In this document: one piece after another, positions 1 to 64,000 of the stretch
How the letters are laid out: the number at the start of each line of letters is the position of its first letter
Numbering within the stretch: position 1 is the stretch's first letter
From: Candidatus Latescibacterota bacterium
Lineage (GTDB): Bacteria; Latescibacterota; UBA2968; UBA8231
Direction of reading: 5' to 3'
NCBI GenBank assembly: GCA_965208105.1
Contig: OZ242318.1
Location: 3,744,001-3,808,000, forward strand
DNA: 64,000 nucleotides
Program-made: the position numbers and the translations under genes
Notes under the pieces: generated by a model
Told to the model about the DNA's origin: nothing
Database searches by the model: none
Seen by the model: only the letters and a program-made list of their open reading frames with translations

Positions 1-6
1 CTGCAA

Positions 7-2484
7 GTGCGCGCGGACCTGGACCGGTTGCGCCTGGAGAAGGGGACCTGGTGGGTGAGCAGCGCCGAATCGCTGCGGGTGCGCTACGCCGGTGAGCGCG
101 CCGAGATCGGGCGCCTGCAGCTGAACTCACCCCTGGGAAATCTGCGCATCGCCGGTGCGGGACGCCGCGACAGCCTGCAACTGGAGGCCGAGGTAACCTC
201 CCTGACGCTGGAATCCCTGGTCCCCGGTCTGGAAGGAGAGGGCGGTGGGAGATTGAGCCTGGGCGGTACCCTGCAGAACCCGCAGGGCGGGGGCCGGATC
301 GAATTTAATGGGGCGACTCTCAGCGGTAGGCCCGTGGGAGACCTGAGCCTGGACGTGCAACTGGCCGACAGCCTGGAACTGGGGGGCGAGCTGAACCAGG
401 CGCAAGAGGCCGGACCGGAGCTGCGGCTGCGCTTTGCCCTTCCGGCCGCCGCCCTGTGGTCCGCGGCAGCCGATACCAGCAACCGCATGCACCTGGCCCT
501 GGCCGCCCGCCACCTGGATCTCGGCGCGCTGCTCTCCCATGCGCTGTCAGATTCCGCCGGCGGCCTGCTCGCCATGGATGGAGATGTTTCGGCGCCTGCA
601 GACCTTCTGACAGATCCCCTGCGGTGGCGCGATCTTGGCGGCCGGGTGAGGCTCGACCGGCTGGAGGTCGGGAAGGAGAACCTGCGGGCGACTCTCCCCG
701 ACACCGGGACCGTCACCCTGAGGGAAGACCACATGATCCTGCGCGATATCGGCCTGGCCCTCGAGGTCTACGACCGCGGGCGCGAGGGGTTCCGCGCCGG
801 AGGCCGGTTGGGCCTGGAAGGCCGGCTGCAGCCCGCGGGATCTTCCCTGCTGACCATGGGCCTGGAGGACCTGGACCTGGCCGTGCTCGAGGCCCTGGAG
901 GTGGCAGACCTGCCGCCGGGACGCGCCGACCTGCAGGGACGGATGGCCGGCTCCCTGCGGGATCCTGAAATGGAGATGGATTGGGCCATTGCCCTGGAGG
1001 ACCTGGGGGACCTCGAGGGGCGCCTGGAGGCGAGGTCGAAGGAGGGGTCGGCCGACCTGGTCTGGATCACCACCATCGGCGACAGTCTGCGGGTCGGAAT
1101 CACCTTGCCCTGGGACCTGAATGCCGGCACCGCGGCCTGGGAACGGGGGACCATGCAGGCCCGCTCCTCGGGGTTGGACATGTTGGCCTTTCTCGACCTG
1201 TTCCCCGACCTGGACCACCTGGGCGGCCGTCTGAGTCTCGACCTGGAGGCCGGCAATTTCACCGACGCGGTGGAGGTGCGCGGCCGCATGGACATCGCCG
1301 GTCTGTCGCTGACCCTGCTCGATTCCCAGCCGAGGTACGTCTTCGAGCCCGGAAGCCTGGTATTCGATGGCCGCCGAGGTGTGTTGCAGGGGTTCGCCGG
1401 CAGCTCCCACCGGGGCAAGGGCCGCATCGCCTTGTCCGGCTTCGCCGAGATAGCTTCCCTCACCGACCTCGTCTACGAGTTGGATCTGGAAGCGGAGGAC
1501 ATTCCCTACAGCTACGACGACATCTTCGATGCACCGGGCGTGGAGCTGGACCTCGGTCTGGACGCCACCCGCACGGGGTCCCTGCTGTCGGGTCGCGTGC
1601 GGATGGACGGCGCCCGGGTGGAACCTGCCCTGATCGACCTCGGCGCCCCGCCCGTGCCGCCGCCCCCACCGGCGGTGCGCAATGATTTCTTCGAGCGCAT
1701 GGAGCTGGACGTCGAGGTCGACGTCCGCGACATGGATGTCGAGAACGAGCTCATGGACCTGGAGGTGGAGGGTAGGGCCACCGCCTACGGCACCTTCTTC
1801 AAGCCCAAATTCCAGGGCGAGATGCGGGTGGTGGAGGGCAAGGTGTTTCTCCTCAACCGCGCCTTCGACTTCCGCAAGGGGCGCATCAACCTGGACAAGC
1901 TGGTGCCGACCTACTCCATCCTCGATCTGGCCTACGATCCATTCCTGCTCAATCCCGAGGTGGATATCGAGGCGGTGACCCGGGTCGTTCCCGTGGATGA
2001 CGATGAGGCCGATGAGGAGGAATACGAAATCGTCTTCCAGTTGCGCGGCCCCGCCCTCGAGGTCGAGCCCAAGTTCGTGGCCGAAGGCCTCACCGACAAT
2101 CAGACACTCATGCTCCTGGCCTTCGGCTACCGCTCCGTCAGCACCCTCAGCGATGACAAGTACCAAGGAGCAAAGGACGCCCTCAAAACCACCGCCGGGC
2201 AGCTGCTGCTGAGCCCCCAGATAAAGAAGATCGGTCTGGACGAGTTCGAGATCCTTCCCTCGGGTACGGATCTGGGCACGGTGGGAATGATCTCGGTGAG
2301 CATGGGCAGGTACTTCAGGGGCCCGCTGCCCCTGTGGGTGCGCTACGAGGCGGCGACCAGCGAGCCGGCTTTGGGCCAGTTCAGCGTGGAACACAGGTTG
2401 AGGTCGTACCTGACCATCACGGCCACGGCCCACAGCAAGTACGAGCTCTACGGTCTTGGAGTCGGGCTCAAAAAGAAATTCTAG
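7..2484 (+). CDS. tamB: Translocation and assembly module TamB-like protein (probably 5'-partial)
   Basis: Long beta-taco-type repetitive sequence with a DUF490-like C-terminal region (GEMRVVEGKVFLLNRAFDFRKGRI...); immediately upstream of a TamA/BamA-family gene. The true start likely lies before the window. Confidence 0.75.
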   Translation: MRADLDRLRLEKGTWWVSSAESLRVRYAGERAEIGRLQLNSPLGNLRIAGAGRRDSLQLEAEVTSLTLESLVPGLEGEGGGRLSLGGTLQNPQGGGRIEFNGATLSGRPVGDLSLDVQLADSLELGGELNQAQEAGPELRLRFALPAAALWSAAADTSNRMHLALAARHLDLGALLSHALSDSAGGLLAMDGDVSAPADLLTDPLRWRDLGGRVRLDRLEVGKENLRATLPDTGTVTLREDHMILRDIGLALEVYDRGREGFRAGGRLGLEGRLQPAGSSLLTMGLEDLDLAVLEALEVADLPPGRADLQGRMAGSLRDPEMEMDWAIALEDLGDLEGRLEARSKEGSADLVWITTIGDSLRVGITLPWDLNAGTAAWERGTMQARSSGLDMLAFLDLFPDLDHLGGRLSLDLEAGNFTDAVEVRGRMDIAGLSLTLLDSQPRYVFEPGSLVFDGRRGVLQGFAGSSHRGKGRIALSGFAEIASLTDLVYELDLEAEDIPYSYDDIFDAPGVELDLGLDATRTGSLLSGRVRMDGARVEPALIDLGAPPVPPPPPAVRNDFFERMELDVEVDVRDMDVENELMDLEVEGRATAYGTFFKPKFQGEMRVVEGKVFLLNRAFDFRKGRINLDKLVPTYSILDLAYDPFLLNPEVDIEAVTRVVPVDDDEADEEEYEIVFQLRGPALEVEPKFVAEGLTDNQTLMLLAFGYRSVSTLSDDKYQGAKDALKTTAGQLLLSPQIKKIGLDEFEILPSGTDLGTVGMISVSMGRYFRGPLPLWVRYEAATSEPALGQFSVEHRLRSYLTITATAHSKYELYGLGVGLKKKF

Positions 2485-2499
2485 GGTATCGGCGCACAT

Positions 2500-4644
2500 A
2501 TGACAGGAATATCTATGTGGCGTGTTCTGGTGTTTGCCGTAGCGTGGACGGTGATGGAGATGGGTCAGGTCCTGGCCCTCCAGGAGGGACGGCGGGTCTC
2601 TCTGCGCCAGGCGGATGGCTCCCGGGTGGCTTCCATTCGCTTCCTGCATTTGAACAAAAAGCCCATCAAGAACAGCATCCTGCGCTCCGCCATGCAGACG
2701 CGGGCGGGGGAGCCGCTGCAGCGCCGTTTTCTGCGCAACGATCTGACGGTGATCGAGAACCTCTACCGCGGCAAGGGCTTCATGGGCGCCAAGGTGGTGG
2801 GCAAGACGTTGGAGCTGGACGACGAAGGGAAGTTGCACATCACCATCAAGATCGACAGCGGCGGCAAATGGAGAGTGGAGGCGGTGCGCCTGGCACTGGC
2901 GGACTCGGTTCTGGCGGGGTCCCTGCGGAAGGTGCTGTCGTCCGGACCTGGCAAGCTGTTCCTCTACGCCAAGGTGTTGCAGGACGAACGGGCCCTGCAG
3001 ACCCGGCTCAACAGCCAGGGCTACGCCCACGCCCGGGTGCGCAATCATCTCGAGCTGGACTCGCGAAGCCGCACGGCCAGGATTACCTACGAGGTCGATC
3101 CCGGCCCCAAGCTCTATTTCGGCGCCGTGCGCATCATCGGGGTTAAAGGAAACGAGGAAAGGGAGTTGTTGACCAATCCCGCCCTGGTGGGGCGCCAACT
3201 CACCTTCGACGAGGGCGACCTCTACGACCCGGAACACCTGCGGCAGAGCAGCAGCAACCTGGCGCGCACCGATCTCTTTCGCTCCATTGTCCTGAGCACC
3301 CCTGCCTCGGCGCTGCAGGACAGCCTGCAGTCGGTGGAGATTCGCCTGGAAGAGAAGAAGTACGTCCACCTCGGGGCGCAGTTCTCCCTCCAGAACACCG
3401 ACTCCCGCGTTGCCGCCAACGTGCAGCACGGAAACTGGCTGGGGCGCGGCGGCCGGCTGGGGTTCGACGCCAGCCTCGGGCAGCCGCTGCAGGGCGGCAA
3501 GGCCTTTCTGACCGAGCGCAATGTCTTCGATAGCGGCGCCGATTTGACCGTAGCGGCCGGACTCACCGAAGAGTGGGGCCAGACTCTGGTGCGGGCGGAC
3601 CCCGGGGATTCCCTCCAGTTCGAGCTGTTGACCACCAATGACTCCATCCTGGAGGGACTCCTGCTCTTTGCCGGGGAGGAGAGCACATCTGCGTACATCT
3701 CAGCCTCCAGCTACGACTTCCGCTCCATCGAGCGCCTGTGGAACTTCGACAGCGCCCTCTACAGGGCGTGGGAACCAGGCGGCGACCTGACCTATCAGCT
3801 CCACTTTTCGGTGGCCTGGGCCCAGTGGCGCCGCCGCCCCACCGGCGCCCACGTCACCTACAATCCGAGGGATGAATCCGGCGGTGGCGAAGGGTTCGAC
3901 GACGATGGACTCTTCGCTGACGACGATCCCTTCGGCGATGATGAGTCGCAGGAGGAGGCGGGGGACGGCGAGGAGCCCGCCGCCGGTGGACCCGATGAGG
4001 AGGACTCCTTCGTCGACTACGGCGATGAGGAAAAAATCCCTCTGGACCGGACCTGGCGGCGGATCCTGGCGGAGGAGTCGAGCACGATCAACCTTACCGC
4101 CGGCTTCGAGCGCGACACCCGCGACAACCAGATTGCCCCCACCCGCGGTTCCTTCCTGCGGCTGACCGGGCTCTACGCCATCCAGGTGGGTCGCCGTGCC
4201 ACCCGGGTGCTGGACGGGGATTTCGAGGCGCGCTACTACCGCCCGTGGGGTAGGTACCTGGTATGGGCCCAGGGCCTGCGCCTGGTGCAGGTGGCCTCGC
4301 TGCGCCCGGACCGGGCCTTGCCGGGGTCCTACTGGAAGGAGTTCGGCGGCGAGGGAAGCGTGCGCGGGGTGGAGCGCGACGGGATACAGGTGGCGGGCGG
4401 CGGCAGAGCGGGAATCAATTTGCGGAGCGAGGTGCGGCTCTACTGGCGGGATATGGGCGTGGTGGTGTTCTGGGACCGGGCCCAAGTATGGCGCCGCAAC
4501 GCGGACGTGGACCTGCGGAAAATGGTGGACGGTTACGGGATGGGGCTGCGCTACACCATGGGCATCCCCTTTCGCTTCGATCTGGGATCGAGCCGTGGCT
4601 TTAATGATAAAAGGTATTATTTTTCTATAGGGCAGGCATTCTAG
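2500..4644 (+). CDS. BamA/TamA (Omp85) family outer-membrane protein with POTRA domains
   Basis: Signal-like N-terminus, POTRA motifs (IENLYRGKGF, LNSQGYAHARV, GDLYDPEHL), GGEGSVRG motif, C-terminal YYFSIGQAF. Confidence 0.88.
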   Translation: MTGISMWRVLVFAVAWTVMEMGQVLALQEGRRVSLRQADGSRVASIRFLHLNKKPIKNSILRSAMQTRAGEPLQRRFLRNDLTVIENLYRGKGFMGAKVVGKTLELDDEGKLHITIKIDSGGKWRVEAVRLALADSVLAGSLRKVLSSGPGKLFLYAKVLQDERALQTRLNSQGYAHARVRNHLELDSRSRTARITYEVDPGPKLYFGAVRIIGVKGNEERELLTNPALVGRQLTFDEGDLYDPEHLRQSSSNLARTDLFRSIVLSTPASALQDSLQSVEIRLEEKKYVHLGAQFSLQNTDSRVAANVQHGNWLGRGGRLGFDASLGQPLQGGKAFLTERNVFDSGADLTVAAGLTEEWGQTLVRADPGDSLQFELLTTNDSILEGLLLFAGEESTSAYISASSYDFRSIERLWNFDSALYRAWEPGGDLTYQLHFSVAWAQWRRRPTGAHVTYNPRDESGGGEGFDDDGLFADDDPFGDDESQEEAGDGEEPAAGGPDEEDSFVDYGDEEKIPLDRTWRRILAEESSTINLTAGFERDTRDNQIAPTRGSFLRLTGLYAIQVGRRATRVLDGDFEARYYRPWGRYLVWAQGLRLVQVASLRPDRALPGSYWKEFGGEGSVRGVERDGIQVAGGGRAGINLRSEVRLYWRDMGVVVFWDRAQVWRRNADVDLRKMVDGYGMGLRYTMGIPFRFDLGSSRGFNDKRYYFSIGQAF

Positions 4645-4671
4645 GAATTGAGCCTTATCCGGAGGAGCGCT

Positions 4672-6540
4672 ATGCAGCACAGAGGGTTCCGCAGCAGCAT
4701 CACCACCCAGGGAAGGCGCATGGCCGGCGCCCGCGCCCTGTGGCGGGCGACGGGGATGAAGAAGGAAGATTTCCGCAAGCCCATCGTCGCCATCGCCAAT
4801 TCCTTCACCCAGTTCGTGCCCGGCCACGTGCACCTTCACCCCATCGGCCAGCGGGTGAAAGCGGTGATCGACGCCAGCGGCGGCTACGGGGTGGAATTCA
4901 ACACCATCGCCGTGGACGACGGCATCGCCATGGGCCACGACGGGATGCTCTACTCCCTGCCCAGCCGCGAGCTGATCGCCGACAGCGTCGAGTACATGGT
5001 CCAGGGCCACAAGGCCGACGCCCTGGTCTGCATCTCCAATTGCGACAAGATCACCCCGGGCATGCTCCTGGCCGCCCTGCGCCTGAACATCCCCACGGTC
5101 TTCGTCTCCGGCGGGCCCATGGAGGCCGGGCGCGCCAAGCTTGCCGGCGGTGAAGCCAAGCTCGATCTGATCGACTCCATGGTCGCCGCCGGGGACAGCA
5201 GCATAAGCGACGCCGAGGTCGAGAAATTCGAGGAATCGGCCTGTCCCACCTGCGGCTCGTGCTCCGGGATGTTCACCGCCAACAGCATGAACTGCCTCAA
5301 CGAGGCCATCGGCCTGGCGTTGCCGGGCAACGGTACGATTCTGGCCACGCACGCGCTGCGCTGGGAGCTCTTCGAGGCCGCCGCCAGGAGAATCGTGGAA
5401 ATGGCCAAGGCCTACTACCTGGAGGGCGACAGTTCGGTGCTGCCGCGCAGCATCGCCACCTTCGAGGCCTTCGAGAATGCCATGACTCTCGATATCGCCA
5501 TGGGAGGGTCGACCAATACGGTGCTGCACCTGCTGGCCATGGCCCGGGAGGCGGGAGTCGACTTCACCATGGCGGACATCGACCGCCTTTCGCGCCAGGT
5601 GCCCTGCATCTGCAAGGTGGCGCCGGCCACCAACCGCTTCCACGTGGAGGACGTGGCCCGGGCGGGGGGCATTCCCTCCATTCTCGGCGAGCTTCTGCGC
5701 GCCGGCAGAATCCACCCCCACGTGCGCACGGTGGCGGGCGATTCCCTGGGAGCGATGATCGCCGGCAACGACCTTCGCGGCGACCCGGACCAGATCACCG
5801 AGTTCGCCCGCAGGCGCGGCCTTGCCGCTCCCGGGAACGTGCGCACCAGGGAGGCCTTTGCGCAGGAGAGCTACTACCCCGATTCCGACCTTGATTCCGA
5901 AGCGGGCTGCATCCGCTCGGTGGAGCACGCCTACTCGAAGGACGGCGGTCTGGCCGTGCTGTTCGGCAATATCGCCACCGAGGGCTGCATCGTGAAGACC
6001 GCCGGGGTGGACGAATCCATCCTGGTGTTCGAGGGTCCGGCCCGGGTCTTCGAGTCGCAGGAGGCGGCCTGCGAGGGGATACTGGGGGACCGCGTCCGCG
6101 CCGGCGACGTGGTGGTAATTCGCTACGAAGGGCCCAAGGGAGGACCGGGGATGCAGGAGATGCTGTACCCCACCTCCTACATCAAGGCCAAGCACCTCGG
6201 TGCCGAGTGCGCCCTGCTGACCGACGGGCGCTTCAGCGGCGGGACGAGCGGGCTGTCCATCGGGCACGTGTCTCCCGAGGCGGCCGAGGGCGGCGCCATT
6301 GCCCTCATCGACGAGGGGGACCTGGTGCGGATAGACATACCCGGGCGCTCCATCGAGGTTGTCCTCCCGGAGGAGGAGCTGGAACGGCGGCGACAGAGGA
6401 TGGAAGCCATGGGTCCGGACGCATATCGGCCGCTCAAGCGCAAGCGCTACGTTTCGCAGGCCCTGCAGGCCTATGCCGCGCTGACCACCGGCGCCGCCCA
6501 GGGGGCGGTGCGCGACGTGGGACAGCTCGGGGGGCGATGA
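4672..6540 (+). CDS. ilvD: Dihydroxy-acid dehydratase
   Basis: [55 protein letters not shown]; RBS GGAGG at 4661 precedes ATG 4672. Confidence 0.97.
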
Positions 6541-6683
6541 GCCGGGACGGCGCAGCAGCGGCCGGTGCTCCGGCAGGCCGGAGCGGACCGCGGCCGCAGG
6601 GGAGGCAGGCCGGGCGCACCGCACGGAGGCCGCCGCGATCCTCCCTTCTCCAATTTCACCTTGCTTGACCGCGGCGAGGCCGA

Positions 6684-6712
6684 TTGACTCAGGGCGGAGT
6701 GACGGCTATATT
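6684..6712 (+). promoter_or_regulatory. Sigma70-type promoter of ssrA
   Basis: TTGACT-17 nt-TATATT, 23 nt upstream of the mature tmRNA 5' end. Confidence 0.7.
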
Positions 6713-6735
6713 CTGTCCAGGACAAAGACAATCTT

Positions 6736-7093
6736 GGGGGCGATTGGATTCGACGTGGGTGGAGAAGCCAGGATTGCGTGCCGAGGTCCCCGGCACCTCG
6801 TAAAAAAGCGGGGAAATTATTAAACGCCAATAGCGATTACGCTCTGGCTGCCTGAGCGATCGGGTAGCCCGCCGGGGCCGGTGGAGCCTGTGACGGCGGT
6901 CCTGGTGTCATCTCTTTGCAGGCTAGCCGAGATCTCTTCGTTCAGGGGGGTTTCAGCGAAATCTACTGAACTGGTTCCCCGGAAATCCTGTCAGTCGGAG
7001 TTGCGGGGAACGAGACCAATAGACTGACTACGCACGTAGCAGATCCGGCGGAACCATTTGCGGACGCGGGTTCGATTCCCGCCGCCTCCACCA
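6736..7093 (+). ncRNA. ssrA: tmRNA; tag reading frame 6826-6855 encodes ANSDYALAA*
   Basis: 5' GGGGGCGATTGGATTCGAC; 3' GACGCGGGTTCGATTCCCGCCGCCTCCACCA; acceptor stem with G3:U pair; tag ends in YALAA. Confidence 0.97.
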
Positions 7094-7144
7094 ATGAAAA
7101 TGTTTAACTTTCTGTTGAACTTTGAGTTGTGGAATGTAATATCA

Positions 7145-7166
7145 GGTAATTATCACTTTAATTACC
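7145..7166. repeat. Perfect 8-bp inverted repeat with 6-bp spacer (GGTAATTA-TCACTT-TAATTACC)
   Basis: Seen directly, in an AT-rich stretch ~50 bp behind the tmRNA 3' end. Confidence 0.7.
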
Positions 7167-7391
7167 ATAATCGCATGTTGTAGCTCATGTTCGTACCCCG
7201 GCTGAGGTCTATGCCGGTTGTTCGTATAAACCTTCCCTGATCCCACCTTTCCAACGCTTCCCGTTCATCGATTTAGGTCATTCCAAAGGGCTTCGAGGAT
7301 CAATACCGGATCGGTTCTAGGGAACCTCGCGCGGATTGACGCCGTGCCAACACTCGGTGTCCAAGGTTCAACCAGGGTGCCTCGGCAGTTC

Positions 7392-8228
7392 TTACGGCAC
7401 CTCCGGATCGAACCATGGCGTCCAGTTACTCAGAGATAGGGCGCCATCGGCAACGAGGCTGGCGCCGTTGATGTACCTGGCTGCCGGCGAACACAGAAAC
7501 AACACAATTGCCGCAATCTCGTGGGGATCGGCCAGGCGGTGAGCGGGGATATCCTTTCGGGCGAGAGACTCGTAGTCGTCATAAGGCAGCTGGCCAAACT
7601 CTTCCTCTCGTAAGCCATCCGTAGCGACGAATCCCGGAGCGAGGGCGTTAACGGTGACGCCGTGACGGGCATAGTAGTAGGCCAGGGATTTGGTCAGGTT
7701 TTGTACCCCTGCTCGCGCTGCGCCGGAGTGAGCGAAAGGCGGCCCTCCGCGTTCGAGTGCGTAGATATGGACAATGTTGACGATACAGCCGAAACCGTTC
7801 TCAATCATGTGGGGTCCGAGGCGGCTGCACATGTTCCAGGTTCCATTGAGGTTCAGGTCGATGACGGCACGCCAACCGTTGTCGCTGATCTTCGAAGGAG
7901 GACCCGGGAATTGGCCACCCGCGTTGTTGATGAGGAAATCGACCGACCCGAACCGCTCCAGGGTCTTTTCCATCAGCGCGTCGACCGCTTCCGTTTCGCG
8001 GATGTTGGTAGGCACTGCCAGGCACTCGGCGCCAGCCTGGGCGATCTCCTTAGCGGTGGGATCCAGATTCTCTGCCTTGCGGCTGGCTATGACAACGTTG
8101 GCTCCGAATCGCGCAAAGGCGAGAACGATATGTCGGCCAATGCCGCGGCCTCCTCCGGTGACGAGCGCAGTTCGTCCGTTGAAGAGGTCGGGGGAAAAGA
8201 TGTCCAGGGGGGGCGATTCAACCTTCAT
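7392..8228 (-). CDS. SDR oxidoreductase (2,4-dienoyl-CoA reductase-like)
   Basis: TGGGRGIG, NNAGGQF, HSGAARAGV, VNALAPG; start taken at MKVESPP. Confidence 0.88.
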   Translation of the reverse strand: MKVESPPLDIFSPDLFNGRTALVTGGGRGIGRHIVLAFARFGANVVIASRKAENLDPTAKEIAQAGAECLAVPTNIRETEAVDALMEKTLERFGSVDFLINNAGGQFPGPPSKISDNGWRAVIDLNLNGTWNMCSRLGPHMIENGFGCIVNIVHIYALERGGPPFAHSGAARAGVQNLTKSLAYYYARHGVTVNALAPGFVATDGLREEEFGQLPYDDYESLARKDIPAHRLADPHEIAAIVLFLCSPAARYINGASLVADGALSLSNWTPWFDPEVP

Positions 8229-8460
8229 TTTCCCCACTCCCTTGCTCGCGCTTGTTTCGATTTTGAGTAATGCGCTGCGCCGTGCCTGGATCGAAGAACC
8301 CGCGAATGGTGGCCTCGGTATCGAGCTCGATGGCACCTTCGACATCCAGGTGGCAGGCGCGGTTGATCACTCTTTTTAGATCGCGAACGGCCCGTTCGGG
8401 CAGGGCGGCGATCCGCTGGCACGCTGCTTCGGCTTCGGTGAAAAGCTCCAATTCGGGCAC
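8218..8460 (-). pseudogene. 3' remnant of an enoyl-CoA hydratase/crotonase-like gene
   Basis: ELFTEAEAACQRIAALPERAVRDLKRVINRACHLDVEGAIELDTEA resembles the crotonase C-terminal helices; no N-terminal part present. Confidence 0.55.
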
Positions 8461-8717
8461 GATGAGCTCACCTTTCTCATCAGGGTCTACGTCGATGAGT
8501 AGGCAACTCCGGTTTTCGTAGGGGGCCCGCCGGTGCCGAACCAAGCCGTGCAGCAGATCGTGGAGACGGGTGCGCGCCGCATCATCCGCTTTGCACGAAG
8601 CGCGGCCTGCTCGACCGACACCGCAGCCGATCCGCTCTCCGACGAGGAACCCGTGCGGGCGGCTTTGGCGTGTAGCTCGGAGATGTTCATTTTGGACCGC
8701 GGAATGGCATGGCAGAT

Positions 8718-10313
8718 CTACAGACTGAACGCGAACAGCGTCGCCTTGTACATCTCGATGCGAATCGCCAGCGAATCCGATAGCCGGGCGACGTTGTCAT
8801 TGCCTCTCCAGGTAACGACCCGTTCCAGCTCGTCTCCCTGGAGGACGTCGCAGTCGGCGAAGCTATAACCTTCGATTGCACTGAGGGAACCGGACAGGTG
8901 TGGTTTCGGCCCGACATGAGTGATGAGCTCGACCTTGACGAAGCCACCAGATTCCGTCTTGTAGTTTAGGCGCAGTTGTCTCGGTGGCTCGTTCGGGTCC
9001 TCGACGGGCGGAAAGCGATTGTGTATCGGCGCCGGGATGGCGTCGGGGCAGTCTGGCGGCGCTCGATAGAGGTCCTGGCGCAAGGTCAGCCTTCCGTCCC
9101 CTTTGCAACGGATTCCCGCGAGGCGATCCTTCTCCCACAAGGCGTAGCGAATGGGGAGATTCACGTGGGCACTGTCGTGTGCTAGCTTGCGGTCCGTGCC
9201 CCAGTAGGTGATGGCGTAGCGTCCGTCCGGCATTTCCAACAGCCCCGGGCCGGCGTCGAGTGCGGATCCGTAGCCTGCGCCTTCTGAATAGTTGTCAATG
9301 AGGTGGTGGTTGCGGTCCGGCCGCTCCCAGTTGAGGCCGTCGTGGCTGACTGCGAGCTGAATGTCCTTGGTCCCAGCCGACTGGGCGAACCGCGACAGGA
9401 ACATCAAGTGCAGATCGTTGCGGCCCGGATAACGAGTGTAGGCGTGATTATAGAAGGAGACGTCCGGCGGGTCGAGGGCGTCGTTCATTACGGCCAGCCG
9501 CTCCGGCTTAAAAGTGCAAAAGTCGTCGCTCTCGCAGCGGCCGGCGCAGCGCCTGCCGGCAACGTGAAAGCGGCAATAGCCGACGTATTTTCCGAGCACC
9601 TCGTCATAGAAGACGATGTTATCGCCGTCGACGAACTCCTCGAGGAGCGGTTCCTCCAGATCTGTCCAGTTGAATCCGTCGGGTGAGACGGCACCCATCA
9701 TGAAGGATTTCAACGTTCCCCACTCGCCTTCGAACTTCTCCCTGTTCCACTCCTGAAGGTGTATGTGATCCTGAATATCCGGGTTCTTCGGGCCGCCCAT
9801 GCGGGCCACGGCGTCCTTGTCCAGTTGCACCTCGACGTAGTTGCCATCGGCATCCGGCTCGCGCGCGTAGAAACCGCTCTTGCCTCTAATTGCCTTGAAA
9901 CGCTCCTCCGGCGGCGCCGATGGATCTTCGAACACGCGGCTGTACTTCGTGGACACGATGTTGTTCTTCGTCGACCCCTCGAACTCCACTGCCCCGAACT
10001 CCGGTTTAGTCCAGTTGTAGCCGTCTTCGCTTTCCGCCCGGCAAAGGCCTGCGGGCGTCTGGTAGTCGATGATGTATAGGCCATCCTTGATGTTGAAGGA
10101 GGTAACCGGTCCGCCTCCATCTTGTTCCCAGGGTCGATCCGGCGGCAGTATCGGCTCGCTCCTTTCCGCGGGCTGCGCCTCGATTTCGATTCCCATCGGC
10201 ACATCCCACGATTTCGATGTGCCGTCCTTGAATCCAATGTAACCGGCGTGAACGTACCACCAGTCGAGCAGCGGCCCCGTCGTCGGATTCCCAGTTGTCG
10301 GATCTGTTACCAT
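8718..10313 (-). CDS. Hypothetical protein, probable beta-propeller glycoside-hydrolase-like; paralog of 59048-60592
   Basis: Asp-box-like motifs (AESEDGYNW, AVSPDGFNW, AVSHDGLNW); RBS GAGAGG before ATG 10313. Confidence 0.7.
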   Translation of the reverse strand: MVTDPTTGNPTTGPLLDWWYVHAGYIGFKDGTSKSWDVPMGIEIEAQPAERSEPILPPDRPWEQDGGGPVTSFNIKDGLYIIDYQTPAGLCRAESEDGYNWTKPEFGAVEFEGSTKNNIVSTKYSRVFEDPSAPPEERFKAIRGKSGFYAREPDADGNYVEVQLDKDAVARMGGPKNPDIQDHIHLQEWNREKFEGEWGTLKSFMMGAVSPDGFNWTDLEEPLLEEFVDGDNIVFYDEVLGKYVGYCRFHVAGRRCAGRCESDDFCTFKPERLAVMNDALDPPDVSFYNHAYTRYPGRNDLHLMFLSRFAQSAGTKDIQLAVSHDGLNWERPDRNHHLIDNYSEGAGYGSALDAGPGLLEMPDGRYAITYWGTDRKLAHDSAHVNLPIRYALWEKDRLAGIRCKGDGRLTLRQDLYRAPPDCPDAIPAPIHNRFPPVEDPNEPPRQLRLNYKTESGGFVKVELITHVGPKPHLSGSLSAIEGYSFADCDVLQGDELERVVTWRGNDNVARLSDSLAIRIEMYKATLFAFSL

Positions 10314-10369
10314 GACGGATTTCCTCTCAAGCTGCGCCCGTCCGCCTTTTTCGCAGGCTCCATTCGAAT

Positions 10370-10489
10370 TCACCAATACTCGCTACAACAAAACAGAGCT
10401 AAGTGACCAGGACGCGATTCGATCGCCTCGTCGTCGTTGATGATGATTTGGCGGCGTCGCCAAGGTGCTTGTCGTCGTTGTTCGTTCAT
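10370..10489 (-). pseudogene. 5' remnant of a gene paralogous to 51833-53440
   Basis: AAGGAG RBS then MNEQRRQAPWRRRQIIINDD...*, matching MDETRRAARWRRRRIIYNND; ends after 39 aa. Confidence 0.6.
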
Positions 10490-10624
10490 CACATCTCCTT
10501 GCACCTCGCAGAAATGGTATGGATATTTAACGGCCGCATCAAGAGCAGAGGGCTAGGGATCGAACTCTGGAATACATGCGATCCTCAGTAGGGAGATCGC
10601 AGGTTGCGGAATCGGAGGTTGAGG

Positions 10625-11779
10625 ATGACGCTCCCAATAGCATTTGAGCTAGAGCGGTACACACATATTCCGGACATTTTTCCGGCAGACGATCACCGAA
10701 GCCCCGGTGTAAAGAGCCTGTTTTTTCAAAACGAAGAGTACTTGGCTAGGGAAACCCGCGTATTCGGGTGGATGGGAATGCCGTATCTGAGAGAAGGAGA
10801 CACCTGTCCGGCCATGGTTCTCGTGCACGGCGGCAGAGGGACCGCCTTCGACGAGTGGGTCAGGTTGTGGAATGGGAGAGGGTATGCGGCCATCGCCGTA
10901 GACCTCTGTGGTTGCGCACCGCGGATTCCCACTCCCCAAACCGGTATCAAGTACGACAGGCACGACTTCGCCGGACCGGAAGGTTGGGATGCGTCTTTCC
11001 AACAAATGCATCAAAAAACAGAAGACCAGTGGCAATTCCATGCCATTACCGCTCTCCTGCGCGCTCATACCATCATTGCCAACGCCGAGGGTGTCGATCC
11101 AGATCGAATCGGCATCACAGGCATCTCGTGGGGTGGATACCTGACCTGCCTGATGATGGGGATCGATCCCAGATACAAGGCGGCTATCCCCGTATACGGA
11201 TGTAGCTGCATGACCGACAGCATACGCCGGAGTATCAGCGGGCACCCCAGGCGACGGCAAGAAGAGATCGAAGAGTGGGGCAAGCGTTGGGATGCGATAC
11301 ACTATATCCCAAACGCGAGCATGCCTTCGCTGTGGATTACCGGAACTAATGATGGTGCTTATCCATTTGATTACTTCGCCAAGTCGTGTTCATGCGCGGC
11401 GGACCCGACGGTTTCCATGCGGGTTGAAATGCAGCACGGCCATGCCAATGGTTGGGCACCACACGAAATTCACCACTTCACCGACGCAATTTTTAGAGGG
11501 GGAGCGCCTCTGCCTCGGCATGTCGAAACGCGAGCAAACGCTGGGCGAATCGTCGCTCGGTTCGCGTCAGTGCGGCCCTTGATGGGCGCGGATTTCTGCT
11601 ATACGCGGGCTTCGGGCATGTGGACAGATCGGAAGTGGAACCAGGTCGCCGTCTCAGTCGAAGAGGAGGGAGCTCCTTATGAGGTGTCCGCCGAACTCCC
11701 GGCGGACACAACCGCGGCTTTCATAAATGTTTGGGACGACCGAGACTTGCTCGTCTCTTCAACTCATATCGAGCCATGA
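10625..11779 (+). CDS. Alpha/beta hydrolase (acetyl-xylan-esterase-like)
   Basis: VLVHGGRG, nucleophile elbow GISWGG, GTND and HGH candidate triad residues. Confidence 0.82.
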   Translation: MTLPIAFELERYTHIPDIFPADDHRSPGVKSLFFQNEEYLARETRVFGWMGMPYLREGDTCPAMVLVHGGRGTAFDEWVRLWNGRGYAAIAVDLCGCAPRIPTPQTGIKYDRHDFAGPEGWDASFQQMHQKTEDQWQFHAITALLRAHTIIANAEGVDPDRIGITGISWGGYLTCLMMGIDPRYKAAIPVYGCSCMTDSIRRSISGHPRRRQEEIEEWGKRWDAIHYIPNASMPSLWITGTNDGAYPFDYFAKSCSCAADPTVSMRVEMQHGHANGWAPHEIHHFTDAIFRGGAPLPRHVETRANAGRIVARFASVRPLMGADFCYTRASGMWTDRKWNQVAVSVEEEGAPYEVSAELPADTTAAFINVWDDRDLLVSSTHIEP

Positions 11780-12017
11780 CTGAAACAGTAATCCACAAAA
11801 GCCGACTGTTGGCCACGGCCACATCCTTCATCGATCTCACCAGAGAAAGGACCTGCTGCGTCGTCGATGGTTCACTGGAAGCCATGGCGGATCTCGAGAT
11901 GGTCGGGAAGGGCAAGCCAACCTTCGATTTCGCCGTACTTCCCAGACGCACAGCGCCACTTCGACAAAGCGACCCCAACAGGGGAGGTGACAAGTGGCTG
12001 CTGACCAAGTCGAGTCC

Positions 12018-12362
12018 CGGACCGTGTCAAGAGAAATGAGACACCTCGCGTGAATTTTACTGACGAATCTGGTCGCATTCGATGGTGTTATTTGGTTGGT
12101 TGATCCAGACTTCGCTGGGGACTTTTGGTGGTTGAGGTTTACCATTGACGAAGCGCTCGGGATGCCTGCTGTAAGCGTTATCCAGGACATGCTTCCGCAT
12201 CGCTTGGAGTTCATTGGTCAGGCCATGGTGCACGGCGTCGGGGGTGAGAAACCCCAGGCCGCTGCGACGGTGATCGGTGTTGTACCAGGCGAAGAAGTTT
12301 CGACAGTAAGTCTGTGCGTCCTCGGGGCAACAGAAGCGACCCGGGTACGCCGAGCGGTAATC
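12018..12362 (-). mobile_element. IS3-family remnant: transposase C-terminus plus one terminal repeat
   Basis: YPGRF...FFAWYNTDHRRSGLGFLTPDAVH...AYSRHPERFV...VWINQP, followed by TGTCTCATTTCTCTTGACACGGTCCG-type end; the rest of the element is absent. Confidence 0.8.
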
Positions 12363-12364
12363 GC

Positions 12365-15300
12365 ATGATGTCTTCCCGCCGCGGAAAACCGCCCCTTCCG
12401 GGCTCAACCTCCGGTCTTTTTCTCAGCTCCCCCCACGCCGACCAGGTATCCACCCTGAAGCGCCTGATCGACTCGGTGCGCCAGGGGGATCCCCTGTCTC
12501 CCCTGACGGTGGTGGGACCATCCATCTACGCCAACCTGGCCCTGCGCCGCGCCCTGGGGCGCTCGGGATTCGCCAACCTCAGGTTCTGGTTGCTTCCCTG
12601 GATTTCCGAGTCCCTGGGGGCCCCATCCCTCGCCGCCCGCGGGCGCCGGCCGCTGACCTCGATTATTGAAAGCGCCTCCCTGCGGGCGGCTCTTGCCACG
12701 GGCTCCGGTGTCCTCTCCGAGCTGCGCTCTCACCCTTCGTCCATCCGCAGCCTCCGCAACACCTTCCGCCAGATCCGCCATGCCGGCGACGGGGCCCTGG
12801 ACCGCCTGGGCGGCCGCGGCCGGCTGCAGCGGGAGGTGGTCGAGCTCTACCGGAGGTTCCGGCGCCGGACCCGGGACTACTACGACTCGGAGGACCTTGC
12901 CCGTGCCGCCGCCGCGGCGGTTGACGGAGGGATTGCCCCGGCGCTGGCCGACCTGGGGTTCGTCCTGTTCTATTCAATCCGGTCTTTGAGCCCGGGGGAA
13001 CGGGCCCTGGTTCAGTCCCTGGCGCAGAGGGGTGGCTGCGCAGTGATCCTGGGTCTGAGCGGCGACCCCGAGGCCGATGAACCATTGGCGAGCCTGGCCG
13101 ACGACCTTTCATCCTTTCTCGGCAGCCCGGAGCGCCTGGGAGCGGCCGGCGGCGGCCACCACCCGGCCCCAGCCGGGGCAGGCAGGCGGCTCCTCGTAGC
13201 CCCGGACCCCCACGAGGAGGTCCGGTGGGTGATCAGGCAGTTGGCCCGGCGGGCGGAGGAGGGAATGCCCTTCCACCGCATGGCGGTGCTCTACGGAGCC
13301 AGGTCACCCTACGCGGCCCTGGTAAGAGAGGAGCTGGAGCTCGCCCATATCCCGGCATCCGGACCCGACTCCACGCCCCTTTCCAGGTCTGCCGCCGGCA
13401 GGACACTCGAAGGTCTCCTGGATCTGTGCGGCAGCGATTTCAAGCGCGGCGAGGTTATGGCTTGGCTCATGGGCTGTCCGCTGCGCCTGCCCGGCGGGCA
13501 GGACGACGGCCGCTTCAGTCCCAGCCAATGGGACGCCCTGTCGAGGAAGGCCGGGGTCGTCAGCGAAGTCTCCCAGTGGACCGAGCGCCTGGGACGCTAC
13601 GCCGGGGACCTCCGGCGCTCCTCCGCCGCCTCGAGGCGGAGGGAGGAAATCTCTCCGGCACAGGAGTCCCTGATGAAGAGGGAGGCGGGGGCCGCCATGG
13701 GTCTGGCCCGGTTCGTGAAATCCCTGGAGGCGGATCTCAGCCCCCCAGGAGCCGGATCCTCAGGGGGCCTCTCCTGGGAAGACTACTCCCGGTGGGGAAA
13801 CGATTTGCTGGACCGCTACCTGGCGAGCTCAGACCGGTTGCCAGAACAGGAGCAGACAGCCCTGGAAAAAATCAGGGAAATCCTGGAGGGGATTGCCGCG
13901 GCCGGGGAGGTTCATCCCGCCCCGACCCTGGACCTCTTCAAGCAGGCCGTTTCCGATGAATTGCGGGCGCCGGTGGGCCGCTCCGGACCGACCGGGCAGG
14001 GGGTGTTCGTGGGAGGCATTGCCTCCTCGGCCGGTATGAGCTTCGACTTCATCCAGGTGGTGGGAATGATCGACGGAGCGGTGCCCTCCCGTGCCGGCGA
14101 CGATCCGCTGCTCCCCGACCGGGAGCGGCAGGCCGCAGGCGGACCGGCGGTGGGGCTCCCTCTGCAGCAGGAGAGGCTGGCCGAGGAAAGGCTGGTCTTC
14201 CAATCCGCTCTCTCCTCGGCTCCCGAGGTCGTCCTCTCCTTTCCCCGCGCCGACCCGGCGGCGCAGCGCGCCTGTCAGCCTTCACCATGGTTCACCGAAC
14301 AGGCCTCGGCCCTCGAGGGATCGGGGCTTCACACCTCCGGCCTGTGGTCCCTCGACCGGCGCGAATGGCTCACGGTCCTGCGGTCGATGGAGGATTTCCA
14401 GCACCCGGGCGCCGCTGCCGCCCCGGCCGATCTCCACGACTACGATCTTCAATGGCTGTGGCGCTGGAAGCAAGCCGGAAGGGAAACGCGGGACCATCCC
14501 CTGGCAAAATCAGGCCTCCTGAGGAGAACCCTGGAGCTCGGCGTCGGCAGGTACGCCAGCGGGAATTTCACCGAATGGGACGGCAATGTCTCAGGCGCGG
14601 CGGAGAAGGCGATGTTGGCCGGGAGATTGGAGGAATCCCCCCTGTCTCCCACCAGCCTGGAGCAATGGGCGGTCTGCCCCTTTCGCTACTTCATGAGCCA
14701 TGTGCTGGGCATCGGCGGCATGGAAGATCCGGAGGAGGTCTATTCCATCACCCCGCTGGACAGGGGCGCGCTGGTGCACGAGATCCTGCAGAAGTTCCTC
14801 GCCGGGGTGATCGAAGACGGCGACCTGCCCGGGCCCGAAGAGGGGTGGAGCGCCAGGCACCGCCGCACCCTGGAGCGGGCCGCCGAAGCCGGCTTCAGCC
14901 AGGCCGAGGCCGAGGGCAGGACGGGGCGGGCATTGATGTGGAACCTGGATAAGCAGAACATCCTCGACGACCTGCACGGCTTTCTGGAGGAGGACTCGAC
15001 CCTTCGCCAGCGGTTCGGAATCTCTCCCGCCCACCTGGAGGCCAGCTTCGGCATGGGCGGCGGTTCCTGGCCATCACCGGAGCTGAAGCTAGGCGGGCAT
15101 GAATCCCTCCGCTTCCGGGGCTACATCGACCGGGTGGACGCCGACGAGGCCGGCGCGCAACTGCTGGTCATGGACTACAAGACCGGAACCAAGGCGGCCT
15201 ACACCGGCCTGGGTGACGATCCCATAAACAAGGGCAGGAATCTCCAGTTGGCGGTCTACTCCCTGGCGGCACGCAATGCGCTGGGGTCCGGTGCCAGGGT

Positions 15301-15607
15301 GCAGGCCGCATACTGGTTCGTCACCGGCCCCGGCGGATTCGCCCTCCTACCCGAAGAGCCGGTGGACATTTCCGACGCCGACACCCTGGAGCGCCTGAAG
15401 GAGGGCGTCGCCGTCATCGCTGCCGGCATCGGGAGCGGCCTGTTTCCGGCAAACCCCGGAGCGCCCGGATGGGAAGGCTTCGGAAACTGCCGCCACTGCG
15501 AGTTCGACACCTTGTGCCCTTCGCGCCGGGATGCCCTGTGGGCCAGGAAGAAGGACCATCCCCTCCTGGCCCCATACCTCGGATTGTCGGGGGAGGATTC
15601 GGGGTGA
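12365..15607 (+). CDS. addB: AddB-like subunit: inactive helicase scaffold plus PD-(D/E)XK nuclease with Fe-S cysteines
   Basis: LSPTSLE...CPF, RGYIDRVD...MDYKTG, LQLAVY, CRHCEFDTLC; overlaps the addA start (GTGA). Confidence 0.8.
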   Translation: MMSSRRGKPPLPGSTSGLFLSSPHADQVSTLKRLIDSVRQGDPLSPLTVVGPSIYANLALRRALGRSGFANLRFWLLPWISESLGAPSLAARGRRPLTSIIESASLRAALATGSGVLSELRSHPSSIRSLRNTFRQIRHAGDGALDRLGGRGRLQREVVELYRRFRRRTRDYYDSEDLARAAAAAVDGGIAPALADLGFVLFYSIRSLSPGERALVQSLAQRGGCAVILGLSGDPEADEPLASLADDLSSFLGSPERLGAAGGGHHPAPAGAGRRLLVAPDPHEEVRWVIRQLARRAEEGMPFHRMAVLYGARSPYAALVREELELAHIPASGPDSTPLSRSAAGRTLEGLLDLCGSDFKRGEVMAWLMGCPLRLPGGQDDGRFSPSQWDALSRKAGVVSEVSQWTERLGRYAGDLRRSSAASRRREEISPAQESLMKREAGAAMGLARFVKSLEADLSPPGAGSSGGLSWEDYSRWGNDLLDRYLASSDRLPEQEQTALEKIREILEGIAAAGEVHPAPTLDLFKQAVSDELRAPVGRSGPTGQGVFVGGIASSAGMSFDFIQVVGMIDGAVPSRAGDDPLLPDRERQAAGGPAVGLPLQQERLAEERLVFQSALSSAPEVVLSFPRADPAAQRACQPSPWFTEQASALEGSGLHTSGLWSLDRREWLTVLRSMEDFQHPGAAAAPADLHDYDLQWLWRWKQAGRETRDHPLAKSGLLRRTLELGVGRYASGNFTEWDGNVSGAAEKAMLAGRLEESPLSPTSLEQWAVCPFRYFMSHVLGIGGMEDPEEVYSITPLDRGALVHEILQKFLAGVIEDGDLPGPEEGWSARHRRTLERAAEAGFSQAEAEGRTGRALMWNLDKQNILDDLHGFLEEDSTLRQRFGISPAHLEASFGMGGGSWPSPELKLGGHESLRFRGYIDRVDADEAGAQLLVMDYKTGTKAAYTGLGDDPINKGRNLQLAVYSLAARNALGSGARVQAAYWFVTGPGGFALLPEEPVDISDADTLERLKEGVAVIAAGIGSGLFPANPGAPGWEGFGNCRHCEFDTLCPSRRDALWARKKDHPLLAPYLGLSGEDSG

Positions 15608-18600
15608 GCGCCGTCTTCGCACCCCGGGACGAGGAGGTGCGCCGGCGCATCCGCCGGTCCCTGGAGGAGTCCCTGTTCGTCGAGGCCGGCGCCGGCACCG
15701 GCAAGACCGCCAGCCTGGTCGACCGGGTGCTGACCCTGGTCACTTCAGGTACGGCCACCCTCGACAGGATCGCGGTCATCACCTTCACCGAGGCCGCCGC
15801 GGTGGAGCTGCGCGACCGCATCCGCGAGAGGCTGGAGAAGCCTGGCACCGGCCTGAGCCCGGAAGAGGAAGACCGGATTGCCCGCGCCCTCGGCGATCTC
15901 GACAGGGCCGCCATCCAGACCCTGCACGGCTTCGCCGCCTCGATCCTGAGAGAGCGCCCGCTGGAAGCGGGACTGCCTCCGGTTTTCGATACCCTCGACC
16001 CCATCCAGGGCGACCTGGATTTCGAGGAGGCCTGGACGGAATGGGTGGACCGGGCCCTGGATGCGCCCGAGCTCACGGATTGCCTCTCGCTGGCCTTCTC
16101 CCTGGGCCTGACCCTGGCCCAAATCCGCAAGGTGGCCACGGCCTTCCACGAAAACTACGACAGGTTGGAGACTGCCGGCTTCCCCGGCTCTCCCATGCCT
16201 CCGCCGTCCGCCGTTTCCGGACTGAAGGATTCCGCACCCGAGCTCGAGCGGCTGTGCCGGTACTCGAAGATAGGGGCTGGCGACCTGCTCTATGGCCACG
16301 TTCGGGGGCTGCTGCGCTCGATCCGCAGGTTCGGCGAGGCGGATCCCGGCTCGACCTCCGCCTACCGCCGGCTCCAGAGGATCTCCATCCGGCAAAGCCG
16401 CGGCAGGCAAGCGGATTGGGACCTGGATCCGGTAACCGAGGTCAACGCATGCAAGCGCCTCAAGGAGCTGCTCAAGGACCTGGATACTGCCGCCGGGGAG
16501 GAGCTCGACCGGGTCCGGGGCTCCGCCATCACCGGGATTCTACGTGCCCTGAGAAAGTTTGCGCTGGACTCCGCCCAGCGCCGCAGGTCCAGCGGGGTTG
16601 CGGGCTTCCACGACCTGCTGGTCTGGGCCCGGAACCTGCTTCGTGACGACCTCGAAGTGCGGGACCACTTCCGCCGCCGCTACTCCCACCTGCTGATGGA
16701 CGAGGCCCAGGACACCGACCCCATCCAGGCCGAGATCGCCATGTTCATCGCCGAGGACGACCCGGGCAACCGCGCCGAAGACCGGCCCCGGCACTGGGGC
16801 GAGGTGACCCCCCGGGCCGGAAAACTGTTCGTCGTCGGCGATCCCAAGCAGAGCATCTACCGCTTCCGCCGCGCCGACGTAACCCAGATGGCTGAACTGC
16901 AGCACCGGATGGGAGGTGAGACCCTCCACCTGCAGCAGAACTTCCGTTCCCAGCGGCCGCTGTTGGAGTGGGTCAACGCCGTGTTCGAGCCCTGGATGGG
17001 GCAGGGATTCCGGCAGGCGCGCTACGTGAGCCTCCAACCCCGGTGGGAGGCGGCCACGGACCACCCGGCAAAGCCCGGGGTCTGGTCCCTGGGTGGCCCG
17101 ACGGACGGCAGCCTCGACGAGGTCAGGAAAGCAGAGGCGGAGACCATCGCAGGACTCCTGAGAACAATGGCCGTGGACCAGTGGCAGGTGCTGGATCAGG
17201 AGGCGACCGCGGCAGCGGGCGCCGAGCGCTACCGCGGCGCAACCTTTTCCGACATCTGCATCCTCATGCCGCGGCGCACCGGTCTCAGAACCCTGGAGCA
17301 GGCCATGGAGGAGGCAGACATCCCGTTCAGGCTGGAGGGGGCGTCTCTCGTCTTTGCCACCCAGGAGATCCGCGATCTGCTCAACTGCCTGAAGGCCATC
17401 GACGATCCGGCCGACCAGGTGGCCACCGTGGCGGCGCTGCGCTCTCCCGCCTTCGCCTGCTCCGACGTCGATCTGCTGCGCTTCACCGAGGCCGGGGGGA
17501 AGTTCGAATACCTGGGCGAGCCCCGGTCGAAGGCGGGGGATTCGGGAGGCCCCGTCAGGGAAGCCATGGGCGTGCTGCGCCGGTTTCACCTGCAGCGGAT
17601 GTGGGTGTCCCCGCCCGCCCTGATCGACCGCTTCATCCGGGACCGGTTGCTGATGCAGGCAGCCGTCGACCATCCCCGCACCCGGGAGCAGTGGCGCAGG
17701 TACCGCTTCATGGTGGACCAGGCCCGCGCCTTCACCGAGGCCGGAGGAGACTCGCTGCGAGCCTTCCTGCAATGGATGGAGCGCCAGGCATCGGAGGGGG
17801 CCCGGGTAAACGAGTCTCCCGCGCCCGAGGCCGACGAGGAGGCGGTGCGCATCATGACCGTCCACGGGGCCAAGGGGCTCGAGTTTCCCATCGTCCTGCT
17901 CATGGGTCTGAATGCGGCCGGTCGGGCGTCGCCAGGAGAGGTGTTGTTTGACCGAGAGAACAATGGGATGGAAGTTTGCGCAGGCCCCGGGAGGCGGAAA
18001 TTCGCCACCCCGGGCTACGATGCCCAGGCCGAGCGGGAGAAACGGCTGGCCGAGGACGAACACGTCAGGCTGCTCTACGTCGCCGCCACCCGGGCCCGGG
18101 ACCACCTGGTGTTGAGCATGTGCCGCCGCACCTCGGACAGGGATGATACGGACGCGGGGAAGATAGCGGCGATTCTCGATGGACAGGACGACCTCTGGAG
18201 AGAGGCGCCGGCAGGCGAGGCAGTTGCTCCCCCGGACAGGGGCGCACCCGGGCCCGGGGATCACCTCCGCCGGGCAAAGGACCTTGCCCGAGCCGGCGGT
18301 ACCCCCTCCGGACTCACCCTGCGGGACCGGCAGGACTGGATCGAGCGCCGGGTGCGGCTGCTGCGGGACCGCAGCAGGCCCGTTTCCGTCGCCGCCACCG
18401 GGCTCGCACGGGAGTTGCGCGAGGAACTCCTCGCCGGGGAGCCCTGGAAGCGCGGGCGCGGAGGCACTTCCATCGGCCGCGCCGTTCACGCGGCGCTCCA
18501 GAGCATCGACCTGTCCACCGGCGCCGCCATCGACGAGACCGCTCGCGTCAAGGCGGCGGCGGAGGGAATCCCGCGGCGCTGGTCCAAGGTTGCGGAACTG

Positions 18601-19020
18601 GTGCGGACGGCGGTACGCAGCCCTGCCGTGGGCAGGGCGATGGCGGCCCCGAGGTTCTGGCGCGAGGTGCCCGTGGCAATCCCGGTGGGCGAAGGGGTGC
18701 TGGAGGGTTTCGTCGATTTGCTGTTCGAGGAGGAGGGGGGCCTGGTCCTGGTGGACTACAAGACCGACACCGTCGACTCCGAGCACCTTGAAGGTGCGAA
18801 GCAAAGGTACCGGCTGCAGGGAGGGGCCTACGCCCTGGCTCTTCGCAAGGCAACCGGCATGCCGGTGAAGGAGGTAATCTTTCTCTTCCTCCACGCCGAT
18901 CACCCCGAGACCATGACCGACGTGGACGAAATGAGCGCCGACGCCGAGGCAAGGGCGAGGCAGTACCTCGAGGGCGGGGAGGGGGACCTGCCCGGTTCAT
19001 ACTTTGGTGAGGCCGGGTAG
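15604..19020 (+). CDS. addA: AddA-like UvrD helicase-nuclease
   Basis: EAGAGTGKT, ITFTEAAA, DEAQD, VGDPKQSIYRFRRAD, QNFRS, TVHGAKGLEF, LLYVAATRA, GFVDLL..VDYKT. Confidence 0.9.
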   Translation: MSAVFAPRDEEVRRRIRRSLEESLFVEAGAGTGKTASLVDRVLTLVTSGTATLDRIAVITFTEAAAVELRDRIRERLEKPGTGLSPEEEDRIARALGDLDRAAIQTLHGFAASILRERPLEAGLPPVFDTLDPIQGDLDFEEAWTEWVDRALDAPELTDCLSLAFSLGLTLAQIRKVATAFHENYDRLETAGFPGSPMPPPSAVSGLKDSAPELERLCRYSKIGAGDLLYGHVRGLLRSIRRFGEADPGSTSAYRRLQRISIRQSRGRQADWDLDPVTEVNACKRLKELLKDLDTAAGEELDRVRGSAITGILRALRKFALDSAQRRRSSGVAGFHDLLVWARNLLRDDLEVRDHFRRRYSHLLMDEAQDTDPIQAEIAMFIAEDDPGNRAEDRPRHWGEVTPRAGKLFVVGDPKQSIYRFRRADVTQMAELQHRMGGETLHLQQNFRSQRPLLEWVNAVFEPWMGQGFRQARYVSLQPRWEAATDHPAKPGVWSLGGPTDGSLDEVRKAEAETIAGLLRTMAVDQWQVLDQEATAAAGAERYRGATFSDICILMPRRTGLRTLEQAMEEADIPFRLEGASLVFATQEIRDLLNCLKAIDDPADQVATVAALRSPAFACSDVDLLRFTEAGGKFEYLGEPRSKAGDSGGPVREAMGVLRRFHLQRMWVSPPALIDRFIRDRLLMQAAVDHPRTREQWRRYRFMVDQARAFTEAGGDSLRAFLQWMERQASEGARVNESPAPEADEEAVRIMTVHGAKGLEFPIVLLMGLNAAGRASPGEVLFDRENNGMEVCAGPGRRKFATPGYDAQAEREKRLAEDEHVRLLYVAATRARDHLVLSMCRRTSDRDDTDAGKIAAILDGQDDLWREAPAGEAVAPPDRGAPGPGDHLRRAKDLARAGGTPSGLTLRDRQDWIERRVRLLRDRSRPVSVAATGLARELREELLAGEPWKRGRGGTSIGRAVHAALQSIDLSTGAAIDETARVKAAAEGIPRRWSKVAELVRTAVRSPAVGRAMAAPRFWREVPVAIPVGEGVLEGFVDLLFEEEGGLVLVDYKTDTVDSEHLEGAKQRYRLQGGAYALALRKATGMPVKEVIFLFLHADHPETMTDVDEMSADAEARARQYLEGGEGDLPGSYFGEAG

Positions 19021-19051
19021 GGCGGTTTCCGGAAAATTCAGCAGGCCCGCT

Positions 19052-20893
19052 CTAGTCGTCGTCTTCGCGCTCGCTGAGCAGTTCGCCGCGCTGCAGGCGC
19101 TCCGCATTCTGGGTGGACCAGAGGATGTTCTTCATCACCTTCTGGGCGGTGATGTAGCGGGTGGCCGCCAGCAGATGGACCCGCTTTTCCTCAGGATCGG
19201 TGCTCAGGTCGTAGTGCCGGAAGGCGGCTTCGAGCACCTGAAACATGTGCAGCTCGGCGTCTTCGCGGAGCATGACGTGGGCAAGAGCGTGGCGCAGTCT
19301 CGTGATGTCCCGGCCCTCCTCGAGATACTGGCTGACCAGGAGTTCGGCCTCGAAGACCTTCTGAAAATCGGCCAGTTCACCCAGGCGCCCGAGCATGGCC
19401 TCATCCGAGGCGAAGTCCTCGCCGATGCGCTGGCCGTGCTGCGGCACGCGGGCTGCGGGCATGTTGAGCCAGCGCAGGTAGGTCATAAAGACGGCGCCGT
19501 GGAAGATGGCGCGCAGCAGCGCCTTGCTGGAAGCGTAGTGGAAGGCGCGGTAGAGGGCGTGGGCGTAGGAGTAGATGTTGGCTACGTCGTGCCAGTCTCC
19601 CTCGTTTTTCAGGTGGAAGCGCAGGGTGCGGACAGCGCCGGCGTAGGTCATGGCGCGGCAGATCTCGGTGGGGGGGACGCCGGCGCGCAGGGCTTCCTCG
19701 ATGCGGGCGATGATCGGCGCGAAGTCGTCGCCGAGCATGACCTGGGCGAATTCGGAGATTTCGAGGGAGGCATGGTTGCGCCGGTTCTCCTCCCAGATTT
19801 CGTCCAGGCGCGAGAAGGTATCCTCCAGCGCGGGCAGGCTGTCGGCCCAGCGCGAGGTTTCCTCGTGGCGGGTGCGGCTCACCAGGTCGACGACGATGGG
19901 GCGCAGGATTTCGTGGCCTCCCTGCCATTGGACGTAGTCCAGGGCTTCGAACATTTTGTTGGCGAAGTCGAGGGCGTGGCCGTCGCCGGTGAAGTAGAAG
20001 TCGGTGGCGGCGGTGAAGACGAAGTCGGCGAGGATGTCCCGGCCGCAGTCGCGGTCGCGCAGGGTGAGGAGGATGCGCTCGGCGGCGCCGTGGTGGCGCT
20101 GGTCCACGAAGGTGCGGAACCAGCGCTTCAAGGTCTCCAGGTCCTGGTCGGCCTCGGTGCGGGGGAAGGGAAACCGCTGGCGCCGCGAGGAGCCCGAGGT
20201 GCGCGCGGCGATCTGGCTCAGGCCGTGGACCAGGAAGAGGTTCTGGTCCTCCGGGGCGATGTCGTCCCAGAGATTCGCCGCCAGGGTGAGTATGGCCAGG
20301 CCCGAGGACCATCCCTCGCTGGTCTTGTGCGCACCGTAGTAGATCCCCTGCTGAATGATTTCCCGCGGCGTGGCGCCGGTCTGGCGCAGGGCGGCGACCG
20401 CCTTGGCGATGAGGAAGGAGCTGCGGTCCTTCAGCCCCTGTTCGAGGGCGCGCTTGCCGCGGGCGACCAGCCGCCTCCTGGCGTCCTCCCTTTCGCCCGG
20501 CGGGATGCCGACCCAGGCATGGCCGTCGTCGCGGACCTCCACCGGGAAGGCCCTGAGGTCGTCGCCCGAGGTCAGCAGGCAGCCTCCGGTCTTGAGGTCG
20601 AATTCCCAGTGGTGCCAGTGGCAGATCAGAACCCCGTCGCGGATGCTGCCCTTGGACATGGGGTAGCCCATGTGAGGGCAGCGGTTGTCGACCGCCTGCA
20701 ACTCCCCCTTGTAGAGAAAAACGGCAAGGTGGGTGCCGTCGACGGTGAAGGGCCTGCCCTCGCCTTCGGTGAACTCGGCGGCGGGGGCAAGGCGGTGGTA
20801 GACGCAGCTCGAAGAATCCAGGTCAGGGGGTGAGGAGCCTTCGAATTGCCGGTGCGCGGCGCTCTTCTCTTCGACGCCGGGGATCGTGGACAA
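19052..20893 (-). CDS. Rieske [2Fe-2S] domain protein with long helical C-terminal domain
   Basis: NRCPHMGYP...ICHWHHWEF; start at TTG 20893 after AAGGAGG. Confidence 0.8.
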   Translation of the reverse strand: MSTIPGVEEKSAAHRQFEGSSPPDLDSSSCVYHRLAPAAEFTEGEGRPFTVDGTHLAVFLYKGELQAVDNRCPHMGYPMSKGSIRDGVLICHWHHWEFDLKTGGCLLTSGDDLRAFPVEVRDDGHAWVGIPPGEREDARRRLVARGKRALEQGLKDRSSFLIAKAVAALRQTGATPREIIQQGIYYGAHKTSEGWSSGLAILTLAANLWDDIAPEDQNLFLVHGLSQIAARTSGSSRRQRFPFPRTEADQDLETLKRWFRTFVDQRHHGAAERILLTLRDRDCGRDILADFVFTAATDFYFTGDGHALDFANKMFEALDYVQWQGGHEILRPIVVDLVSRTRHEETSRWADSLPALEDTFSRLDEIWEENRRNHASLEISEFAQVMLGDDFAPIIARIEEALRAGVPPTEICRAMTYAGAVRTLRFHLKNEGDWHDVANIYSYAHALYRAFHYASSKALLRAIFHGAVFMTYLRWLNMPAARVPQHGQRIGEDFASDEAMLGRLGELADFQKVFEAELLVSQYLEEGRDITRLRHALAHVMLREDAELHMFQVLEAAFRHYDLSTDPEEKRVHLLAATRYITAQKVMKNILWSTQNAERLQRGELLSEREDDD

Positions 20894-21055
20894 GACGCTG
20901 CCTCCTTGGGGGAGTGGACCGCACTTTGACCCGTCAATATACTCAACCGCGGTATGCGGCGCTATCTGCCGGTAGCGGCCGGGGGCTTGTCCATCGGATC
21001 GAAGTGGAACAAATTCAATCCCCGGGCGTTTCGGAATAAAGGAAGGAAACAGGTT

Positions 21056-21520
21056 ATGACGAGATTGAAGGAGATGGTACCATTGCTGGCGGCTGCCGTC
21101 CTCTGCGGCGGTCTGCTGGCCGAGGAGGCCGCCGCCCGCGGCAAGCGCGTGGCCCAGGTCCCCAACGGCTCCGCCTTCAGTTGCAACACCTGCCACACCA
21201 GGGGTGGCGGTTCGCCGCTCAACCCCTTCGGCATCGAGATCGCCGCCAACTTCCTCACTACCGCCGGGGCCGCCGGCGACGTGCGCTGGGGTCCGGAGCT
21301 GGCGGCCCTGGACTCGGACGGCGACGGGGCGTCGAACGGCGCCGAGTTGGGCGATCCGCAGGGTGCCTGGGCGGCCGGCGACTCCGGTTCGGAGGGGGAA
21401 GACCAGGCCATGGTATTCAACCCCGGGGACCAGGCCAGCACTCCTCCTGCCCCGGTTCAGGAGACCACAGTCGTGAGCACGGCCTGGGCCCGGATCAAGC
21501 GCATGGTAGGCGCCGAATGA
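21056..21520 (+). CDS. Secreted small protein with CxxCH motif and temptin-like domain
   Basis: Signal peptide; SCNTCH; NPFG...WGPELAALDSDGDGASNGAELGDP; RBS AAGGAAGG. Confidence 0.72.
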   Translation: MTRLKEMVPLLAAAVLCGGLLAEEAAARGKRVAQVPNGSAFSCNTCHTRGGGSPLNPFGIEIAANFLTTAGAAGDVRWGPELAALDSDGDGASNGAELGDPQGAWAAGDSGSEGEDQAMVFNPGDQASTPPAPVQETTVVSTAWARIKRMVGAE

Positions 21521-21616
21521 TGGACGCCCCTCAGGGAAGACCCTGAACCTTTCTCTGCGGCCAGAATCCGGCCGCTTCACCGGTTGACTGCACCGACCAG
21601 GGCGGGAATGGCTGCC

Positions 21617-23287
21617 TCATCTCGCCCCGCGCCGGCGCAACATGTCCGCCACCTCTCCGTGCCCCCGGCGCTGAGCCCAGGCCAGCGGCCGCGCCCAGTC
21701 CTCGCCGGCCCCGTTTGGGTCGGCTCTGTTCTCCAGAAGCAGCTCGACGAGCCGCGGCCGGCCGGCGCGCGCCGCCATGCCCAGCGGCGTCGAGCGGTCC
21801 GCCTCCTCGACGGCGTTGATATCCGCACCGTGTTCGAGAAACATGCTCAGCAGCTCCCCGGCCTCAGCCAGGTCACGGTGGTCAACGCAGACGTCGTGCA
21901 GCGGGGTGCGCCGATGCCAGTCGGGCAGGTTCGGATCGAGTCCGTGCTCCAGCAACTGCCGGGTCATGTGAGGCACGTTGTAGAGATACCCCTTGCACTC
22001 GGTGAGCACCTCGGGCATGGGGAACCGGCGCCGCAGCAGCATGCTCAGAATGGCCTCGTGGGCAACGGTGCTTTCCTTTCTGCGCAGCTTGCGATTGCAG
22101 CCGCTGACGACCGCGGTGTAAGGCGTCGTCAGGAACTCGGACTTCTCGGCCGAGAACGGATCTTCACAGTAGTTCAGGATCACCGCCAGGGTCTGGAGGT
22201 CGCCGCGCTGGGCGAAGTCCCAGGCCGTCACCGGTCGGCCTCCGTGACCGTAGAGCAATCCCCGCATCGCATCGGAGGAGGCCTGGATCGCCGGCGTCCC
22301 CGACGAGTCGACGCCTCCGTTGGGGTCCGCCCCTGCTTCCAGCAGCCAGCGCGCCATTTCCACGTCGTCCTTCACCGCGGCCGCCATCAGGGCGAAGCCG
22401 TGGGGGCACTGGCGTCCTTCGGGCAGGATCGGATCGGCGCCGCGGTCGAGAAGGTAGCGCACCATCTCCCGGTGACCCCGCTCCGCGGCGGCCGAAAGCG
22501 GCCGCTTCTGCAACCCTTCCCCTTCATTGGCCGCGGCCGGGTCCGCTTCGACGAATGCGCGCAATGCGCCGTGGTCGCCGCGCGCCGCCGCCAGGGCCGG
22601 GCTGTCGGCGGCTCCCGCGTCGAGCAGCATCTGCAACAGCGCTGCGCCGCCCTCGTCAGAGCCCCAGTACTGGTTCTTCCAGAAGGCGTAGTGGGCGGCG
22701 CGAAAGCCGCGGTGATCCACCGCGTCCACGTCGATCCCGTCCGCCAGCAGCATAGCCACCGTGTCGCCGTCGCCGCCGAGTGCCGCCAGGTGCAGGGCGG
22801 TCCTCCCCTGCCTGTCGCGGTGCTCGGCTATTCCCGGGACCGCGGCCAGCAGCTGCGCGACCTCGCCGCGGTCCCGGGCTTCCACCGCCCGGAGCAGACG
22901 CAGGTCGGAACTTTCTGCCGCCGGGCCCAGGGAAGCGCGCAGATAGGCGGCGATTCCGTCGTGTCCGCGGTCGTCAGCCATCTGGATGAGGTCGGAGACC
23001 TCGTCGAACGGGTAGGCTTCCCACAGCACCCGGGTTGCATCAAGGCTGCCCTCGCGGACCGCGAAGTTGAGCGGCGGCGTATACCAGAACTCGAGGCGGG
23101 GGCAGTCCGGGTCTTTTTTCAGGAGGTCGCCGATGGTCTGCGCGTCGTTGCGGATGGCGGCGCAGACAAGGTCCCAGTAGAGGCGGCCCTTTTCAGTATC
23201 GACGCACCACCTGGGGCGGTGGATGGCGTCGATCTTCTCCTTCGCGCTGCGGCTTCTGGAATCGGATCCTGGAGAATTCATCGTCAT
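21617..23287 (-). CDS. Ankyrin-repeat protein
   Basis: Multiple repeats: GRTALHLAA, RPLSAAAERGH, RTPLHDVC, STPLGMAARAGR. Confidence 0.85.
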   Translation of the reverse strand: MTMNSPGSDSRSRSAKEKIDAIHRPRWCVDTEKGRLYWDLVCAAIRNDAQTIGDLLKKDPDCPRLEFWYTPPLNFAVREGSLDATRVLWEAYPFDEVSDLIQMADDRGHDGIAAYLRASLGPAAESSDLRLLRAVEARDRGEVAQLLAAVPGIAEHRDRQGRTALHLAALGGDGDTVAMLLADGIDVDAVDHRGFRAAHYAFWKNQYWGSDEGGAALLQMLLDAGAADSPALAAARGDHGALRAFVEADPAAANEGEGLQKRPLSAAAERGHREMVRYLLDRGADPILPEGRQCPHGFALMAAAVKDDVEMARWLLEAGADPNGGVDSSGTPAIQASSDAMRGLLYGHGGRPVTAWDFAQRGDLQTLAVILNYCEDPFSAEKSEFLTTPYTAVVSGCNRKLRRKESTVAHEAILSMLLRRRFPMPEVLTECKGYLYNVPHMTRQLLEHGLDPNLPDWHRRTPLHDVCVDHRDLAEAGELLSMFLEHGADINAVEEADRSTPLGMAARAGRPRLVELLLENRADPNGAGEDWARPLAWAQRRGHGEVADMLRRRGAR

Positions 23288-23562
23288 ACCCTCTGAGAAA
23301 ATCGCTCTCAACACAACCCGGTGCTGCCGGAATGGTGCTTCAATGAACGACCTTTTTCCGGGTCCTGCAAGCTCGCGGACCCCAATGGGCATGCGCGCCG
23401 CCGGGCAGGTGCCGGGAGAGAGGTGGCGATTGCCACTGTTCAGGGGGATAGGTACCTTGGAGCCGGAAGTATCGACCGGTGAATTTTGTCTGAGACAATG
23501 GTTAGGATGAACGCTGATATCTACCATGCGGTTTCGCCAGATTGACAAGAAGGAGTACAGCT

Positions 23563-24381
23563 ATGGAATCTTCGAAGATTGCCTTTGTGAGGGACCGGGA
23601 TGGGCTCTTCGATATCTTTTTGATGAATCCGGACGGAACAAATCAGACCAACATTACACGCACCCCGGAATGGGATAAGGACCATCCGCATTGGTCTCCC
23701 GACGGCACGCGCATCGCCTACTGTGACCGGCGCCATGGCAAAGGGGAAATTTACGTGATCAACGCCGATGGGAGCGAACCCAGGAGGCTGACCCACAACT
23801 CAGCCCCCGACCTTCGTTCTCACTGGTCGCCGGACGGACGGACGATTGTCTTTTGCACGGACCGTCACGACAACGTCGAGATCTATGCCATGAACAGCGA
23901 CGGTTCCAACCAGAGAAACCTGACCAATCATCCGGCGTATGATTTGGAATCGACCTTTTCGCCTGATGGCTCCAGGATTGCCTTCACTACGGACCGCGAC
24001 GGCCCGTCGCAAATCTACGTGATGAATCCCGATGGCAGCGGGCAAAAGCGGTTGCACGTTTCTCAGGGCAACGATCAGGACCCTGACTGGTCACCGGACG
24101 GCAGGTGGATTGCCTTCAACTCGGACCGAGATGGCAATAGATCGCAGCTCTACGTCATGAAAGCGGATGGGTCGGGTCCCAGGCGCCTCACCAACGTCGA
24201 GGGCGGCGGCATTGGGGAACCCTCATGGTCACCAGATGGCTCGGCGATCAGCTTTACGGGCGACTGGGAAGGCCGCCAGCAAATCTACCGTATTGATATC
24301 GACGGCGAGAACCTGATCAATCTCTCAAATAGCTCGACGAATGATTTTGCCGGTGATTGGGGACCAGCGATCAAAGCCTGA
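23563..24381 (+). CDS. TolB-like PD40 beta-propeller protein
   Basis: Repeated WSPDG..IAF..DRDG..IYVMN.DGS units; RBS AAGGAG. Confidence 0.88.
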   Translation: MESSKIAFVRDRDGLFDIFLMNPDGTNQTNITRTPEWDKDHPHWSPDGTRIAYCDRRHGKGEIYVINADGSEPRRLTHNSAPDLRSHWSPDGRTIVFCTDRHDNVEIYAMNSDGSNQRNLTNHPAYDLESTFSPDGSRIAFTTDRDGPSQIYVMNPDGSGQKRLHVSQGNDQDPDWSPDGRWIAFNSDRDGNRSQLYVMKADGSGPRRLTNVEGGGIGEPSWSPDGSAISFTGDWEGRQQIYRIDIDGENLINLSNSSTNDFAGDWGPAIKA

Positions 24382-24384
24382 ACC

Positions 24385-25158
24385 ATGCAAATGAACAAAC
24401 GGATCGCCGTTGCGGTTGTGGTGCTGTCGCTCCTTCGTGCCAGCCAGGCGGAGGAAGCAGCGTCGACTTCCGCGATCACCAAGGAGACGTTCTGGCAGGA
24501 GACCAGGGCACTCGTGCCGATCCAGGTTGTCCTCCCTCCTGACTACGATGCGGAAGAGCACCGAACCATGGTGATGGTGCTGCATGGTTACGCCAACTCC
24601 GTGGAAAAATTCCAGGGGCCGGCCGAGCGGTTGGCCGCTGCCGGATTCGTGGCGGTCCTGCCCGAGTCGCCGTATGCGTTCGCCTCGGAGTGGGGGCTCG
24701 GTTACGACTGGACCCTCTATAACAGGGGTGACGCCGCCTTGCATGAAAGAGCCAGGCGATTGATGGTTACTGAGACTCTGCCGGCTATCGCAAGCGAGGT
24801 AATGCGGCGCTACGGGATCGCTGATGTGTACGTACTTGGATTCTCCCAGGGCGCCCGCATGGCAGTGCAAAGCTGCATATACGCCAGCGAGTTGTTCAAA
24901 GGGGCGATCACCTTCGGATTGTCGGAATACCAGCCTGCATGGTTCGACCAATCCGCCCTGGAATCTGCCCGCCGTATTCCTATTCTGCTCTTTCACGGAG
25001 AGCAGGACGAGTGGGCATCAGTCGACATTTCAAAGCGAGCCCGCGATCATCTTGCCGCCGAGGGGTTCCAGGTGAGCCTTCGCCTCTTCCCTGGTGGGCA
25101 CGCAGTACCAGGCGACCAGTTGGATTATGTTGCACAGTGGACCCGCGACAATGAGTGA
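24385..25158 (+). CDS. Secreted phospholipase/carboxylesterase-type alpha/beta hydrolase
   Basis: Signal peptide, LHGY, GFSQG, HGEQD, GGH. Confidence 0.85.
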   Translation: MQMNKRIAVAVVVLSLLRASQAEEAASTSAITKETFWQETRALVPIQVVLPPDYDAEEHRTMVMVLHGYANSVEKFQGPAERLAAAGFVAVLPESPYAFASEWGLGYDWTLYNRGDAALHERARRLMVTETLPAIASEVMRRYGIADVYVLGFSQGARMAVQSCIYASELFKGAITFGLSEYQPAWFDQSALESARRIPILLFHGEQDEWASVDISKRARDHLAAEGFQVSLRLFPGGHAVPGDQLDYVAQWTRDNE

Positions 25159-25594
25159 TAGGCGATTTCGCATCCGGCAGGCAGAAACGTCTGAAATCCA
25201 GGAAAAGTGCGGGAATTTGGTCCCCGAGATCCCGCTGACGCACAAATTTCGAGCCAGAATCTCGGACAGGTCGGTCACAAATTTTGTCGCCGAGATGGAG
25301 AGCAAGGTCATTGCCTTCGTTGTCGGTTATGGTGAGGAGAGCGGCTGCTTCTATATCTATCTTTTCGGTGTCGAACCAAACTACAGAAACCAGGGCGTGG
25401 GGCAGGGTCTGCTCAGGCACGTCGAGCGGTGGGCAGAAAAAAGCGAATACAATGGCATGGCTGTTCAATCGAGAAATAAATTCCCCGACATGCTGCGTCT
25501 ATTGATCAGGAATAAATATAAGATCGTGGCATTCTTTAACCGCGGGCACTGCGATACCAGCCCGATCCGCTTCGAGAAGAAATGGTGTTCGTGA
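25151..25594 (+). CDS. GNAT N-acetyltransferase
   Basis: GVEPNYRNQGVGQGLL acetyl-CoA-binding motif. Confidence 0.82.
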   Translation: MSDRRFRIRQAETSEIQEKCGNLVPEIPLTHKFRARISDRSVTNFVAEMESKVIAFVVGYGEESGCFYIYLFGVEPNYRNQGVGQGLLRHVERWAEKSEYNGMAVQSRNKFPDMLRLLIRNKYKIVAFFNRGHCDTSPIRFEKKWCS

Positions 25595-25720
25595 GCACAT
25601 GGACTTCTTCACCAAACACAGCGGCGTTGCGTCTGGACGGAATGACAAGCAGGTCTTCGGGAACCTCTTGGGATTCGAGACCTGAGACAATGGAATAGTA
25701 TCGTCAGTACATCAAATGCG

Positions 25721-26500
25721 ATGAATCAGGATTTAAAGCGCTACGACCGATTTGGTTGGGACTATGAGCATTTCAATCCTCTTGCCGAGGAGGAGGTGAA
25801 TTGGCATGTCAGGTTCGCACGTAAAACCGGTGGACCAGTACTTGGCTTGGCTTGCGGGACGGCGCGGCTGCTTATGGAAATTGCGCGGGACGGTTTCACT
25901 GTGGATGGTATTGACTTGTCAGAGGGCATGTTGGAATTGGCAACCCGGAAGATCGAGAAGCTGCCAGCCGGAATCGACGCGCTGATCCAACTGCACTGCA
26001 TGGACATGGCCGACTTTCAGCTTCCCCGAGCTTACGGTCTGATTTTGATTGCTGACAACTCATTCAGGGAACTCAGGACTGAACGAGAACGACGATCTTG
26101 TCTGGGGTGCGTGGAGAGACATCTCCGATCGGACGGAATACTTCTGGTAACCGAACGTCGATTTGATCCTGACAGATTTGGGGTTGAATCGACGGGTGAC
26201 TCCTGGTCTGAATCCATTCCTCATCCGCTGATGGACGCACAGGTTCAGCGTAAGGTGAAGGCGGAACTATCAGAGGACGGGGACTGGATACGGGGTTCGA
26301 TGATCTACAGGATAATTAGCGCTGACGAAACTGAGACCATTGAAGATTGTTTCTTTACCGCGCCCGTGATGCACTACAATGAATATTTCTCGCTGTTTGC
26401 AGAGGTGGGTTTCTCGGTTAAATCCTATGTAGATTACCAGGAACGGGAAGAGGATGGAAGAAGTCCGATTCTCTGCTTTGTGTGCGAAAAGGCTGGATGA
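25721..26500 (+). CDS. Class I SAM-dependent methyltransferase
   Basis: VLGLACGTARL, GIDLSEGML, DMADF. Confidence 0.85.
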   Translation: MNQDLKRYDRFGWDYEHFNPLAEEEVNWHVRFARKTGGPVLGLACGTARLLMEIARDGFTVDGIDLSEGMLELATRKIEKLPAGIDALIQLHCMDMADFQLPRAYGLILIADNSFRELRTERERRSCLGCVERHLRSDGILLVTERRFDPDRFGVESTGDSWSESIPHPLMDAQVQRKVKAELSEDGDWIRGSMIYRIISADETETIEDCFFTAPVMHYNEYFSLFAEVGFSVKSYVDYQEREEDGRSPILCFVCEKAG

Positions 26501-26621
26501 GGGAGACCGGATAGACACATATGAAACGCCTGAAAGTTAGCAGTCTGTTAATGTTGACCGAAATCGACCGGGTTCCCTGCTTGCTCATCCTTTTTGATAA
26601 ACTTGGTGTTTGAGTCTGAAT

Positions 26622-27419
26622 ATGAACCGCATGCATGAAGCCAACCGCCGGCTGTGGAATGATCGGGCCGATATCTGGGAAGAACGAAGCAATCGAGAAG
26701 ATCGGTGGCATCGGTGCCACAAAGATCCTGATCTGGCCTTCGAAGGTGGCGCTCTTCAACTGATTCAGGAAGTTTCCGGGGGGATTAGCGACAAGAAGGT
26801 GTGTGTGATCGGCAGCGGCGACAACATGGCGGCGTTCGCCCTTGCAGGGATGGGTGCCCAGGTTACGTCGACGGACATCTCGGAAGAGCGTTTAGCCACG
26901 GCATAGCGCAGAGCCGAGCAGCTAGGTTTGTCCATTGCATTCCTTCGATCGGATGCTGCCTGCCAGGAATCGCTGGCCGATTCGAGCTTCGACCTCGTAT
27001 GCTCGACCAACGGCTTTTTTGTGTGGGTCGCCGACCTCGAAGCGGTTTTCGGTGAAGTCGCGCGAATTCTCCAACCAGGTGGCTCTTACGTGTATTTCGA
27101 TGTCCACCCCTTTCAGCGTCCCTGGAAGGACCGGGCGATGCCGGTTGAAATGGAAAAGCCATACTGGTCCATAGGGCCATTTCAGTCGCAAAATTGTGAC
27201 TCTTATGAATTCAACTGGACCTTGGCCGACCTCTTGAACCCAATGGCTGCGGCGGGCCTCATGTTGGTCAAGCTCTTGGAGAGTCCGGCTCGCGACACGC
27301 GGTATTGGCAGGGGTCTTCTCCTTGCGACGCCGTTGACGAAATCTCATTGGAGTGGACCGAAAATCCCCGGGCAGGACTCCCCGTATGGCTTGCGGTAGC
27401 GGCGCGCAAGGTAGTTTAG
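26622..27419 (+). pseudogene. Class I SAM methyltransferase interrupted by in-frame TAG (26904-26906)
   Basis: ORFs 26610-26906 and 26928-27419 share a frame; the sequence reads VIGSGDN...DISEERLATA*RRAEQLG...SFDLV. Confidence 0.8.
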
Positions 27420-27560
27420 GGGAGAAATTGAAGCCTCATGGATTCCACTCGTGAACCGGAGGAAATCATTTTTGACCGGATGGCCGAGCGTAATGGAATG
27501 GTATCGTGAGACCTTAGCCGCCATGCAAGTCAGAATCAGAGACGGAGAATACAGCTTCTT

Positions 27561-28073
27561 GTGTCCAGAGTATTCAGAAATGCCCATTCCGATGATGTGA
27601 GGGGTATCGCCGAAGTCCATGTTCGTTCCTGGCAGGCTGCTTATCGAGGACAGGTCCCTGATTCGTATCTCGAAGGGCTGTCGGTTGCGAAACGGGAGTT
27701 GATGTGGACTGAAATTCTAAAGGATCAGGTGCGTGGTGTTCTGGTAGCAGAAGATGAGGCGAAAATCGTTGGATTTTCGAGCTTTGGCCCAGTCCGGGAT
27801 AAAGAAGAAATCAGACCTCTGACTGGAGAGATTTATTCGATCTACGTACTGGAAGCATTCTGGAATCTCCGGATCGGCAGAACACTGATGAAAGACTCTT
27901 TGACAGCTCTGGAGAGAGATGGCTTTAGCTCTGTAAAAGTCTGGGTCCTGGAAACCAATCAAAGAGCTATATCCTTCTACGAGAAATTTGGATTCAAGAC
28001 CGATGGTTTGAGAAAAACTGAAAAGCGAGAAGATTTCGAACTGCGAGAGATTCGGTACGGCATGTTCCTTTGA
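27561..28073 (+). CDS. GNAT N-acetyltransferase
   Basis: IAEVHVRSWQAAYRG, GEIYSIYV, WVLETNQRAISFYEKFGF. Confidence 0.88.
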   Translation: MSRVFRNAHSDDVRGIAEVHVRSWQAAYRGQVPDSYLEGLSVAKRELMWTEILKDQVRGVLVAEDEAKIVGFSSFGPVRDKEEIRPLTGEIYSIYVLEAFWNLRIGRTLMKDSLTALERDGFSSVKVWVLETNQRAISFYEKFGFKTDGLRKTEKREDFELREIRYGMFL

Positions 28074-28207
28074 AGAAATCTGACGCCGACGCCGCACCAC
28101 GTGGCGTCTTTATGATAGAAAGAGCACGGCGGGACACTGGCTCTCTGGGCTACGGGTTAGCGCATTTGAAACGTTATCGGCAACGGCAATGAGAGGACTT
28201 TGTCGAG

Positions 28208-28549
28208 ATGATGTTCAGGATTCGAAGATATCAGGTCGTTCCAGGCAAGACAAAGGCGTTCAACGACTTCTTCCTGACGAGACTGTTCCCCGTTCAGAAA
28301 AGGTACGGAGCCCGTCTCGTCGGCAGGTTCCAAACAGAGGATGGCCTCCAGATCATCGCGGTATGGGCTTACCAGAGTTTCGACCAATACAAAGAGGTGC
28401 AGAGCTTGGCCGCCGAGGATGCCGATTCGATTGCGGCTCGAGAGTATCGACGAAAGGAGTTGGATCCTCTCTTCACGGAGACGGATGAGTCCTTTATGAA
28501 TTCGACGGTACCAATGGCATTGACGGAACTCTCTCACTTGGATGCGTAA
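28208..28549 (+). CDS. NIPSNAP-family protein
   Basis: RIRRYQVVPGK...YGARLVGRF...AVWAYQS; RBS GAGAGGA. Confidence 0.75.
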   Translation: MMFRIRRYQVVPGKTKAFNDFFLTRLFPVQKRYGARLVGRFQTEDGLQIIAVWAYQSFDQYKEVQSLAAEDADSIAAREYRRKELDPLFTETDESFMNSTVPMALTELSHLDA

Positions 28550-28752
28550 GTGCAAGAACTGGCTTCAACTCCCAAAGTATGCGATGACCTGCAGAATTGG
28601 GGCAGCTCAGGTCTCGGGTGAGGCGAGTTTGCCGCAGACCGAGGCCGTCAACGCGTCAGTCCCGAATTCAAATTGGAATCGGCAGATAGAGCTCTCCCGG
28701 CATCCATCAAATGGATCAAGCAAATGGCTTCTGACGGATCGATGGTGAATTG

Positions 28753-29247
28753 ATGAATAAATCTCCCGTGCAAAAGGCTTATGCAGTAATCATCAGGTCT
28801 GATCATGATGAGGGATGCAAATTGCTGGTCCTCGAGCTCAAATCCGTAGAGTACGAATTCTATCGTCTTCCCGGGGGAAATGTCGAGGCAGATGAAACGC
28901 CTCTTCAAGCGGCGTATCGTGAAACCCATGAAGAGTCTGGGATCAAGAATCTTCAATTTATCCGCAAGATAGGTACGACCAGGTACTTCAAACCGTTCAT
29001 CCAGTCGGAAGTAGAAAGGACGGATTACCTTTTTGAAGGTGATTCAGGTTTACCTGACAAATGGGAGTGGATTGGAACGGTGGGTTCCGAGGCCGGTGCC
29101 GTTTTCGCTTTTTCCTGGATCTCCCCCAGTTCAATAGCGAGGGTGGATCCGGAACTGCGGACCTTTTTGACGCCGGACCACATTCCGGAGTTGTTCGGCG
29201 GTCATACGGATGGTGCGGAGCATGGACTATTCGTCAAAGGAGGGTAG
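28753..29247 (+). CDS. NUDIX hydrolase
   Basis: PGGNVEADETPLQAAYRETHEESG Nudix box. Confidence 0.88.
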   Translation: MNKSPVQKAYAVIIRSDHDEGCKLLVLELKSVEYEFYRLPGGNVEADETPLQAAYRETHEESGIKNLQFIRKIGTTRYFKPFIQSEVERTDYLFEGDSGLPDKWEWIGTVGSEAGAVFAFSWISPSSIARVDPELRTFLTPDHIPELFGGHTDGAEHGLFVKGG

Positions 29248-29992
29248 CAGCTATTTCGCGGCAATCGCGGATTCCTATGATCGGCTCCAGCCCGTCCTGA
29301 GTCCTCCCTACAGCAAGGGTCTGGAGATGATTGTGGAGCTGATCCCCTTTGATCCGGACGATGCGTTCGAGTTCGTGGAGCTCGGCTGCGGCACGGCGGA
29401 ACCGACGGCGAGAGTTCTGGATCGTTTCCGAAATGCCACCGGGACCTGCGTTGACAGCGAGCCGGAGATGCTGTCCCTGGCCAGGAAGAAACTCGGACCT
29501 CATTCAGACCGAGCCGAAGTTTTGGAAGCGGACATGGCCGGTTGTGACATCCGCGAGTGCGACCTGGTTCTATCGGCAAAGGCCGTTCATCACCTTTCTC
29601 CGTCCTGCCTGCCCGGGCTCTTTGCCCGGATCGCTGGCGCGCTCCGGCCCGGCGGAGGCTTCATCCTGTACGACGCGATGGCCATCGGACCCTCCTCGGG
29701 ACCAGGCAGCCGGTCGCTGTCATCGCGCTTTCGCAGGCTTCATCTCCAACGGGCAGTTGCCTCGGGAATGGCAACGCAGGAGGAGATCGATGCCAGGCAG
29801 GAGTACAAGGGAAGGATGAAGGCCGCAGGGAAGGATGTCGAATACGAACACAGGACGGAAGACCTGATCGGCGCCATGGCTCAAGCCGGATTTGACGAGG
29901 TTGCGGTGGTCTGGCGCATGTTCGCCGACACGATCCTGCTGGCATTCACACCGGAGGCAGAAGCTTCAGCTGCCGACGGCCGGTGTTGTTGA
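29222..29992 (+). CDS. Class I SAM-dependent methyltransferase
   Basis: VELGCGTA, VDSEPEML, LRPGGGF. Confidence 0.85.
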   Translation: MDYSSKEGSSYFAAIADSYDRLQPVLSPPYSKGLEMIVELIPFDPDDAFEFVELGCGTAEPTARVLDRFRNATGTCVDSEPEMLSLARKKLGPHSDRAEVLEADMAGCDIRECDLVLSAKAVHHLSPSCLPGLFARIAGALRPGGGFILYDAMAIGPSSGPGSRSLSSRFRRLHLQRAVASGMATQEEIDARQEYKGRMKAAGKDVEYEHRTEDLIGAMAQAGFDEVAVVWRMFADTILLAFTPEAEASAADGRCC

Positions 29993-30078
29993 CCTGTCCA
30001 CCAGCCTGAGGTGTTCAAGGCTTATCCCACCTACCTATCAGTTTTCGAGAACCGACGAAACGCAAGGCAGATCTATCG

Positions 30079-31035
30079 ATGAAGGCTGTTTCTATTTCTC
30101 AGGCGCTGGAGACAGGTGATTTGGCCTCGGTACGGCGCGCCCCGAAGGCCGACAGCCACTGCCATTGTTACTTCGCTACCCGGATCGAGAACGTCGAGCG
30201 CTGGCTGGGGCACTCGCTGGAAAGACCGGCTACTCCCATGCGGGGGCTGCGGGGAATGCTGAGCTACTCCTCCAGGGCCCTGGATCCCTACATCAACTCC
30301 CTGGCCGGGTTTAAATTCACCGCGGAGTCCGCTGTGGCCGATGCAGTCGAAGATGGTATCCGGCGGCTGGAGATGAGCTTCGATGTGCGCGCGACCGGCC
30401 ATTTCGAAACGGGGTTTGCCGGTTTCACTTCCTTCATCCGGCAATTGGTGGAAAGCCATCGCGGCCGCATTGATCTGAGGCCGGAGCTGGGAATCGCACG
30501 AGAAAGCCTCGGCAGCGCGGAAATCGAAAACAGCGTCCGCGAGGGGATCGACTCCGGCCTGTTCAGGTCGATCGACATCTACGGTGAGGAAGACGCCTGT
30601 CCTCTCGAGATGGTACGTGGGCTTTACGCGCGGGCTCGATTATCCGGGATGAAGCTGAAGGCACACGTGGGAGAATTTGAAGGAGCGGAACGGATCCGGG
30701 AAACGGCTGAAGTGCTAGAACTGGATGAAATACAACACGGAATTGCGGCCGCCGAATCCGCCGAGGTCATGGAGTGGTTGGCAGAAAACAGGATCCGGCT
30801 GCATATCTGCCCTTCGAGCAACGTTATGCTGGGCGCAACCCCCAGTTTAGCGGACCATCCCATTCGCGAATTGTTCGACTGCGGTGTTGAGGTGACGGTA
30901 AATACGGACGATCTTATGATCTTCGGGCAGAGTGTCTCCCAGGAATACATGAACCTGTTCAGGGCGGGGGTTTTCAGCGCCGACGAGCTCGAGAGTATAC
31001 GAGCCGCATCGCTCGGAGAATCGCGTCCTGATTGA
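30079..31035 (+). CDS. Adenosine-deaminase-family protein
   Basis: PKADSHCH, KAHVGE, QHGI, ICPSSN, NTDD. Confidence 0.87.
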   Translation: MKAVSISQALETGDLASVRRAPKADSHCHCYFATRIENVERWLGHSLERPATPMRGLRGMLSYSSRALDPYINSLAGFKFTAESAVADAVEDGIRRLEMSFDVRATGHFETGFAGFTSFIRQLVESHRGRIDLRPELGIARESLGSAEIENSVREGIDSGLFRSIDIYGEEDACPLEMVRGLYARARLSGMKLKAHVGEFEGAERIRETAEVLELDEIQHGIAAAESAEVMEWLAENRIRLHICPSSNVMLGATPSLADHPIRELFDCGVEVTVNTDDLMIFGQSVSQEYMNLFRAGVFSADELESIRAASLGESRPD

Positions 31036-31114
31036 TCCTTTGCAGCTTCTCCAAAAAGCCGATTGACGCCGAGTTGTCTTCAGGAGAATTACCGCGTTGC
31101 GGTCGAATGATGAA

Positions 31115-31765
31115 ATGCCACAGGACATAAGGATCTGCTTTGTCGGCGATTCCTTCGTCAACGGCACGGGAGACGAGACGGCTCTCGGGTGGGCGGGCCG
31201 CCTTTGCGCAATGGCCAATTCGGGCGATTCAATCGTCAACTGTTACAACCTTGGCATCCGGCGGGATACGAGCAAAGACATAATGCTGCGCTGGGAGCGG
31301 GAATGCGCCCGCCGACTGCCCGATTCCTGCGATGGCCGCATTGTCCTCTCATGCGGCGCCAACGACATGGCCATGGAGGACGGGAAACTTCGGGTCGAAC
31401 CCGCCGAATCCTGCGCCAACGTCAGATCGATTCTGCGCCGCTCAAGGAAATACACCGTGCTCATGGTGGGTCCGCCTCCTGTCCTCGATGGCGAACAGAA
31501 TGGAAGAATCGGGGATCTATCGCGTGCTTTTTCCCGCGAGACAGAAGCTCTCGGAGTCCCGTACATCGACCTCTTTTGCGCTCTTCGCGCGGACGAGGCC
31601 TATCGGCGGGAGGTGGCGAATAACGACGGCGCCCATCCCCGGAGTCAGGGATATTCCAGGATGGCAAATATCATAGCTTCGTCGCCGAGATGGTGGTTCC
31701 CTCGTACTAAAAGCGAGCCAGGGAAGAAGAGAATTTCGCCTACAGCGCCAGGAGAGGTCCAATGA
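31115..31765 (+). CDS. SGNH/GDSL hydrolase
   Basis: FVGDSF, NLGIRRDTS, GAND, DGAHP. Confidence 0.87.
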   Translation: MPQDIRICFVGDSFVNGTGDETALGWAGRLCAMANSGDSIVNCYNLGIRRDTSKDIMLRWERECARRLPDSCDGRIVLSCGANDMAMEDGKLRVEPAESCANVRSILRRSRKYTVLMVGPPPVLDGEQNGRIGDLSRAFSRETEALGVPYIDLFCALRADEAYRREVANNDGAHPRSQGYSRMANIIASSPRWWFPRTKSEPGKKRISPTAPGEVQ

Positions 31766-32502
31766 GCAAAAAAGAGTTTTGGGATATTGCCCACCGAGGA
31801 GGAGAGGCCTACGCACCCGAGAACACAATGGCCGCATTCAAGCTAACCATGGAATACGGCATTGGCTGGATCGAAACGGACGTGCGGCGGACCAGAGACA
31901 ATCAGCTTGTTCTACTGCACGACGAGCTGGTCGACCGCACTACCGATGGCAGCGGCTCGGTTCACGACTTCTCGCTGGTCGACCTCAGGAATCTCGACGC
32001 GGGTAGCTGGTTTGGCCCCGAGTTCTCGGGAGAGCGAATTCCGACTTTGGAGGAACTCTTTGAACTCTGTGGTGACCGGGTTAACTATCTTCTCGAAATC
32101 AAGGATTTCGGATTGATCGAGGAAAAGCTGGCGGAGAGCATTGAGGAAAGCGGCCTCCTCGACAACATCTTCGTCATCGGGAAGAATCCTGAGGCGCTTG
32201 AACTGGTCAAGGATATCTGCTCTGAAATCAGGGTGGGTTTCACCTGCCGCGAAGTTACATCCGAGGATATTGATCGCGCCTTGAGTATGGGAGCGCACCA
32301 TATCATCGTTCGCAACCAGAGACTAACCCCCGAGTTCACGAATTCCTGCAGAGAACGTGGACTGCAGGTACTCTCGACGACGGTTCGAACGGCAGAGGAG
32401 TTGGAGCGCGCTGTGCGCTGCAACGTCCTCGGTATTCCCTTGCCCGACCCTCGTCGACTTCATGATTATCTCAAGGACGGCTTCACCTCCCCCGACGATT
32501 GA
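31762..32502 (+). CDS. Glycerophosphodiester phosphodiesterase
   Basis: IAHRGG..APENTMAAF, ETDV, LHD, IPTLEE, LEIK. Confidence 0.9.
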   Translation: MSKKEFWDIAHRGGEAYAPENTMAAFKLTMEYGIGWIETDVRRTRDNQLVLLHDELVDRTTDGSGSVHDFSLVDLRNLDAGSWFGPEFSGERIPTLEELFELCGDRVNYLLEIKDFGLIEEKLAESIEESGLLDNIFVIGKNPEALELVKDICSEIRVGFTCREVTSEDIDRALSMGAHHIIVRNQRLTPEFTNSCRERGLQVLSTTVRTAEELERAVRCNVLGIPLPDPRRLHDYLKDGFTSPDD

Positions 32503-32511
32503 GGCCGATTA

Positions 32512-33414
32512 ATGTCACCTGGCACCCGCGGCCTTGTCGAAGTCCATCTCGCGACCCTCATGTATGGATTCGTCGGCCCGGTCGGGAAGGCGGTCGACCT
32601 CGACCCATACCAGATCGTATTCTGGAGGTCGATCCTGGCGGCGGTCATTCTGCTTGTCGTTGCCAGGCGTTTGGAGAGTCACTCTCCCATAAGGACCTGG
32701 GCCGATCTGGCTACCCTTACGGTGATCGCCGGACTTCTCGTGATGCAATGGGGGTTCTTCTTCAAGTCGATAAAGGTCTCGACGATCGCAATCGGCCTCC
32801 TGACGACCTATACCTATCCGGTATTCATGGTTTTTCTCGAGAGCTGGTTCTTCAAGCTCAGGCTCCGAGCTCTCGATTTCGCCAGCGCCGCCGCGGTCCT
32901 GGTGGGGATCTACTTTCTGGTCCCCGAGTTCGATTTGTCCGATGCGACCTTCCAGGGGGTAATCTACGGAGTAACAGGAGGGGCAATGATCCCATTGATT
33001 GTCCTGATTCGGAAGAAGCGAATCATCGGCAACTATAACAGCTGGGACCTCTCGGCATATGAGTCGGGTATCGCGGGGCTGATCCTCATTCCATTCATGT
33101 TTTACGATGCGCATCTCTTCCGTATGCCAGGTTCAGGGGATCTCCTGCTCCTGGTGGTGCTTGGAGTGGTTCTGACGGGGTGCGCGAGGACACTGTTTAT
33201 CGACAGTCATCGATACCTCTCCGCCAAGGTCGTTGGGGTAATCCGGGTGCTCGAGGTGGTCTATGGAGTGATCCTCGCACTGATTATCTTTGCTGCGGTA
33301 CCATCGAACGGGGAAATCATCGGAGGCCTGATCATAGTGTCCGCCGCATTGTTCGAGAGCATGAGATCCCGATGGTTCGAAATTGTGGACAGAAATGTCG
33401 GAGGGGAGAGGTGA
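32512..33414 (+). CDS. EamA/DMT family transporter
   Basis: About 10 hydrophobic helices in a duplicated EamA pattern. Confidence 0.82.
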   Translation: MSPGTRGLVEVHLATLMYGFVGPVGKAVDLDPYQIVFWRSILAAVILLVVARRLESHSPIRTWADLATLTVIAGLLVMQWGFFFKSIKVSTIAIGLLTTYTYPVFMVFLESWFFKLRLRALDFASAAAVLVGIYFLVPEFDLSDATFQGVIYGVTGGAMIPLIVLIRKKRIIGNYNSWDLSAYESGIAGLILIPFMFYDAHLFRMPGSGDLLLLVVLGVVLTGCARTLFIDSHRYLSAKVVGVIRVLEVVYGVILALIIFAAVPSNGEIIGGLIIVSAALFESMRSRWFEIVDRNVGGER

Positions 33415-33524
33415 AGGTCCTTTCTCATTGTCGGACTTTGCTGTCCCCGGGATGAAAACGAAACACAATTCGAAAACTTCGACTCGACATCGGTGTCTGC
33501 AATCTTCACACGGGAGAAGCAGTC

Positions 33525-33926
33525 ATGGAAATTAAATCCGCAATCCCCGTTTTACCGGTGACCAACATGGACGACGGCGCAAGGTTTTACAGGGACGTCC
33601 TGGGGTTCGCCATCGTCCACCAGGAAACCGGATATTGCGTCCTCGCTCGCGACCGGATCCAGGTCCATTTGTGGGGAGCTACGGACGAAAGTTGGCGCAC
33701 TCGTGAGGAGGGAGGGCCGATCGAGTCGGGCGCTGAATCTTTCCTGGCCGGAACCCACAGCTGCCGTATCGAGGTCGATGGTATCGATGACCTGCACCGG
33801 GAGCTGGAGCCGAAGGGGATCATGCATTCGAACGCTCCGCTCCAGACCAGACCCTGGGGTGCGCGGGAATTCGGCGTTCTCGACCTGTATGGAAATCTCA
33901 TCACCTTCTTTGAGTTTCAGGCTTGA
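33525..33926 (+). CDS. VOC/bleomycin-resistance family protein
   Basis: IPVLPV...FYRDVLGF, SGAESFLAGTHSCRIEV, PWGAREFGVLDLYGNLITF. Confidence 0.85.
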   Translation: MEIKSAIPVLPVTNMDDGARFYRDVLGFAIVHQETGYCVLARDRIQVHLWGATDESWRTREEGGPIESGAESFLAGTHSCRIEVDGIDDLHRELEPKGIMHSNAPLQTRPWGAREFGVLDLYGNLITFFEFQA

Positions 33927-33953
33927 GGAGCGAATCCAGGGACTCGAAGGATC

Positions 33954-34652
33954 ATGGAAGTTTCCGCCGTCTCTTTCGATGCTGACATGACATTGTGGGA
34001 CCTCGACAAGGTCATGCGCCATGCGCTTGAACACACCTTGACGGAACTGCGCCGGCGAGTTCCGACCCAACGCGCTCTGAGCCTTACAGTGGATGAGATG
34101 ATCGGGATTCGCAACCGGCTCGCCGAAGATCTGAAGGGCAAGGTCTGGGCCCTGGAGGAGATCAGGCGGCTTGCATTCGAGAGGACGCTCGAACTGATCG
34201 GATGTCCGGACCGCGGCCTGGCCGACCGTCTGATTCAGATTTATGAGAAGCATCGATTCGGGGATATCGAGCTCTATGATGACGTGGTGCCCGCTCTCGA
34301 CGTTCTGGCTCCTCATTTCAATCTCGGACTCGTGTCAAACGGCAACAGCTATCCTGAACGCTGTGGTCTGGGGGGACGCTTTGGTTTTGTAGTATTTGCC
34401 CAGGATGTGCGCATCGAGAAGCCCGATAGAAGGATCTTTCAGATCGCCGCGGAGAGGGCGCGCTGTCCGCTCGAGCAGATGGTGCACGTCGGGGATTCCC
34501 TCGAGGACGATGTGGCCGGCGCAGGCGAGGCCGGGGCCCAAACGGTCTGGCTCAATCGCCAAGGTCTGAAAAACGATACCGGGGTCAGGGCAGACTACGA
34601 AGTGACTTCGTTGACCGAGCTGCCCGCAATTTTTGGGATAGGTGGGAGCTGA
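33954..34652 (+). CDS. HAD-superfamily hydrolase
   Basis: FDADMTL, SNG, EKPD, HVGDSLEDDV. Confidence 0.88.
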   Translation: MEVSAVSFDADMTLWDLDKVMRHALEHTLTELRRRVPTQRALSLTVDEMIGIRNRLAEDLKGKVWALEEIRRLAFERTLELIGCPDRGLADRLIQIYEKHRFGDIELYDDVVPALDVLAPHFNLGLVSNGNSYPERCGLGGRFGFVVFAQDVRIEKPDRRIFQIAAERARCPLEQMVHVGDSLEDDVAGAGEAGAQTVWLNRQGLKNDTGVRADYEVTSLTELPAIFGIGGS

Positions 34653-34849
34653 AGGTATTTGGCCATCGAAGTCATGCGGCATTCTCGGGCAGGTCGGGGC
34701 CTGAAGTTTTCGGGCGAAAGGGACCGGGAAAATGGATGAGAAGGCGCGGGAAAACGATCCATGTCCCCCGTTGACAGTTGGAGGATGGAGGCATACTTTC
34801 GCGCCGTACAACCCGGCGATTTCTCCAGCCCTGCTAGGGAGCCAATACC

Positions 34850-35467
34850 ATGAGCAATGATATCGAGGACCTCATCGATGCAAGCAGGAAGGGCGATCTG
34901 GAAAAGGTCCGTCTGATTATCGAAAGCGGAGTCGATGTCAATGCACAAGGGGCTCACGGCAACACCGCGCTGGTCAGCTCCTTCGCTTTCGGCGACCACC
35001 TGGATCTCGTTCGGCACCTCATTTCTCTCGGCGCCGACGTGGACTATACCGGAATGGAGGAGGGCAGCCCCCTCATGCTGGCAGCTTTCGCCGGCAAGAC
35101 CGAGCATATGAAGCTGTTCATCGCGGCAGGAGCCGACGTCAATCTATCCATGCCGGTGGGAGGGGAGACGGCCCTGCACGACGCTGCCGTCCAGGGACAC
35201 ACCGACGCGGTGGAGCTGCTGATCGCGGCAGGCGCCGACGTGAACAGGACCACCAACAGCAACGCCGCCACCTCCATGTTCACCGACAGGAAGCTCATGG
35301 GCGAAACTCCCTTGCATTTTGCGGCCGCCTTCGGTGACGCAGCGATGATCACGGCGCTGCTGGAAGCGGGAGCAGAGAAATCGATGGCGAATTCGCAAGG
35401 TGAACTTGCCCTCGATTACGCGACCCGCAAGGGGAGGCCCGAGGAGATCCTCGAGCTGCTCAGGTAG
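34850..35467 (+). CDS. Ankyrin-repeat protein
   Basis: GNTAL, GSPLMLAA, GETALHDAA, GETPLHFAA. Confidence 0.9.
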   Translation: MSNDIEDLIDASRKGDLEKVRLIIESGVDVNAQGAHGNTALVSSFAFGDHLDLVRHLISLGADVDYTGMEEGSPLMLAAFAGKTEHMKLFIAAGADVNLSMPVGGETALHDAAVQGHTDAVELLIAAGADVNRTTNSNAATSMFTDRKLMGETPLHFAAAFGDAAMITALLEAGAEKSMANSQGELALDYATRKGRPEEILELLR

Positions 35468-35604
35468 GGCTGCGAAGGCCGAGTCCCTGATCGCAGTGCA
35501 GGCCCGGTCCAGGGTGCGATCGTCCTGTCCTTTCTCCCCGAGTTAAAGTGTATTGATAGATCCCATTTACCGGTTCCCCATTCGTTCATTGGAGTGAAAA
35601 GAAC

Positions 35605-36642
35605 GTGCGCCTGTGCGCGGACGCGCTTCCCGACAGAATCGAGAACGTGGAAGAATTGGAGGAGCTGTTATCTCGTCCGAGCGATGACGTCGTCGAAGAT
35701 ATGGCGCGGGTCGAAGGCGGCGTCCTCATTCTGGGTGGAAGCGGAAAGGTGGGACCCACCCTTGCCCGCATGGCACGGCGCGCGGCGCCGCGCAAGCAGG
35801 TGGTCGCCGTGGCGCGCTTCAGCGATTCCGGGGTGCGCGAACGCCTGAGTTCGTGGGACATCGAAACGATCTGCTGCGACCTGTTCGATCCCGCCGCGGT
35901 GAGCCTGCTGCCGCGTTTGCCCAACGTCATCTTCATGGCCGGCCGCAAATTCGGCACCACCGGCCAGGAAGAGCTGACCTGGGCAACCAACGTCCACCTG
36001 CCCGGCATTGTAGCCCGGACCTTCGCCGGCTCGAAAATCATCGCCTTCTCCACTCTGTGTGTCTATCCCTTCGCCGACGCCGGCGGCCCCGGATGGGACG
36101 AGAGCGCGGAGGTCGGGCCGGTAGGCGAATACGCCAACTCCTGCGTCGGCCGCGAACGCATCTTCCAGCATTTCTCCGAACAACAGGACACGCCTGGCCG
36201 GCTGATTCGGCTGAACTACGCCATCGATCTGCGCTACGGAGTGTTGCACGACGTGGCCTCGCAAGTTTGGCGGAAGCAGCCCGTCGACGTGACCATGCCC
36301 GAGGTCAACGTGATCTGGCAGGGAGACGCCACGTCCCAGATCCTGCGCGCCCTGCGCCACTGCACCGTTCCCACCAGCCCCTTGAACGTGGGCGGTCCGA
36401 GCCAAACCTCGATAGAAGCGCTTGCCCAGGCCTTCGCAGCGCGTTTCGGCACCGAGCCCATATTCACCGGCCGTCCGTCTTCCACCGCGTGGATCAACGA
36501 TACCTCCCAGGCCACCGGTCTCTTCGGACCGCCGCTCGTTCCCCTCGAGCGCATGATCGACTGGACCGCGGACTGGGTCTCGCGGGAAATGCCGGGTTAT
36601 GCCAAGCCCACCCGCTACGAGGTCCGCGATGGGCGCTTCTGA
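35605..36642 (+). CDS. NAD-dependent epimerase/dehydratase
   Basis: LGGSGKVG, MAGRKFG, GEYANSC, RLNYA. Confidence 0.85.
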   Translation: MRLCADALPDRIENVEELEELLSRPSDDVVEDMARVEGGVLILGGSGKVGPTLARMARRAAPRKQVVAVARFSDSGVRERLSSWDIETICCDLFDPAAVSLLPRLPNVIFMAGRKFGTTGQEELTWATNVHLPGIVARTFAGSKIIAFSTLCVYPFADAGGPGWDESAEVGPVGEYANSCVGRERIFQHFSEQQDTPGRLIRLNYAIDLRYGVLHDVASQVWRKQPVDVTMPEVNVIWQGDATSQILRALRHCTVPTSPLNVGGPSQTSIEALAQAFAARFGTEPIFTGRPSSTAWINDTSQATGLFGPPLVPLERMIDWTADWVSREMPGYAKPTRYEVRDGRF

Positions 36643-36685
36643 AGGTCGCGGAGGGGGCGCTGATGATCGGGCTCCAGCAAATCCG

Positions 36686-37435
36686 ATGATTTCCGGGCAG
36701 TTCATCGCCCAGCTCGGCCTCGACCGGGACAAGGTCCCATCCTGGAAGGATTTCCCCTTTTGCCTGAGCGCCGTCCGCCACCTCGACAATATCGATCTGC
36801 ACCCCTCCGTCACTTTCTTCGTCGGCGAAAACGGTTCGGGCAAGTCCACCCTTCTCGAAGCGATAGCCGTGGCCTGGGGCTTCAATCCCGAGGGCGGCTC
36901 CAGGCACTTCCAGTTCGGGTCGCGGCCTTCCCACTCCGTCCTGCAGCGGTATATCCGCTTTTCCCGGGGGGTCAAAAGGGCGCGGGACGGCTACTTCCTG
37001 CGCGCTGAAAGCTTCTTCAACGTGGCGACGCAAATCGAGGAACTGGACGAGGAATTCGACAACATTCCCCGCATCGTCGACGCCTACGGCAGTCGTCCCC
37101 TGCACGAGCAGTCCCACGGCGAGTCTTTCCTTTCCCTCATGCTGAACCGGTTTGGCGGCAGGGGGTTGTATGTGCTGGACGAGCCCGAAGCCGCCCTGTC
37201 TCCCGGCCGGCAGATGGCGGTGCTGTCGCGGATGCACGACCTCGTGCGGCAGGATTCACAGTTCATCGTGGCGACCCACTCGCCCATAATTATGGCCTAT
37301 CCCCACTCCATCATCTACCAACTGTCGGACCAGGGGATGGAGGAGGTCGAGTACACCGAAACGGAGCATTTCTCGGTGGCCAAAGGCTTTCTCGAAAATC
37401 ACCGCAGAATGCTGGACCTGATTCTGGCGAGGTAG
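36686..37435 (+). CDS. AAA/ABC-type predicted ATPase (COG3910-like)
   Basis: GENGSGKST, FLRAESFF, SHGESF, LDEPEAALSP, ATHSP. Confidence 0.88.
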   Translation: MISGQFIAQLGLDRDKVPSWKDFPFCLSAVRHLDNIDLHPSVTFFVGENGSGKSTLLEAIAVAWGFNPEGGSRHFQFGSRPSHSVLQRYIRFSRGVKRARDGYFLRAESFFNVATQIEELDEEFDNIPRIVDAYGSRPLHEQSHGESFLSLMLNRFGGRGLYVLDEPEAALSPGRQMAVLSRMHDLVRQDSQFIVATHSPIIMAYPHSIIYQLSDQGMEEVEYTETEHFSVAKGFLENHRRMLDLILAR

Positions 37436-37664
37436 GCGATTAGGAGAAAAGGCGAGAAGATGAGCGATCTTCCGGGGTCGGCGGCCGAGGTCAGGACTTT
37501 CCCCCGTTGGTCACAAAATCATACAAGTCAAGCGAGGACCCGCTCCTGATTGGTAGCTGACAAAATTTGGTCCAAACTGGCCAACTACCAGGCGCGTCGA
37601 GCGAGCTTTGGCAGAATCCGGATCTGTTCAAGGGGGGGTACACCGCGTCCCGGCCGGGGATGGC

Positions 37665-37861
37665 GAACGGAAGAGACGCGAAGCCCTGTTGCTGATTCGC
37701 TGAGGGGCTCCCGGTGCTGAGTGGTTAGCGGCTAGGTCGTTGAGCGGCTTTGCCGGATAGTAGGTTATCAACCCCCGAGATCGCGCGTTGCAGTGCGCGT
37801 CGCTTCTGGGCTATGCGCCGTCACCGGCGCAGTCGCACTTGCTTCCCTGTCTCTTCCGTTC
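37665..37861 (-). ncRNA. Candidate structured RNA in the 3' region of the DIP1984-like gene
   Basis: Perfect 13-bp closing inverted repeat (37665-37677 / 37849-37861), GTGA-tetraloop hairpin (37814-37831), second hairpin (37782-37799), periodic A(G/A/T)C tract (37688-37766). Confidence 0.6.
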
Positions 37862-37870
37862 TACTCGTTC

Positions 37871-38407
37871 TTATTGTTCGTCAGCGTACTCCACCTCTAC
37901 CTCGAACGACGCGGCGCGGATCTGCCGATTGAGCTGGCGGAACTCGACGCGGACCTCGTTGAGACGGGTGCGGCAATCGTCGTAGGGCAACTCGTTGTCC
38001 TCGACGATGTCCCGCTCCTCCTTGTGGAGGACCCGCTCGTAGGCGGAGTCGACGACCTGGGTGTGCAGCTCTCCGAGGCGGTCGTTGAGCGCTTTGCGGG
38101 TCTCGAGGGCCTCGGTGAGGCTCATGTCGTCGCCCTCGTGCTCAACGCGGTGCTCGAAGTTGGCTCGCTGGATCGCGGCGTTCAGTTTGCGGCGTTTGAA
38201 CTCGAGGGTGCGCAACTGGTCGCGTGCCTCGGAGACGCTGAATCCTGGTGCCGGTCGGCGCGAGAAGTCGTTGTCACGACGGGAGAACAGGTCTCGATTC
38301 TGACGCGCCTCGGGCAGGCAGTCGCGCAGCGTCTTGATGCGGGCGTCGTACTCGCCCCGCAGCTCGAGGGCTTCGTAGAGTTTGACGGTCTTTCTGGCTT
38401 CGGTCAT
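37871..38407 (-). CDS. DIP1984-like coiled-coil protein
   Basis: Two internal repeats, KLYEALELR...IQRANF and SLTEALETR...IRAASF; strong RBS AAGGAGGTGA. Confidence 0.7.
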   Translation of the reverse strand: MTEARKTVKLYEALELRGEYDARIKTLRDCLPEARQNRDLFSRRDNDFSRRPAPGFSVSEARDQLRTLEFKRRKLNAAIQRANFEHRVEHEGDDMSLTEALETRKALNDRLGELHTQVVDSAYERVLHKEERDIVEDNELPYDDCRTRLNEVRVEFRQLNRQIRAASFEVEVEYADEQ

Positions 38408-38453
38408 ATCTCACCTCCTTCTATTTTACCGGGAGATGAATGAAATTCGAGGG

Positions 38454-38478
38454 GACGTAGAACAGTCGCAAGGGTTCC
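38454..38478 (-). promoter_or_regulatory. Putative ECF-sigma promoter
   Basis: GGAAC-16 nt-CGTC on the minus strand, 46 nt upstream of the DIP1984-like start codon. Confidence 0.45.
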
Positions 38479-38668
38479 AGCGACTTTTTGCGGGGGATGG
38501 AGAAGTGTAGTTTATCCAGGCCATCGGCGGCCAGGGCAGTGGGCTGAGTACCAAGCATCTGAGCGGCCTGCCCGGTTTCGTCGTCGACGCCAGCACAGGC
38601 AGCAAACCCGGAGACGCCACCCGCCCCGCGCGCGGAGGGTCCATCTCGACCAATGGTCCGGACCTGGC

Positions 38669-40678
38669 TCAGCTAGCGATGATCCGCCGACGACCACCTT
38701 CCAAACGGTCCAGCTCCTCCAGGCATCGAGGCCTGCGGCTGTTTTGCAGTCTCAAGGCGGCCAGGTACTCCTGCCATACGTCCTTGCGGCGGGTGCGATT
38801 GAGTACATTTCTAACCTTGCGCAGATAGGGAACCGCCGCCTGGTACCCACTGGCCTGAACCCGGGCGATATTATTTTTCGCGATCTCTTTCCAAATTGCC
38901 ACGGCCCGGTCCGGATGGGTCGATTTGACGGCTTCGGCCACCTCCTCGTCGAGGGAGAAGCCAAACATCCCGGACGGACCTTTTTTGCGGCCGCCGTGGT
39001 CGTACCACTTCAGAACTTCTTTCGGCTTTTTCTCGGCAATGGCCAACTGGGTCAGCACCTCGGTCATAGGCGCCTCAGATATCCAGGATGCTGCAGGCAC
39101 CGCGACCTCGGAAGCCGGCAGGGGCCAGGCTATCATCGGGTCGCTTTTGCGCTTCCTGCCGGCGCGGGGTCGCCGGCCGGTTTGCAGGTAGTGCCGCCCC
39201 CAGGCCTCGACTCCCTTGCCAGCGCGCGCGCTGCGGGCGGCTTTGCACAAATCCAGGAAATCGCCCGAACTGGGCCTGGCAAAAAATTCCTCCGCCTGTA
39301 AGGCCGGCCCGGCGAGCGGATTGCCGCTGCGCTGGTTTATGGTCTGCAGTTGTGGCCGCAGTCTCGCATTGAGGCCGCCAAACTCGGAGGACGCGGCCTC
39401 AATCCCCTGCCGGCACCAGCGCCGGGCCTCTTCCCAGCGCCGCCCGGCTATCAGGCGATTCACCAGGCGCCCGTAACTGAAGGTGATGGGGGCTTCGCGC
39501 TCGCACAGAGGAATGATATCCTTCCGACGGCCGGCCTTTTCCAGGGCTTTAATGAGCCAGTTGGAGATTCGGTCCCGTACGAAGTGATACGAAAGATCAT
39601 CATCTCCGGCAGGGGGGGACTCACAGGCCTCCAGGCGCTGTGTCAAGCGGTCGCAAACCGCGGACCAATCGCTTTTGGCGTAGTCTTTCTTCCAGAAGTT
39701 TTCCAGTCCGTCGGCGCACAGCTCGTAGTCGTCGGCCAGGGCCATGTCCAGGGCCCATTCTATCCGGTCTGCCGCCGCCAGGGAAGACCCATCCAGGGCG
39801 CGGAAAAGGACATTGAGGCAGTCGCTGATCGCATCGCCGGATTCTCCCTCATGCTCGTACTCCAGCACCCGGCTGCCCGCAGCCAGTAGTTCCGGCCCCA
39901 GTCGCACCGCCGCGTCGGCCTGTCCGGCTTCGACCAGTGTTTTGAGCGCCGCTTCGAGACGCTCCGTACTGGCAGCAGGGACCCCGTAGCCATAACCTTC
40001 CCATGCTGGTTCTTCCAGGGCTGCGATCTCGCCGCGGATCGTCTGCAGAACTTTGTGCGCCTTCCCCGAGGTCAGGGTGCGGCGGTCCTCAAGCGACCGG
40101 CGCACCCCCTCGTGCGCTTCGGCGAGTTGGACCAGCAGCGTTACCAGTTCGGCCTTGGTCTGCTTTTGCAGGTGCGCGCGCAGGGAAGAGAACATGGTTT
40201 GCCTGGAGCTTGCGGAACGCGCCTTGACGTTCTCCTCTTCCAGGTCTTCGCGGTACTCCTCCATATCGAACTCCTCCAGCTCCTCGAACTCTTCCTCGAT
40301 CGCGTCCAATTCCAGCAGGCGCGGATCGTCTTCCTCAACCCGGCCGATGGCGGTCTTGGCTTTTATCATTTCCAGGTATTTCAGCACCACGGCCACCGCG
40401 TGTTTGCAGGTCGCCCAGTATGGACAGGTACACTCTGATTCAAGATTCTTCCTTCCCTCGATGCGCACCCGGGTGGCATAGGGACGACTGCCCAGCACCC
40501 AGGCGACCAGCGTCCCGTCTTCGGCGCGCCCCAGGTCCCGAACAGCCCCCTGTCTCAGATAGGTCTGCCCCCGGGAGACGATGCGATCGCCGGCCCATTC
40601 CTCCAGGTCTTCCCAGGTGAGTTTCGAGAAGGGATCAACGGGCTTTTTCGGTTTGGTCTTTTTCTTTCGAGGAGCCAT
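38669..40678 (-). CDS. SWIM zinc-finger family protein
   Basis: RGQTY...V.GSRPY...CTCPYWATCKHAVAV, followed by a long helical region. Confidence 0.85.
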   Translation of the reverse strand: MAPRKKKTKPKKPVDPFSKLTWEDLEEWAGDRIVSRGQTYLRQGAVRDLGRAEDGTLVAWVLGSRPYATRVRIEGRKNLESECTCPYWATCKHAVAVVLKYLEMIKAKTAIGRVEEDDPRLLELDAIEEEFEELEEFDMEEYREDLEEENVKARSASSRQTMFSSLRAHLQKQTKAELVTLLVQLAEAHEGVRRSLEDRRTLTSGKAHKVLQTIRGEIAALEEPAWEGYGYGVPAASTERLEAALKTLVEAGQADAAVRLGPELLAAGSRVLEYEHEGESGDAISDCLNVLFRALDGSSLAAADRIEWALDMALADDYELCADGLENFWKKDYAKSDWSAVCDRLTQRLEACESPPAGDDDLSYHFVRDRISNWLIKALEKAGRRKDIIPLCEREAPITFSYGRLVNRLIAGRRWEEARRWCRQGIEAASSEFGGLNARLRPQLQTINQRSGNPLAGPALQAEEFFARPSSGDFLDLCKAARSARAGKGVEAWGRHYLQTGRRPRAGRKRKSDPMIAWPLPASEVAVPAASWISEAPMTEVLTQLAIAEKKPKEVLKWYDHGGRKKGPSGMFGFSLDEEVAEAVKSTHPDRAVAIWKEIAKNNIARVQASGYQAAVPYLRKVRNVLNRTRRKDVWQEYLAALRLQNSRRPRCLEELDRLEGGRRRIIAS

Positions 40679-40707
40679 TTGGTTCAGTTATCCGGTTAAA
40701 AAAAACC

Positions 40708-41710
40708 GTAACCGTTCAGTTCTCTGGCGGGGGCGCCAGGAAAGACTACGAAATCTGGTTGGGCAGCAACGAGGGTGCTGGTTGGTTCCGCAAAGGGGCG
40801 TAACAGGCCAGCGTGAGAAAGTCGAGGACGTTGCGCTGCTGCTGACGCAGGGTGTCCCGCACTGTGAGCAGGCGCTCTGCGAAACGGCTGCCCTCGGCAC
40901 TGTGGCTGCCGAAGCTGGTGTGGCGCCACAACACGCCATGGCGAAGGGCTCGTTCGGCGTCGTTGTTCGTCGGCTCCACACCGTCCCGGTGGAAGAAGGT
41001 CCACAGGGCCGGCTCGAGGTCGAGGAAATTGCCGCAGGTGGCCGCCGTATGGGCGTCGGCGAACTGCTGTCCATGGCACAGGCGAAAACGAACCCGATGG
41101 CGCAGATCGCTGACATAGACTCGAAAGCTGGAGCGTTGCAGGGTACCATCGCGGATGCGTTGCCACCAGGTAAACAGCTTCTCGCTACAGTCCAACAGCT
41201 CCTGGCCGACCCAGGCGGCGTCTCCTTTTCGGGCCACAAAGTCCTCAAAGGTGCGCTGCAGATGTGCCCAACACACTAGGCGACGTCGAGGCGGCAAATG
41301 CCCGTAGACCGAAAATCGATCCGAGCCGATGATCGCCGTGCTGTCGTCGCCGAGCATCTCATCAACCACCTCCCGACCGCGACGGGTGCGAATCGCGAAC
41401 ACCGAAACGCCCTCTGTCACCACCGTCCACAACCACGCCTTGGCGCGGCGCTCCCGTCAGCTCGTCTCGTCCATATTGACCATGGCCTGTTGGCGAACGA
41501 AGGCCCGGGCCTCTGCCACCGGCTGGACCAGCGCTTCGGATACCTCTTGCTCCAGTTGGCTGATCGTACCCAGCGACACCTCCAGGCCGAACGCGTCGCA
41601 CAACAGCGCCCGGATGTTGCGCTTGCTCAAGCGGTAGGCGCCGGCCAACCCAAGCCTGCACGCTGGGACCGAAGGTGCGCCGCGACACCCCCTGCGGCCA
41701 GTCGGCCTCT
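40708..41710 (-). mobile_element. IS66-family remnant (TnpC pseudogene plus right end)
   Basis: DETS*RE..WLW, SDRFSVY, CWAHL, EPTNNDAERALR; in-frame TGA at 41457-41459; frameshift near 41645; terminal GTAACCGTTCA at 40708. Confidence 0.88.
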
Positions 41711-41945
41711 CCTGGGCTACGCGAGTCACTTCCACGTGCGCGGCGGGCGCAAGGGCAGGCTCCAGACCCGCTTCGGCGCCAACGTCATCGACTACGAGCG
41801 GATCATCACCCAGCTGGGCAAGCGCAAGTACCGCGGTTGGATCGGATTGGAGTATGTTTGGCAGGATTGGGAGCGGTGCAAGGAATGCGACAATCTTTGC
41901 GAGACGATTCTTTTTCGCGATTTCTTCCGCAAACTGGCCGCCTGA
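41705..41945 (+). pseudogene. 3' fragment of a sugar-phosphate isomerase/epimerase (TIM barrel)
   Basis: ASHFHVRG...VIDYERII..L....YRGWIGLEYVW; 5' part replaced by IS66 DNA. Confidence 0.65.
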
Positions 41946-42036
41946 ACGAAACGCCGCGCTCTCTGCGCCGACTCGACAACCAGCCGTAGCCGCTCCCCAA
42001 GCCGACTGGAGTTCCCTTGGGCGATGCCCCAGGTCG

Positions 42037-42138
42037 TCACTCCGCAGTGGCCGCGCGTTCCCCTTCGGTCGCCAGCGCGAGCTCCTCGGGCAGCAGGGAC
42101 TCCCACGCCCCGTCGTCCATCGCCAGGAAGCCGGACAT
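42037..42138 (-). CDS. Putative 33-aa peptide MSGFLAMDDGAWESLLPEELALATEGERAATAE
   Basis: AGGTAGGA RBS-like sequence, GC3-rich codons, divergent from the ABC exporter. Confidence 0.35.
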   Translation of the reverse strand: MSGFLAMDDGAWESLLPEELALATEGERAATAE

Positions 42139-42383
42139 ATTCCTACCTAACTAATTGTTTTTAAAAGTCTTGAGATCGAAAAAATCAGAAGGGTACCGCG
42201 GCTCGACGTAGCTTTCTTGACCGATAATCTCTATATTTATCAAGTAGTTATCAGCATCCCCGTGGCCCCCCGGCCCTCCTGCTCGCAAACGTATTATTTA
42301 CATCAAGTTAGTCGTATGTGGTTGCGGTCTCAATGACCATCCAACCCCGGCCGCCGTTCTCCTAGGCCCGAAAGGACGCCGTC

Positions 42384-44381
42384 ATGACGGGAGGAGCCGC
42401 ATCGGATAGAATGCTGGAATACCGTTTGGCCACCGAGGAGAAGAAGCGGCTGAGGGGCCATCAACTGGTTTGGTTCATGTTGAAGCGCGGCGCGGTCAGC
42501 CTGCACTGGTACTGCACCGCCATTCTCGTCGCGCTCGTGAGTGTGGGCATCGAATTCCTGCGGCCCATCCCCGGCGCGATCATCATCGGCAGCATTCTGC
42601 CGCTGGTGGTGGACTTGCAGGAAAGCAGTTATGCGTTAATCACCCTATGCCTGGTCTGGGCCCTCCTCGAAGTAATTAGGGTGATCGTGGTAATGGTCTA
42701 CCAGTATCTGTCTACCGAAGGGTCGTTCAACCTGATGTACGACCTGCGTCGGCGCTTTCTGGGCGATATGGAGGAGATGAACGAAGAATCGAAGCAATCG
42801 CTCGGGCTCGGCCGGCTCTACACCACCTACAGCAGCGACCTGCCCGCCTACGGCCAGTTCTACAGAGATTTTCTCCCCGGCCTCATCACCAACCTCATCA
42901 ACATCGTCGCCACTTTCGGGGTGATCTACTTCATGTCGCCGGCGATTTTCACCTTGCTGCTTCTGGTAATACCGCTGCAGGCGTTTGTCATGTCGTTCTT
43001 TCGGTCCCGCATTCGCAGCAACCGGCGGAAACACAGTCAGCTGCGGGATACGGCGATGTCCATGTTCAACGAATCGCTGGAGAATGCGGACTTGATCAAG
43101 TCGTTCGACGCGGTCGAACGCATGAGCGGACGAACGCTGAGCACGGTAGAGGGGATGATCGCCCAGCAACGGAAGAATCGAAACTACCGGAATGCCTGGA
43201 TAGCCTGCAGCAACGCCGTGTCGATAACGTTTACGATCGGTGTCGCCCTCATAGCCGGTTTACAGGTGATCGAAGGGGCGATTTCCCTGACCTTCTACAT
43301 CGTGATCAACGTCTACGCTCAGCGGGTGCTCAGGCCGATCATGGCCGTAATACAGTCGTGGCAGGATATCATCCCGCTGATGGTGAGCGTGCAGTGGAGC
43401 GAGGAGTTCTTCGCTGCGGCCGAAGGCGTCCAGCGGCGGGCGCGCCCCAGACAGATCCCGATAACGAGTCACAAAATCGAATTCGAGAACGTCACCTTTC
43501 GCTACCCGGGCACGCCCGATTCCGCCCGACCCGCACTGGACGGAATCTCCTTTCGCGTGCCCCCCGGCCAAATGACCGTACTGTGCGGAGCCAGCGGCTG
43601 TGGCAAATCGACGGTGTTGAAGTTGCTGAGGGGCCACCTGGAGACCGCCGAAGGCGCGGTGCTGCTGGGGGGGAACGACGTGCGCGAAATAGACCGCAAG
43701 AATCTCTCTCTGCTGATGGCCTATCTGTCCCAGAAAATCTCCTTGCTGTCCATGTCCATCCTGCAGAACGCCGAGCTGCTCTCCCCAAAATCGAGCGAAG
43801 AAGATCTGCAAAAGGCGCTGCGCATGACCAAGGTACTGGACGAGATCGAGGCCATGGAACAGGAAGTCCGGGTTACCACCAGCGATGTCCGCAGCGGCCC
43901 TTTCCAACGGGTGGGGCGCGCGCTGTTCGGCTTCGAGCCGCGACGAGTCGACCTCATGGAACGCCGCGAGGGATTGGACCGGACGGCCGGTCTTTCGGGG
44001 AATCTCTCCGGTGGACAGCAACAGCGGGTGAGCATCGGATTTTCGCTGCTGACCCGTTGCCCCATCCTGCTGTTCGACGAACCGACCACCGGTCTGGACA
44101 AGTTCTCCGAAAACGAACTGGTGGACACCATCGCCGGGCTCGCCGCGCGGGACCGCACCGTGGTGGTGGTGGCGCATACCCTGGCGCCGTACTTTGCCCT
44201 GCCCGACGACAAGGTTTTTTTCGTGTTCTTGCACAACGGGCGTCTCATCGGCGCCGGCCAGCGGCGGGAGCTGTTGAGAAGTTGTCCCGAATTCGGCGCC
44301 CTGGCCCGGGAAAACGTGCGTCACGTCCTGGCGCTGCAACGTGCCGACCTGGAACTCATGCGCCTGGCGGGAGATCGGTGA
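42384..44381 (+). CDS. ABC exporter, fused TMD-NBD (type I secretion/peptide export type)
   Basis: About 6 TM helices; GASGCGKS, LSGGQQQR, LLFDEPT, VAH. Confidence 0.9.
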   Translation: MTGGAASDRMLEYRLATEEKKRLRGHQLVWFMLKRGAVSLHWYCTAILVALVSVGIEFLRPIPGAIIIGSILPLVVDLQESSYALITLCLVWALLEVIRVIVVMVYQYLSTEGSFNLMYDLRRRFLGDMEEMNEESKQSLGLGRLYTTYSSDLPAYGQFYRDFLPGLITNLINIVATFGVIYFMSPAIFTLLLLVIPLQAFVMSFFRSRIRSNRRKHSQLRDTAMSMFNESLENADLIKSFDAVERMSGRTLSTVEGMIAQQRKNRNYRNAWIACSNAVSITFTIGVALIAGLQVIEGAISLTFYIVINVYAQRVLRPIMAVIQSWQDIIPLMVSVQWSEEFFAAAEGVQRRARPRQIPITSHKIEFENVTFRYPGTPDSARPALDGISFRVPPGQMTVLCGASGCGKSTVLKLLRGHLETAEGAVLLGGNDVREIDRKNLSLLMAYLSQKISLLSMSILQNAELLSPKSSEEDLQKALRMTKVLDEIEAMEQEVRVTTSDVRSGPFQRVGRALFGFEPRRVDLMERREGLDRTAGLSGNLSGGQQQRVSIGFSLLTRCPILLFDEPTTGLDKFSENELVDTIAGLAARDRTVVVVAHTLAPYFALPDDKVFFVFLHNGRLIGAGQRRELLRSCPEFGALARENVRHVLALQRADLELMRLAGDR

Positions 44382-45952
44382 TGAACGAGATCCGGGTACT
44401 GGCCAAATCGGCCGAAGAGGCGATCGTCAAGATTCGCGATCGCGCCTTCCTCGTCCAACGGGGCAACCGCTACCTCCTGGTGCGCCGCACTTTCTGGTGG
44501 GTGGTTTGGGTGCTCGTCTGCCTCGGCATCGCCCTGACGGGGGGTCGACCGCTGCTGGCGTTGGCGCTGCTGGCCACTCCGCTGGCTTTCCGGTATCTGG
44601 GCAGACTGCTGAAATCGGCCTTCGGGCTGTTGCTGTTGGCGGCGATCGTCGCCTTTGCGGTCTACCAAGTCGTGGCTCTGGTGCCGAAGATCAGCCGATT
44701 CCTGGAAGGCACGACCTACAAATTCATATCCGGAGAGGGGGCCCGGATCATACCCCATTCCGGCGACCTGGTGCGGCTTTACGCGCAGGACGACTTCTTC
44801 ATCGGGGCGCGGCTGAAATCGGAGGGGGAGACGGTCTATCCCGGAGAGCGCCTGCTCATCGCCGATTTCGCCAAGGAAGTGATGGAACTCGCACAACGGC
44901 AGGAGGAAGTGCGGCCACGAGAAGCGTATGTGGACCTGCTGCTTTCGCAGCACCTGAACAAGCGACGGGATATCCGCACCGACCTCGAGGTTCGGGGACT
45001 GGAGCGCAAACAGGTGGGATTCGAAAAGGAGCAGTTCGAACGCCAGGCTCCCGGGGGAGAATCAACCCTGGAGGCGTATCGTAAGCTGCTCGATCGCGGA
45101 CTGATCTCGAAACGGGAATTTCGCGAAGTCGAACAGGAGTACGAACGCCTGAAGACCACCTACGAGCAACTTGGCCTGGAGGAACGCCAACTGAGCGCCG
45201 AGCTTGGAGACAGCGAGGCGGGCAATGTGCTGGAACAGGAATACCGTTACGAGAAAGCGCAAACGGATTTTCTCAAGTTTCGCACCCAATCGCAGCGGGA
45301 GTGGCTGACGAACTTGGCGTACGTGGCGGCGCCGGGTCGGTCCCCGGACCGTTCCAGCGCGGGTCGGGTATTGGACGCCAACCCGGGCGGGGTGGCGCGG
45401 GCCGGGGAGGAGGGTGGCGGACTCGCCGAGGCATCAAGGGAACCGGGGTGGAGCCATGGAGAGCTGATCTACCTGGCCGGTTCCCGCTCGAGCTCGCAGG
45501 TCAAGCGCGGAGAGCTCGTCGCCGAGATATGGGTGGGAGAACGGCGCAAGCGGATCGGCCTCGAACTTCCCCGGGGCAAAATGGTCGGTATTGAGATCGG
45601 TTCACCGGTGAACTTCATGCTGGACGAGGAGGTGGGGGACTTCGACACGGTGGTGTACGGCCGCGTGAAAAAGATACGGTCCGGTTCGGGGTCGAGCTTT
45701 TGGATCGAAGCCGGCTCCTTGACCGTAGCGCCCGACGACAAGACGCTGGATGATTTCCCCGTGGGACTGGCGGGCAATTACCGTATCGGCCTCCACCCGA
45801 TCAGCCACAGGGAAAAGTACCTCAAGATCAAAGACGAGGCGCAGTCGCTTGGGGCGATGTGGGATTCTCTGCGCGAGTACCTCAGTCGCTACCTGCAAAG
45901 GGAAGCGGGGGAAGACTTCATCGCCACGCCGCCGCCGCGTGGGAACGATTGA
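44381..45952 (+). CDS. HlyD-like membrane fusion protein with extra N-terminal TM segments
   Basis: TGATG coupling to the ABC gene; EGETVYPGERL, coiled coil with LLDRGLISKREF, VKRGELVAEI, GRVKKI. Confidence 0.72.
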   Translation: MNEIRVLAKSAEEAIVKIRDRAFLVQRGNRYLLVRRTFWWVVWVLVCLGIALTGGRPLLALALLATPLAFRYLGRLLKSAFGLLLLAAIVAFAVYQVVALVPKISRFLEGTTYKFISGEGARIIPHSGDLVRLYAQDDFFIGARLKSEGETVYPGERLLIADFAKEVMELAQRQEEVRPREAYVDLLLSQHLNKRRDIRTDLEVRGLERKQVGFEKEQFERQAPGGESTLEAYRKLLDRGLISKREFREVEQEYERLKTTYEQLGLEERQLSAELGDSEAGNVLEQEYRYEKAQTDFLKFRTQSQREWLTNLAYVAAPGRSPDRSSAGRVLDANPGGVARAGEEGGGLAEASREPGWSHGELIYLAGSRSSSQVKRGELVAEIWVGERRKRIGLELPRGKMVGIEIGSPVNFMLDEEVGDFDTVVYGRVKKIRSGSGSSFWIEAGSLTVAPDDKTLDDFPVGLAGNYRIGLHPISHREKYLKIKDEAQSLGAMWDSLREYLSRYLQREAGEDFIATPPPRGND

Positions 45953-46034
45953 AAATATCCTTGGAATGGGGAGAGAAAGCGTTATACTTTAGGTTTCTTT
46001 CCCCAAAATCCCGGGGTGATTTGAAAGGAACGAA

Positions 46035-46304
46035 ATGTCCAGATTGACCGCGCGCATTCGCATCGTCCGCATGCATGGTGGCGTATACAAGGTGGAAAAG
46101 ATCAAGGTGAGCGACGACCACGGAGACCGCGTCGACGTGTTCAACGTGCCGATCAAAGAGGATCTTGAGTTCTCCACAAAGAACCAAGCGCGGGAACGCG
46201 GAGCCGAGCTTGCCCACGCATTTATCACGAGTAATTACTCCGAAGGTGCTCGCTACCAGATTCAGTGGAAAACGAGGGTAGAGATACGTCGGGAGGTCGG
46301 TTGA
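46035..46304 (+). CDS. Small hypothetical protein (89 aa)
   Basis: RBS AAAGGA; possible promoter TTGGAA-16-TATACT (45961-45988). Confidence 0.65.
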   Translation: MSRLTARIRIVRMHGGVYKVEKIKVSDDHGDRVDVFNVPIKEDLEFSTKNQARERGAELAHAFITSNYSEGARYQIQWKTRVEIRREVG

Positions 46305-46733
46305 GAAAACGCTGGGTCAATAAGAGCTACCGGTTCAAGAGACCAATCCCAGGATGGCGCCCCCGTCCACCGCGCTGAGGTCCCCCATAAACTCCCTGTG
46401 CCACCCGCGCAGCATGCGCCGGCTTACCGCCTGTTCCCCCCGTTAAACAGATCCTTCAGTTCCGCCCGCGAGGTGCCAGCTGCGGGTCGATGCCCAGGAC
46501 AGCTCCCCGTCGACGCACGTAATCGAGCAGGGCATCGATATGCCGCACCGAAATGAGTGCCGTAGCCTGATAGGAAGGAACTTCACGCTGCAATCACTTT
46601 TGCAGATATCTCAGGACCTGACCTATGTAAGTATTTGATGTACATGTCGTGAAACTTCCTTGAAGGTGACATCTGTGTATTGCGATTGGTCGTCTTGTGT
46701 TCCATGATGGCATACAACTCGGGAGCAGGTCAC

Positions 46734-49467
46734 CTACGCGCTGTAGAACGCAGCCGGCTCCCTGACCACACCAGCATCGAAACTGGACTGCGTCGCGTAG
46801 GGACCCCGCAGGTAGATCGATTCTTCTTTGGGGGTTCCGTGTTTAACGCAGACGAGACCGATCGAGTACTGAGGGTGCACCTCCGGGAATACCCATTGGC
46901 GATTGTTGACCAGCATGGTCACATCCACCCGTTCCGCATCGTCGAATCCGGGGCGGTCGCGGAGGAACACCTCGGGAAAAGCCACCGGGAAGTGCAGAGC
47001 ATGGAGACTGCCAAGCTCCTGCTGCGCGATCCGTGCCGCCTCCGATTCGTCGGCCTTTTCCGCAATCTGCTTCCAATCCTCGAAGGAGGATTGAGTCATC
47101 TCTTGATCCTCGGAGATGGGTTGGGCGGCAATCAAATCGCAGAGCGTTGCGGTGCTGCGGATTGCCGAGTGGGCATCTCGCGTTGCTTGGCGGGCGGCGG
47201 CGATGTCCTGCAACGACGTATCGTTGATATTGGCGAGCCGCCTCAGGGGAGCAGCCGCGCGGCCGAGCAAGCTCTCAGCATCGATTAGAAATAGAGGCCA
47301 GGAGCGTTTTTCGAATTCCTTTTTGATCTCGTCGAGGGTGCCGACGCCGACCAGGGAGTTGCCGTGAACCAGGTTGTGATCCAGAAAGGAGAGCGGGAGG
47401 CCGGGCACGAAGGTGTGGATCCACACTGCAAGGCGAGCGAGCTGGACCGACAGGTTGTTGAGATCGACACCGTAAATGCAGCGTCGGGCGATCAAACGGC
47501 GCAACAACTGGCCGTCCTCGATCGTGGTGTTCTCCCCAAGATCCCCCAATTCTCCCAAGGCGGCGGCGCGAAGATGCGCCAGTTCCCGGCGCACCCCCGG
47601 CAGGTTCCACGCGGCGAGATAGTCGGCCATGCGTTTTTCGATGTGGTCGATGGCGCCGATCAGAAAGTGGCCCGAGCCCATGGCGATATCGGCCACTCGG
47701 AAGTCGAAGAAGGCCCAGGCCGCATCCGCATCATCCATGCCGTCGAGGCGCGCGAAGTGGTCGCTCAACGCGGGCTCCAGCGCGCCGTTCAACAGGTGCT
47801 CCACGGCGAACCGCTTGGTGTAGTAGCTGCCCGACGACTTGCGCTCGCCTGAGCGGTTTTGCAGGTAGGTCTCGCCTGCCGACACGCTGGGATCCTCTCC
47901 CCGGCGCGCCGGGGCGTACACCAACTCACCCTTCTGCATTCTGAGGACGAGGTCGGACTCGGCCACCGCCAGCTCGGATTCCAAAAGTCCCTCGTAGATG
48001 GTACCGAACTCGCGCACCCCGAGGGAGCGAAAATCGACCGGTCCGGCGACCCCTTCCGGTGTCTCGATGACTAGAAGTTGGCGGAGGGCGTTCTCGAAGC
48101 AATGGTTGGGCAAGGTGATGGCAGCCAGTTCGGCGCCGGTCCCCGAAGCTGCGGCTTCACTCTCGAACAATCCGCCGTCATAAGCCGGGACTCCCCACTC
48201 GGCATTTCCCCGGGCCACCGCCTGCCAGAGCAACGCGGTTTCCTGCCAGTGGGAATCCCCCTCGGCGATGGAAGTATCCCGGGCGACGGCATCGGCCAGT
48301 TCCTGCGCCTTCTGCTTCAAAGAGCGGCGGCGGTTGGCGTCGTTGTAGCGATAGGGCAGAAGATCGCGATCTTCCGCATAGGCGATGAACAACAGCCGGA
48401 ACAGGACGGTCAGCGCCATTTCGTAGGCGCGCCAAGTCCTGGGATTCGGTCGATCGATGCCGTGCGGCGGCGGCGATACCACGGGCGAGTTCGGGGACCA
48501 CATGGTCGTAAATCCGTTCCCGCAAGCGTTCGGCCAGGTTTCCGGCAAAGCGCTGCGATCCCTCCAGGATTTGCTCTAAGCTGCCGTCTGGAGCCAGGGC
48601 CTCGGCAGAGTAGAGCAGCCAGAGATAGGGGATATGCTCTTCAGTAAGCAACGAAGGCTGGCACTCGATGTAAGTCTCGGTGCGACCACGGTGCCCAACC
48701 CCGGCATCGACACCAGTGGCATAGAGGCGGAGCCGGTTGCCCTGGGTAAGGACGACCCAGGGAAGGTTTTCGTCGTCGGCTTTCTTGAAGGCGTAGCTGA
48801 TGGGAGAAAGGCTGTTGAAGCGGGCAGACCCGGCTTCCGCGGACTCGCTTTCGCGCAGCATGACCGCGAGCGCAGTGCGGCGTTCACCGCTGCGCAGGAG
48901 GTTGGTCAGGTTGTCGAGGGGCTCGACGGAAAAGCCGAGTGCATCCAGCAGCTTTCCTTCTCGCTTGCTCAGCACTCCAGCTGCCTTGCGTTTCGCCTCG
49001 GCCCAGTCGGGACGCTGAGGTACCGCCCGCTCGAGTTCGTGAAGCGCCAGCAACCCCTCGTTGTTGAGGCCGGGCAGCGCCGTTTCCAGCGATGGCAGGG
49101 CTTGGGCAAGTAGTCGAAGGGCCGCGTGGCGGTCGGGCTGAGCGAGCACCTCGCGGCAGAGGCGCTCCACTTGCCCCGGTTCCATGTCGGTGTAGACCGG
49201 CGGCGATTCCCCTGAGGGGCCGCAGAGCGACGCTTTCTCTGGGCGCAGAACGACCAGGAGCACCGGTGCGGCGCGCCGTCCTTTTCTCGACTTCCAGCAA
49301 TTGACCAGGATTGTTCGGCCAGGTTTCCGGGAAGCCGTTGCGACGGCGACTTCGATTGCACTCGTCCCTTCGCCGACGAACAGGCCGGCCGGTTGAAAAC
49401 CATGGTACGCATCAGGAGACCATGGTCGTGGCAGGAGGTCGGGAAGGAATTTGGCTACGTTCGACAT
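46734..49467 (-). pseudogene. Type IIG/Eco57I-like fused restriction-modification gene; frameshifted, internally deleted, truncated
   Basis: LFRLLFIAYAEDR, FGTIYEGLL, RKSSGSYYT, DIAMGSGHFL, IYGVDLN; frameshift ~48425-48475; catalytic NPP(Y/W) missing after PGFD (~46940). Confidence 0.8.
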
Positions 49468-49498
49468 AATCTCATCTTAGGACTGTGATATCAAGGCG

Positions 49499-51277
49499 TC
49501 AAGAACTGTCTCGATGTAAACGGATCCCTAAATGCAGCTCCCGCAACTGCTCGGGAGACACCTCGCCCGGGGCTCCCATGAGCAGGTCCTGGCCGTTCTG
49601 GTTCATCGGGAAGGCGATCACCTCCCGGATGTTGGGTTCGTCGGATAGCAGCATGAGGATGCGGTCGATGCCGGGGGCGATGCCGCCGTGGGGCGGAGCG
49701 CCGTAGCGCAGGGCGCGGATCATGCCCCCGAACCGGCGCTCCACTTCTTTCCGCGAATACCCGGCTATCTCGAACGCCTTGTACATGATGTCCGGTCTGT
49801 GGTTGCGGATGGCGCCGCTCGACAGCTCGAGGCCATTGCAGACGATGTCGTACTGACATGCCTTGATCTCCAGCGGCAGCCGGGTCTCCAGTGCAGCCAT
49901 GCCGCCCCGGGGCATGGAGAACGGGTTGTGGGAGAAGGCGACGCGGGCGCGTTTTTCGTCCCATTCGTACATGGGGAAATCCACGACCCAGCAGAACTCG
50001 TAGCGGCCCTCCCGCCGCAGGCCGAGCCGGTCCGCCAGGTGCAGGCGCAATCTTCCCGCCAGGAGGGCTGCCTCGTCTAACCGCCCGGCGATGAAGAAGA
50101 TGGCCGAACCGGGAGCGGCTGCGCACTTGTCGATGATGCGCTCGCGGCTGCTTCGCTCCAGGGCCGCGGCGATGGGACCTGAGGCGCCCTGCGCCCCGTT
50201 GACGAGGTAAGCCAGACCCTGGCCTCCCGCTTCTTTGACGAACGCCTCGAGGCTGTCGTAGAACGAACGCGGCCGCTCCTCCATTTCGGGGACGCACAGG
50301 GCGCGGACGGCCCCTCCTGTTGCCACCGACTCCCTGAACAGCCTGAACGAAGAGTCCGCGAAGACCCCGGAGAGGTCCTGGATTTCGAGCCCGAAGCGCA
50401 GGTCCGGTTTGTCCGTGCCGAAGCGCAGCATGGCCTCGGCGTGGGAGATACGCGGAAACGGCGGCGCGGTCACTTCCCAGCCGCTGAACTCCCGGAAGAG
50501 GCTGGAAAAGAGCTCCTCGATCACGGCGAAGACGTCCTCCTGCTTGACGAAGGCCATCTCCAGGTCGAGCTGGTAGAATTCGCCGGGGGAGCGGTCGGCG
50601 CGGGCGTCCTCGTCGCGGAAGCAGGGCGCGATCTGGAAGTAGCGGTCGAAGCCGGAAACCATCAACATCTGCTTGAACTGCTGCGGCGCCTGCGGCAGGG
50701 CGTAGAAGCGGCCGGGGTAGCTCCGGCTCGGCACCAGGTAGTCGCGCGCGCCCTCGGGGGAGCTGCTGGTGAGGATGGGGGTCTGGAACTCTGCGAAGCC
50801 CATCTCGGTCAAGCGCCGCCTGATACTGGCGATCACCTCCGACCTGAGCTGGATGCGCCGGTGCAGCCCGGCCCGGCGCAGGTCGAGGAAGCGATAGGAC
50901 AAGCGGATGCTCTCCCCCACCTCCGACTCATCCGCCACGGGAAAAGGAAGGGGATCGGCCGCCGAGAGCACCTCCAATCCGCGGACGGCTATTTCGATCT
51001 CTCCGGTATTCATCGCCCTGTTGATGGTCTCGGGCGTCCGCTCGCGAACCTCGCCATCGACGCGGACCACGGACTCCCGGGTCACCTTTGCCGCGGCTGC
51101 CGCCGAGTCGTTATCCGGCGCGACCACCAGTTGGGTGATGCCGTAGTGGTCGCGCAGGTCCAGGAACAGTACGCCCCCGTGGTCCCTCTTGCGGTGTATC
51201 CAGCCGCTCAGGCGAATGGTCTGGCCTGCGTGGCGCTCGCGCAGCTCGCCGCAGGTGTGGGTGCGATAGGGGTGCAT
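49499..51277 (-). CDS. aspS: Aspartate-tRNA ligase, probably non-discriminating (Asp/Asn)
   Basis: [48 protein letters not shown]; RBS GGAGG. His in RDHGG is typical of non-discriminating enzymes. Confidence 0.97.
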
Positions 51278-51305
51278 GGCAGCCTCCAGGTTTCGGTTGT
51301 ACATG

Positions 51306-51343
51306 AAAAAACCCGCCGTCGGCGCGGGGCTCGACAGCGGGTT
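51306..51343 (-). terminator. Attenuator terminator 2 (aspS leader)
   Basis: AACCCGCTGTCG-10 nt-CGACGGCGGGTT followed by a T-run, 28 nt before the aspS ATG. Confidence 0.85.
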
Positions 51344-51363
51344 GGGGTGAGGGTGCATTCTGA

Positions 51364-51456
51364 TCACGGCCAACGCCATCGAGCCCGGATGGCGGGGTTA
51401 TTGTTGCTGTCGCTATTGGAAAAGGCGTGTGCCGCGTGCTTGTGCCGTGATGTCAT
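51364..51456 (-). CDS. Leader peptide 2: [30 protein letters not shown]
   Basis: GGAG RBS; NSDSNNN cluster; 3' part complementary to the 5' arm of terminator 2. Confidence 0.78.
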
Positions 51457-51468
51457 TTCAAAATCTCC

Positions 51469-51509
51469 AAAAACAAAAACCCGCCGCGATGCGTGTTCGC
51501 GACGGGTTT
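51469..51509 (-). terminator. Attenuator terminator 1 (aspS leader)
   Basis: AAACCCGTCGCGA-7 nt-TCGCGGCGGGTTT followed by TTGTTTTT. Confidence 0.85.
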
Positions 51510-51539
51510 GGGATTTTCAGATTCGCTCGGAGTCAGTCG

Positions 51540-51626
51540 TCAGAACACGCGCAGTGGGGCCAGCGGATTATTATTGCCGGAATTGGCCTGGTTGTTGCAG
51601 GTGCGGTCTTTCTGACGGGTAAGCAT
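51540..51626 (-). CDS. Leader peptide 1: MLTRQKDRTCNNQANSGNNNPLAPLRVF
   Basis: 6 Asn in 28 aa; GCGTGTTC (51543-51550) complementary to GAACACGC within terminator 1. Confidence 0.78.
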   Translation of the reverse strand: MLTRQKDRTCNNQANSGNNNPLAPLRVF

Positions 51627-51634
51627 GATGGACA

Positions 51635-51662
51635 AAGATAGCGCCCCGCCGAAATCTGTCAA
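51635..51662 (-). promoter_or_regulatory. Sigma70 promoter of the aspS leader
   Basis: TTGACA-16 nt-TATCTT, 8 nt before the leader 1 ATG. Confidence 0.65.
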
Positions 51663-51832
51663 GCAGGGGAAGGGCAAGCCGTTGGGACAGGCAGAGGGAG
51701 GGGCGATGTGGTCGAACTCCTCCCGGGCCGGACCCCGGAGAAATCCAGTGCGGATCATGCCGGTCCGCTTTTCTACCGGGTTGATGTCCATGCCGCAGTT
51801 TCACAATTGCCGGGCGACACACCAGGGATCTG

Positions 51833-53440
51833 TCACTCTCCATCTGCACCGCCATAGCGCACCGAGAGCTGTATGCAGTCCAGCGCCGCCGCCGTTTCGC
51901 CCCGACGCTGCAGCAGCACCTCGACCTCGTTTTCGCCTCTTCTGACCTGCTCGGGCTGCAGGGGGCATTCCAGCCAATAGCCGGCCGGCTCCGCCTGCAA
52001 TGGAGCGTCGGGCCTCAGGTCCTCCAGCACAGCATTGTTGAGTTTCACCTGTATCCCGTCGTTTTCCACGATGTCCCACAGATGCAGGCGAAAGCGGAGT
52101 TCGGCGGTGGTCCCCGGGCCCAGGTCTTCGCCAACCTGAAAGTGGGTCTGAAAGGGAGCGTCCGGCTGCAATGCGACCTCGCGTATCTGGTCGAAGCTCG
52201 AGTCGCCGCGGAAATTTTCGACGCCGAAGATCTTGTCCTTGTTGGCCATGGATTCAGGATCGCCGATCTCCCGCCACACCTCGGGGCTGGCGAAAAAGCC
52301 GTTGAAGGTGTAGATGCCGTCGGCTCCGGCGTTGAACAGATTGGTGGCGGCGGCGCGCCACGTCGCCATGGTCCCCTTCCACTCGTTGATCAATCCCGTG
52401 GCGGACACGCCCTGTTGGCGCACGGAGTCGAGCCAGGCATCGTAGGTCCGGTGCCGGCCCTGGGAGTAGCCCAGGTAGGCCCAGTGGTTCCAGAAACCCC
52501 AGTTGGTGGAGGGATATACCGGCACCCCGTGGCGGTGCCCCATCTCGATGATGGGCGCGAAGGACTCGGCCAGATTCGACTCGCTGCCGCCGCCGGCGAT
52601 GAGCAGATCGACCAGGTCTTCCTCCAGCCATTTCTCCAGGTCCACGCCGATGAAGCGGGCGTCGGCAACCTTGAACGGCGCCCGCACCGCAAGCAGCAGC
52701 GGCCGCCCTCGCTGCGCCCCCCTTTCGGCGGCCAGGCGGGCGACGCGGCGCACCAGGTCCGTCATCATGTCCAGGTGCCGGGGCTCCACCGGCAGGCTCT
52801 CCCGGGTCGGACGGAAAAAGGGGAAGTGGCGGAAGAAGTCCAGCTCCATGCCGTCGACGTCGTAGTTGCGCGCCACCTCCTCGATGATCGAGAAGATGTG
52901 CTCCCTTACCTCGGGGAAGCTGAAGTCGAGGCAGGTCCACTTGGTCTTTTCAGTGCCCTCGTACTTGTCCCAGTCGCCCGGTTCGCCCATGAGGAATTCG
53001 GGGTGGTCGCGCTTGAAGGGCGCCAGGCCATAGGTCCAGCGCCGCGTCCCCATGGGATGGGCGTCGTGGCAGTCGTTCATGCGCAGGGACCAGAACGCCT
53101 CCATGTTGTTGTCGTGGCTGAAGTCGGTCTGAATCTGCAGGCTGTCGCGCCCGTAGCGCTCCACCAGCTCCAGCGGGATGCCTTCGCCGTGGAATCCCCC
53201 CAGCCGGGTGCGGTGCGAGAAGCGCACCCCCGCCATGCAGCTGCAGTACCAGTTGCTATCCACCTGGGTCCCCACCAGCGGCCTGGTGCGGGCGTCGAGA
53301 AAGTCGTCCATCAGCTCCCGGTCGGTGCGCAGGGTCAGGTTGTCGCCGCTCTTCTTCTCGGTGGCGATTACGTCGTCGCCGTCGTTGTTGTAGATGATGC
53401 GCCGCCGGCGCCAGCGCGCAGCTCTGCGGGTCTCGTCCAT
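51833..53440 (-). CDS. Glycoside-hydrolase-like TIM-barrel protein (GHL10-like)
   Basis: RRIIYNNDG, SLRMNDCH, LDFSFPEVR, YDVDGMELDFFRH, GADGIYTFN. Confidence 0.72.
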   Translation of the reverse strand: MDETRRAARWRRRRIIYNNDGDDVIATEKKSGDNLTLRTDRELMDDFLDARTRPLVGTQVDSNWYCSCMAGVRFSHRTRLGGFHGEGIPLELVERYGRDSLQIQTDFSHDNNMEAFWSLRMNDCHDAHPMGTRRWTYGLAPFKRDHPEFLMGEPGDWDKYEGTEKTKWTCLDFSFPEVREHIFSIIEEVARNYDVDGMELDFFRHFPFFRPTRESLPVEPRHLDMMTDLVRRVARLAAERGAQRGRPLLLAVRAPFKVADARFIGVDLEKWLEEDLVDLLIAGGGSESNLAESFAPIIEMGHRHGVPVYPSTNWGFWNHWAYLGYSQGRHRTYDAWLDSVRQQGVSATGLINEWKGTMATWRAAATNLFNAGADGIYTFNGFFASPEVWREIGDPESMANKDKIFGVENFRGDSSFDQIREVALQPDAPFQTHFQVGEDLGPGTTAELRFRLHLWDIVENDGIQVKLNNAVLEDLRPDAPLQAEPAGYWLECPLQPEQVRRGENEVEVLLQRRGETAAALDCIQLSVRYGGADGE

Positions 53441-53514
53441 CTTTTCCTTCCTTCCCGGCGGATTTTTTGCGCTCCACCGCCGGACCCGGGGGTGGGAAAG
53501 TAGATCCCTATGCT

Positions 53515-53680
53515 TAGTGTCCCGTCGCAGAAATATGTCGCCATTTTTCCACCGATCCATCCCGGCTCACGGCGTTGCCTTTACTCGCCGTACACCACTG
53601 GTACGACTCGCTCAGGCGCCTTGTGAGCCGGGCGCCTCGGCGGCCCAATTGCGTCAACCTATCTCTGCGACGGGACACTA
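53515..53680. mobile_element. MITE, 166 bp, 21-bp terminal inverted repeats, probably IS630-type
   Basis: TAGTGTCCCGTCGCAGAAATA ... TATCTCTGCGACGGGACACTA (20/21 match); TA at both ends in (C/T)TAG context. Confidence 0.82.
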
Positions 53681-54628
53681 GTCGGTCTCTTCTTCCACCT
53701 GGCGGATGAGTCTCCTGAGGTTGGCGCAGTTGATGCGCATGGCGTCCACGTTCGTGCCCCCGGGAGGGGTGAAGTGGGTCGCCAGGGAGAGAAATACGTC
53801 GCAGTCGTGGTCGCGCAGGTTGCGCAGCACGGTGAGGTAGTCGGTGTCGCCCTCGCCCAGGGGGCAGTATTCGAAATCCAGGCTGAGGCCGTCGTTGATG
53901 CGCAGGTCCTTGAGGTGCAGACCGTAGATATAGGGCCGCACGTTTTGGAAGCCGGCGGTGGCCACGTCCAACTCGCCGCAGTTGGTGTTGTCCGCCGGTC
54001 CCCACATCACCTTGATGCGGCGGGAGCCGACGCGCTCGGCCACGCGGCGAAAGTTGGCGGTGGTGTTGGTGTAGTTCCACGGCATCATGGACACCGCCAC
54101 GTCCACCCCATGGCGCTCGGCCTCCTCGGCCACCAGGGAGAAGGCCTTGGTCAGCTTGTCCATGTCGGTGTCGGTGATGACCCCGCCGCGGGTGAGCCAG
54201 CGCATGGGCCAGGTGGGCTTGTCGGGTATCTCCCCGGGCCACAGGAAGGAGAACACGTTGACGGCGCCGACGCCGAGATAGGCGGCGACCTCCATGGTGC
54301 GCACCAGCTCGTCGAAGTCGCGGCGGAAGGTGGGGTGCTCCTCCAGGGTGTCCAGCGTGACCTCGGTCAGGTGGATTCCCTTGAAGTGGGGACGGTTCAG
54401 GAGCAGGAAGAACTCCTGGCCGCGCGCCGCCAGGCTGGCCTGCATGGCGTCGATCTCGGCGGCGCTCATCTCCACCAGGGCCTTGTCCTTCTTCAGGCCG
54501 CTGACTTCGCCGTTGCACATGTACCACAGGTACTTGACTTCGAGCTCGGCGGCCAGGTCAAGGGCTTCCTCGAAGGGCAGTTGGGGCTCGGTGAGAAACA
54601 TGCCGAGTTTGAATTTGTGTTTGCTCAT
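53678..54628 (-). CDS. Sugar-phosphate isomerase/epimerase (xylose-isomerase-like TIM barrel)
   Basis: WGPADN, LHLKD, PLGEGDTDY. Confidence 0.8.
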   Translation of the reverse strand: MSKHKFKLGMFLTEPQLPFEEALDLAAELEVKYLWYMCNGEVSGLKKDKALVEMSAAEIDAMQASLAARGQEFFLLLNRPHFKGIHLTEVTLDTLEEHPTFRRDFDELVRTMEVAAYLGVGAVNVFSFLWPGEIPDKPTWPMRWLTRGGVITDTDMDKLTKAFSLVAEEAERHGVDVAVSMMPWNYTNTTANFRRVAERVGSRRIKVMWGPADNTNCGELDVATAGFQNVRPYIYGLHLKDLRINDGLSLDFEYCPLGEGDTDYLTVLRNLRDHDCDVFLSLATHFTPPGGTNVDAMRINCANLRRLIRQVEEETD

Positions 54629-54680
54629 GACAGGCTTTCCATGGTGAGGTGGATGGATGGATGACAGGGTTGGCGCAGGC

Positions 54681-56774
54681 TTATCTGCTTTCCTCCGGGC
54701 GGGGACCCACGTCGCCGAGATCGATGGGCTTGAAGCCGAGGGCCCAGGCCGGTGAATCGCTTTCCAGGGTGAAGTCGAAGGCGGACAGGTCGCGGCATTT
54801 GGGATCGGCGATGACCGAGTGGATATCGTAGCCCATGGCCTGCCAGCCTTCCATGTCGTACTCGGTCTGGGGCAGCCCGTGCGGAGCGCTGCCGCATAGC
54901 AGGGGCGTTCCCCCCGATACGTCCCAGAAGAGATTCAGGTCGGTGCTGATGGCCTTGTGCTCCACGTGCCAGCGCCGGCCGCCGGTGTAGAATGGCCTGC
55001 CGTCGGTGATCACCAGGTTGCGCTCGAAGGTGAAGGCGTTGTGGTCCTCGCCGCGGCCGAGGCGGGCCTGGGCCTCGCGGCCGAAGGCGAAGATGTTGTT
55101 GCGCACGATGTTCTCCCGGCCGTAGTGCTGCACGAAGGCCTGGCTGCTGCAGTTGTAGCTGATGTTGTTTTCCACGATGATGTGCGAGGTCCCCTCGTCG
55201 AGGTAGATGCCCCAGCCGCCGTAGACAGATTTCTCCACGTCGTGCACCAGGTTGCCCCTCACCACGGTTCCCGGCTGCACCCCCAGGATGTAGATGCCGC
55301 CCATGTCGCTGAGGACGCCGTGGCCTATGTCGTGGATGTGGTTCTTCTCGATGAGGTTGTCCTTGGCGACGTGCACCCCGTAGCCCCAGCTCCAGCCGCA
55401 GTTGATGCCGCTGTAGAAGAAATCGTGGATGTGGTTGTGTGCGATGACGGTGCCGAAGCAGTCCATGCAGTGCACCCCCAGGGCGGCGTGGAAGACGTGG
55501 CCGCCGTCGCCGATGTGGTTGTCGGTGATGCGGTTGCCGCCGCTGCGCCGCGGCGGCGGCACGTCGGAGTTGGGATATCCGCGGGACTCGGCCTTGATGC
55601 CGCCCGCTCCCAGGTCCACGATGGTGTTGCCCACCAGGTGGTTGCCGCAGCTGCCGGCGGTGAGCTCGATGCCGTACCAGCCGATGTTCCGGATCCTGCA
55701 GTTTTCGACCCTGCAGTAGCGCGCCCCGGAAAAGGAGATCGCTCCGGGCACGTGGCAGGCTCCCTGGGGGGCGCTGCCGTAGTCCAGCTCGGGCCGGTAG
55801 TGGGGCACCCAGCGCTCGCCTCCCCCCGGAGGAAGGGTGCATTCGGTGTGTTCGAAGCCGAGCCCTGCGAAGTGGAGATGCTCGACGTACTGCTCGTCGT
55901 CGGGGTCGCCCTCGAGGCGGAGCAGCTGCTCGATCACCGGGGCGAAGAACTCGGATTCCTCCAGGGTTTCGCCGGGCAGAGGGATGTAGCAGAGCTCGCC
56001 GGTCGGGCGGTCCAGGTACCATTCCCCCTCCTCGCTCAGGGCGTCCTTGACGTTGTCCACGTAGTACTTGGGGGCCTCGCTGTCGGCGGCGTCGCCCGGG
56101 TCAAGGGGAAAGATGCAGTAGCGCGAGGACTGCACCAGGCCGGTCCGCGGATCGAAGGAGGTGACCGGCAGGCGCTCTTCCACCCAGCGGTGCATGGCCA
56201 CGACCTCCACGTCGCCCATGTTCTCCCATTCCTCTATGTCCCCTTCGTGGCAGATGAAGTTCCCCTCCCCGCCCCAGTACTCGGGCGCGAAGGAGTGGGT
56301 CGGAGGCACGCCCTTCACCCGGTAGCGTCCCTCCTTGGGCAGGCGCGGGCGCCGCCGCCTCTCGCCGTTGACGAAAAGCTGGCGGAAGTACCAGCGCCCC
56401 GCCGCCACGTCGGCGATCTCGGTTACCCACACCGTCCTGCCCCGGCGCTCCTCGGCGCGCCAGCCTTCTATCGCCGCGCCGCCGTCGAGAATGGGCTGCT
56501 CGCCCGGATAGGCGGCGTAGGTGGTGGGCCAGGAGTCCGCCGGCGTAAAGGTGATGGTCTTTCGCACCAGGTAGCGGCCGCCGCGCACCAGGACGGTGGC
56601 GTTGCCCGAAAGTTCGCCGGCCTCCTTGCGCTCGCGCAGGACCTGCTGCGCCGCTTCGATGGTCGCCAGTGGTCCGTCGCTGCCCTCGGGGTTGGGCTCG
56701 GGCAGGGTTCCGCTCCAGGTGTTGTCGCCCCTGGTCGAAACGTAGAGGTCGGCGGCAGTCTCGTGGTTCATCAT
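54681..56774 (-). CDS. Right-handed parallel beta-helix protein (GH141-like)
   Basis: LYVSTRGDNTWSG...GPLATIEAA, RQLFVNG, GEWYLD, LSDMGGIY, GWGIYLDEGT. Confidence 0.82.
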   Translation of the reverse strand: MMNHETAADLYVSTRGDNTWSGTLPEPNPEGSDGPLATIEAAQQVLRERKEAGELSGNATVLVRGGRYLVRKTITFTPADSWPTTYAAYPGEQPILDGGAAIEGWRAEERRGRTVWVTEIADVAAGRWYFRQLFVNGERRRRPRLPKEGRYRVKGVPPTHSFAPEYWGGEGNFICHEGDIEEWENMGDVEVVAMHRWVEERLPVTSFDPRTGLVQSSRYCIFPLDPGDAADSEAPKYYVDNVKDALSEEGEWYLDRPTGELCYIPLPGETLEESEFFAPVIEQLLRLEGDPDDEQYVEHLHFAGLGFEHTECTLPPGGGERWVPHYRPELDYGSAPQGACHVPGAISFSGARYCRVENCRIRNIGWYGIELTAGSCGNHLVGNTIVDLGAGGIKAESRGYPNSDVPPPRRSGGNRITDNHIGDGGHVFHAALGVHCMDCFGTVIAHNHIHDFFYSGINCGWSWGYGVHVAKDNLIEKNHIHDIGHGVLSDMGGIYILGVQPGTVVRGNLVHDVEKSVYGGWGIYLDEGTSHIIVENNISYNCSSQAFVQHYGRENIVRNNIFAFGREAQARLGRGEDHNAFTFERNLVITDGRPFYTGGRRWHVEHKAISTDLNLFWDVSGGTPLLCGSAPHGLPQTEYDMEGWQAMGYDIHSVIADPKCRDLSAFDFTLESDSPAWALGFKPIDLGDVGPRPEESR

Positions 56775-56808
56775 CGGGTTCCTTCCTCGGCAATCGGGAA
56801 ATTCGGCC

Positions 56809-57765
56809 TCAGTCTTCGCGCAGGCCGGCGCGAATGGCCTCGACCAGCTCGACGCTCTTGGCCCCTTCCTCCAGGTTTGCCGCCGGCAGCTCCACCGGGC
56901 GGTCCTCGACCAGGCAATCGACGAAGTAGCGCAGCTCCTCCTCGGTGCCGCCGGTCTCCGATGGAGGCAGCTCGCTGGTCTTGCCGTCGCGGTAGATCAA
57001 TCCGGTCTTCACCCCCTCGAGGAAGACCGAGATGTCGCGCCCGTGGATCTCGTAGCGCTCCAGGCGGTAGCCGGTGGTGTAGTTGAAGGCGAAGTTGGCG
57101 ACGCAGTTGTTCTCGAAGACGACGAGGGCGGCGTGGAGGTCCCTGTACTCCGAGAATGCCCGGCGGCCGAAGCTGTGCAGCTCCTTGACTTCGGCACCGG
57201 CCAGGGCGCGAACGATGTCCACGGCGTGGATATCGTTGGCCATCATCCAGTTGTCCATGACCTCGGGGACGTAGCGCACGCGGGATTTTCCCAGCATGGT
57301 CATGCTCTTGTGAAACTCCCCCACCAGTTGCACGATGGGACCGCGCTCCTCGACCATCTCCCGCGCCCTGGTGATCATGGGGTGGAAGCGCCGGTTGAGA
57401 CCCACCATGCCCTTGGCGCCTGTCTTCTGCGCCGCGGCGCACAGGGCCCTGGCTTCGTCCGGTTTCATGCCCGGCGGCTTCTCCAGGAAGGTGTGGACCC
57501 CATGCTCGAGGCAAACCTGGGAAACCGGCGCGTTGAGCTGCGGCGGGGTGGCGACGAATACCGCGTCGAGCTCTTCGCCGTCGAGCAGTTCCTCCACCCG
57601 GGAATAGCGCCGGGAGATGTTGTAGCGGTCGCCCGCTTCGTCGCGGGCGGCGGCCGCCGGGTCGCATACGGCGACCAGCTCCACCTCCTCGAATTCGTTC
57701 AGGATGCTCATGTGCTGCAGGCCCTTGGGGCCCGTGCCGACCTCGGCTGCGCGCAGTCGCGACAT
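56809..57765 (-). CDS. Gfo/Idh/MocA oxidoreductase
   Basis: VAVCD, FLEKPPG, VGLNRRF, DIHAVD. Confidence 0.9.
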   Translation of the reverse strand: MSRLRAAEVGTGPKGLQHMSILNEFEEVELVAVCDPAAAARDEAGDRYNISRRYSRVEELLDGEELDAVFVATPPQLNAPVSQVCLEHGVHTFLEKPPGMKPDEARALCAAAQKTGAKGMVGLNRRFHPMITRAREMVEERGPIVQLVGEFHKSMTMLGKSRVRYVPEVMDNWMMANDIHAVDIVRALAGAEVKELHSFGRRAFSEYRDLHAALVVFENNCVANFAFNYTTGYRLERYEIHGRDISVFLEGVKTGLIYRDGKTSELPPSETGGTEEELRYFVDCLVEDRPVELPAANLEEGAKSVELVEAIRAGLRED

Positions 57766-57831
57766 CTCAGTATTCCTTTCTACGGGTGAAAATTCGCCGG
57801 GAAATTACAGGGAAAATCCACGGATGCATGC

Positions 57832-58779
57832 CTACTCCCGCAGGCCCTGGAGAATCGCCTCGGCCAGCTCCATGGTCTTGATGGCCTCGTCCAGGTTGCA
57901 GGCGGGCAGCTCTATGGGGCGGTCCTCCCTGACGCAATCGAGAAAGTAGCGCTCCTCCTCCTGGGCTCCGTCGCCGGTGTTTTCCAGCTCGTGGCGCCTG
58001 CCGTCGCAGTACACCTCCCCGCGGTTCACGCCTTCGAGGTAGGCGGAGACGTCGCGGCCGTGGATTTCGTAGCGCTCGAGCCGGCCGCCGCTGGTCCAGT
58101 TGAAGACGAGATGGGCGAGACAGCCGTTGTCGAAGAGGACGAGGGCGCCGAAGACGTCCTTGTACTTGTGCAGGGCCCGGCGCACCACGCTGTGGACCTC
58201 GGCCACCTCCGCGCCCGCCATGGCGCGCACGATGTCCACCGAGTGGTTGATGGACTCCCACATCATGTGGTCGAGGAAGTCCTCGCCGTAGAGACCGGCC
58301 TCCTCGAACCGGGTCAGACTCTTGTGGAACTCGCCGACGAGCTGCACCACCGGTCCGCGCTCCCCGACCATCTCCCGGGCGCGCAGGATCATGGGATTGA
58401 GGCGGCGGTTCCACCCCACCATCCCGCGGGCGCCGGAGGCCGCGGCCGCGTCGCGCAGGGCGGTGGTCTCCGCCACGCTCATCCCCGGCGGTTTTTCCAC
58501 GAAGGTGTCCATGCCGCTCCGCAAACAGGGCAGGGCGACCGGTGCGTTGAGATAGGGTGGAGTGGTGACGAAGACGGCATCCAGGCCGCCGGCGTCCAGC
58601 AGCTCCTCCACCTCGGCGAAAAGGCGCTTCGCCCCGAACTGTGCGGCCGCCGCGCTGCGAGCCTCATCCACCGGGTCGCACACCGCGTTAATTTCCACGT
58701 CGTCGAAGCCCTGCAGGTCGCCCATGAGGCCGCGGCCCCGGCCCCCGGCCCCTACTACCCCTACTTGCAGACGGGACAT
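57832..58779 (-). CDS. Gfo/Idh/MocA oxidoreductase (tandem paralog)
   Basis: VVGAGGRG, FVEKPPG, VGWNRR, NHSVD; start at MSRLQV. Confidence 0.9.
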   Translation of the reverse strand: MSRLQVGVVGAGGRGRGLMGDLQGFDDVEINAVCDPVDEARSAAAAQFGAKRLFAEVEELLDAGGLDAVFVTTPPYLNAPVALPCLRSGMDTFVEKPPGMSVAETTALRDAAAASGARGMVGWNRRLNPMILRAREMVGERGPVVQLVGEFHKSLTRFEEAGLYGEDFLDHMMWESINHSVDIVRAMAGAEVAEVHSVVRRALHKYKDVFGALVLFDNGCLAHLVFNWTSGGRLERYEIHGRDVSAYLEGVNRGEVYCDGRRHELENTGDGAQEEERYFLDCVREDRPIELPACNLDEAIKTMELAEAILQGLRE

Positions 58780-58844
58780 TTCTTCCTCTCCATTTCTCGT
58801 TCCTTTCCGCTGGATGGACCTGATGCGCTCCAGGTCGAGGGTGC

Positions 58845-58873
58845 TTGACAGACAGTTGGGCGCAGTGTAAATC
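58845..58873 (+). promoter_or_regulatory. Possible sigma70 promoter for 59048-61679
   Basis: TTGACA-17 nt-TAAATC. Confidence 0.4.
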
Positions 58874-59047
58874 TTCTGGGTTTGTGAAGCTCCGCACAAT
58901 ATAAGGAAACTATTTCCAAAGGCGAAATATCCCGGGTATCGGCGCCGGGCCGGGTTCCCTCCACTCGTCCCCGGGCTGGACTTCGGCACCTGGTCCTGCC
59001 GGGAAGCCTCCATCGGAATCCCCTCTCCATACCCCAGGAGAAAAGCG

Positions 59048-60592
59048 ATGATCTCACCGATGCGCAACAGACGCCCGCCCTACGAGCTGCCCTCGAACAT
59101 CATCTACTTCTTCGATTGGCGCTACGTGCACCACGGCAGCCACTCCGGCTGGCTGACCGCCTCGGGGGAGCGCAAGCGCCTGTGGACCACGGACCCGGTG
59201 GAGCCGACCCTGCACCTTCCCGGCTATATGCCGACCGGCATCCGCCTGCGGGCGAAACCGGCGCGCAAGACCGAGGCCTTCCTGGTGCCCGAAGGAGACG
59301 AGGATTTCATCTGGTCAGGGGGGGTGGTGATCCACGAGGAGGGACGTTACCGCATGTGGTACGAGACGGCGGGCAAGGAGCACGTGAATCATCCCACCTA
59401 CCGCATGGGGGCTTTCGACTACCTGCGCTACGCCGAGTCCGACGACGGGGAAACCTGGCGCCGCCCATCCCTGGGGTTGCTGGAACGCAACGGCAGCAGG
59501 GACAACAACATCGTCTACGGCGTGCCCCTCATCGACCCCACCGGCCTGCACGGCGCCACCGTGTTCAACGACCCCTCCGCGCCGCCCGAAGAGCGTTACA
59601 AGATGTTCCACACCGGACAGATGGGCGGCGAGATGAAGGAGCGCTATCTGCGCGACCGCCCCGGCGAGCTCTGCGCCCAGTCGGTAATGGGCGACCGGCT
59701 GGAGGGATTCTTCGGCGCCGTTTCGCCGGACGGGCTGCACTGGACGCCGCTGCAGGACGCCCTGGTCTCCCAGGTCAGCGACACCCACAACGTCTGCGAG
59801 TACGATCCGGTCCTGGGGCAGTACGTGGCCTACTGCCGCAGCCACTACTTCAACAGGCGCAGCATCGGCCGCCTCGCCAGTCCCGATTTCACGCGCATGC
59901 CCCTGTCCGAGGAGGTGTTCTGGCCCAACGGCACCAACGAGCCCTACGACCTCTGGTACGGCAACGCCAAGACCACCATGCCCGGGACCATCGACTACCA
60001 CCTCATGTTTCCCCTGCGCTGGCGCCTGGTCGACGATACCTTCGCCTTTCTCCTGGCCGCGAGCCCCGACAATGTGGTATGGAGCCCGGTGCCCGGCGGA
60101 CCTGTCTGTCGACCGGGAGAGCCCGGGGAGCCGGACGCCGGCACGGTGGCCGCAGGGGTGGGCCTGGTGAATCTGCCCGGCGACCGCATGGGGGTCACGG
60201 TGGGGTGCAGCGCCCACGGCCACAAGCAGCAGCTGCGCCGGCGGCCGGACGCGAGCATCAAGTGGGCAACCTGGCCCAAAGGCCGCCTGGCCGCGCTGGA
60301 GGCTCCGGAGGAGGGCAACTTCCGCACCTTCCAGTTGACCATTCCCCAGCGCCGGGTCCACCTCAACTTCAAGACCGCCGCGGGGGGACAGGTGCAGGTG
60401 CAGGTGGCCGACTCCCGCTACAAGCCCTTGCCTGGCCGCGGATTCGACGACTGCGACTGGCTGATGGGAGACCAGTTGGACCGGGAGGTGAGCTGGAACG
60501 GCGAGGCGGACCTGGGCCACGAGGGCGATGGGCCCATATCTCTGGGGTTTCGCCTGCGTTGCGCCGAGCTCTACAGCGTCGAGTTCAAGTGA
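59048..60592 (+). CDS. Hypothetical beta-propeller GH-like protein; paralog of 8718-10313
   Basis: YAESDDGETW, AVSPDGLHW; shared DPSAPPEER and a similar C-terminal domain. Confidence 0.75.
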   Translation: MISPMRNRRPPYELPSNIIYFFDWRYVHHGSHSGWLTASGERKRLWTTDPVEPTLHLPGYMPTGIRLRAKPARKTEAFLVPEGDEDFIWSGGVVIHEEGRYRMWYETAGKEHVNHPTYRMGAFDYLRYAESDDGETWRRPSLGLLERNGSRDNNIVYGVPLIDPTGLHGATVFNDPSAPPEERYKMFHTGQMGGEMKERYLRDRPGELCAQSVMGDRLEGFFGAVSPDGLHWTPLQDALVSQVSDTHNVCEYDPVLGQYVAYCRSHYFNRRSIGRLASPDFTRMPLSEEVFWPNGTNEPYDLWYGNAKTTMPGTIDYHLMFPLRWRLVDDTFAFLLAASPDNVVWSPVPGGPVCRPGEPGEPDAGTVAAGVGLVNLPGDRMGVTVGCSAHGHKQQLRRRPDASIKWATWPKGRLAALEAPEEGNFRTFQLTIPQRRVHLNFKTAAGGQVQVQVADSRYKPLPGRGFDDCDWLMGDQLDREVSWNGEADLGHEGDGPISLGFRLRCAELYSVEFK

Positions 60593-60671
60593 ACGGGCCC
60601 TGAATTTCCAGGCGATGGAAGACAACGGAATCCGCCGCTGAAACCCGCGGCGCAAGAAAGGAGACAGGCTC

Positions 60672-61679
60672 ATGACGGAAAAAGTTCGAGTGGCGTTCAT
60701 CGGGGCGGGCGTGCTGGCCAACAGCATCCACTACCCTTGTCTGGCCAGCTTGCCCGACGTGGATATCGTGGCCGCCTGCGACCTGGTGGAGGACAAAGCC
60801 CGGGAGACGGCCGAGCGCTTCGGCATTCCCCGCACCTTCACCAACCACGAGGAAATGCTGGAAGAGGTCGATCCGCAGGTGGTCTACGTCATCATGCCGC
60901 CGCAGAACCTCTTCGAACCGGCCGCCGCGGTGCTCTGCCAGGGCCGCCACCTCTTCGTGGAGAAGCCCCTGGGGATGACGGTGAAGCAGGCTCGCATGCT
61001 GGCCTACCTGGCGCAGGAGAACTCCTGCCTCACGGCGGTGGGCTTTCAGCGCCGCCACATTCCGGCGCTGACGGCTCTGAAGCGGCGGGCTGAAGAGCAG
61101 GGACCCATCCACCAGGCCACCGTGAGCTTCCTCAAGGGCGGTGCCAACCGGCCCCTGGACCAACCCGCGGCGGTCTACGGGGGAGCCATCGACAGCCTCA
61201 CGGTGGACGGCATCCACGCCGTCGACAACCTGCGCTTCCTGTGCGGCGGCGAGGTGGAGGACGTCGCGGCCCAGGTGCGCACGCGCTACATGCCCGGACC
61301 CTTTCCCAACGAGTACACCGCCCTGGTGTCTTTCAGCACGGGCGCGGTGGGCATCCTCAACTTCAGCTACGTGAGCTGCATCGGCGTCTTTCGAGCCGAG
61401 TTCCACGGCAGGAACGTGGCCGCCTACGTCGACGCCGCGACCCAGTCCTACATCAGGTTCGGCGACGGCGAGCGCGAGGTTTACGACTCGAAGGAATTCG
61501 GGACGGCGGAGGGGGTGACCGACGGCGATGACGATACGGTGAACTGGATGGGATTCTGGCACGAGGACCGCCATTTCATCGACTGTGTGAAGGAAGGCCG
61601 GCAACCGCTGACCCACTTCGCCGACGCGGTCAAGAGCATGGAGCTGGTGGATGAGATCTACCGCGCCGGAGGCGGTTGA
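60672..61679 (+). CDS. Gfo/Idh/MocA oxidoreductase
   Basis: FIGAG, FVEKP, VGFQRR, GIHAVD. Confidence 0.9.
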   Translation: MTEKVRVAFIGAGVLANSIHYPCLASLPDVDIVAACDLVEDKARETAERFGIPRTFTNHEEMLEEVDPQVVYVIMPPQNLFEPAAAVLCQGRHLFVEKPLGMTVKQARMLAYLAQENSCLTAVGFQRRHIPALTALKRRAEEQGPIHQATVSFLKGGANRPLDQPAAVYGGAIDSLTVDGIHAVDNLRFLCGGEVEDVAAQVRTRYMPGPFPNEYTALVSFSTGAVGILNFSYVSCIGVFRAEFHGRNVAAYVDAATQSYIRFGDGEREVYDSKEFGTAEGVTDGDDDTVNWMGFWHEDRHFIDCVKEGRQPLTHFADAVKSMELVDEIYRAGGG

Positions 61680-61729
61680 TCCCCGACCCGCCTCCCCGCC
61701 TGAAGCAGAGCAACTTTATCAACGGGCTG

Positions 61730-62893
61730 CTAGGGAATCCTTCCCAGGCGGCGGTCCTCGTTCTTCAGCCACTCCTCGTAGTTTCGCGCCGGATCGGCCG
61801 GGGCGCCGAGGCCGTGCTCGCGGCGCCAGCGCAGCAGCGGGTGTTCGCGGTCGGCCTGGGGCAGCTCTACCCGCCGGCCGTAGGCGGCGGACTCGAAGAT
61901 GGCCATCATGGCCTCCATCACCCGCAGGGCGTCCGCGCCGCTGCATTCGTGGTCGCGGTCCCGGTCCAGGGCCCTGACGTACTCCTCCACGAAGCAGTAG
62001 TCGTCCTGGGCGGCCCCGGCGTCGGGATCGTAATGCCGGGGCAGGATGGGTTGCAGCGGTTCCCAGCGGTCGTGCTCGCCGTCGGGAACCAGGTGGGCGG
62101 TGGGCAGGCGCCAGGCGCGGGATCCCCGCCACAGCAGGCGGCCCTCGGTGCCGAAGAATTCAACCACCGAGGCCGCCAGGGTCTGCGCTCCCGGCAGCCG
62201 CTGCTGCAGCAAGGTGGCGGTGACGTTGCCGGCGAATTCGAGGACCGCGGTGATATACTCGCCGGCGATGACCCCCATTCCGGCAGGAGAGGCCAGAACG
62301 TCCTTCGGTGTTAGCGGGCGCCCGTCGGTCAGCCCCACCGCCGTGACGGCGCGGCAGGCTCCGGCGAATTTCTGCATGACGTTGATCTTGTGGGTGCCGA
62401 TGTTCATCACCCCGAAGCCCCCGTAGTAGCCCTTGTCCCGGGTGTAGATGTAGAGCAGGTCGCCGATCTGTCCTTCCTCGTAGGCCCGGTGCGCCGCCTG
62501 CAGCCAGGCGTTGAGGCGGTGCTGGTGATGGACCGCGATGCGCACGCCCTTCTCCCGGGCCCTGGCGACCACCTGGTCGGCCTGTTGGAGGTTGACGCAC
62601 AGCGGTTTCTCGACGTCGATGTGGACCCCGTGCTCCAGCACTCGCATGGCCAGGTCGAAATGGAATTCGGTGCCGGTGGGGATGGCGACTATGTCCGGCG
62701 CGGTGGCCTCGATCATCGCGTCGAGGTCGGAAAAGCGCTCTCCCACCCCCAGTTCATTCCCCAGCCGCTGCAGGCGTTCGCCGACGAGATCGCACAGGCC
62801 CGCCACCTCGGTGCGGGGGTGGGCGTGGTAGGCGCGCGCGGCGGCGGTGCCGCGGGCGCGGCAACCGAGAATGGCCACTCTGTATGTCCGCAT
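61730..62893 (-). CDS. Gfo/Idh/MocA oxidoreductase
   Basis: ILGCRARG, DVEKP, HHQHR, GTH; start at MRTYRV after GGGAG. Confidence 0.88.
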   Translation of the reverse strand: MRTYRVAILGCRARGTAAARAYHAHPRTEVAGLCDLVGERLQRLGNELGVGERFSDLDAMIEATAPDIVAIPTGTEFHFDLAMRVLEHGVHIDVEKPLCVNLQQADQVVARAREKGVRIAVHHQHRLNAWLQAAHRAYEEGQIGDLLYIYTRDKGYYGGFGVMNIGTHKINVMQKFAGACRAVTAVGLTDGRPLTPKDVLASPAGMGVIAGEYITAVLEFAGNVTATLLQQRLPGAQTLAASVVEFFGTEGRLLWRGSRAWRLPTAHLVPDGEHDRWEPLQPILPRHYDPDAGAAQDDYCFVEEYVRALDRDRDHECSGADALRVMEAMMAIFESAAYGRRVELPQADREHPLLRWRREHGLGAPADPARNYEEWLKNEDRRLGRIP

Positions 62894-62998
62894 GGATTCA
62901 CTCCCTTGCTTGGGGATTTGCTGGAGGTCTGCCGCCGCCGGCGGGGCGGCAGGCGTTTGCGCGGCGGCGGCGAGGTGGTTATTTTCCTCTTCCGCCGT

Positions 62999-63076
62999 CG
63001 GGGTGTAGCGCAGTCCGGTTAGCGCACCTGCTTTGGGAGCAGGGGGTCGCCGGTTCGAATCCGGCCACCCCGACCA
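62999..63076 (+). tRNA. tRNA-Pro (TGG)
   Basis: CGGGGTG acceptor stem, CCTGC-TTTGGGA-GCAGG anticodon arm, GGTTCGAATCC, encoded CCA. Confidence 0.97.
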
Positions 63077-63085
63077 ACCAGGCAA

Positions 63086-63113
63086 GCCGGCGCCGGCCGG
63101 CTGAATTTTTTTT
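63086..63113 (+). terminator. Probable intrinsic terminator after tRNA-Pro
   Basis: AGCCGGC-GCCG-GCCGGCT followed by GAA and a T-run. Confidence 0.55.
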
Positions 63114-63191
63114 GGCCGCGGGCTCTCGCCGCCCACCGCGCCGGGAGACCGCACTTCCCCAGACCGCACACCCGGCACCGCGGCGCCGGAA

Positions 63192-64000
63192 TCAGGCCTC
63201 CGCGGTCGCCCCCATGATGCGCCACACCCCCCTCTCGTCCACCGCCGTGCCGTCGCAGGCCTCGTAGAACATGCGGTAGCGCCAGCCGCTGTTCCCGGGA
63301 ATGGCGATCACGCACATCTCGGAGCACTTGGCGCGGTCCCAGCGGCCTCCGGGGGCGATCACCGGCTCCTCCTCCTTGCGCCATATCAGGCCGTCCTCGG
63401 AGACGGCGCTGAGCACCTGGGCGCGGTTTGGCGCACTGTAGCCCGAGTAGTACATCCGGTATCCGCCTCCCTGGATGCGCAGGACCTCGGGGGCGAAGGC
63501 ATTCAGCGCATCGTAGCGCGGACCGGGTCCGACGCGCACCCCCGGCTCCTGTTGGAAGGTGAGGCCGCCGTCCAGCGAAAGGGCGCTGATGATCCCGACC
63601 CCGCGCTGGCTGCAGTAGAGGCGGCAGCGGCCGTCGTCCAGGTAGAGGAGCCGGGGCGCGTTGTAGCTTGCCCCGGGTTTTCCCAGGCGCACCCCCTCTT
63701 CCACTCTCCAGTGCAGGCCGCCGTCCTCGGAGACCGCGCTGCGCACGGCGGCGGGACCGGTCCGCGGGTCGGGGAAGCATTCGTAGTACATGCGCAGGAG
63801 TCCGCTGCCGCCGGGCGCGGGCACCACTTCCGGCGAGACGACGCGGAACTCGCCGGCGCCGCCTTCCCGGGGTCCGAGGCGAACGCCCGGCTCCGGGGTC
63901 CAGCTCAGGGCGTCGGTCGAGTGCGCACTGAGGATCCGCGTGGTGGAGTTGTCGTAGTCGTTGGCGCCGTCGGGAAAGCCTCGCCGGGGGAGGATCTGGG
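63192..64000 (-). CDS. Beta-propeller (GH32/43-like fold) protein, 5'-partial
   Basis: Repeated RMYY...SAVSEDG..W..E.G units; frame continues toward the window edge. Confidence 0.7.
   Translation of the reverse strand, partial: QILPRRGFPDGANDYDNSTTRILSAHSTDALSWTPEPGVRLGPREGGAGEFRVVSPEVVPAPGGSGLLRMYYECFPDPRTGPAAVRSAVSEDGGLHWRVEEGVRLGKPGASYNAPRLLYLDDGRCRLYCSQRGVGIISALSLDGGLTFQQEPGVRVGPGPRYDALNAFAPEVLRIQGGGYRMYYSGYSAPNRAQVLSAVSEDGLIWRKEEEPVIAPGGRWDRAKCSEMCVIAIPGNSGWRYRMFYEACDGTAVDERGVWRIMGATAEA

Follow-up and report, generated by a model that had tools for sequence, protein, structure and literature searches.

Type III toxin-antitoxin pairs (ToxIN, CptIN and TenpIN) are the closest described systems to the locus reported here. 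In these systems, a small protein and a cis-encoded, co-transcribed pseudoknotted RNA make up a two-part module set among defence and toxin-antitoxin genes. The RNA lies upstream of the toxin gene with a terminator between them and consists of an array of ~34–45 nt direct repeats, and the protein is an endoribonuclease of the ToxN/AbiQ/CptN/TenpN type. Other RNA-binding proteins, such as TRAP (GAG/UAG triplets, trp leader), CsrA (GGA motifs, CsrB/RsmZ) and HutP, recognise a nearly invariant triplet at fixed spacing in a variable unstructured tract; short motifs at fixed spacing in unpaired RNA are the loading mode of multi-subunit RNA binders. Structured RNAs tied to one protein family are also known, as in Ro (Rsr)/Y RNA, OLE/Oap, HEARO/omega RNA-IscB and the DUF3800-linked motifs, and in Ro/Y RNA and other gene-linked orphan RNAs a terminal stem joins the RNA ends. 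A crystal structure from 2009 exists for the DIP1984-type protein family, which has no assigned function.

The locus described here lies in a 64-kb stretch of DNA (the window). It resembles type III pairs in combining a small protein with a cis-encoded, apparently pseudoknotted RNA, probably co-transcribed, in a setting among defence and toxin-antitoxin genes. In contrast to type III pairs, the RNA followed its gene, both in the window and at all 79 loci having the RNA, and it formed one fold of 190 nt whose micro-periodicity was 8 nt (TRF gave no rows at a score of at least 30 in 37400–38500, and a repeat search detected no tandem array at the locus). The protein had a DIP1984 fold and gave no match to nuclease families, be they ToxN-type, PADLOC or other. 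TRAP, CsrA and HutP share with it the nearly invariant triplet, here AGC, at fixed spacing in a variable unstructured tract, but the ~8 units here recurred every 8 nt, a stem (P1) closed the tract into a loop, a conserved folded head came before it, the protein had an unrelated fold, and only a dimer was predicted. This likeness may indicate how the module works, not membership of such a class. Compared with Ro/Y RNA, OLE, HEARO and the DUF3800-linked RNAs, the locus likewise has a structured RNA tied to one protein family and a terminal stem, but the RNA had no Rfam match, belonged with another protein family and would sit on the 3′ end of an mRNA. The features of the window were as follows.

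37871–38407, minus strand: DUF6847/DIP1984-fold gene (ORF of 178 aa; stop codon 37871–37873)
37862–37870, minus strand: spacer of 9 nt from the stop codon to the RNA
37665–37861, minus strand: whole structured RNA, ~197 nt (covariance-model core 37668–37857)
37849–37861, minus strand: P1 5′ strand, GAACGGAAGAGAC (conserved core GAAGAGAC, 37849–37856)
37841–37845, minus strand: P1b 5′ strand, GAAGC, pairing with 37680–37684
37810–37836, minus strand: P2 domain, with invariant GC/GC pairs (37835–36 with 37810–11) and a GA/UA internal loop
37814–37831, minus strand: P2 hairpin, UGCGCCG-GUGA-CGGCGCA, 7 bp (37825–31 with 37814–20), GNRA loop GUGA at 37821–24
37775–37809, minus strand: P3, a G+C hairpin (within 37779–37805) with a conserved CUG in its loop, flanked by CCAG...UCGG
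37756–37774, minus strand: P4 and putative pseudoknot, a GGG/ACC hairpin whose loop GAUA (37766–69) would pair with UAUC (37756–59)
37747–37755, minus strand: conserved single-stranded junction, CGGCAAAGC (consensus CCGGnAAAGC)
37686–37746, minus strand: A/C-rich unpaired tract, built of 8-nt units (~8) with A-G-C at the end of each
37680–37684, minus strand: P1b 3′ strand, GCUUC, pairing with 37841–37845
37665–37677, minus strand: P1 3′ strand, GUCUCUUCCGUUC, marking the 3′ limit of the conserved cassette

The two P1 arms (37861–37849 and 37677–37665) were 13 bp long, 100% complementary and 171 nt apart. A sequence-only reading of this DNA had pointed to a perfect closing stem 9 nt past the stop codon, extended by GAAGC/GCUUC, and all of these elements were found in the sequence; the 13-bp length held for the window, however, as an extension specific to a clade, what is conserved being a stem in two parts (6–9 bp + 5 bp). 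The 7-bp GNRA hairpin, the second G+C hairpin and the A/C-rich, poorly pairing periodic tract of that reading were present at the positions listed above, and the tract units in the window read nnnYCAGC. P4 together with the GAUA/UAUC pairing would form an H-type pseudoknot. The minus strand folded at −80.8 kcal/mol (z −2.30; 6/200 shuffles folded equally well) and the plus strand about as well (z −2.35). Three perfect inverted repeats of at least 13 nt with a gap of at most 300 nt were found in the window, whereas 40 first-order Markov simulations averaged 0.6. By itself, the evidence from the window was weak and exceeded chance only marginally. The feature was judged real on the grounds of its conservation, as the same architecture was found behind the homologous gene in 79/80 loci and carried compensatory base changes. 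These comparisons supported a structured RNA of ~200 nt that is encoded on the gene's strand and tied to a DUF6847/DIP1984-like gene.

Loci were picked via the protein and covered the best 80 of 107 relatives. The window and these 80 loci (509,249 bases, both strands) were searched by cmsearch with a covariance model (R1). The 80 matches in total comprised one in the window (154.9 bits, E 1.9e-38; the sole match in 64 kb) and 79 in 79/80 loci, each on the gene's strand and directly 3′ of the gene. The closing stem recurred behind homologues: 75 of the 80 loci contained full-length copies (102–180 bits), two copies were cut by contig ends, two were deletion remnants, and L078 gave no match. The RNA motif mostly began a few to ~25 nt past the stop codon; some loci, such as L003, L026, L046 and L059, had it further on. 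About a dozen phyla were represented, including Latescibacterota, Gemmatimonadota, Desulfobacterota, Acidobacteriota, Chloroflexota, Spirochaetota, Verrucomicrobiota/Lentisphaerota/Kiritimatiellia, Nitrospinota, SAR324, Lindowbacteria and Desantisbacteria. The RNA region was also recovered by blastn in 58/80 loci, and a 49-nt stretch of it was 78–92% identical between loci whose proteins were just 45–63% identical. Gene-free copies, as expected of a MITE, were absent from the window and the 80 loci (509 kb), and blastn of plasmid and phage collections gave no match to the RNA; tblastn of the same kind of collections (E up to 10) gave none to the protein, also when the distant representative P0189 was used. 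At L048 the gene was apparently intact and kept the invariant residues of the family, while the RNA consisted of the tract and the P1 3′ strand, with the head missing, indicating that the full RNA was not indispensable there and arguing against a ribonucleoprotein.

Covariation was scored on a structure-blind MAFFT alignment of 73 RNA copies. In this alignment 84.4% of cells were paired, compared with 73.2% in shuffles and 34–46% in slid controls, and the covariation score of 0.367 (0.154 in shuffles) was reached by 0/500 shuffles. RNAalifold recovered P1 and P2 unaided, and 18/24 pairs were compensated. Changes on both sides were seen across loci in 6/8 pairs of P1. In P1b, 4/5 pairs covaried and 100% of cells were paired. 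All seven P2 pairs covaried (7/7; 97.5% of cells paired) and were the top column pairs of an all-against-all covariation scan, bearing out the hairpin of the earlier reading. The inner pairs of P3 also covaried (6/6), with only 62–71% of cells paired owing to imperfect alignment in P3. For the pseudoknot, 4/4 pairs changed on both sides in the MAFFT alignment, and 3/4 covaried in an alignment fitted to a model without the pseudoknot; 83% of cells were paired in either case. No further tertiary pairs emerged from the all-against-all scan, whose top pairs all fell within the stems P1, P2 and P3 or the pseudoknot; the remaining pairs look like composition or phylogeny noise. Among 26 well-aligned pairs, G-U cells outnumbered A-C cells by 77 to 22 on the gene's strand, and the P2 loop read as GNRA on that strand only, in agreement with the minus-strand RNA proposed earlier.

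The RNA was of near-constant length (minimum 185, median 191 and maximum 204 nt), and its tract measured 55–71 nt across 76 copies. Tract composition was A 36%, C 31%, G 20% and U 14%, and column conservation in the tract showed autocorrelation peaks at lags of 8, 16 and 24 (0.51, 0.34 and 0.23), confirming the periodicity. A U-rich run (five or more U per 8 nt, no further than 20 nt past P1) followed 47/76 full-length copies. The sequence-only reading had noted the lack of a U-tract; this was true of the window, where a terminator scan listed no site at the element, but was peculiar to the window's clade, which had no U-run after P1. A terminator immediately downstream of the element in the window was rejected, the 83 nt past P1 folding worse than shuffles (z +2.25). 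The sole terminator-like site on the minus strand was at 37543–37523, ~120 nt beyond the element.

Pairwise blastn was performed on 18 loci with different flanks. In most pairs similarity began near the start codon and stopped no more than ~5 nt from the RNA 3′ end; in the most divergent pairs it stopped earlier, inside the RNA. Since similarity extended only from the start codon to the closing stem, gene and RNA made up a cassette of ~730 bp. No conserved third gene was detected, and no flanking family occurred in more than 9/81 sources once antisense ORFs overlapping the gene were set aside. The proteins downstream of the cassette were unrelated between clades. In one clade of the PVC group an HTH_31 gene stood before the module and an unannotated gene of ~375–380 aa after it. 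Toxin, antitoxin, Abi, PIN, Fic, HepT, restriction, Wadjet, immunity or IS200/IS605 transposase domains were found in 26/141 nearest-neighbour ORFs (23 loci), a raw count without a background control. No integrase family was matched among these nearest-neighbour ORFs, and no promoter-like site was found between gene and RNA in the window.

The 178-aa protein matched PF20935 (DUF6847) in Pfam (45.5 bits against a gathering cut-off of 27; E 9.6e-12) and no other Pfam family. Its score against the NCBIfam family DIP1984_fam (NF038048) was 42 bits, under the curated cut-off of 70, and 19/19 subfamily representatives were also under this cut-off (15 at 21–36 bits, four without a match), indicating a sister subfamily of DIP1984. 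An AlphaFold2 model (pLDDT 88.6) superposed on the DIP1984 fold, the best Foldseek match being PDB 3kdq from Corynebacterium diphtheriae (E 5.2e-05; TM 0.61/0.69). Two 3kdq chains were the only significant PDB fold matches (E up to 0.001); by sequence profile 3kdq was a weak match (E 0.21). The protein had earlier been called a coiled-coil protein; it was not a plain coiled coil but an internally duplicated alpha/beta fold like 3kdq. Residues 10–90 resembled 97–175, the two halves aligning at 27% identity (E 7e-04).

The protein was predicted to be a homodimer, with a score of 0.68 (best of three controls, 0.00). This mark was reached by 20/30 proteins solved as one-chain pairs and by 1/23 solved as single chains, counts that hold only roughly because the prediction ran on an alignment made for this analysis. 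Contacts agreed between runs in at least 98% and partner pLDDT was at least 86; the pass may reflect memory of the solved relative 3kdq (four chains). The family alignment contained many invariant Arg/Lys/Asn/Gln residues. A conserved basic stripe on helix 4 (R153, R157, R161 and R164) sat within the predicted dimer interface and so would not be free for RNA binding, a point against a ribonucleoprotein. Uncharacterised phage proteins had the same fold (best E 3.6e-06). The ESM Atlas gave DUF6847 clusters plus one unnamed half-viral cluster only, which may serve as a lead. All PHROGs matches were weak; the best, to a “tail fiber” family (E 3.9e-04 over 48 residues), was regarded as noise. No PADLOC family or model matched the protein, and longer, fused forms numbered 0 among 898 candidates, which is weak evidence. 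A DIP1984 family gene is annotated on Acinetobacter plasmids, and similar gene lists suggest that the annotations “septicolysin” and “DIP1984 family protein” on these plasmids may be linked.

The element matched no Rfam 15 family. At gathering score the whole window gave tmRNA and tRNA only, and 20 diverse loci gave one tRNA only. In E-value mode, the best match for 3 kb and 241 nt around the element had an E of 0.25 and reached 16 bits where the gathering score was 70, and the L063 and L027 copies gave noise only; no family, ribozymes included, was matched beyond noise at E up to 10. When exact RNA strings were searched in the literature, only an 11-nt string was found among the matches listed, and the other three strings were without a paper. 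Neither DUF6847 nor the RNA was named among the matches listed for new type III families and structured RNAs, and the RNA was absent from the searched passages, supplements apart, of a large preprint catalogue of non-coding motifs. The literature match for DUF6847, DIP1984 and PF20935 was a single incidental mention, with nothing on protein function. The pair consists of an uncatalogued RNA and a protein without an assigned function; large structured RNAs that span phyla yet stay uncatalogued are rare.

With moderate confidence, we propose that gene and RNA act as one ~730-bp cassette that yields a ribonucleoprotein. The RNA would form the 3′ end of the mRNA that encodes the protein, beginning a few bases past the stop codon, as spacing and strand suggest; in most lineages its end would be P1, which with the following U-run resembles an intrinsic terminator. 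P1 and P1b would join the RNA ends into a closed shape. Within it, a conserved 5′ “head” (the GNRA hairpin P2, P3 and the pseudoknot P4/PK) would be followed by a single-stranded loop of ~60–70 nt with AGC every 8 nt. Dimers of the internally duplicated DUF6847 protein may dock on this regular tract, the head serving for nucleation or specificity and the number of proteins bound being set by the fixed length of the tract. The cassette travels alone, and its neighbours are often toxin-antitoxin, defence or transposase genes, so that it would most likely act in addiction or defence, the RNA restraining the protein as in type III pairs. Gene and RNA are probably an RNA-protein module made from one transcript, possibly resembling a type III pair. 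Taken whole, the fuller proposal is tentative and rather doubtful: an addiction or defence module of a new class, with the protein beside its own single, non-repetitive, pseudoknotted antidote RNA appended to the mRNA, ~eight AGC units 8 nt apart loading a fixed number of dimers, and RNA decay freeing the protein. In known type III systems such as ToxIN an excess of RNA is built in, whereas here one transcript would give one RNA for many proteins, the reverse of that arrangement and a point against the type III-like reading.

The element might instead be a purely cis-acting 3′ UTR (a terminator, a block to 3′ exonucleases, or a site controlling mRNA stability or translation) with no separate ribonucleoprotein function; in a variant, the protein or a host factor (Rho, Hfq or S1) would use the site on its one mRNA. 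The position of the RNA a few nucleotides past the stop on the same strand, without a promoter-like site between them in the window, fits such a role, as do the terminator-like P1 and U-run in 47/76 copies and the C-rich, G-poor unpaired tract, which is like a Rho loading site in composition. We nevertheless consider it unlikely: a terminator or stabiliser has no need of 190 nt, a pseudoknot and a GNRA hairpin, the unpaired stretches were conserved across phyla better than the protein, tract length and 8-nt register were fixed, and the window's clade had no U-run. The RNA was more conserved in sequence than the protein, which would suit an RNA that is itself the main actor (a ribozyme, sponge or trans-acting regulator), the DUF6847 protein being only its chaperone, processing factor or protector. 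Highly conserved unpaired positions and a pseudoknot, as seen here, are usual in RNAs that adopt a tertiary fold. L048 and L058, which keep the tract and P1 (at L048 the P1 3′ strand only) and have lost other parts, also speak for it. It appears quite improbable, however, given that no Rfam family, ribozymes included, was matched at E up to 10, that no gene-free copy occurred in 509 kb, and that the context varied by locus and so suggested no target or ligand.

A DNA-level element travelling with the gene, such as an integron attC site, a MITE, or a recombination or transposon end, was weighed as well. attC sites have R″/R′ core sites (RYYYAAC ... GTTRRRY) and are 57–141 nt long. The cassette-like boundaries and promoterless look of the module recall integron cassettes, small toxin-antitoxin genes and transposases lie nearby, and the feature is an inverted repeat. 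These likenesses are outweighed by the excess of G-U over A-C cells (77 against 22) on the gene's strand and by the GNRA loop and pseudoknot covariation, which indicate an RNA; moreover, its length of ~190 nt and its conserved sequence set the element apart from attC sites. A crude pattern scan with a strict filter (RYYYAAC...GTTRRRY, paired inner arms) gave 0 sites in 80 loci compared with 0.4 in shuffles. There was one copy per locus and none elsewhere, with one in the 64-kb window, and no integrase family was found among nearest-neighbour ORFs. A DNA element is accordingly very improbable.

The ribonucleoprotein that we favour would join two orphans, the RNA and the protein family, in one testable hypothesis, namely that the protein binds the RNA. 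The RNA is unusual in its pseudoknot, GNRA hairpin, 8-nt AGC ruler and strict one-to-one link to a protein family. If the module is a toxin-antitoxin or defence system, it would add an RNA-antitoxin architecture that differs from ToxIN, CptIN and TenpIN in the order of the genes, the design of the RNA and the fold of the protein, and an addiction or defence role, if true, would be the first function for the DUF6847/DIP1984 family, its phage and plasmid relatives included. If it is neither, it would still be a new bacterial ribonucleoprotein in many uncultivated phyla.

The RNA that follows the DUF6847 gene belongs to a new family with a defined fold, lies on the gene's strand and passes down together with the gene as a single unit. 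In the window the two were arranged as follows.

38407 to 37871, minus strand: DUF6847 ORF of 178 aa (ORF call)
37861..37849, minus strand: 5′ arm of the closing stem P1, GAACGGAAGAGAC, beginning 9 bases past the DUF6847 stop codon
37677..37665, minus strand: 3′ arm of P1, a perfect complement of GAACGGAAGAGAC, with 171 nt separating the arms
36599..37435, plus strand: short AAA_21/AAA_15 ATPase gene (278 aa), a neighbor convergent with the DUF6847 gene

The 178-aa protein matched Pfam DUF6847 (45.5 bits, cut-off 27) and scored below the cut-off of the NCBIfam DIP1984 family (42 vs 70 bits). A GAAGC/GCUUC stem extension, a 7-bp hairpin with a GUGA loop, a second G+C hairpin and an A/C-rich tract lay between the P1 arms; every detail that the sequence-only reading had described, from the 9-nt gap to the tract, proved right. 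Since the ATPase gene is convergent, the element is appended to the DUF6847 gene at its 3′ end rather than being another gene's leader. Taken from the window alone, the element stood barely above chance: its minus-strand fold had a z of -2.30 (6 of 200 shuffles equally stable), the plus strand was about as stable, and perfect inverted repeats of at least 13 nt with a gap of at most 300 nt numbered three in the window vs 0.6 in simulations. No further copies of the P1 arms were found elsewhere in the window.

The third perfect 13-nt inverted repeat (CCCGGGACCGCGG, 20-nt gap) was at 22833-22878. Much stronger than the element was a rod-like hairpin of ~170 nt at 53505-53690 (+), closed by a 17-bp perfect stem and flanked or overlapped by the ends of long ORFs (MFE -85.3 vs -55.1 kcal/mol for shuffles, z -7.3, 0 of 200 shuffles as stable); it matched no Rfam family at gathering score, and candidates for its nature are a MITE, a palindrome resembling a terminator, or a further RNA. 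The window also carried a tmRNA gene (6736-7093, +; tag peptide ANSDYALAA), a tRNA-Pro(UGG) gene (62999-63076, +) and a 205-aa ankyrin-repeat protein, unusual for bacteria (34850-35467, +).

A protein search gave 478 relatives, and a one-genome-per-species scan gave 107 loci encoding a relative, the best 80 of which were kept; the loci were picked via the protein, and the sample stops short of the other 27 relatives and of the classical DIP1984 genes. By record names they span about a dozen bacterial phyla. When the window's intergenic region was used as a blastn query, 58 of the 80 loci were matched, the distant ones by a single 49-nt stretch directly after the stop codon, which was 78-92% identical while the proteins shared only 45-63% identity. 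By fuzzy motif search, 77 of the 80 loci carried the 5′ motif, each time on the gene's strand, and the 3′ strand GUCUC lay 174-190 nt beyond it in 66 of 78 copies (window counted); most of the others had compensated variants, e.g. GGAGGC/GCCUCC or GAAGAC/GUCUUC. When a covariance model of 189 positions and 35 pairs was run over both strands of the window and the 80 loci (509 kb), it gave 80 matches. The window copy (154.9 bits) was the sole match in 64 kb, and 75 loci had full-length copies (102-180 bits), so the closing stem that the sequence-only reading expected behind homologues does recur. Two copies (L001, L025) were cut by contig ends and two (L058, L048) were deletion remnants.

Two loci had decayed: at L058 (3396-3512) the gene broke off after residue 147, leaving just the tract and the P1 3′ strand; at L078 it stopped near residue 139, and the covariance model found no RNA. 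L048 (3537-3627) was a natural minimal variant, in which AAAGC, the AGC tract and the P1 3′ strand directly followed an apparently intact gene, the entire 5′ head (P2, P3 and pseudoknot) was missing, and the gene's last codons partly mimicked the P1 5′ strand. Two short contigs binned as archaea (L025, Bathyarchaeota; L050, Thermoplasmata) bore the module. L050 shared an identical RNA stretch with L036 (a Desulfobacterota MAG), so the archaeal assignment is not trusted, and mis-binning is likelier than presence in archaea.

The structure model, read from the alignments, comprised the following parts.

P1a (6-9 bp) and P1b (5 bp): closing stems, joining the two RNA ends
P2: hairpin borne by an invariant GC/GC clamp and a GA/UA internal loop
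P3: hairpin with a conserved CUG in the loop
P4: short hairpin; its loop base-pairs with the stretch immediately 5′ of the conserved CCGGnAAAGC, forming an H-type pseudoknot

With few exceptions, alignment rows had GUGA, GCGA, GCAA, GAGA or GUAA as the P2 loop. RNAalifold, given a MAFFT alignment, recovered both the GNRA hairpin and the closing stems without guidance; 18 of the 24 pairs were compensated. Covariation was measured on a structure-blind alignment of 73 copies: 84.4% of cells were paired vs 73.2% in shuffles, the covariation score was 0.367 vs 0.154 (reached by 0 of 500 shuffles), and sliding the partners by 1-3 columns lowered paired cells to 34-46%. Double-sided changes were seen in 6 of 8 pairs of P1a, 4 of 5 of P1b, 7 of 7 of P2 and 4 of 4 of the pseudoknot. 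On the model-fitted alignment the pseudoknot paired in 83% of cells, though it lies outside the covariance model. P3, its flanks and P4 (56-74% of cells paired) are less certain, in part owing to the register of the alignment. A scan of all columns against all ranked pairs of P2, the pseudoknot, P1 and P3 at the top and gave nothing convincing beyond the model. G-U cells outnumbered A-C cells on the gene's strand (77 vs 22), the GNRA loop read as such on that strand only, and all covariance-model matches lay there, indicating by comparison of sequences that the coding strand is the functional one; the GNRA hairpin had rightly been taken as a minus-strand sign. Such counts tally sequences and not independent events, yet the compensated variants came from different phyla.

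Between AAAGC and P1b the RNA formed a tail rich in A and C (A 36%, C 31%, G 20%, U 14%), with no conserved pairing in the alignment. The tail's conservation had a period of 8 nt (autocorrelation 0.51 at lag 8, 0.34 at lag 16 and 0.23 at lag 24), corresponding to ~8 units each ending in A-G-C; those of the window were CGCUCAAC, GACCUAGC, CGCUAACC, ACUCAGC, ACCGGGAGC, CCCUCAGC and GAAUCAGC. The whole RNA measured 185-204 nt (median 191, 76 copies).

When 18 loci whose flanks are unrelated were compared pairwise, similarity of the DNA in most pairs began near the start codon and stopped within ~5 nt of the P1 3′ strand; in the most divergent pairs it stopped sooner, inside the RNA. No flanking gene family was shared by more than 9 of 81 sources, antisense ORFs overlapping the gene itself excepted, and downstream proteins were unrelated between clades. 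The lack of a U-tract noted from the sequence held for the window's clade, which has a longer 13-bp stem instead, but not for the 47 of 76 copies with a U-rich run after P1; in those copies P1 therefore probably doubles as a terminator.

Toxin-antitoxin, defence or transposase domains occurred in 26 of 141 nearest-neighbor ORFs (23 loci), a raw count without a background rate; they included MqsA, RelE, BrnT, HigB, ParE, MazE, TacA and FitA, together with PIN, Fic, HepT, AbiE, restriction, Wadjet, immunity and IS200/IS605 transposase domains. In the window, the convergent ATPase resembled mad3, AriA and PtuA-type defence ATPases. A SWIM zinc-finger gene (669 aa, 38669-40678, -) that matched PADLOC candidate PDC-S62 (E 8.8e-18) flanked the module, and past it, ~2.3 kb upstream of the DUF6847 gene, lay an IS66-family transposase fragment (40746-41432, -; 228 aa matching profile positions 92-282 of 284). 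One PVC-group clade had an HTH_31 (XRE-type) gene upstream in four loci (L063, L064, L074, L080) and, in six (plus L073, L075), a same-strand conserved protein of ~375-380 aa without a Pfam family downstream; in this clade the module may extend to these genes.

The AlphaFold2 model of the DUF6847 protein was confident (pLDDT 88.6) and predicted four long helices and beta-hairpins. Its sole significant PDB fold match (E 5.2e-05) was 3kdq, a functionally uncharacterised protein from C. diphtheriae; the fold also occurs in uncharacterised phage proteins. The two halves were homologous (27% identity, E 7e-04). A homodimer prediction passed (score 0.68, best control 0.00); 20 of 30 proteins with solved structures as pairs of one chain attained that mark, as did 1 of 23 solved as single chains. 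A custom alignment was used, so these counts hold roughly, and as a relative has been solved the pass may reflect the predictor's prior exposure to that structure. The subfamily was small: a search of 1.84 billion representatives gave 212 clusters at E ≤0.001. The protein did not turn up in fused form among 898 candidates, tblastn detected no copy in plasmids or phages, and a literature search found no published discussion of the family's function.

The element matched no Rfam family. As far as testable, it was rejected as an attC site and, with no match away from a DUF6847 gene in the 509 kb of window and loci, as a dispersed repeat; the MITE-like copies without the gene that would have spoken against the sequence-only reading were likewise absent there. 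The module, for which a type III toxin-antitoxin-like pair had been suggested, is not a member of that class on three testable defining features: it had no repeat array, its gene order differed, and the DUF6847 protein did not match the toxin family. By analogy, it may work like such a system.

We propose that the RNA would be the 3′ end of the DUF6847 gene's own transcript and would be bound by the DUF6847 protein, whose dimers would dock on the AGC ruler; the folded head would confer specificity, and the number of dimers would be set by the fixed length of the tract. Precedents for proteins that read triplets at regular spacing are TRAP and CsrA. The apparently intact gene beside a headless RNA at L048 argues against this working, as does one conserved basic stripe in the predicted dimer interface. 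The RNA would further restrain the protein in an addiction or defence role, against which it counts that one transcript supplies one RNA and many proteins. This role of the cassette, the least secure step, is plausible in view of the island context and of a cassette that is solitary and mobile.
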